Below, piece by piece: positions 1-27,765 of a stretch of 27,765 nt of DNA (its first letter is position 1; each line of letters starts with the position of its first letter). Source of the DNA: a virus. Lineage: Duplodnaviria; Caudoviricetes. The notes beneath the pieces were generated by a model. That model made no database searches and had not been told where the DNA came from. It saw only the letters and a program-made list of their open reading frames with translations. The DNA lies in the IMG/VR virus record IMGVR_UViG_3300030376_006457, positions 1 through 27,765 of that record, one strand, 5' to 3'. Made by a program: the position numbers and the translations under genes.

Positions 1-557
1 ACAGCGTTATCAGTAAGAGGTATCAAAGCAGAATCAAATCTACCTGTTACAGTAATACTATCTGTTGTAGCATTACCGAGGTTGATGTCACCATTTAGAT
101 CAGTCTGACCACTAGCAGATAAAGTAGTAAAAGCACCTGTGCTTGCAGAGTTAGCACCAACAGTAGCACCGTCAACAGTACCACCGTTTATGTCTGCTGT
201 GTCTGCTACTAAGGAATCAATATTTGCTGTTCCATCAACATATAAATCTTTCCACTCCTGACTAGATGAACCTAGATCGTATGCATTATCTGTATTTGGT
301 ATAATATTTGAATTAACATCGCCTCCAAAAACGACATTATCAGTAGCAGCATCACCAAGGGTAAGTGTTCCACCATTGAAGGTCGTGGTTCCTGTTACTG
401 TTAGATTTCCACCAACTGCTGCATTTCCTGTGACCGTTAGGTCTTCGTACATTAAAACGTCTGCAGCAAACGTAGAAATTCCGACGTGAGTAGATAAACC
501 AGAGATAACCTGCTGATTCAAACCACCGACTTTGGCTAACTCTCTAGCTCTAGACAT
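1..557 (-). CDS. Tail fibre-like virion structural protein (3'-truncated by window edge; absent from the ORF track)
   Basis: ATG at 555-557 opens MSRARELAKVGGLNQQVISGLSTHVGISTF...GNLTVTGTTTFNGGTLTLGDAATDNVVFGGDVNSNIIPNTDNAYDLGSSSQEWKDLYVDG, open to position 1. It has fibre-type G-x-L-T-V-T-G and IP-x-x-D-x-x-YDLGS-x-x-x-x-W motifs, and TATAAATA lies 32 nt upstream. Confidence 0.8.
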   Translation of the reverse strand, partial: MSRARELAKVGGLNQQVISGLSTHVGISTFAADVLMYEDLTVTGNAAVGGNLTVTGTTTFNGGTLTLGDAATDNVVFGGDVNSNIIPNTDNAYDLGSSSQEWKDLYVDGTANIDSLVADTADINGGTVDGATVGANSASTGAFTTLSASGQTDLNGDINLGNATTDSITVTGRFDSALIPLTDNA

Positions 558-588
558 AACTGGTATTTTCTAAGAATCCTATCTTACG

Positions 589-596
589 TATTTATA
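589..596 (-). promoter_or_regulatory. T4-type late (gp55) promoter TATAAATA
   Basis: Plus strand reads TATTTATA in the intergenic gap upstream of the ATG at 557; perfect T4 late consensus. Confidence 0.8.
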
Positions 597-602
597 CCGA
601 TT

Positions 603-2522
603 TTATACTTCAGTTAGATTGATCTTATACTTCTTACCTGATCTATTATTGAGTAGGAATAAATCTTTCTCTCCTTCTTGCATGGTCCAATTACCCCAAG
701 TACCATCTACACTATTAGAAGATCCTTCATTATTCAAATGTAAATCCATAGAATGTACATTCTTGAATCTCAAAGTAGATGATCCTATGTCATGGGTATC
801 ATCGGCTGCTGGCAGTATATTTCCAACAGTAATATTAGGATTTCCAGTTAATCCAGTTGCATTACCATTGATAGCACCAACTGTAAGAGTGTTAGTACCA
901 GGATTATACAGGAAGTCTGTATCTGTCCTGACATTCTCACTACCAGTAGCAGTGTCTACAAATGTTATAAAATGACCTGCATCTGTAGTGTTAGTAGCAG
1001 TAAGTGCTACTGTTGCTGCGTTTAGATTCGTTAGATTACTACCATCAACACCTACAGCAACAGTTCCTGTTAGTTGAGATGCTGGTATTGATGTAAGTAG
1101 AGAACCATCACCAGAGAATTTTGTAGCAAATAATGTACCGTTACTTGAGTTGAACGTTAGATTAGTTCCTGACCTAGGTTGTAGGTTACCAGTAGGACCA
1201 CCTGATGCGTATATTACATTACAGTTACTAACTGTAGATTCATCTGTTACTGTTATCTGTGAAGCAGCACCAGTTACATTACCTATAATATTACCAGTTA
1301 CATTACCAACAAAACCACCTGTTGCTGTTACAATACCACTAGCATTTGCTGTAGTAAGTTGCAACTGACCAAGAGTTGAAATTCCAGATGATGCTTGATT
1401 TATTGCACCATTCACATTACCAACAACACCACCACTTGCTGTGGTAACACCACTGATGGATAATTGTGTTGTCTTAAGATAAGCAGCAGTTGATACACCC
1501 GTAGCATTGAAGTTTCCAACAAATCCAAAACTTCCACCTGGGGCAATATATCCTTTGGTAGTTGTAACTATACCAGTAGCATATACTGTATCTACTCTAA
1601 GTTGACCTACAGTAGATACACCACTTGCAGGGTTCTGATTGAACTGTCCGTTTACATTACCACTGAAAGAACCATCATGGTTTCCACTAGCATTTCCTGT
1701 TAGGTTTCCAGTTACATTACCTACAACTGCACCTGTATGAGTACCTGCAGAGTTTCCAGTAAGATTACCTGTTACATTACCTGTGACGTTACCTGTAAGA
1801 TTACCAAAATATCCAGCAGTTGCTGTGGATGCTCCAGTAATTGATATATGCTTACCTACTATCTGATCTACATGATTGAAACTGCCAGTTGGGCTGATTG
1901 ATCCAACACCTGCAACAGGATTTGTTATAGTAAGACCTGCACCTACTCTTATAATTCCTAAGTTTTGATATGAAGCAAATCCTCTTTCGTCCTGAAAATC
2001 TATTAGGGCATCTGCCTGTGAAAATATTGATACAATACCTGAAGAGAACTCACCTGCAGGTACTTCTACAAATGATAAACCTGCACCCACTCTGAAAGTG
2101 GTAACACCTGTAATACGTGTGAATGCATTAGCATCCTGAATGTCATTGGTAGATTTATTGACTAATACCGTCGCAACACCAACCGTAACACCACCAAAGG
2201 TTTGTTTTGTCTGAATTGCTTGTATACCATTACCAACAAAGTTAAATCTAGTAACAGAACCACCATAACCTGATGGTGCTACACCTTCATCTTCTACTGT
2301 TAGTCCTGAAGCAGTACCTGATGGTGCACCTGATGGAACACCCCAATACCTTTTACCATCTACATTACCATACAATACGTGATCGTTATTTCCTGGTAAT
2401 CCTAAGTTAGGTTCTGCCTCTTCCAGACCAAGGAATCCTGGAAACCCAGTAGTTTGCTGTCTAGTTGTAGATAGACCAGCGTAACTTGTTACGCCTACCT
2501 TACCTGAAAGAAGTTTTGCCAT
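603..2522 (-). CDS. Tail fibre-like virion structural protein, 639 aa
   Basis: Gly/Thr/Asn-rich with GN(V/L)T repeats and G(I/V)ST repeats. C-terminus PAADDTHDIGSS..RFKNVHSMDLHL..GNWTMQEGEKDLFLLNNRSGKKYKINL is typical of cyanophage fibre ends. Confidence 0.75.
   Translation of the reverse strand: MAKLLSGKVGVTSYAGLSTTRQQTTGFPGFLGLEEAEPNLGLPGNNDHVLYGNVDGKRYWGVPSGAPSGTASGLTVEDEGVAPSGYGGSVTRFNFVGNGIQAIQTKQTFGGVTVGVATVLVNKSTNDIQDANAFTRITGVTTFRVGAGLSFVEVPAGEFSSGIVSIFSQADALIDFQDERGFASYQNLGIIRVGAGLTITNPVAGVGSISPTGSFNHVDQIVGKHISITGASTATAGYFGNLTGNVTGNVTGNLTGNSAGTHTGAVVGNVTGNLTGNASGNHDGSFSGNVNGQFNQNPASGVSTVGQLRVDTVYATGIVTTTKGYIAPGGSFGFVGNFNATGVSTAAYLKTTQLSISGVTTASGGVVGNVNGAINQASSGISTLGQLQLTTANASGIVTATGGFVGNVTGNIIGNVTGAASQITVTDESTVSNCNVIYASGGPTGNLQPRSGTNLTFNSSNGTLFATKFSGDGSLLTSIPASQLTGTVAVGVDGSNLTNLNAATVALTATNTTDAGHFITFVDTATGSENVRTDTDFLYNPGTNTLTVGAINGNATGLTGNPNITVGNILPAADDTHDIGSSTLRFKNVHSMDLHLNNEGSSNSVDGTWGNWTMQEGEKDLFLLNNRSGKKYKINLTEV
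1690..1805 (-). repeat. Imperfect 12-bp coding tandem repeats (GNLT/GNVT)
   Basis: Units such as ttacctgttaca/ttacctgtgacg/ttacctgtaaga encode GNLTGNVTGNVTGNLTGN and GNVTGNLTGN. Confidence 0.7.
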
Positions 2523-2860
2523 TACTTAGCGTTCTCCAATACACTTATAATGCATTTCTGTGTGTTATTGACATCTCCTTTAATTTTGAGAATGTCTCCT
2601 GTTTCCAACACCAATCTACCTTCAATAAATGAAGCAGAATCTTGATGTGGAACTCTATATCCGTCAACAATTGGTGTATCAACAGAATTTCTACTGTGAT
2701 ATACACTGAATTGTGTAACTGACGACATTGTGCCCACGTTTGCTACGTTGCCGTATATGACAAGAGAAGCAACCCCTGGAGGGCATGTGTATATACCCAC
2801 TGAGTTAACCGTCAGTGTATGGGTATAAGATCTAAATCTATTAAGTGGGATCGCTGCCAT
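2522..2860 (-). CDS. Small virion structural protein, 112 aa
   Basis: YTCPPG..S.V...NVAN...LVLETGD.L pattern seen in small beta-sandwich proteins beside cyanophage fibres; TAATG-coupled to the next gene. Confidence 0.65.
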   Translation of the reverse strand: MAAIPLNRFRSYTHTLTVNSVGIYTCPPGVASLVIYGNVANVGTMSSVTQFSVYHSRNSVDTPIVDGYRVPHQDSASFIEGRLVLETGDILKIKGDVNNTQKCIISVLENAK

Positions 2861-5800
2861 TTATCCTCCTAGTGCGATAATGAGTGGCGTTAAGGTTGCT
2901 TGAATGCTCTTATTGAAAGCATCACCAGTGACTGTACCAGTCTGTTGGTTGATAGTAAATCCATCACCAACTTTCAGATTACCTCGCTCATCGGTTGAGG
3001 TATATACTACCCTACCTCCTTTCTCTGATACTGTCTCGTTTTCTGGTATTGTAATACCACCGTCTTTAGGTAGTGCTACACCAATTGTTAGTCCAGCACC
3101 GACATACTCAAACGTATATGAAGATGCAAGTATTAGAGATTGTCTTGCGAAGGGAACTGTAGAACCAACACCAACGTTAGCTGGGATAGTCTGATCAACA
3201 GTAATTGTAGAAACACCAGCTGTAACTGGAGTCGTACTATTTATAGTATAATAAGAAGGTCCAATTCCAGCAGTTGCTGTTGCAGTTACTCCTGATGTCG
3301 GTGCATCAATCGTAATGCTAGGTGCAGTTCGATATTGTGAACCATTTGCAAATAGATTTACAGAGGTTATACTACCAAAACCACTAACAACTGCAATACC
3401 TTCAGCAGTTATGCCATTAGGACCAGAAGGTGCCGAAGCAGTAACTTTTGGAGGATTAGCAGTTGTATAACCACTACCAGGATTGGTAATAGATACGTTT
3501 ACTACTTCATTGTACAATTCACCAAGATAAAATACCTGACCAGTGTAAGGTCTTTGAGTCAATCCAGATACTACTACCTGATTGTCCTCTTCTTTAGCAA
3601 TCTGTGCTACTGCACCTGTCTGTGCCACAGTACCAATACCTGATGCTATCAGACCATAAGTACCGAATGATGCGTTAGAGTTATTGAGGTCACACTGTCC
3701 ACCTGATACACAAGTGACAGCAGACTCATCACAGATAGTAAAGATAGAAACTAACTGAGCATAAGCATCATTTGATATAGTAACACCTATACCACCTTGG
3801 TTGTACTGAGTATATGAGTCAACAACCATTGACTTGATACCCATTACATGATTTCCATCAATCCTTAGACCAACACTATTAGGAACAAAGTTAGTACAGT
3901 TCCTAACATATGGTGACTGAGTACATACACCAACATATCGTGCTCCAGCTCCTGCAGGTCCAATATTGAGAGTAAATGTATTAGTGGTAGCAGCAGTAAC
4001 AGCAGTTATAATACCTGCTACATGATCAGATGCTCTAGGATAGTTATGGTTACTACCATGATTATCTTGCTCACATGTAAATGTCAAAGCACTTGTAGTA
4101 ATACCAACCTTAGAATTTGATTTCTGTATGTTGTTAGCACTAGAAGTGATATAAGTATGATTATATTGTCCACCACTTGTCACAGCATTAGATGATGTGC
4201 CACCAGCCCATAGATGTGCAGTAACGTTAGAAGATTTTCCAACATTTAGTATGATAGTAGTACCAGTAGTACCAATAATCTCTACAGGTTGATCGTATGT
4301 TCTATCTCTCTTCTGCTTGATAGAGTTAGTAACAGCAGAGTAGAATGTATGAGGTGTAGTATTAGTAGAAGGAATCTTCTGACTATCAAGAACTACAACA
4401 GTAATATTATTATCATCTACCTTAGTAACTTCTATCCACTTACCACTAACAGGGTCTGTTGCTCTTGGATATGCTTTTCTAGCAGCAGCACCAGAAGCAC
4501 CACCAAACGCACATTCAAAAGTTACACCACTATCATCTATCTTAATATAATCACCACTTCTCATACCATGATCAGGTATGGTCAGTGTCATAACACCTGT
4601 GTTAGGATTATATGCACCACCAGTTGCAGTATGATTGTCTATCGTTGTACGAGGATATGTATGGTTTGAACCATGACTATCTTGAGCACAAGTAAATGTT
4701 AGTTTACCATCTCCAATCTTTACCTTATCACCCTCTTGTAATGAGTGAGATCCGATAGTAAGTTCTAGAACACCTGTACTTGGTTCGTAAGTTGCACCTG
4801 AAACATTATGATTTACTGCTGGAGTTGGACCAACATTGACTGTAAAGTTAGTAGCATTTAGAACTGTAGCAGTTATAAACTTACCACTTATAGGATCAGC
4901 ATCATTGTCACGTACATTATTAGCACCTCTAGGATAAGTATGATCACTCCATGTACCATCCATAGTACATCTGAAGGTCATAGAGTCATCATCAATACTG
5001 ATGAAATCTCCTGAAGTTAATCCGTGGTTAGCAGTTGTAGTTACTGTAAGGATACCAGCAACAGGACTATATGTTGCTGTAGAAATTGATAACCTAGTAG
5101 GAGCAGCTAAACCATGAGCATTCTCTGTTGTAAATGTTACAATACCTGATGTAGGATCATAATCTGCAGCAGTTGGTGCTGTAGATAAACCAGAGTTCCA
5201 AGCAGTCTTGACTATTGGATTACCAGTTGCACTAACAAACCTATGATTGTTTACAATACCACCTGGCGGATATGATACCATAGCACCAGTATTTGCTGCA
5301 CCAATGAATGACATATTCTGGAGCAGTACGCCATTGTTTACATGGAATAAGTCCTTACTCTTGTTCTTTGGTACTACCTGTGCATTTCTTAGATCATCTC
5401 CATCTATGGTAACATTACGAGGAACAAATATCGGGTTCTCTTCTTCGTATATACCTGCAGCAACTCGTATAACATTACCTGCCTTTGCCTTTAGACAAGC
5501 AGCTTCAATAGTTCTTAGAGCATCTCCTTCCGAGAATCCTGTATTACTATCATTTCCATCTTCATTAACATAATATATGTTTGCTACACTAGCACCTGCA
5601 CCTACCCATTGCAATCCACCATTATCAGTTGCTTGTAATACACTCTTACCAGTACCAACAGTACCATTAGCATCAAGGAATGTACCACCAATCTGAACTA
5701 AACCATCAGTTTGTAGGGTATACTCAGGTTGTGTACTACCAATACCAACTCGCTGATTGACAGGATCAAATACAAAGTTAGAAGCACCACCAAATTTTAG

Positions 5801-6181
5801 GTCTGCTTTCTTATATTGTACTGAATATACTTTATCTGCAGCGTTTGTCTGAATTTCTGATAGGTCTGACCATGATACACCAACACCTGTGGTTATCAGT
5901 GCTTGACCGTTTGTACCTTCTTCACTATTCTGATCGTAAACTTTACCTGTAAATCTTGCAGTACCTCTTACATCGAGATCTCTTACAGGTTGTGTACTTC
6001 CAATACCAACCTGACCTGCAGCAACAATACCATCAAAGTTAGCAGTTGATGCTACATCTAAACCGTAGATCGGGTTGGTTTTACCAATACCAGTCTTTTC
6101 ACCGTCAGCATCAACTACAAGAGCCTTGTCACCGACTTCGAGACCTTTTTCTACGGCAAACTTCTTATTAACTGATGCCAT
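2861..6181 (-). CDS. Large virion structural/fibre protein with pectin-lyase-like beta-helix and nested repeats, 1106 aa
   Basis: N-terminal (V)GIGST repeats; YYVNEDGNDSNTG..ALRTIEAAC..G.Y.E beta-helix cap; QSPYVRNCT..MVVDSYTQ..GYAQLVS-like core; C-terminal TFEYVGAG..GGRVVYTSTDERG. Confidence 0.8.
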   Translation of the reverse strand: MASVNKKFAVEKGLEVGDKALVVDADGEKTGIGKTNPIYGLDVASTANFDGIVAAGQVGIGSTQPVRDLDVRGTARFTGKVYDQNSEEGTNGQALITTGVGVSWSDLSEIQTNAADKVYSVQYKKADLKFGGASNFVFDPVNQRVGIGSTQPEYTLQTDGLVQIGGTFLDANGTVGTGKSVLQATDNGGLQWVGAGASVANIYYVNEDGNDSNTGFSEGDALRTIEAACLKAKAGNVIRVAAGIYEEENPIFVPRNVTIDGDDLRNAQVVPKNKSKDLFHVNNGVLLQNMSFIGAANTGAMVSYPPGGIVNNHRFVSATGNPIVKTAWNSGLSTAPTAADYDPTSGIVTFTTENAHGLAAPTRLSISTATYSPVAGILTVTTTANHGLTSGDFISIDDDSMTFRCTMDGTWSDHTYPRGANNVRDNDADPISGKFITATVLNATNFTVNVGPTPAVNHNVSGATYEPSTGVLELTIGSHSLQEGDKVKIGDGKLTFTCAQDSHGSNHTYPRTTIDNHTATGGAYNPNTGVMTLTIPDHGMRSGDYIKIDDSGVTFECAFGGASGAAARKAYPRATDPVSGKWIEVTKVDDNNITVVVLDSQKIPSTNTTPHTFYSAVTNSIKQKRDRTYDQPVEIIGTTGTTIILNVGKSSNVTAHLWAGGTSSNAVTSGGQYNHTYITSSANNIQKSNSKVGITTSALTFTCEQDNHGSNHNYPRASDHVAGIITAVTAATTNTFTLNIGPAGAGARYVGVCTQSPYVRNCTNFVPNSVGLRIDGNHVMGIKSMVVDSYTQYNQGGIGVTISNDAYAQLVSIFTICDESAVTCVSGGQCDLNNSNASFGTYGLIASGIGTVAQTGAVAQIAKEEDNQVVVSGLTQRPYTGQVFYLGELYNEVVNVSITNPGSGYTTANPPKVTASAPSGPNGITAEGIAVVSGFGSITSVNLFANGSQYRTAPSITIDAPTSGVTATATAGIGPSYYTINSTTPVTAGVSTITVDQTIPANVGVGSTVPFARQSLILASSYTFEYVGAGLTIGVALPKDGGITIPENETVSEKGGRVVYTSTDERGNLKVGDGFTINQQTGTVTGDAFNKSIQATLTPLIIALGG

Positions 6182-6207
6182 TTACCAAATGCACTCCTTT
6201 GTATATG

Positions 6208-6214
6208 TATTTAG
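6208..6214 (-). promoter_or_regulatory. Late promoter variant CTAAATA
   Basis: Plus strand TATTTAG in the intergenic gap, 27 nt upstream of ATG 6181; followed by SD-like AAGGAG at 6194-6199. Confidence 0.6.
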
Positions 6215-6215
6215 A

Positions 6216-9200
6216 TCAAGTAATACGCATGATATAAGCGATAGCATAATATGGAGGTAGGTTTTTACCAGTTCCAGAAACACCGTTATCGTTGACAGTA
6301 GTAGCAACGGTAATACCAGTACTATTACTACTAGATGTCATTGTCCTTGTATTAGGTAGATTAGATCTATCATTCAAGGTATTTCCATCAGCATTATCAT
6401 CATTATGAGAACTAAATGTGTGTGCGTGGCCAGGGTCAGTAACAGCAGATGTTGCAGTGTGACCATGCTCTACTACTACAGCATTAGCAGAACCACCTGT
6501 GCTGTCAGCAGCATATGCACTACCTCTACCAACAATAAACTTATCAATTAAGTTTGGTGTACCGTTTGATCCATTACATAACGCCCAGTTACTTGGTACG
6601 TTAGCATCTGTACCAGACCACATGATGATACCACCAATAGGTATGACACCCTTACCAACCAGTGTTGAACCAGTAATGGTATGTGAAGAAGCACTTATGT
6701 TACCACTTGCAGTGATTGCTCCAGATGTAAGTGCTCCAGTTACAGTAGCTACACCAGAGATGCTAACGTTATCTAAATCAGCATGACCATCAACGTCAAT
6801 ACTACCACTCACTGTTGCATTATTAGATACAGCAAGTGCAGAAGCAGTTAATGTAGCACCTGAGAATGTGAGTGAAGAACTATCTTGTAACTCTCCACCA
6901 GCTCCAGCAAGAACAACACGTCCAGAAGTAAGATCAGTAACCTTTAGACTACCAATAGTTCCTATACCTGCAACACTTAGAGTCTCACCACTGCTAACAC
7001 TAGATTGTCCTAATGCTAACTTATCAAATGAGTAGGCATTACTACCACTTTCATAAGAGATAGGAGCAAACTCTTGCCATCTCTCAGATCCAGATCCATC
7101 TGTCTTCACCCAACCAAGATTTCCACCTGGCGTGTGACTTACTCTGAATAGAATATTATCTTGTGACTGACTAGTAGTAGGAGTAGTTTCTTGTATTCCA
7201 ACAAAAACCTGCTTACTAATATTACCAGACCTATTACCTCTTAGTTTTAGATCTACTATATCAGTATTACCATTACTGTATAAGTTGTTATTGACTGTTA
7301 GATCATCAAATATAGCACTTGTTGGCATAACAAAGTCTTGACCAACATCTGTATTATCAAACTTATCAATTGTATCAATCTCTTCACCTGTTACAGCGTT
7401 GATCTTCTTACGTCCAATATAGAAATCACCCTTATCATTCATACCAGTATAAGCAACCAAACCACCTCTAGTTTGAAGTGACTGAGCTCTCAACTGGTCA
7501 TCCTCAGTCGGAGTGCCCGACTGGTTCTGTGGCATCGCTGTACTGTAGTTACCTGGACCATATCCAACATACTCGAAGGTATGACCAGAAGCACGTATAA
7601 TACTATAGCGTCTATTTTCTACTGGTAATACATTTATACGACGTACTGATACATTAGGTTCATGTGCAACAGAGTTTGAACCAAGAAGACCTCGAATAAC
7701 ACTGGTTCCAGTTTTATTTGCAACCCTTACAATTTCATCCTCAATTAGAAGATAATCACCTCTTCTCAACATGGTGACATCAGCAAGACTTATTGTAGAT
7801 CCAACTGCACCTAAACTACTTGTAAGTCTTGTAGTAACACCACCATAAAGAGGAATATCTCTATCAGATGTTCTTGCAGAAATACCAGTACCATGAGCAT
7901 ATCCAGTAGTAATCGTTCCAGATGCCTGATTAGTTGGGAACTTACCAATGTTTACTAGAACTGATGAACCATATCCTACCCTATCAGTAATATCAAATGT
8001 ACCATTTAGATTAGCATTAGGAATACTGTTTATAACAATCTGATCGCCCTTTCTAAGACCAATATCACCAGCAGTTTGAACTGTTGCTATACCACTAATA
8101 TGGTTATGTGTTACAGATGTTATACTAATTGATTTACCAACACGGTAGATGTATCCACCAGTAGCACCACCATCAGCAGAACCAGGAACTGTAATTCTTC
8201 TACTATTATCAACACCACTTATCTTATGCAACCCATTATAAGGTGCACTAGACATTCCTACTACTTGAATTATATCACCAACTCCATTATCAATTGCAGT
8301 GATATTGAATGTAGGATCTGTTCCAGCAGCAGAGTGAGGAATACCTACTATAGTAATTGTACCACCTACCAAGTAACCTGAACCTGGTTGATTGATATCA
8401 AATGCACTAACTGCACCTGCAGCATTTACAGTAACATCTACTGTCAATCCATGTCCAGTACCACCTGAGGTTTCTACATTGAAATAGAACTCAGCATTAC
8501 CACCACCAGTACCTAAGTTAGTACCACCACTAAGACTATTTGTTGCAGATACACCATTGAATCCATGATGATGACTAGCATCTAACCTTAGGTCACCACC
8601 ACTATGTGAACCAGCACTAAGACCAATACCAATATTAGTTGTATCAAGGAATGTTTCTATAGATTCTTTTGATACACTATTAGCAGGGTTGTTAGTCTTG
8701 ACTATACCAGGTTTACCTCTTAGTGCATAAGACTTAGCAGATTCAGGATCTACAACAGTATTATCAATACTTGTCTTAGGACGTAAATCATTTATGTCCT
8801 GTGGATAGAAGTTAGAAGTTGTTGAGAAAGGAGATACAGTAGGTTGAGCAACATAACCTAAAACAGTTAGATCATATACACCATCTTGTATGTCTTGCTT
8901 ATAACCTTGAATCTCTTGGGTACCATAAATCTGTAATGGTTTAGCTACATCACGTTTAGCAAAGTATGGTGCGAAAGTTCTACCAGAACCAACTATACCT
9001 GAATCATGTTTAGTATATGGAATATAACCTATTACATCAGCAGTAATAGTTGATATGCCACCAGGATTAGTATTCAAACCAATTCTAAATGTTCTATCAT
9101 CATTGATACCAATAACACTAAACGTACCATTGAAACCTGAATTATCAGATCCAAGTGTATTATTAGCACTTCTTAGTCTTAGTATCTCAATTGTATTACC

Positions 9201-11729
9201 AGTGTCTAATTTATGTGGAGACTGTGCAGTAATGATACCAACATTAGATACCCATGTTGCATCCACAATTACATTATCAGTTCTTAGATCAGATACTGAA
9301 CCAAGATTTGTATTATTATTCTGATACTTAGTATCATCAACTACAGCACCTGATTCTGCAATTACAAATCCATCAGTAGGTGGAACAGCAACAGTATTCT
9401 GTGGTACAACATATCTTAAACGATATATTCTATCAAGATCAAATCTATTATCAGGATTTCTTGTAATAAATGTATTATTAGTCTTAGGTGATAAATCTGC
9501 TTTATTATTAACTATCTGTGTACGTAATGTATTACCTGCACCAACATTGACATACCAACCAGTATTAGTTTCATATTGTACTGGATGACCAGGATCCCCA
9601 GGCTTCTTACCCTCTACAGTAGATACTATTGTAAGTTTTCCACCAAGGTTATTGATACCTGTTAAATTAGTACCAGCAGTTGCATTGTTATAAGTTGATG
9701 CTACCTTGATCTTATCATCAGCACTTGATATTACAAAGTAATCTTTGTTGTGCTCAAGTCCATCAGGAAGGTTACCATCTTCAGAATATATCTTTACCTT
9801 CTCTCCCACTAAGAGGTCATGATCTTGCTCAAGAGTGAAAATGTTACTGGTAATAGAATTGATACCAGAATTTGTTCCAACAGTATACTCTTTCTTACCT
9901 ATAGACCAATTAGCAATAGTAGTATTATTGCCAGGCATATAAACCGAAGTACTATAAGTGGTAAGACCTATACCAACGGATAATGTTTCTCCTATCTTGT
10001 TACCAACATTATAACCATTAGCAGTCTTTGATGGTACAGTATCCTTACCTGTAAATCCATACAAGAATAACCTAGAGTCTGTAGTAACACCAGCAGTAAC
10101 ATCTACATCAATTGCTTCCCAGTTGATATTAGTTACAGCAGCATTATTTTTCTTAGGTGGTACAATAGAAGTGATATAACCTTTATCGTCTCTTGTAAAT
10201 GCCTTATCTCTATATCCATCAGCAACAAAAGATCTCTGACCAAAGTTAGAGTTAGAGTTGGTAATAGATATGTCAGCACCAGATGATACCTGATAATGCT
10301 TACCATATCCAATAGCAAATACAGATACCAACTGCATTACAGCCTTATTAGATGCCTTTATATGGCAACTTTCATATTCAGGTTTATGTCTTGCGTTAGC
10401 ATCCGTATGTAATGATACTGAAGTTCCTAATGCTGCTTGATCTTGCCAAGTTCCCGTTGATGCATTATATCTTACAAATGCATTATCATCTTTCTGTAAA
10501 GATACTCCAGTAAACTGTGCAGCAACAATAGATTTGAATCCAGTTGCTTTTGATCCATCACAATGAAGACCATTGATACCATAAACTGATCTGATTGAAC
10601 AGTTGAAGATATAAGGTGATGCAGAAGTTACACTATCACTCTCAATCTTGACCTGTGGAGTCAACCCACTTAGTGAAGGAGTTGCTGTTGATGCTGGTAT
10701 TACTGGTACAGTATATGTAAAATTAGTATCATTTATAACTTGATTTACAATATAACTTCCATCATAACCAGTGTCATTGACACCTGAAACCATTACAGGA
10801 GTACCAACTGCCAAGTTATGATTAGTCTTTGTTACTACAGTAACTATCTTAGTAGCAGTAGCAGATGATGGTGTTGCACCAGAATAAATGTCTTGTATCT
10901 CAAGAGCACCTATCTGTGATATAGATCCAACAATCCTAGTCTCATCAACGACCTTCTCGAAGTCATCATTAGTAGGATAATTAGGTAATGCTCTACCACT
11001 GTTAGTACCATAAGCTAAAGTTAACTTATGATAATACATGTCAAGGTCAGTGTTACCCTTGCCAGGTATTATATTCTGACCATCAGCATACTCAAAACAA
11101 GTTAGCTTATGGTGTGAAAAATTAGGAGTATAAACATTGCCAGTATAATCTTTATAGATCCTATCATTAAGATCAGCGTCAAAGAAACTGAATCCAAAGA
11201 AGAAACAAGATCCTGTTACTCTGAATATTGCTGTTGGTGCTATACCTGATGCAGTAGGATCAGGAACATATTTTGGTCTTATCTTAGTCTTTCTGAGGTC
11301 TTGTCCAACAATGGAGGTACCTCTTGGCATAATAACTCCACCATTAGCAGAGTTGAATTTATATAATACGTTATCGGTGTCTTGTATATCAAAGTTACTT
11401 CCAACTGCAAACTCACTTATAGACGCTGCACTTCCACTTACATCAGTTATACTACCAGCAGTATTGATTTGTAATCCTGGTCTGTTATCGATGTAATGAA
11501 CACCTGGCGAGACCATGATAGTTGTCTTATCAAACTTATCATTATCCTTACCTAACTGATATGAGAACCTAGCAGATTCAATCAGTGCTCTTTGTATCGT
11601 CTTGAACGGACGAGTTCTGGAGTTACCAGTGTTACTGATATCATCAGTCGCATCAAGTTCCTCAGGGTTTACGTATATGACGTTGCCCTGTACATTTTTT
11701 AGAAAATTTTCTAGTCTACTTAGTGGCAT
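6216..11729 (-). CDS. Giant virion structural protein (beta-helix, repeated small beta domains, C-terminal tail-collar/fibre tip), 1837 aa
   Basis: N-terminus MPLSRLENFLKN..IYVNP..LDATD...GNSRTRPFKTIQRALIESARFSY matches a conserved cyanomyophage structural family. C-terminus IPIGGIIMWSG..WALCNGSNGTPNLIDKFIVG..NLPPYYAIAYIMRI is a tail-collar domain. Confidence 0.85.
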   Translation of the reverse strand: MPLSRLENFLKNVQGNVIYVNPEELDATDDISNTGNSRTRPFKTIQRALIESARFSYQLGKDNDKFDKTTIMVSPGVHYIDNRPGLQINTAGSITDVSGSAASISEFAVGSNFDIQDTDNVLYKFNSANGGVIMPRGTSIVGQDLRKTKIRPKYVPDPTASGIAPTAIFRVTGSCFFFGFSFFDADLNDRIYKDYTGNVYTPNFSHHKLTCFEYADGQNIIPGKGNTDLDMYYHKLTLAYGTNSGRALPNYPTNDDFEKVVDETRIVGSISQIGALEIQDIYSGATPSSATATKIVTVVTKTNHNLAVGTPVMVSGVNDTGYDGSYIVNQVINDTNFTYTVPVIPASTATPSLSGLTPQVKIESDSVTSASPYIFNCSIRSVYGINGLHCDGSKATGFKSIVAAQFTGVSLQKDDNAFVRYNASTGTWQDQAALGTSVSLHTDANARHKPEYESCHIKASNKAVMQLVSVFAIGYGKHYQVSSGADISITNSNSNFGQRSFVADGYRDKAFTRDDKGYITSIVPPKKNNAAVTNINWEAIDVDVTAGVTTDSRLFLYGFTGKDTVPSKTANGYNVGNKIGETLSVGIGLTTYSTSVYMPGNNTTIANWSIGKKEYTVGTNSGINSITSNIFTLEQDHDLLVGEKVKIYSEDGNLPDGLEHNKDYFVISSADDKIKVASTYNNATAGTNLTGINNLGGKLTIVSTVEGKKPGDPGHPVQYETNTGWYVNVGAGNTLRTQIVNNKADLSPKTNNTFITRNPDNRFDLDRIYRLRYVVPQNTVAVPPTDGFVIAESGAVVDDTKYQNNNTNLGSVSDLRTDNVIVDATWVSNVGIITAQSPHKLDTGNTIEILRLRSANNTLGSDNSGFNGTFSVIGINDDRTFRIGLNTNPGGISTITADVIGYIPYTKHDSGIVGSGRTFAPYFAKRDVAKPLQIYGTQEIQGYKQDIQDGVYDLTVLGYVAQPTVSPFSTTSNFYPQDINDLRPKTSIDNTVVDPESAKSYALRGKPGIVKTNNPANSVSKESIETFLDTTNIGIGLSAGSHSGGDLRLDASHHHGFNGVSATNSLSGGTNLGTGGGNAEFYFNVETSGGTGHGLTVDVTVNAAGAVSAFDINQPGSGYLVGGTITIVGIPHSAAGTDPTFNITAIDNGVGDIIQVVGMSSAPYNGLHKISGVDNSRRITVPGSADGGATGGYIYRVGKSISITSVTHNHISGIATVQTAGDIGLRKGDQIVINSIPNANLNGTFDITDRVGYGSSVLVNIGKFPTNQASGTITTGYAHGTGISARTSDRDIPLYGGVTTRLTSSLGAVGSTISLADVTMLRRGDYLLIEDEIVRVANKTGTSVIRGLLGSNSVAHEPNVSVRRINVLPVENRRYSIIRASGHTFEYVGYGPGNYSTAMPQNQSGTPTEDDQLRAQSLQTRGGLVAYTGMNDKGDFYIGRKKINAVTGEEIDTIDKFDNTDVGQDFVMPTSAIFDDLTVNNNLYSNGNTDIVDLKLRGNRSGNISKQVFVGIQETTPTTSQSQDNILFRVSHTPGGNLGWVKTDGSGSERWQEFAPISYESGSNAYSFDKLALGQSSVSSGETLSVAGIGTIGSLKVTDLTSGRVVLAGAGGELQDSSSLTFSGATLTASALAVSNNATVSGSIDVDGHADLDNVSISGVATVTGALTSGAITASGNISASSHTITGSTLVGKGVIPIGGIIMWSGTDANVPSNWALCNGSNGTPNLIDKFIVGRGSAYAADSTGGSANAVVVEHGHTATSAVTDPGHAHTFSSHNDDNADGNTLNDRSNLPNTRTMTSSSNSTGITVATTVNDNGVSGTGKNLPPYYAIAYIMRIT

Positions 11730-11761
11730 TGCCTATAAATCCTGACACCATTCCTTCAACT

Positions 11762-11769
11762 TATTTATA
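11762..11769 (-). promoter_or_regulatory. T4-type late promoter TATAAATA
   Basis: Plus strand TATTTATA, intergenic, 33 nt upstream of ATG 11729. Confidence 0.85.
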
Positions 11770-11773
11770 GTAA

Positions 11774-12100
11774 CTAGATTCGGGGTATATAACTCTTGTA
11801 CTTCTCAACCTGTGGTATTACTTCATGTTCAACTTTCTCTACGATCTGATCTATGATATTAACATCAATATCCATGAATGGTGGAATGATACCAAGTATG
11901 CGAAGTAATCCATCTAAGAATAATGCTAGACATGTAAATCCTAGTATCATACTTATGATAGTTGCTTCTCTATTATGCTTTGCCATAGATGCTTCATCTA
12001 TTTTCCTTGCTTCATCTACAGCAGCTCGAATCAGAATATCAACTTCCTCTTTAGTGTAACACAAATGAGGAAGGATCTCTCGGATCTTCTCTTCTGTCAT
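11774..12100 (-). CDS. Hypothetical membrane protein, 108 aa
   Basis: Hydrophobic segment ATIISMILGFTCLALFLDGLLRILGIIPPF flanked by charged helices; TAATG-coupled to the upstream 65-aa ORF. Confidence 0.7.
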   Translation of the reverse strand: MTEEKIREILPHLCYTKEEVDILIRAAVDEARKIDEASMAKHNREATIISMILGFTCLALFLDGLLRILGIIPPFMDIDVNIIDQIVEKVEHEVIPQVEKYKSYIPRI

Positions 12101-12297
12101 TAGACATAAACTATTTTTACTTGGTCATCAATTTCAGATGCTTTACGAGTAACCTTGAATACTGCCATAAACTGATCAGTATCTTCACATGTAACTTTCT
12201 GGCAAGAACCATCAGATCCATAGATCTCAAAGGTTCTTCCTTCCATGTTTATGCGAATTTCATCAACGTATTCACCAGAAAGATCAAGGTTAGCCAT
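12100..12297 (-). CDS. Hypothetical protein, 65 aa
   Basis: Fills the gap directly downstream of a sigma70-type promoter; acidic; its stop overlaps the next start. Confidence 0.7.
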   Translation of the reverse strand: MANLDLSGEYVDEIRINMEGRTFEIYGSDGSCQKVTCEDTDQFMAVFKVTRKASEIDDQVKIVYV

Positions 12298-12319
12298 GCA
12301 TAAAGTAATTACTAGTCAT

Positions 12320-12348
12320 ATAATAGCATTTATAAGGATCGTTGTCAA
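12320..12348 (-). promoter_or_regulatory. Sigma70-type (early) promoter TTGACA-N17-TATTAT
   Basis: Minus strand: TTGACA (12348-12343), 17-nt spacer, TATTAT (12325-12320), ending 22 nt before ATG 12297. Confidence 0.8.
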
Positions 12349-13145
12349 CCCTTCTTCTTAGGTTTCTCTTCTCTGACATCGTAATGATACCCTTGAATCG
12401 AATATTGGTTATTATTACCAGGATAATCTCCAGCATTTTTACCAGAATATTCTGGAATTAACTTCTCTCCTGCTCTGTCTGCCCATACCTGATATGATGC
12501 ATTTATAGCACCACCAGCAGCGTTTCTTACGATAACTCTCTTACCATACTGTATCTCTTTCACATATAGTTCTTGATATGATCCGATTGGTGTAAGATGA
12601 ACTGTAATAGTCTCCATATCTACAAAGTGTTGCCAGTAGTCAGGTAGTTCTATAATACCATCCAACTTAACTTTACCTCTCACATATATTGCTGCCTCTG
12701 GTCCTTCAACACAGACATGACGTAATCTATATCCCTCTATATTGGGATGCTTGAGATCAAATCCTTTCCATCCTTGCTGATTGATTGTGCTGCTTGTCAA
12801 TGCTACATTTTGACCAGTGCAGTTCTTGAAATTACTATTGATAAGATTGCCAGTATGAGTTTTATCTCCTTGATGGGTCGTATCTCCATTATGATTGACA
12901 TCTCCATCAATATCTACTGCACGACCTGATACACCAGGAGAAAAATCTCCAAGATCAGTTCCAACATTCAGGACTGCTTTAGCAAATCCACCTTCATGTG
13001 CACCAATAAATGCAGGTCCAGTAGAGCAAAGAGTACCAGCAAAAGGTTTGTCACCATTCAAAGTCTCTGTTGCTTGATCTAGTTTTTCTGGTTCTTCTTG
13101 TCCAATATAGACTTTACCAGTATCAATGTCACGTATTCCAGCCAT
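12345..13145 (-). CDS. Putative tail spike/needle-associated protein (gp5 module part 3), 266 aa
   Basis: Short beta-repeat stretch (DGDVNHNGDTTHQGDKTHTGN) followed by the F-D-L-K-H-P..L-R-H-V-C-V-E-G-P-E..Y-V-R-G domain found at C-termini of phage tail proteins; lies after the gp5-like genes. Confidence 0.6.
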   Translation of the reverse strand: MAGIRDIDTGKVYIGQEEPEKLDQATETLNGDKPFAGTLCSTGPAFIGAHEGGFAKAVLNVGTDLGDFSPGVSGRAVDIDGDVNHNGDTTHQGDKTHTGNLINSNFKNCTGQNVALTSSTINQQGWKGFDLKHPNIEGYRLRHVCVEGPEAAIYVRGKVKLDGIIELPDYWQHFVDMETITVHLTPIGSYQELYVKEIQYGKRVIVRNAAGGAINASYQVWADRAGEKLIPEYSGKNAGDYPGNNNQYSIQGYHYDVREEKPKKKG

Positions 13146-14362
13146 TAGTTTGTTTTCAAGGGTTGCGTTTGAGTGTGGATATATTTACCCAACATGTCAG
13201 GGATCAGTTGTGATTTGGGTTCATGGATTCTAACCACTTGACCCACAAGGAAAGTCCATCCCTCAGAATAAGAGATAACTTTGTCCTTTGCATCAAGTAC
13301 AACATTCTCACCTTTTATTATAGCACGGTTTGCAGCATCTAGGGTAATATCATGTTCGGATTTTAACGTAATTCCACCAGTATCATCTGCTCCCTCTGCT
13401 TTCATCTTTATATCGTGAGCAACCACAGAGAATCTACCATCACATTGTATTCTAATATCACCCTTACTCTTTATAAGAAGAGGTGCATCATCAACAACTT
13501 GTAGTATACTTGAACCTGAAGTTCCTCCAGCATCTTCGCTGGACTTCAACTCAAATCCACCATCATGGAATAATCTCAGAGAATTACTTTGAGAACCAAC
13601 AAGTTGTATATCTCTTTTACGAGTAACCTTATCGTCCCGTTCTCTTCCCATGAAGAATGTACCATCTTCAGGATGTTGTATTATAACTGGTGGTACATAA
13701 GGTTTAGTATCGGCTTCTTTCTTTTCTTCTGCTGGCGGATCTTCTTCTGCTACTGGATCAGTTTCTGGAGGAGTGACTGGTTGTGTTGTCTCAGGTTCAG
13801 GTTCTGGTTCAGGTTCTGGAGGATTTATTGCCTCCTTCTGTTTCTCAGTTAGATTTTCAGTTGGATTCTCTTCTACTGAAGAGTTTTCTTCAGTAACTGC
13901 TGTTGACTCTTCATTAGAAGCAGCAGTTTCACTTGATGTAATAATATCTGATGTTTGTTCTTCCTTAATTTCTTCTACTATGTTTGTAGTATTTTCAATA
14001 GGACTAGTTAGAATTTCATTTTCACCTCTCTCGATAGCAGAACTTGGAACATAATACGTTCCATCGCCACGTTGCCTCATATCAACACCATTAGGTGAAT
14101 CAATCTTAGGATTACCAGTTAGTACAGTAGCTTGATAACTAGGGTCAAGAGCTGTATGATCTAGAGATTCTAAACCTAATTCTTTATTATAACTATTAAT
14201 CTGTTTTATCCTGTACTGTCTAGTATTTCCACTGGTAGTTCTATTCAAACTGTTTATTGCATTTACCCTAGCTGATGATAAAGCAGCCTCACGTTTAGAA
14301 CCAGTTAATACGTTTCCGTTATATACAACAACTCCATTAGTTATTGTTAGTTTATTTGACAT
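13145..14362 (-). CDS. gp5 C-terminal-like beta-repeat spike protein with acidic low-complexity N-terminal half, 405 aa
   Basis: C-terminal short beta-strand repeats (LLIKSKGDIRIQCDGRFSVVAHDIKMKA..ITLKSEHDITLDA) resemble the gp5/VgrG needle; coupled to gp5-N. Confidence 0.6.
   Translation of the reverse strand: MSNKLTITNGVVVYNGNVLTGSKREAALSSARVNAINSLNRTTSGNTRQYRIKQINSYNKELGLESLDHTALDPSYQATVLTGNPKIDSPNGVDMRQRGDGTYYVPSSAIERGENEILTSPIENTTNIVEEIKEEQTSDIITSSETAASNEESTAVTEENSSVEENPTENLTEKQKEAINPPEPEPEPEPETTQPVTPPETDPVAEEDPPAEEKKEADTKPYVPPVIIQHPEDGTFFMGRERDDKVTRKRDIQLVGSQSNSLRLFHDGGFELKSSEDAGGTSGSSILQVVDDAPLLIKSKGDIRIQCDGRFSVVAHDIKMKAEGADDTGGITLKSEHDITLDAANRAIIKGENVVLDAKDKVISYSEGWTFLVGQVVRIHEPKSQLIPDMLGKYIHTQTQPLKTN
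13790..13820 (-). repeat. 6-bp coding repeat encoding PEPEPEPEPE
   Basis: Plus strand tcaggt tcaggt tctggt tcaggt tctgga. Confidence 0.75.
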
Positions 14363-16446
14363 CAGTAAATCCTAGGGCAATCAATAACTCTAATAAGAGT
14401 AGCAGTAGGTGGTAATTCACCAGTAAACTCCTCTCTCTTAATAAATTTGGTTATAGGTCTTATTCTAGCACCCGAACCAGTTCTTGTGTTAATGGTAAGT
14501 TTAGGAATATCAGTTATTCCAACTCCACAACCACCAGAACCTCCAACTATTTTACCATCAAAAATCTGAGGTATAATAGTACATGTACCTGCACCTGTAT
14601 CCTCTACAGTTATAGTATCACCTTCTTGGTATCCAGCACCTGTACTGATAACCTGTATACCACTAACAAATCCCACTACATCTTCTCCATCAGAATCTGC
14701 AACATCTTCTGGTCCCAAATATCCTCCACCTGGATCAGTTATAATAATATTAGTAACTTCTCCAGTCTCAGAATCAATAACTGCTTCACCAGTTGCACCT
14801 GCACCATTTCCACAATCATCAATAAAGCGTACTTTAGGTGGATCAGTGAAACCTAATCCCAAATCCTTCATATTCACACCAACTACCTTACCAACAGAGT
14901 TGATAACACCATTAGCAATAGCACCTATACCTCCACCACCAAACAATTCTATTCTTGGAGGACCACATTTCTTTTCAAATGGGTTACATGCACCTACAAG
15001 TTTAGCCACATCACCAGCACCTGCCATCTCCATACCCATAGATGTAACTTGATCTTTTACACCAGTAACTTTAGATATAAGACCTGTAACCTTACTAATA
15101 CCTGGTACTACCTTATCCATAAATGTACTTAATTCTGCTGGATTGAAACCAGATAATGCATTTGATATACTCAATGCATTATTGAAATCAAGAACTTTCT
15201 TAGGATCAGGACCAAGATTAGTTACCCAATCATTAGGAGAAGGTTCACACTCATTACCCTCACACTGTAATAATGCTAAACCTGCCTGTGCAATACCAAC
15301 TGCCTTAGACATCATTGAAGAGAATGATGGTATTGAGATACCTGCTAAACTACTCAATGCATTTACAGGACCATTGATCATGTTCTGAATAGTATCGTTG
15401 ATAGAACTCATCAGACCACCTATGAATTTTTCTGCAAGACATAATGGTGCATTGACTAGTTTACCGAGTAATTCTTTTAGAAAGTCTCCAACAAAATCCT
15501 TGAGACCTTTTAAAAAATTCTCAATCAAACAATAAATGGCATCAGTTTGTTTCTTTATCTCAAGATTCTTGATTAGGTGAGCAGGGTCAAGGAAACCAAC
15601 AGCAGCATCTACATTCTTATTAATTTCATGAAACAATTGCTTTCTTGTTTCTCTTACAACACCAGACATTCCACCTGCAATCTTTATAGAAAACTTATCA
15701 ACAAGTTTATCCATATTGACAAGCTTATTCACAACTGGATCAATATAAGCATCCTTATACTTCTCAAGACCTTGAGTTATACCAATAAAGTTCTGTAATT
15801 CTTTTGCTACCTCACCCATTGCACCCTTAGGTGTATAACATTTCTGGTGAGTCTTTACCTCATAAGTCTTATTATCAAAGTGTTTTGTTATAGTTCCCTT
15901 TTCTTCTTTCTTATCGTTGAGAACCTTTGCATCACTGGTAGCAATACTACTGACAGGATCATTTGGTTCATTACCAACAAGAGTAATAGGATCACCCTTC
16001 TCTATTTCCTTAGGAAAAATATAAGGAGCAAAACCTGTTGTTCCATTATTGATTACATCTTCAGCACTCTGTTCTGTCTCAGTAGAACTATTGTTATGGA
16101 AACAACCTAAAACTACAGGTTGTTGTGCTTCCTCACCATCTAAGAAGAATCCAAATACCCATTCACCACCTTGTAAGGCGAAACTTGTTCCACCAAAATT
16201 ATTACCTGCACCAAAATTAGGTGGAGTTAGAAAATGTGCCCAAGGTAGATCAACATCATCTATTCCACCTTCTTCTCCACTAGCCTTAGGATGATGACCA
16301 AATATCCTTACCTTTGCCCTAAAACCGTTTTGAAAATTTTGGTTGTTTTTATCACGCCAAGCTTTATCAGGAGTTACTTGTCCTAAGAACCAGTGAAACC
16401 CATCTCTTCCAATGAAGTCAATAGCAGAATGGCGTGTCTCAAGCAT
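14362..16446 (-). CDS. gp5: Baseplate hub / central spike gp5-like (N-terminal OB fold; no recognisable lysozyme), 694 aa
   Basis: FIGRDGFHWFLGQV..RAKVRIFGHH..LPWA..GEWVFGFFLDGEEAQQPVVLG is the gp5/VgrG OB-fold signature. A helical middle and Gly-rich beta repeats follow. Confidence 0.85.
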   Translation of the reverse strand: MLETRHSAIDFIGRDGFHWFLGQVTPDKAWRDKNNQNFQNGFRAKVRIFGHHPKASGEEGGIDDVDLPWAHFLTPPNFGAGNNFGGTSFALQGGEWVFGFFLDGEEAQQPVVLGCFHNNSSTETEQSAEDVINNGTTGFAPYIFPKEIEKGDPITLVGNEPNDPVSSIATSDAKVLNDKKEEKGTITKHFDNKTYEVKTHQKCYTPKGAMGEVAKELQNFIGITQGLEKYKDAYIDPVVNKLVNMDKLVDKFSIKIAGGMSGVVRETRKQLFHEINKNVDAAVGFLDPAHLIKNLEIKKQTDAIYCLIENFLKGLKDFVGDFLKELLGKLVNAPLCLAEKFIGGLMSSINDTIQNMINGPVNALSSLAGISIPSFSSMMSKAVGIAQAGLALLQCEGNECEPSPNDWVTNLGPDPKKVLDFNNALSISNALSGFNPAELSTFMDKVVPGISKVTGLISKVTGVKDQVTSMGMEMAGAGDVAKLVGACNPFEKKCGPPRIELFGGGGIGAIANGVINSVGKVVGVNMKDLGLGFTDPPKVRFIDDCGNGAGATGEAVIDSETGEVTNIIITDPGGGYLGPEDVADSDGEDVVGFVSGIQVISTGAGYQEGDTITVEDTGAGTCTIIPQIFDGKIVGGSGGCGVGITDIPKLTINTRTGSGARIRPITKFIKREEFTGELPPTATLIRVIDCPRIY

Positions 16447-16715
16447 TAGTCATCATACACTCTACATTCCAGTGAATCTGGATGATTATCACAATAAACT
16501 TCTAAGTGCTTATCCTCATGGCGTGTGTGCCAGTCATTGATCTTAGCACCACCTGGATTCTCTTCATTCTCTTCATGAGCATGAAAAGCATCGTTGTGCA
16601 TTTCTAAATCTGCCTCTGTGTACTCAATCATGCCATGATTGACATGCTCTTTATGATCCTTAGGATCTATATAGACCTCATGGTTGAGATCGTGTTCTGG
16701 AGTTTTTGTAGTCAT
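16446..16715 (-). CDS. cp12: CP12-domain protein (Calvin cycle regulator, auxiliary metabolic gene), His-rich, 89 aa
   Basis: C-terminus LEVYCDNHPDSLECRVYDD matches the CP12 C-x3-P-x4-C-x2-YDD motif. Confidence 0.88.
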   Translation of the reverse strand: MTTKTPEHDLNHEVYIDPKDHKEHVNHGMIEYTEADLEMHNDAFHAHEENEENPGGAKINDWHTRHEDKHLEVYCDNHPDSLECRVYDD

Positions 16716-18001
16716 TAATCTTTAGATAGGAAAGAATCTCGTACCAAAGTCAAACCTGTAAAGTCACCTGTAGGATTACCAACTTCATGTGATAATTGAG
16801 CAATCATATACTTACCAGAAGCGGAGTTTCGCTTATCTGATTCTTCATTATTTAGTTCTGGAAACTCAAGTTCAATCATGGTACCTACCCTAAGGGATAG
16901 ATTCATAGGTATTGTAACATCTAATGTCTGAGAAAACAATGATGAATACCTCGAATGTGCTTGAGCCTGGAATTGTGCCTGATCTTGTGGAGTATTAGTC
17001 TCCTTTCCATCCTCCTTTGGTGTCATAGCACCCTGATCAGTTACACCAACTATAATCCTAGAATAAAAATCAGTAAAATCAGTTGGTATAACTTCCTCAT
17101 CATTCGCTTTTTTCTGATGTTTCTTTATAGACTCTTCATAAGAAAAGTCAGCAAATAATGGTTTCTTGGTTACCAAATCAAAATACCAGTTAGCAGTTTT
17201 ATATGCACCTACTCTTAGTTTTTTGATTATATCATGACTTTCATCCCAATTAGGTTCTCCAACTATTTTGAAATTATTTTTCTCAGGATCCAATTCCTTT
17301 CTATCAGCAGTTAGAATATACTTCTCCTCAAAAGGTTCACTCAATAATATTGTATCTATACTTTCAAACCTAAATCCATCTAATGTTTCATAGAATAAAA
17401 ATCCAGAAGATCCTTTCTTTACACTATCACCATCAGATTTCTCAGGAATAGACTTACGACATAAATCCATCACTGTCTTTAGTGGTTTTCTATAGTTACC
17501 AACAAACTCATAATCATTTTTAGTTTTCTCTGTGAAAATCCTATCCTTCTTTATTTTCAACTTATCTTTCAGAATCTTTTCTACACTATTTGCTATATTA
17601 CCCTTATACTTTTCCCATACCCTAGTAGTATGATTAGATACTGCATGTTTTGTCTCAAGAACTAAATCATATATTTCCCTTTTAGGATCAGACATAATAT
17701 TCATTATGTTTGTTATAACAAGAGGTTCTTCCTTTACATCAAACTCTATACCATCCTCACTACTTGGATGAGATAACTTAATATTTACTGCAGCACCACT
17801 TCTTATTGGTAATTTATTGAGAAATCCAAAAGTATCCGAACACTGAATGGTCACATGAACAGAAGGATCAAATACATCCTCATAATACTTGAAGAATGTT
17901 ATCTGACCTAACATATTCAGAAAATCACCTTCTTTGTCTATTGGAACTACATCAAAGCGTTCAATTTTAGTTCCTTTTGTCCAAAGCTTCTTTTTATTCA
18001 T
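16715..18001 (-). CDS. Baseplate hub protein, gp27-like, 428 aa
   Basis: YYEDVFDP, GFLFYETLDGFRFESID and NLSLRVG..SGKYMIAQLSHEV..LTLVRDS motifs; sits between the tape-measure-like genes and gp5. Confidence 0.75.
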   Translation of the reverse strand: MNKKKLWTKGTKIERFDVVPIDKEGDFLNMLGQITFFKYYEDVFDPSVHVTIQCSDTFGFLNKLPIRSGAAVNIKLSHPSSEDGIEFDVKEEPLVITNIMNIMSDPKREIYDLVLETKHAVSNHTTRVWEKYKGNIANSVEKILKDKLKIKKDRIFTEKTKNDYEFVGNYRKPLKTVMDLCRKSIPEKSDGDSVKKGSSGFLFYETLDGFRFESIDTILLSEPFEEKYILTADRKELDPEKNNFKIVGEPNWDESHDIIKKLRVGAYKTANWYFDLVTKKPLFADFSYEESIKKHQKKANDEEVIPTDFTDFYSRIIVGVTDQGAMTPKEDGKETNTPQDQAQFQAQAHSRYSSLFSQTLDVTIPMNLSLRVGTMIELEFPELNNEESDKRNSASGKYMIAQLSHEVGNPTGDFTGLTLVRDSFLSKD

Positions 18002-19654
18002 TTATACTGTTAATAAGCTTGTGAACTGTGCATATTTAGCGAGGCTTGTGTACACATCAGGAGTTGCACGTACTGGAGTTGAACTTTCACCACCACTTCC
18101 CATACTGATAGGAACTTTCTGTATAGTACCACCATTATTGATAACCAATACCTTTTGCCTACCAGAACCAGGAACAATTACACCATCTTGACCAGGAATG
18201 AATATTTCTGGTTCAATCTCACCTATAACAACTGGTTCCCCTGCAGATACTTCACCACCATCTTGGAGACCTCTCATTTTTGATATTCCACCAGAAGCAC
18301 TTGGATTAGGTATATCTGTTATACTTTTTTGAATACCCCTACCAAAGTTAGGTTCCAAAGTTTTCTTACCCAATCCCAACATCTCTGCCAATCTTTCTTT
18401 AGTAACGAACTCACCAACTTCTTTGAACTTTGCCTCACCTTCTCTAATTTGATTATTGATTGTAACTTGGTCTTTATCAATCTTGAATTTCTTATTGATT
18501 TTCTTTGGTGTCCTATTAATTATTTTTGGAGTAGTAACAGGTCTTGTATAAATCTTGGGCGAGGTGCGTTTTATAAATGAAAGTTTCTTCAACCAAGGTG
18601 CTTTCAAAAATGCCTGTCTAGCAGCTAAACCAAGAGCAGTTTCACTCAAAGGACCATCAAAAATATTGACAAGACCAACAACTGCTAGTGTTGCTAATCC
18701 AACCCCTAAAGCAGTATAACCAATATTATCAACCCAACCTCTCCATCTTGGTTTCCTTCTTCCAACAGGTAGAATGTCATCTAAACCTGGACCAACCTCA
18801 TCATCTACTTCATCCCTAAACCCTAATAATATACCTGACCTACCAAATTTGGCAAATTTATCTAATACCCTATCAAACTTATCCAATGCCTCAGAAAAAG
18901 AAGTTTTTGCACCAATTGACACAGTTCTCTTTGTCTCAAATTCTCTTCTTCTATTAGCACCTGTGAAGAAATCAGCAATACCACTACCTGCCATACCACC
19001 TATTATACTACCACCAGCAAATCCTATAGCACCACCAATAGCAGTACCGATACCTGGTCCAAAAAATGTACCAATAGTTGCACCTATCTTTGCACCTGCT
19101 GCACCACCTGCTAATGCACCTGCCAATCCTCCACCTGCACCAACAGTAGCCTGTGTAAGATTTTGACCGTCTCCTAATCTAGAACCAAAATCTAAAGCAG
19201 TAAATGCAACAGCAAGTGGACCTACCCTTGCACCCCTAAGAGCATTACCACCACCAGTTATTCTTGCACCTCCACCTAACCTAGGTAATCTAAATCTACC
19301 ACCTCCAGTTATTTTTGGTCCTCTACCAGGTAATCTAGGAAATTTAGGACCACCTCCACGACCACCAGTTACAAGTCCTCCTCCACCACCGAGGAACCTT
19401 CTTGCCATTCTTAGACCTCTTATCCCTAAAGCACCACCTAATAAACCACTACCAACACCAGCCCCTTTACCATCTCCACGACCTCTAGCAGCAAGAGCAG
19501 TATATGCTATTTTCCTTTCTTTTACTAATTTCTTTTTAAGTTCTAGTGACTGTCTTTCTAAAGTTCTAGAGACAGCAAAAGATCCCTTCATATCTGCAAC
19601 AAGTGCAGAAGAGACTTTTTTATTTCTTGCTATTACTTGAACTAATGCCATCAA
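18002..19654 (-). CDS. Tape-measure-like / hub-associated protein, 550 aa
   Basis: Basic helical N-terminus, RGG-rich region, glycine-zipper segment (GGLAGALAGGAAGAKIGATIG..GPGIGTAIGG), and C-terminal GGEVSAGEPVVIGEIEPEIFIP..G.IVP motif typical of tape measure proteins. Confidence 0.65.
   Translation of the reverse strand: MMALVQVIARNKKVSSALVADMKGSFAVSRTLERQSLELKKKLVKERKIAYTALAARGRGDGKGAGVGSGLLGGALGIRGLRMARRFLGGGGGLVTGGRGGGPKFPRLPGRGPKITGGGRFRLPRLGGGARITGGGNALRGARVGPLAVAFTALDFGSRLGDGQNLTQATVGAGGGLAGALAGGAAGAKIGATIGTFFGPGIGTAIGGAIGFAGGSIIGGMAGSGIADFFTGANRRREFETKRTVSIGAKTSFSEALDKFDRVLDKFAKFGRSGILLGFRDEVDDEVGPGLDDILPVGRRKPRWRGWVDNIGYTALGVGLATLAVVGLVNIFDGPLSETALGLAARQAFLKAPWLKKLSFIKRTSPKIYTRPVTTPKIINRTPKKINKKFKIDKDQVTINNQIREGEAKFKEVGEFVTKERLAEMLGLGKKTLEPNFGRGIQKSITDIPNPSASGGISKMRGLQDGGEVSAGEPVVIGEIEPEIFIPGQDGVIVPGSGRQKVLVINNGGTIQKVPISMGSGGESSTPVRATPDVYTSLAKYAQFTSLLTV
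18033..18039 (-). promoter_or_regulatory. Possible internal late promoter CTAAATA
   Basis: Plus strand TATTTAG 32 nt upstream of ATG 18001, similar spacing to the other late promoters, but inside a CDS. Confidence 0.4.
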
Positions 19655-21258
19655 TCTGCTCTATAAGTTGTGTAGTTTCTGATTGATGAAGAATGATCAA
19701 ATTTGTCAATTGCTGTACCACTATTGACTCTATATCGAGTATTCACATTTACCTGAACCTGTCCATCACCAGGTGCAGGTACGTTTGAACCACCATCTGA
19801 ACCTTGTTCTGGTTGATTATTGACTACATTTACATCATCACTACTCATCCCACTCTTAGCTGACTCAGATTCATTACGATTACCCTTGAACCAATTTCTA
19901 GGATCAAGTTTACTCATCCAACCTTCTCCCTTCATTATTTTTTTATCATTATCTATTGACCCACCCTCCAAATCAATACTACCCATAGGTGAAGTTTTAG
20001 GATCTGCACCACCCACAAATCCAGAACTACCTTCTGCTTTTGAACTATCTAAAATATTAACTTCAGGCGAAGATGTTTGTCTTGATGAGGGTATTGCTTC
20101 ACTCGTAGGTTCTACTGAACTTACTCCACTACTTGCATTGTTAGAAGATAATAATGGAGATACTGATGATGTATCATCACTAAACATAGATGGCATTATA
20201 TTAGATTTTCCACCTGCATTGTTTATTATTTCATTCTTTTCAGCTTCGGTTGGTGTTACTATAGTTTTAGATCCAGGAGTATTAGTTGTTCCACTCTCAG
20301 TAGTCTCAACAGATGGTGGTACTATGATTGAAGATGGACTAATTGAATTTGCTGCTTGTGCTTCACCTGATCCAAATCCTTCCCAATCATCCTTTTGAGT
20401 TGCTTCAGATACCTCTTCATTTAACTGTTGATCACCTGCTGGACCTAAAGCACCACTTGGAGCATTCGTTTTACCCTTTTTAGTTTGACCTATCGGAGTT
20501 GGACCTGACATCATACCATCAAGTATAGATTCAAACCTATTCAATTGTACCTTAAATCTAATAACATCAGGTTCATTAATAGTGTTTACACCTGCTATTG
20601 TTTGTTGTGCACCTTCTTGTCTTCTTGTATCAGCATTACCACCACCAAATAACTTACTTCCTAATAGACTTGCTGCTATTATAGCAGCAGTTATAATACC
20701 ACCTTTACCACCCATACCTCTCATACCTCCTCTACCTATGCCGCCACGAGGAACTCCAGCACCACGATTACCACCACCTGCAATTGAATTCAATCCAAGT
20801 ATTCCTACTATACCACTTATAATCTCAGGTAATAGTAAACCTACTGCAGCACTCGTTGCTTGTAATGTTCCACCTAAATCACCATCACCTGCCTCTTTTA
20901 ATGCTAAGGCACCTGATAATAATGCTAAGTTCTTACGTCCATCAAATAATGCAGCAGTCTTGAATAGATTTGTATTCTCTAAGTCTTCCTTTAATATCTT
21001 TGTCTCTTGCTTATAATATTTTCTTCTATCACGTAAATCTTGTTGTATTTCAGACCTCATGGTCCTCATACTACCATTCAATCTTTCAAATTCTAATATT
21101 ATACGTCCAAGTTGTCTAACCTGAGTTCTACCTAATTGTTCTCCTACTGCCTTTTCCTCAGTACGCTCAATCAAACTCGTATAAGCCTTATCCATCCTCT
21201 CTCCAATAGGAGAGAACATAGGAGTTTGAGATTGTACTAATCTACCAGGCGTTTGCAT
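19651..21258 (-). CDS. Tape-measure-like protein, 535 aa
   Basis: Coiled-coil-like N-terminus, hydrophobic/Gly-rich helices and a long Ser/Thr/Pro low-complexity tail; directly downstream of gp26/gp51. Confidence 0.55.
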   Translation of the reverse strand: MQTPGRLVQSQTPMFSPIGERMDKAYTSLIERTEEKAVGEQLGRTQVRQLGRIILEFERLNGSMRTMRSEIQQDLRDRRKYYKQETKILKEDLENTNLFKTAALFDGRKNLALLSGALALKEAGDGDLGGTLQATSAAVGLLLPEIISGIVGILGLNSIAGGGNRGAGVPRGGIGRGGMRGMGGKGGIITAAIIAASLLGSKLFGGGNADTRRQEGAQQTIAGVNTINEPDVIRFKVQLNRFESILDGMMSGPTPIGQTKKGKTNAPSGALGPAGDQQLNEEVSEATQKDDWEGFGSGEAQAANSISPSSIIVPPSVETTESGTTNTPGSKTIVTPTEAEKNEIINNAGGKSNIMPSMFSDDTSSVSPLLSSNNASSGVSSVEPTSEAIPSSRQTSSPEVNILDSSKAEGSSGFVGGADPKTSPMGSIDLEGGSIDNDKKIMKGEGWMSKLDPRNWFKGNRNESESAKSGMSSDDVNVVNNQPEQGSDGGSNVPAPGDGQVQVNVNTRYRVNSGTAIDKFDHSSSIRNYTTYRAD

Positions 21259-21439
21259 TAGCTGCTTCTGCTTGTTTTGCTTCTAGTTTTTGTTTCTCAA
21301 GATACTTGAGCAAATAATTTACGTAAATTTCCTTTTCCCAAGGGATTAGATTTTCTATATCAGTTAAACTCCACTTATGATGTTGCATCAAAGCAAAGTT
21401 AGTCTCCATAGTATTGTCTATGGTAGTATGATATAGCAT
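21242..21439 (-). CDS. gp51: Baseplate hub assembly catalyst gp51-like, 65 aa (possibly also the -1 frame extension of gp26)
   Basis: TNFALMQHHKWSLTDIENLIPWEKEIYVNYL is the gp51-family motif. Confidence 0.85.
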   Translation of the reverse strand: MLYHTTIDNTMETNFALMQHHKWSLTDIENLIPWEKEIYVNYLLKYLEKQKLEAKQAEAANANAW

Positions 21440-22170
21440 TATGCGAAAAAATTTGCCAGTCCCTCAACTACAACATCATTTTCAACATCAGTGTTAGGAT
21501 TCAAAACCTTTGACTTATACTGCAACTTGGGCATAGTTTCAAAGAATTTTTCAATCTTACCAAACTGCTGTGAGTTCAACTGTTCTATAAACTTTATAAG
21601 TTCCTTTTCAGTTGAATCAGATGCTGACCATGATTCTTCAGTTGTATAAATCTGATCAATACAATCAATAACTGCTTTGAACGCTAGATCAATCCTTTCT
21701 TGATTATTACCTGCTTCTGAAACTAAGAAATTACTTTCTAAAAATTGCTTCAGTGAAGGGTATTTCATCTTTATTGATAGATCATTACCCAAATCAATAG
21801 TATCTGTATGACCATCAGGAACATGTAATTTTATATCAGACAAAGAAACCGTTACAGGTACTTTAGTCTCACCATCATCCTGACATGTTACATTAAGTTC
21901 AACAGTTTCACCTATTGACTTACCTCTAACATTCAAAAACAAATATTCTAATTCAAAACTAGGTAAATCTTCAACTTTTACACCACGAGTGATAATACAT
22001 GCTTTTAGTACTTCTTTTAGAGTAGCACTAATATCCTTATCTGTTCCATTTTCTAGTACAATCAACAATGCCTTTTCTTCTTTTACAAGGAATGGTCTAT
22101 ATTTGATTGTCTTTCCAGTTGATAACAGTTTCAGTTCAAACGTAGGTGCAGTGACCTTTGGTAATGGCAT
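21439..22170 (-). CDS. gp26: Baseplate hub subunit/assembly chaperone gp26-like (start corrected to MPLPK at 22170), 243 aa
   Basis: MPLPKVTAPTFELKL..GKTIKYRPFLVKEEKALL..LEYLFLNVRGKSIGE..KFFETMPKL..GLANFF; late promoter 21 nt upstream of this ATG. Confidence 0.9.
   Translation of the reverse strand: MPLPKVTAPTFELKLLSTGKTIKYRPFLVKEEKALLIVLENGTDKDISATLKEVLKACIITRGVKVEDLPSFELEYLFLNVRGKSIGETVELNVTCQDDGETKVPVTVSLSDIKLHVPDGHTDTIDLGNDLSIKMKYPSLKQFLESNFLVSEAGNNQERIDLAFKAVIDCIDQIYTTEESWSASDSTEKELIKFIEQLNSQQFGKIEKFFETMPKLQYKSKVLNPNTDVENDVVVEGLANFFA
21445..21451 (-). other. Candidate -1 programmed frameshift heptamer T_TTT_TTC
   Basis: Minus strand GCA AA[T TTT TTC] GCA TAA TG; correct X_XXY_YYZ phase; the -1 frame is the gp51 frame. 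Confidence 0.55.
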
Positions 22171-22189
22171 AGTAAAATATTCAGTAGCT

Positions 22190-23329
22190 TTATTTAGCAA
22201 GCATATCTACATCTATTTTAGCATAATTTACACCAAGATATCCATTTGGCATAGTAACTACTGCTTCTGGTATTATATTAATAATTTCTTGAGCCATAAC
22301 ACCACTATATCGAGGAGAACCCCAAATATAATTCCACTCGTATATATTAAGACCTGATGGAGATCTACCTACTTTAACAATATTCTCCTTCAATCTTATA
22401 TCACTACTTCCACTCCAGTGATGAACACCTAAACCTACGTTAGGCATATTCTGCCACCAAGGTGTCTTCTTAGTATTATCATCCTGACTTGGAGTTGGTA
22501 ATACAGGTCTTTCACTTTCAGTAAATCCTCCACCTTTTCCAGCACCAGTGTAAATTGGTGGCATCTGTCCTTGTGGTGTAGATGCTACTCCACCTCCAGA
22601 TCTAGATGATCTTAGTATATGGTACATATCATAAGCAAAAGTAATTGTAGTTTTTACAAGTTCTGCTTTACCATATGCTAAAGGTGCTGCAACTATATTT
22701 ACAGGGAATGCATTTGTAATATGATATGTAATACTACTTGGTTTTTGTTGAGAAAATGCACCATGTCGTGTCAATCTATTATTTCTATCAGTAGTACCTT
22801 TACTAAATGCAGTAACCTGCATATCAACCTTATAAGTTGATGGATAGTTCAATTTCCTATAAGATCCAGTCCGACTATCATCAAAAACATTTATATCTGG
22901 AGAAATAAACTCCATCCATGAATTGAATACATCATTAGTATAATAATCTTTCTGAGAATACCAAGTTAGTATAATTTCAGGAAACTGTCTATAAGCAGCA
23001 AACTTTTGATTTATACCCTGTCTTATTCCCTGCTTCTGAAAAACATCCAAACGTGATCCTGGAAGAACCGCTTCTGAACAAAATAATGCTAGATATTGTC
23101 CAGCATCTGCTAGACCTTTTTCATCCTTATAAAACGATCTGTCAGAAATATAACCCTTCAGAGAACCTGAAGAAGCAGTTGATAGATTAAACGATACATC
23201 ATAATTATTATTAAACGCAGGTGTTATATTACCAAACTTAGAGACTACTTCATAAAGTTCTTGAGTTGGTAAAAATTGCCTGTTTTGAGCAAAAGTCCAT
23301 ACTGATTTTTGCTTTGAACTTACAGCCAC
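22190..23329 (-). CDS. Tail tube-family protein (gp54/gp19-like tube initiator) with C-terminal Peptidase_S74-like chaperone; likely GTG start at 23329
   Basis: LFCSEAVLPG..FAAYRQF..LTWY..FNSWMEFI..YP..YK..NAFPVNI...LAYG..LVKTTITFAY is the tube-fold signature; ends SDIRLKENI..G..IYEWNY..GVMAQEI..PEAV..GYLGVNY. The track start at 23371 overlaps gp4. Confidence 0.8.
   Translation of the reverse strand: MAVSSKQKSVWTFAQNRQFLPTQELYEVVSKFGNITPAFNNNYDVSFNLSTASSGSLKGYISDRSFYKDEKGLADAGQYLALFCSEAVLPGSRLDVFQKQGIRQGINQKFAAYRQFPEIILTWYSQKDYYTNDVFNSWMEFISPDINVFDDSRTGSYRKLNYPSTYKVDMQVTAFSKGTTDRNNRLTRHGAFSQQKPSSITYHITNAFPVNIVAAPLAYGKAELVKTTITFAYDMYHILRSSRSGGGVASTPQGQMPPIYTGAGKGGGFTESERPVLPTPSQDDNTKKTPWWQNMPNVGLGVHHWSGSSDIRLKENIVKVGRSPSGLNIYEWNYIWGSPRYSGVMAQEIINIIPEAVVTMPNGYLGVNYAKIDVDMLAK
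22191..22197 (-). promoter_or_regulatory. Late promoter variant CTAAATA
   Basis: Plus strand TATTTAG overlapping the upstream gene's stop, 21 nt before the gp26 ATG. Confidence 0.6.
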
Positions 23330-23336
23330 AACAATC

Positions 23337-23343
23337 CTAAATA
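23337..23343 (+). promoter_or_regulatory. Late promoter variant CTAAATA
   Basis: In the divergent intergenic gap, 21 nt before the gp4 ATG at 23365. Confidence 0.65.
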
Positions 23344-23364
23344 CAAGATGCGTACATACTATGT

Positions 23365-23799
23365 ATGTCATATAAAGGTAAGTTTAAACCAATTAATAGA
23401 AAAAAGTATAAAGGTGACCCAAGAGAGATCATTTATAGATCACTTTGGGAACTAAAGTTTATGAATTACTGTGATAGTAACAAAAATATTATCAAATGGT
23501 CATCTGAGGAAGTAATAATACCTTATAGATGCCCTACTGACAATAGAGTCCATAGATACTTCCCAGATTTTTATATCAAATATAAAGATTCTAAAGGAAA
23601 ATTGCATGAGAAAATAATAGAAATAAAGCCAGCAAAACAAGTAAAAGAACCAAAAATACAAAAAACAAGAACTAGAAAATACGTAACCGAGGTTATGACT
23701 TACGCTAAAAATACTGCAAAATGGGTAGCAGCAGAGGAATTCTGTAAAGACAGAAAATGGGAATTCCAAATAATGACGGAGAAAGAACTTGGAATTTAG
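23365..23799 (+). CDS. gp4: Head completion protein gp4 (TnsA-like PD-(D/E)xK nuclease fold), 144 aa
   Basis: YKGKFKP.N..KYKGDP..IIYRSLWE..FM.YCD..WSSEE..IPY..HRYFPDF..IEIKP..N.AKW.AA. Confidence 0.92.
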   Translation: MSYKGKFKPINRKKYKGDPREIIYRSLWELKFMNYCDSNKNIIKWSSEEVIIPYRCPTDNRVHRYFPDFYIKYKDSKGKLHEKIIEIKPAKQVKEPKIQKTRTRKYVTEVMTYAKNTAKWVAAEEFCKDRKWEFQIMTEKELGI

Positions 23800-24190
23800 A
23801 AATACCTTCCCTAAATCAAAAACTGTAGGTACTCCCATACCTGGACACTTGATGTTATTCCAGTATGGAGCAAAAACTGCCGAGAAACTAAGATTTTATG
23901 ATAGAAATCCGTTATGTTATGTTATCGCATCTCAAGGACCAGCATTTTGGGGTGTAAACCTTCATTATTATGCTCCAGATGAAAGAGAAATGATTGCTGA
24001 GTGGGTAGATGAAGCCAATCCAGCAGAACTTCCTAAGGGATACCATAAATACCTAAAATCCTATGTGCAAACACTCTTTTTGGATATTGCGATGGAAGAA
24101 TGGGAAACCGCCTTTAATTTACCTATTGAAGAGTTCGTAAGAGATCTTGGAAGTATTGAAATACCTATTAGTACTAGGGGAATACACTAA
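23789..24190 (+). CDS. gp2: DNA end protector protein gp2-like, 133 aa
   Basis: PGHLMLFQYGAKT..LRFYDRNPL..FWGVNLHY..HKYL motif; adjacent to gp4 as in T4-like phages. Confidence 0.75.
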   Translation: MEFRNTFPKSKTVGTPIPGHLMLFQYGAKTAEKLRFYDRNPLCYVIASQGPAFWGVNLHYYAPDEREMIAEWVDEANPAELPKGYHKYLKSYVQTLFLDIAMEEWETAFNLPIEEFVRDLGSIEIPISTRGIH

Positions 24191-25776
24191 TGGCACCTAA
24201 AAAAAGAAACAACAATACTAACTCTACGGTACTAAGTATCAACAATGTAAACTTAGGTCCTAATGAAAAAGCAAACAGTAATTACAAAAGCATTTCTTAC
24301 ACAGTAAATGGTCAGAAGTATAGTGAAGTTATAAATTTAGATGTTCAGAATGCAACCTTTCTACAACCAGCATTTGCACCTAGTTTCAAGAAAAATGTAG
24401 ATACTAAACGTGGTACAAGAGTCAGATCATTCAAGTTAAATACCAACAATGAAGAGGGTAAAGCAATAATAAACAGTGAAGAAAGAAAAAATGCATATTC
24501 AGGAGCAATAACAGAAGTATATAATGAAGCAGTTGAGAATGGTAATGAAGTTCTATTTCAAAACTCTGCTGCAGAATCTGGTGTAGATTTATCAGGTGCT
24601 AATATTCCCGATAATAATGAGAATATTGATACTGAAGTTGTTGAAGAAGTAGATGATGCCAAACCAGCAGAAATAACAGGAAAGAAATCAAGTAAACCAG
24701 CACCACACCTTTGGTATCCCCAAGCTGTTGACTACGTTAAAGGGAATATGGATCACATATTCATTGAGTCCTTCAAGTATCAGGCTCCTCAATCAGGGAT
24801 GTCCTTCTTCAACAAACCAGAAAAAGGAGATAAAACAGGAGCAAGTTTAGGTTCTTTTGTAACAAAAGGTATACCTAGAGGAAGTAATATAGCAGGTGGT
24901 ACAAACTTTGCTGGTGGATCCAGTGATACATCAAAATCTTCTCAAGGTTCAGTAAAACTACCAATACCAAACTCTCTAAAATCAAGTAATGGTGTTAGTT
25001 GGGGTGGTGCTAAAGCAAATGCTGTAGAGGCAGGTGCTTTCTTTGGTGCATCAAGAGAAATAGGTAATTTAATGAAAGGTGAGACAAACTTAGTAGGTAT
25101 GGTCAAATCAGGACTAGGTGATGCAAGTAATGCATTGAGTGAAGTTAGAAAAGATATGAGGGGTGGTGGAGCATCAGGAGATATTCTTTCTGCAACTCTT
25201 TCTAAATTAGCATTAAGTAAAATAGGAATCAATGTAGACCCTGCTCAATTCATTACAAGAAGTACAGGTAATGCAATCAACCCTAACCTTGAACTACTAT
25301 TCAATGGTCCTCAACTTAGAAATTTCACCTTTGCATTCCAATTTGCACCTTATGATAAGGAAGATGCAACAGAGATAAGAAAAATTATGAGATTCTTCAA
25401 ACAAGGTATGTTACCATCATTCGCTAATGAGAGTGAAGGTAGTAGCATCTTCTTGAGTTCTCCTAACGTATTCCGTCTTGCATACAGGACTGGAACTAAT
25501 AGAATAAAGAGTTTGAACATGTTTAAGATGTGTGCTCTTACTGCATGTGAAATTGACTATACCCCAGAAGGTGTGTGGGCTGCATATGCAGACCAAAGTG
25601 CAGGTTCTCAACCTATTTCATCAAATATGGCACTATCTTTTACCGAACTTACACCTATCTTTGGTAATGATTATGATGAAAAACCAGATGAGAGTATCCG
25701 TGACCTTACTGTAGGTGCTTCGGGTGCTACTCCAAACTCCACTCCAACAATCGCAGAGGATGACGTAGGATTCTAA
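24190..25776 (+). CDS. gp48: Baseplate tail tube cap gp48-like, 528 aa
   Basis: LPIPNSL..GVSW..INPNLELLFNGPQLRNFTFAFQFAP..EIRKIMRFFKQGM..FLSSPNVF..CALT..DYTPEG..LSFTELTPI. Confidence 0.88.
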   Translation: MAPKKRNNNTNSTVLSINNVNLGPNEKANSNYKSISYTVNGQKYSEVINLDVQNATFLQPAFAPSFKKNVDTKRGTRVRSFKLNTNNEEGKAIINSEERKNAYSGAITEVYNEAVENGNEVLFQNSAAESGVDLSGANIPDNNENIDTEVVEEVDDAKPAEITGKKSSKPAPHLWYPQAVDYVKGNMDHIFIESFKYQAPQSGMSFFNKPEKGDKTGASLGSFVTKGIPRGSNIAGGTNFAGGSSDTSKSSQGSVKLPIPNSLKSSNGVSWGGAKANAVEAGAFFGASREIGNLMKGETNLVGMVKSGLGDASNALSEVRKDMRGGGASGDILSATLSKLALSKIGINVDPAQFITRSTGNAINPNLELLFNGPQLRNFTFAFQFAPYDKEDATEIRKIMRFFKQGMLPSFANESEGSSIFLSSPNVFRLAYRTGTNRIKSLNMFKMCALTACEIDYTPEGVWAAYADQSAGSQPISSNMALSFTELTPIFGNDYDEKPDESIRDLTVGASGATPNSTPTIAEDDVGF

Positions 25777-26441
25777 TGGCATATTTCGATCTTTTCCCAG
25801 ATATATTATTACCATCATTCTCAAATGATCGTAATTCTAGCAATGATTTCCAACTATCAAAAAACCTCTTCAAAAGAGGTAAAATCAGAGATGACTTCTT
25901 TGAGAATGCAGTTGCATTTAACACATATGCTGTAACTGGTGATGATAGACCAGATAACGTTGCATATGAGATATACAAAAGAGAAGATTATGACTGGATT
26001 GTGCTATTATCTAATAATATCATTAATGTAAGAGATGAATGGCCAATGAGTCAATATGACTTTCAACAATATTTGGAGAATAAGTACGATACTGTTCAAT
26101 TGACCCAAATACATCATTATGAAACAAAAGAACAAGTTGATCTAGATGATAATATTATCTTACAAGGTGGTCTAGTTGTAGATGAGAATTTCTCCTTTAG
26201 ATATACCCAAGATGGAACAGTAGAAACAATATCTGGGTCTGAATTAGTAAATTCAGTATCTAACTACGAATACGAAATAGAGAAAAATGACAAAAAACGT
26301 GAAATAGTGCTTCTTAGAAAAGAATACGTCGGAATCATAAAAGAAGATATGAGAGAAATAATGAGTTATACCGATAGTTCACAATATATCAATAAGAAAA
26401 TGAAGAAGGGAGAAAATCTTAGGATTCTATCGTCGAGATAA
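25776..26441 (+). CDS. gp53: Baseplate wedge protein gp53, 221 aa
   Basis: MAYF..FP..KNLFKR..DRPDNVAYEIY..DWIVLLSNNIIN..EWP..IHHYET..VSNYEYE..ND.KR.I.LL. Confidence 0.9.
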   Translation: MAYFDLFPDILLPSFSNDRNSSNDFQLSKNLFKRGKIRDDFFENAVAFNTYAVTGDDRPDNVAYEIYKREDYDWIVLLSNNIINVRDEWPMSQYDFQQYLENKYDTVQLTQIHHYETKEQVDLDDNIILQGGLVVDENFSFRYTQDGTVETISGSELVNSVSNYEYEIEKNDKKREIVLLRKEYVGIIKEDMREIMSYTDSSQYINKKMKKGENLRILSSR

Positions 26442-26460
26442 TTGGAAAAACCTTAAGGGC

Positions 26461-26496
26461 AAAAAATGGTCGGAGTTTTTTTTCCCGAATTTTTGG
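26461..26496. terminator. Possible bidirectional intrinsic terminator between convergent operons
   Basis: AAAAAATGG TCGGAG T8 CCCGA ATTTTT: imperfect short stem flanked by A and T tracts, in the gap between convergent gp53 and the 2OG gene. Confidence 0.45.
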
Positions 26497-26516
26497 AACT
26501 AAAAATCGAATTTCGC

Positions 26517-27071
26517 TCAGTTATAATGTATTCCTATGTGGTAGGCAATCGAAACCCTGTCCTCATTTGACCTGTTGATGTCAACGTAGTGAACTAGGTT
26601 ACTGTTGAAGAACACACCCTTGTTAGGTTCAGGTTGAAAATACTTTGCATTGTAATCTTTACCTTGAGGTATCATACAAGTATTCATAAACCTATTGTAG
26701 AATGGGTTCATTACTACAAGATCACCTGAGTCTTTCTCTGCTTTCAACCAAAATGCTCCACTAAATTCACCAACAGTATGGTGATGCATAGTATTAGATG
26801 CACCTGGTGGATTTATATTGCAGAAGAACTTGGTAAATGTCAACCAGTATGGTTCTTCTATACAATAGTGCTTGATATATTTTCTAAACTCTCTTTCAAT
26901 TACATTCTTGATTGGATGATCAAAATCTTTCTGCCATCCACGGTAGTTAGAGTTACCATCACTGACTGGATCTTTATCTCTAAGTTTATAGACCTCACAT
27001 AAAGCAGAGTCTACGACAGATTGATCTCCGTCGTAGACTCCAATGGTCTCTTCAAATGAGACGTACTCCAT
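26517..27071 (-). CDS. 2OG-Fe(II) oxygenase (TIGR02466-like), 184 aa
   Basis: SNYRGWQ..NINPPGASNTMHHH..FSGAFW..SGDL..FFNSNLVHYVD.N....RVSIAY: HxH...H metal ligands plus RxS 2OG-binding motif. Confidence 0.85.
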   Translation of the reverse strand: MEYVSFEETIGVYDGDQSVVDSALCEVYKLRDKDPVSDGNSNYRGWQKDFDHPIKNVIEREFRKYIKHYCIEEPYWLTFTKFFCNINPPGASNTMHHHTVGEFSGAFWLKAEKDSGDLVVMNPFYNRFMNTCMIPQGKDYNAKYFQPEPNKGVFFNSNLVHYVDINRSNEDRVSIAYHIGIHYN

Positions 27072-27765
27072 TATTCGTTTGCTAAACGCTGGAAGTATGA
27101 TAGTGCATCGTCATCATCTTGTTTAGAATTGACAATAGGTGATGCAGTAACTGGTGTTGGATCAGCAGTTTTGATCTCTGCTTCTTCATCAGCAACTTCA
27201 GGTGCAACACGAGTCTTGGTAGAGTTTAGAACTGAATCTAAACGTTGCTGTAAGACATCGTATGCTTTGAACTGATCAGCAGCAGTGAACTCAACAAGAG
27301 GATACTGCTTCTTCCACAATGCTTCAAGAGCATCGTCATCATCTAATAGAGGACTAGATGCAGCAAACTCAGAGGAATCATAGTTCCTATAACCTGCTAC
27401 GTTCTTTGCCTTCAACTTGAAGTTAGCACCTTGCCAGAAATCAAATGGATCGATTGCTGTTTCATCTTCAAACTCAGGTTGCATTGCTGCAGTGATCTTA
27501 TCAAAGATCTTCTTACCGAACTTGTATAAGAATACTTTACCTTCGTTCTGTGGATTAGTTGGATCCTTTACGACATAGATGTTACTAATGTAAGAAAGCT
27601 TACGCTTCTGCTTACGTGCAAGATCTTTGTCAGCATCGTTGCCACTGTTCCAAAGTAATCTATTGTACTCAGAGACAGGATCCTTACCACCAAGAGTAGT
27701 AAGACTGTTCTCAATGTACCAACCACCTGGTCCTTGGAAAGCATGTGACCATACTTTTGCCCATG
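27071..27765 (-). CDS. gp32: Single-stranded DNA-binding protein gp32 (5'-truncated by window edge)
   Basis: Frame is open from the window end: WAKVWSHAFQGPGGWYIENSLTTLGGKDPVSEYN..KQKRKLSYISNIYVVKDP..NEGKVFLYKFGKKIFDKI..NYDSSEF..DDDDALSYFQRLA. The track's 137-aa ORF is only its C-terminal part. Confidence 0.95.
   Translation of the reverse strand, partial: WAKVWSHAFQGPGGWYIENSLTTLGGKDPVSEYNRLLWNSGNDADKDLARKQKRKLSYISNIYVVKDPTNPQNEGKVFLYKFGKKIFDKITAAMQPEFEDETAIDPFDFWQGANFKLKAKNVAGYRNYDSSEFAASSPLLDDDDALEALWKKQYPLVEFTAADQFKAYDVLQQRLDSVLNSTKTRVAPEVADEEAEIKTADPTPVTASPIVNSKQDDDDALSYFQRLANE

Follow-up and report, generated by a model that had tools for sequence, protein, structure and literature searches.

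A predicted four-level nest of homologous barrel domains in the tailspike-like beta-helix of a marine cyanophage

Deep nested domain insertions are rare, and their published showcase, the Si3 insertion of cyanobacterial RNA polymerase, appears in the available excerpts as an ancient, fixed case (PMC13114784, PMC11515920). According to these excerpts, Si3 comprises eight domains at six levels (PMC13114784) and includes circular permutants and some strand swapping (PMC11515920). Its recursive insertions involve HABAS/SBHM domains and branching, and the mechanism of insertion is called unclear (PMC13114784, PMC11515920).

The cyanophage protein described here, P0001, shares this architecture: a small beta domain appears to be recursively inserted in its own copies, which close last-in-first-out. 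However, P0001 is not a member of Si3. The host of its nest is a phage tail-region beta-helix instead of the beta' subunit of RNA polymerase, and its repeated unit resembles RIFT barrels, the top matches of the innermost copy D; no HABAS fold was present in the top 50 rows of the fold search with D. Moreover, Si3-type insertions are described, in the excerpts at hand, as few and ancient, whereas the copy number in the P0001 family varies between genes with 92–96% identical flanks.

Three further systems are close to parts of P0001. Like phage endosialidases (PF12195; phi92 and K1F), in which the barrel is an insertion in the propeller, P0001 would carry a small barrel in a receptor-binding protein, with the same predicted barrel fold at a moderate score. 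End_beta_barrel PF12195 is the best weak Pfam match of D (21.8 bits, E 1.8e-4), below its gathering cut-off of 35, and 2 of 42 intact copies match it at E up to 1. The matched stretch of the endosialidase barrel, however, covers ~83 residues compared with ~100 in the P0001 copies, and no description of self-nesting in these barrels was found in the excerpts of the literature examined. The second system is the E1 FCCH domain, with which the P0001 barrels share the predicted fold class (a six-stranded closed antiparallel barrel), a putative role as virion surface decoration, and the region of the HG motif (Pfam columns 4–24), although they have their own F-x-C, YPR-x-x-DP, and H-x-F motifs. E1_FCCH PF16190 is the sole Pfam lead for the whole of P0001, at a sub-threshold 15.7 bits (cut-off 29.5), and 10 of 42 copies match it weakly (best E 0.02). 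Judged by these scores, the P0001 barrel is a Pfam member of neither PF12195 nor PF16190. FCCH barrels are known on phage tail tubes, as stated in the portions available of two reports (PMC13576161, PMC13612043). Finally, P0001 resembles beta-helical tailspikes (Pam1, PDB 7eea, and polysaccharide lyase-like helices) in its predicted parallel beta-helix and its location in a tail-fibre gene cluster, but this helix is short (~240 residues) and is split by a 435-residue insert. Within open-licence PMC papers and bioRxiv, the literature search turned up no account of cyanophage virion proteins with nested barrels.

Gene organization and order of the copies

The window, i.e., the whole stretch of 27,765 nucleotides that was analyzed, comes from a T4-like marine cyanophage and covers its tail and baseplate region. 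The flanking genes match PHROG tail-fibre and baseplate-hub families, and the 245 phage records with a match to the insert all fall under Synechococcus, Prochlorococcus, 'Cyanophage', or marine viruses. Within an otherwise minus-strand region, a group of four genes (23365–26441) is on the plus strand; we take it to be the usual T4-like baseplate and tail block. The GC and AT skews switch near 23000.

P0001 (2861–6181, 1106 residues) is on the minus strand, as are all of its parts given below. It is a tail-fibre/tailspike-like protein, matching PHROG 17885 'tail fiber protein' with an E value of 6e-152. Its N-terminal region (residues 1–195, 5597–6181) is 92–96% identical to one- and two-copy relatives and has zero Pfam matches; from its position, it likely serves as virion attachment and shaft. 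The first half of the host beta-helix (residues 196–310, 5252–5596) matches Pfam DUF1565 with 33.8 bits (cut-off 20.3), and its model matches beta-helices. The second half (residues 746–870, 3572–3946) is modelled with a lower pLDDT of ~66, and conserved acidic residues are present in both halves. The C-terminal region (residues 871–1106, 2864–3571) shows a weak PHROG 460 match at residues 890–968 and 90–93% identity among one-, two-, and four-copy sister genes. Directly downstream, a 112-residue gene (2522–2860, minus strand) stands alone in this window, while homologues of it such as P0144, P0147, and P0225 (E ~1e-10) run on into C-terminal nested and branched arrays of the same barrel.

Between the two helix halves lies the nested insert (3947–5251). 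It starts with the leading strand of copy A (residues 311–325, 5207–5251), which corresponds to profile columns 87–99 and marks a circular permutation. The A opener (residues 326–360, 5102–5206; columns 1–22) is broken at site I, after the HG motif, and is joined to the A closer in one-copy orthologues such as P0016, in which A occurs alone and unsplit. The B opener (residues 361–455, 4817–5101; columns 2–77) is broken at site IV, before the last His strand; B is whole in P0008, an A(B) protein. The C opener (residues 456–513, 4643–4816; columns 1–52) is broken at site III, after YPR, and C is whole in P0025 and in marine virus AG-345-D19, both with the form A(B(C)). D (residues 514–624, 4310–4642) is the intact innermost barrel. 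It is followed by the closers of C (residues 625–670, 4172–4309; columns 53–97), B (residues 671–688, 4118–4171; columns 84–99), and A (residues 689–745, 3947–4117; columns 25–77).

A sequence-only reading had proposed that four copies of ~100 residues are nested as A(B(C(D))) instead of being arranged in tandem, that each insertion occupies a different loop, and that A is circularly permuted. Its motifs and their order were recovered as claimed, and two profile analyses agree with it. For the first, a 100-column HMM was grown from the intact copy D, admitting only near-full-length, uninterrupted matches (131 non-redundant copies). Along P0001, this profile maps to residues 337–366 (columns 1–29), 368–455 (2–81), 462–513 (2–53), 521–623 (2–99), 624–666 (52–96), 667–687 (79–99), and 681–742 (17–77); the openers of A, B, and C are thus followed by a complete D and by the closers of C, B, and A, i.e., in last-in-first-out order. 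For the second, a profile of intact copies from which four-copy proteins were left out was used to score the nine possible opener/closer pairings. A continuous match was obtained in three of the nine only, namely the nested ones: A with 82.5 bits (columns 1–77), B with 83.7 bits (columns 2–99), and C with 94.3 bits (columns 2–94), compared with 115.4 bits for D. The six non-nested pairings gained at most 2.4 bits over the better half. Each spliced copy therefore matches the intact-copy profile continuously, a check close to the one which the earlier reading had put forward, and moving the leading strand of A to its end raised its score from 82.5 to 92.7 bits (columns 1–97), in line with the circular permutation. 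The use of different loops (sites I, IV, and III) is likewise borne out by the profile mapping, the unsplit orthologues, and coevolution. The four rebuilt copies are 34–40% identical to one another. As far as the amino acid sequence can tell, the nested order A(B(C(D))) is hardly in doubt.

That tandem repeats, decayed fragments, or an assembly artefact explain this order is extremely improbable and is refuted for the sequence order, for although a contiguous C-into-D window scores well against D by plain alignment, that window contains part of D, and against this reading stand the rebuilding of the profile by the nested pairings alone, the single contigs that span positions 3812–5240 of the insert region in 4/4 runs from four studies and thereby exclude misassembly, the preservation of the plan in four diverged orthologues, and a longest DNA repeat within the insert of 48 nt at 81%. 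Two public contigs are 99.96–99.97% identical, one of which may be the source of the window itself. Metagenome contig joints that skip parts of the insert were considered as deletion variants and rejected; with their short sides and 85% likeness, they were taken as paralogues.

Other comparisons were less informative about the pairing. A BLAST self-comparison of P0001 reported the diagonal alone. A partner-specificity test based on the similarity of halves across the 131 intact copies, showed no discrimination and was confounded by overlapping columns. Among these intact copies, P0164_451 is the best match of the C opener and the second-best match of the C closer. In 11 B(C(D)) modules, the co-variation of identity was higher for adjacent pieces (0.75–0.76) than for matched halves (0.38–0.45), against the simple expectation.

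Two observations concern the sites of insertion. In P0001 and P0002, the YPR motif of B is followed at site III by a loop of 8 additional residues (residues 420–428; region 5003–4898 and 4919–4893, minus strand), which is absent in P0003 and P0004; this loop is a sign that site III tolerates inserts. The upstream 1837-residue gene (6216–11729) encodes a weakly similar beta-helix (E 2e-4) with one barrel-like insert (10641–10901, minus strand; End_beta_barrel E 9e-5, below the cut-off) just before its SPY motif, which is where the nest lies in P0001. The position of the nest is likely an insertion hot spot of this helix family.

Copy number and nesting among relatives

The survey of nesting depth among homologues, which the earlier reading had suggested, showed variation in an orthologue set of 70 proteins with both beta-helix anchors, taken from the best 120 of 1270 matches plus the query. 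One copy is present in 50 of the 70 proteins, two in 13, three in 2, and four in 5, and the length of the insert between the anchors increases accordingly in steps of ~105 residues: 135–140 residues in the 50, 237–244 in the 13, 341 and 357 in the 2, and 454–466 in the 5. Some two- and three-copy forms (P0040 and P0053) use an alternative site inside the leading strand of A; the second barrel occupies this site, which is unused in the window, in the two-copy orthologues P0040, P0041, P0048, P0051, and P0079. A homologue in SynMITS9220M01 (L085 2553–6056) shares the helix and the C-terminus but has a long N-terminus of unrelated sequence and a short insert; it is possibly a zero-copy form.

On a tree of the host parts with 44 rows after removal of near-copies, copy number requires 10 changes, where 3 is the lowest possible number and shuffling gives 14.2 on average; this tree is itself mosaic, and the 10 changes are not equal to 10 insertion events. 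The four-copy window protein is sister to one-copy genes on it. The ends of P0001 are 92–96% identical to those of P0016 and P0008, but its beta-helix is only 76–82% identical to theirs, and C and D are 82–89% identical to those of P0003, whose N-terminus is only 59% identical. From this pattern, the beta-helix and its insert behave as an exchanged block.

Nesting also extends beyond the orthologues. Over the family, breaks cluster at profile columns 21–27, 42–45, 51–53, and 76–85, with a further site near 66–70. Site IV was excluded from both of the following bracket counts, since an opener ending there looks the same as a whole copy in permuted form. Among 189 redundant proteins, 106 closers agreed with the opener on top of the stack, a single closer crossed, and the informative closers were last-in-first-out in 40/41 cases. 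In the best 150 of 718 representatives (50% identity), the order was last-in-first-out in 32/37 and broken in 5/37; shuffled labels gave 0.67 ± 0.06 for this representative set, and a single shuffle out of 1000 attained the observed level. The B(C(D)) pattern occurs in 6 non-orthologous proteins with 18–54% identity per piece, and branched and deeper nests are found in giant proteins, as well as in the examined part of P-SSM4 gp7. In comparison with these giant cyanophage virion proteins, P0001 is small and unbranched and has a complete one-to-four orthologue series.

Several of the other nested proteins have features of their own. The giant virion proteins L003, L012, L025, L030, and L031 contain a recurring four-deep nest closed by stacked His strands, which in L003, L012, L025, and L030 lies upstream of an ASPYTQN motif like that of the host helix; the nest of L030 is apparently about six deep. 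P0190 (4764 residues) carries one four-deep nest in six tandem copies. P0017 and P0018 (~1600 residues) have B(C(D)) in which D itself holds another copy, circularly permuted, at the hairpin of column 42.

Predicted fold and reassembly of the split copies

An AlphaFold2 model of D alone, based on 42 rows, is all beta, with a pLDDT of 89.7 and a pTM of 0.82. Among 48,161 chains, its top match is the barrel of phi92 endosialidase (PDB 4hiz; Z 7.7, RMSD 2.6, 80 aligned residues, 15% identity), followed by the E1 FCCH domain (E1 residues 216–295; Z 7.0, RMSD 3.0, 77 aligned), a phage FCWL1 chain (Z 6.6), and then reductase and riboflavin-synthase barrels. Z values of 7–8 are moderate and within the range that the tool gives for common arrangements. 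These matches agree with the weak Pfam matches and with the Atlas lead for the barrel, an FCCH cluster (0.91); sequence searches of the PDB gave nothing significant. The repeated unit is predicted to be a six-stranded RIFT-type barrel.

The model of residues 196–870, based on 39 orthologue rows with just 5–6 rows over C and D, has a mean pLDDT of 75.6 and a pTM of 0.51. The alignment was restricted to orthologues, as a deeper one including the non-orthologous B(C(D)) proteins was misaligned in a trial and dropped. The flanks align as one beta-helix with the receptor-binding domain of the Pam1 tailspike (PDB 7eea; Z 18.0, RMSD 4.2, 207 aligned residues over both flanks, model range 1–675, ~12% identity), and most of the top 50 rows are tailspikes, lyases, and carbohydrate enzymes related to them. 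The insert therefore appears to project as a loop from a helix whose two halves join up behind it, consistent with the earlier proposal that it lies inside a beta-helix. In this model, the closers have pLDDT values of 71–83, and the strands of each rebuilt copy fall at nearly the same profile columns as those of D. Coevolution was analyzed in 453 intact copies (effective 345): the couplings 13–72, 17–69, 12–75, 26–62, 40–85, 38–87, and 30–98 cross every break, and the breaks lie between strands. This is independent support for the reassembly of the halves. Judging from the strands, the pLDDT values, and the couplings, the split halves very probably refold as whole nested domains.

An interdigitated body as in Si3, in which the sequence is nested but strands (for instance, the final His strand in B, C, or D) are swapped between copies instead of forming four discrete barrels in a line, is quite unlikely. 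All pieces are homologous, and a coupling score matched the core of C with its own last strand in just 1/5 proteins and gave mixed results for A and D; yet this test failed on the intact control D too. Furthermore, the model of D by itself is confident and includes its own last strand, the core of B favoured the B strand in 5/5 proteins, and orthologues with unsplit B and C exist, all of which argues against such swapping.

In these nested domains, the conserved residues H19 (129/131 intact copies), C38 (129/131), and H87 (131/131) are all present in the four copies of P0001, and it had been suggested that such a His, Cys, His set could bind a metal. The contact graph speaks against a single site of this kind: H19, site I, and the C-terminus are at one pole, whereas C38, H47, and H87 are at the other, with H19 separated from C38 and H87 by 33 vs 6 units. 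On this ground the single H/C/H site was rejected. A metal ion locking the split halves is unlikely more generally, even though coupling links C38 to H87, their strands are paired, and H47 and D41 are close to them, since H47 is His in just 85/131 copies and Lys in D, and a two-ligand pair may be a mere buried structural contact. A Cys-His contact, with or without metal, is possible.

In the same graph, sites III and IV are on the side of the centre that faces C38, H47, and H87. A, which is entered at site IV, holds B at its site I; C is inserted at site IV of B, and D at site III of C. Each child is thereby placed away from the attachment point of its parent, as expected of a stalk, in a graph that places the N-terminus poorly.

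Proposed role and origin of the nest

The whole is best explained, in our view with good probability, by nested barrels in a beta-helix that form a side stalk for host attachment. Four homologous domains of ~100 residues are inserted one inside another in a loop of a predicted tailspike-like beta-helix, and each likely refolds as a six-stranded barrel, the chain running out and back. Together, the four barrels probably make up a stalk at the side of a virion spike, which would offer more reach and more glycan-binding surface for host attachment. If a barrel measures ~3 nm, the stalk would be ~10–15 nm long, and contacts with sugars would be of low affinity. The stalk, probably located on the virion, would be roughly linear. 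A lead for the location is a homologue in S-SCSM1, noted in RefSeq as a 'long tail fiber protein (virion protein)', which is 42–45% identical to P0001 over the helix and C-terminal parts and divergent in its barrel pieces; 45 virion proteins are given for S-SCSM1 in the excerpt available (PMC9602691). Binding of a host glycan by the barrels is a tentative assignment by analogy. Its lead is the barrel of K1F endosialidase, which, according to the accessible part of the report, holds a polysialic-acid site and a host-discrimination hotspot (10.1101/2025.10.06.680778); the shared fold itself shows no function. Adaptation of S-TIM4 to poorer hosts, as summarized in the excerpt seen, changed tail-fibre and baseplate genes and did not preferentially involve hypervariable regions (PMC6224464).

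Alternatively, the nest may be real but a passive structural spacer or decoration without host binding, tolerated because the barrel ends are adjacent and the loops accept inserts, its copy number drifting by recombination. This is a possibility to be taken seriously, if a doubtful one. Siphovirus tail tubes are decorated on the outside by FCCH barrels, as the available portion of one report states (PMC13576161), the same barrel is found across a wide range of virion proteins, among them P-SSM4 gp7 and orthologues of the 112-residue gene next to P0001, and one copy suffices in the 50 single-copy orthologues. Against a passive spacer, the four-level plan is kept down to 38–52% identity in B, C, and D (P0005), synonymous differences match or exceed replacement differences over the whole insert (58 vs 43 codons, summed), and the insert moves with the beta-helix as the most divergent block.

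The nest may have originated when domains were, on rare occasions, inserted non-homologously into loops that tolerate them, after which double cross-overs would have replaced a leaf with a subtree from paralogous genes of other virion proteins. An extension of this view, which we consider rather unlikely, is a living combinatorial grammar: the barrel would be pluggable into about five of its own loops, subtrees would be swapped between virion genes by recombination, closely related phages would tune the length and valency of a host-binding stalk one barrel at a time, and an invariant Cys-His pair would lock the halves. If so, the one-to-four series would be its minimal working model.

Recursive self-insertion is already known from Si3; what is added here is a small one-to-four ladder among genes with flanks >90% identical. 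In the P0001 family, near-identical genes differ in their nesting, which involves several loops as well as a circular permutant, and the one-, two-, three-, and four-copy forms are small enough to express. The nesting explains why domain annotation misses such proteins, and the nest offers a scaffold for branched single-chain design. The ladder makes it possible to test how a chain folds when three of its domains close only after the innermost has been made, and whether the length of the stalk changes the host range of cyanophages.
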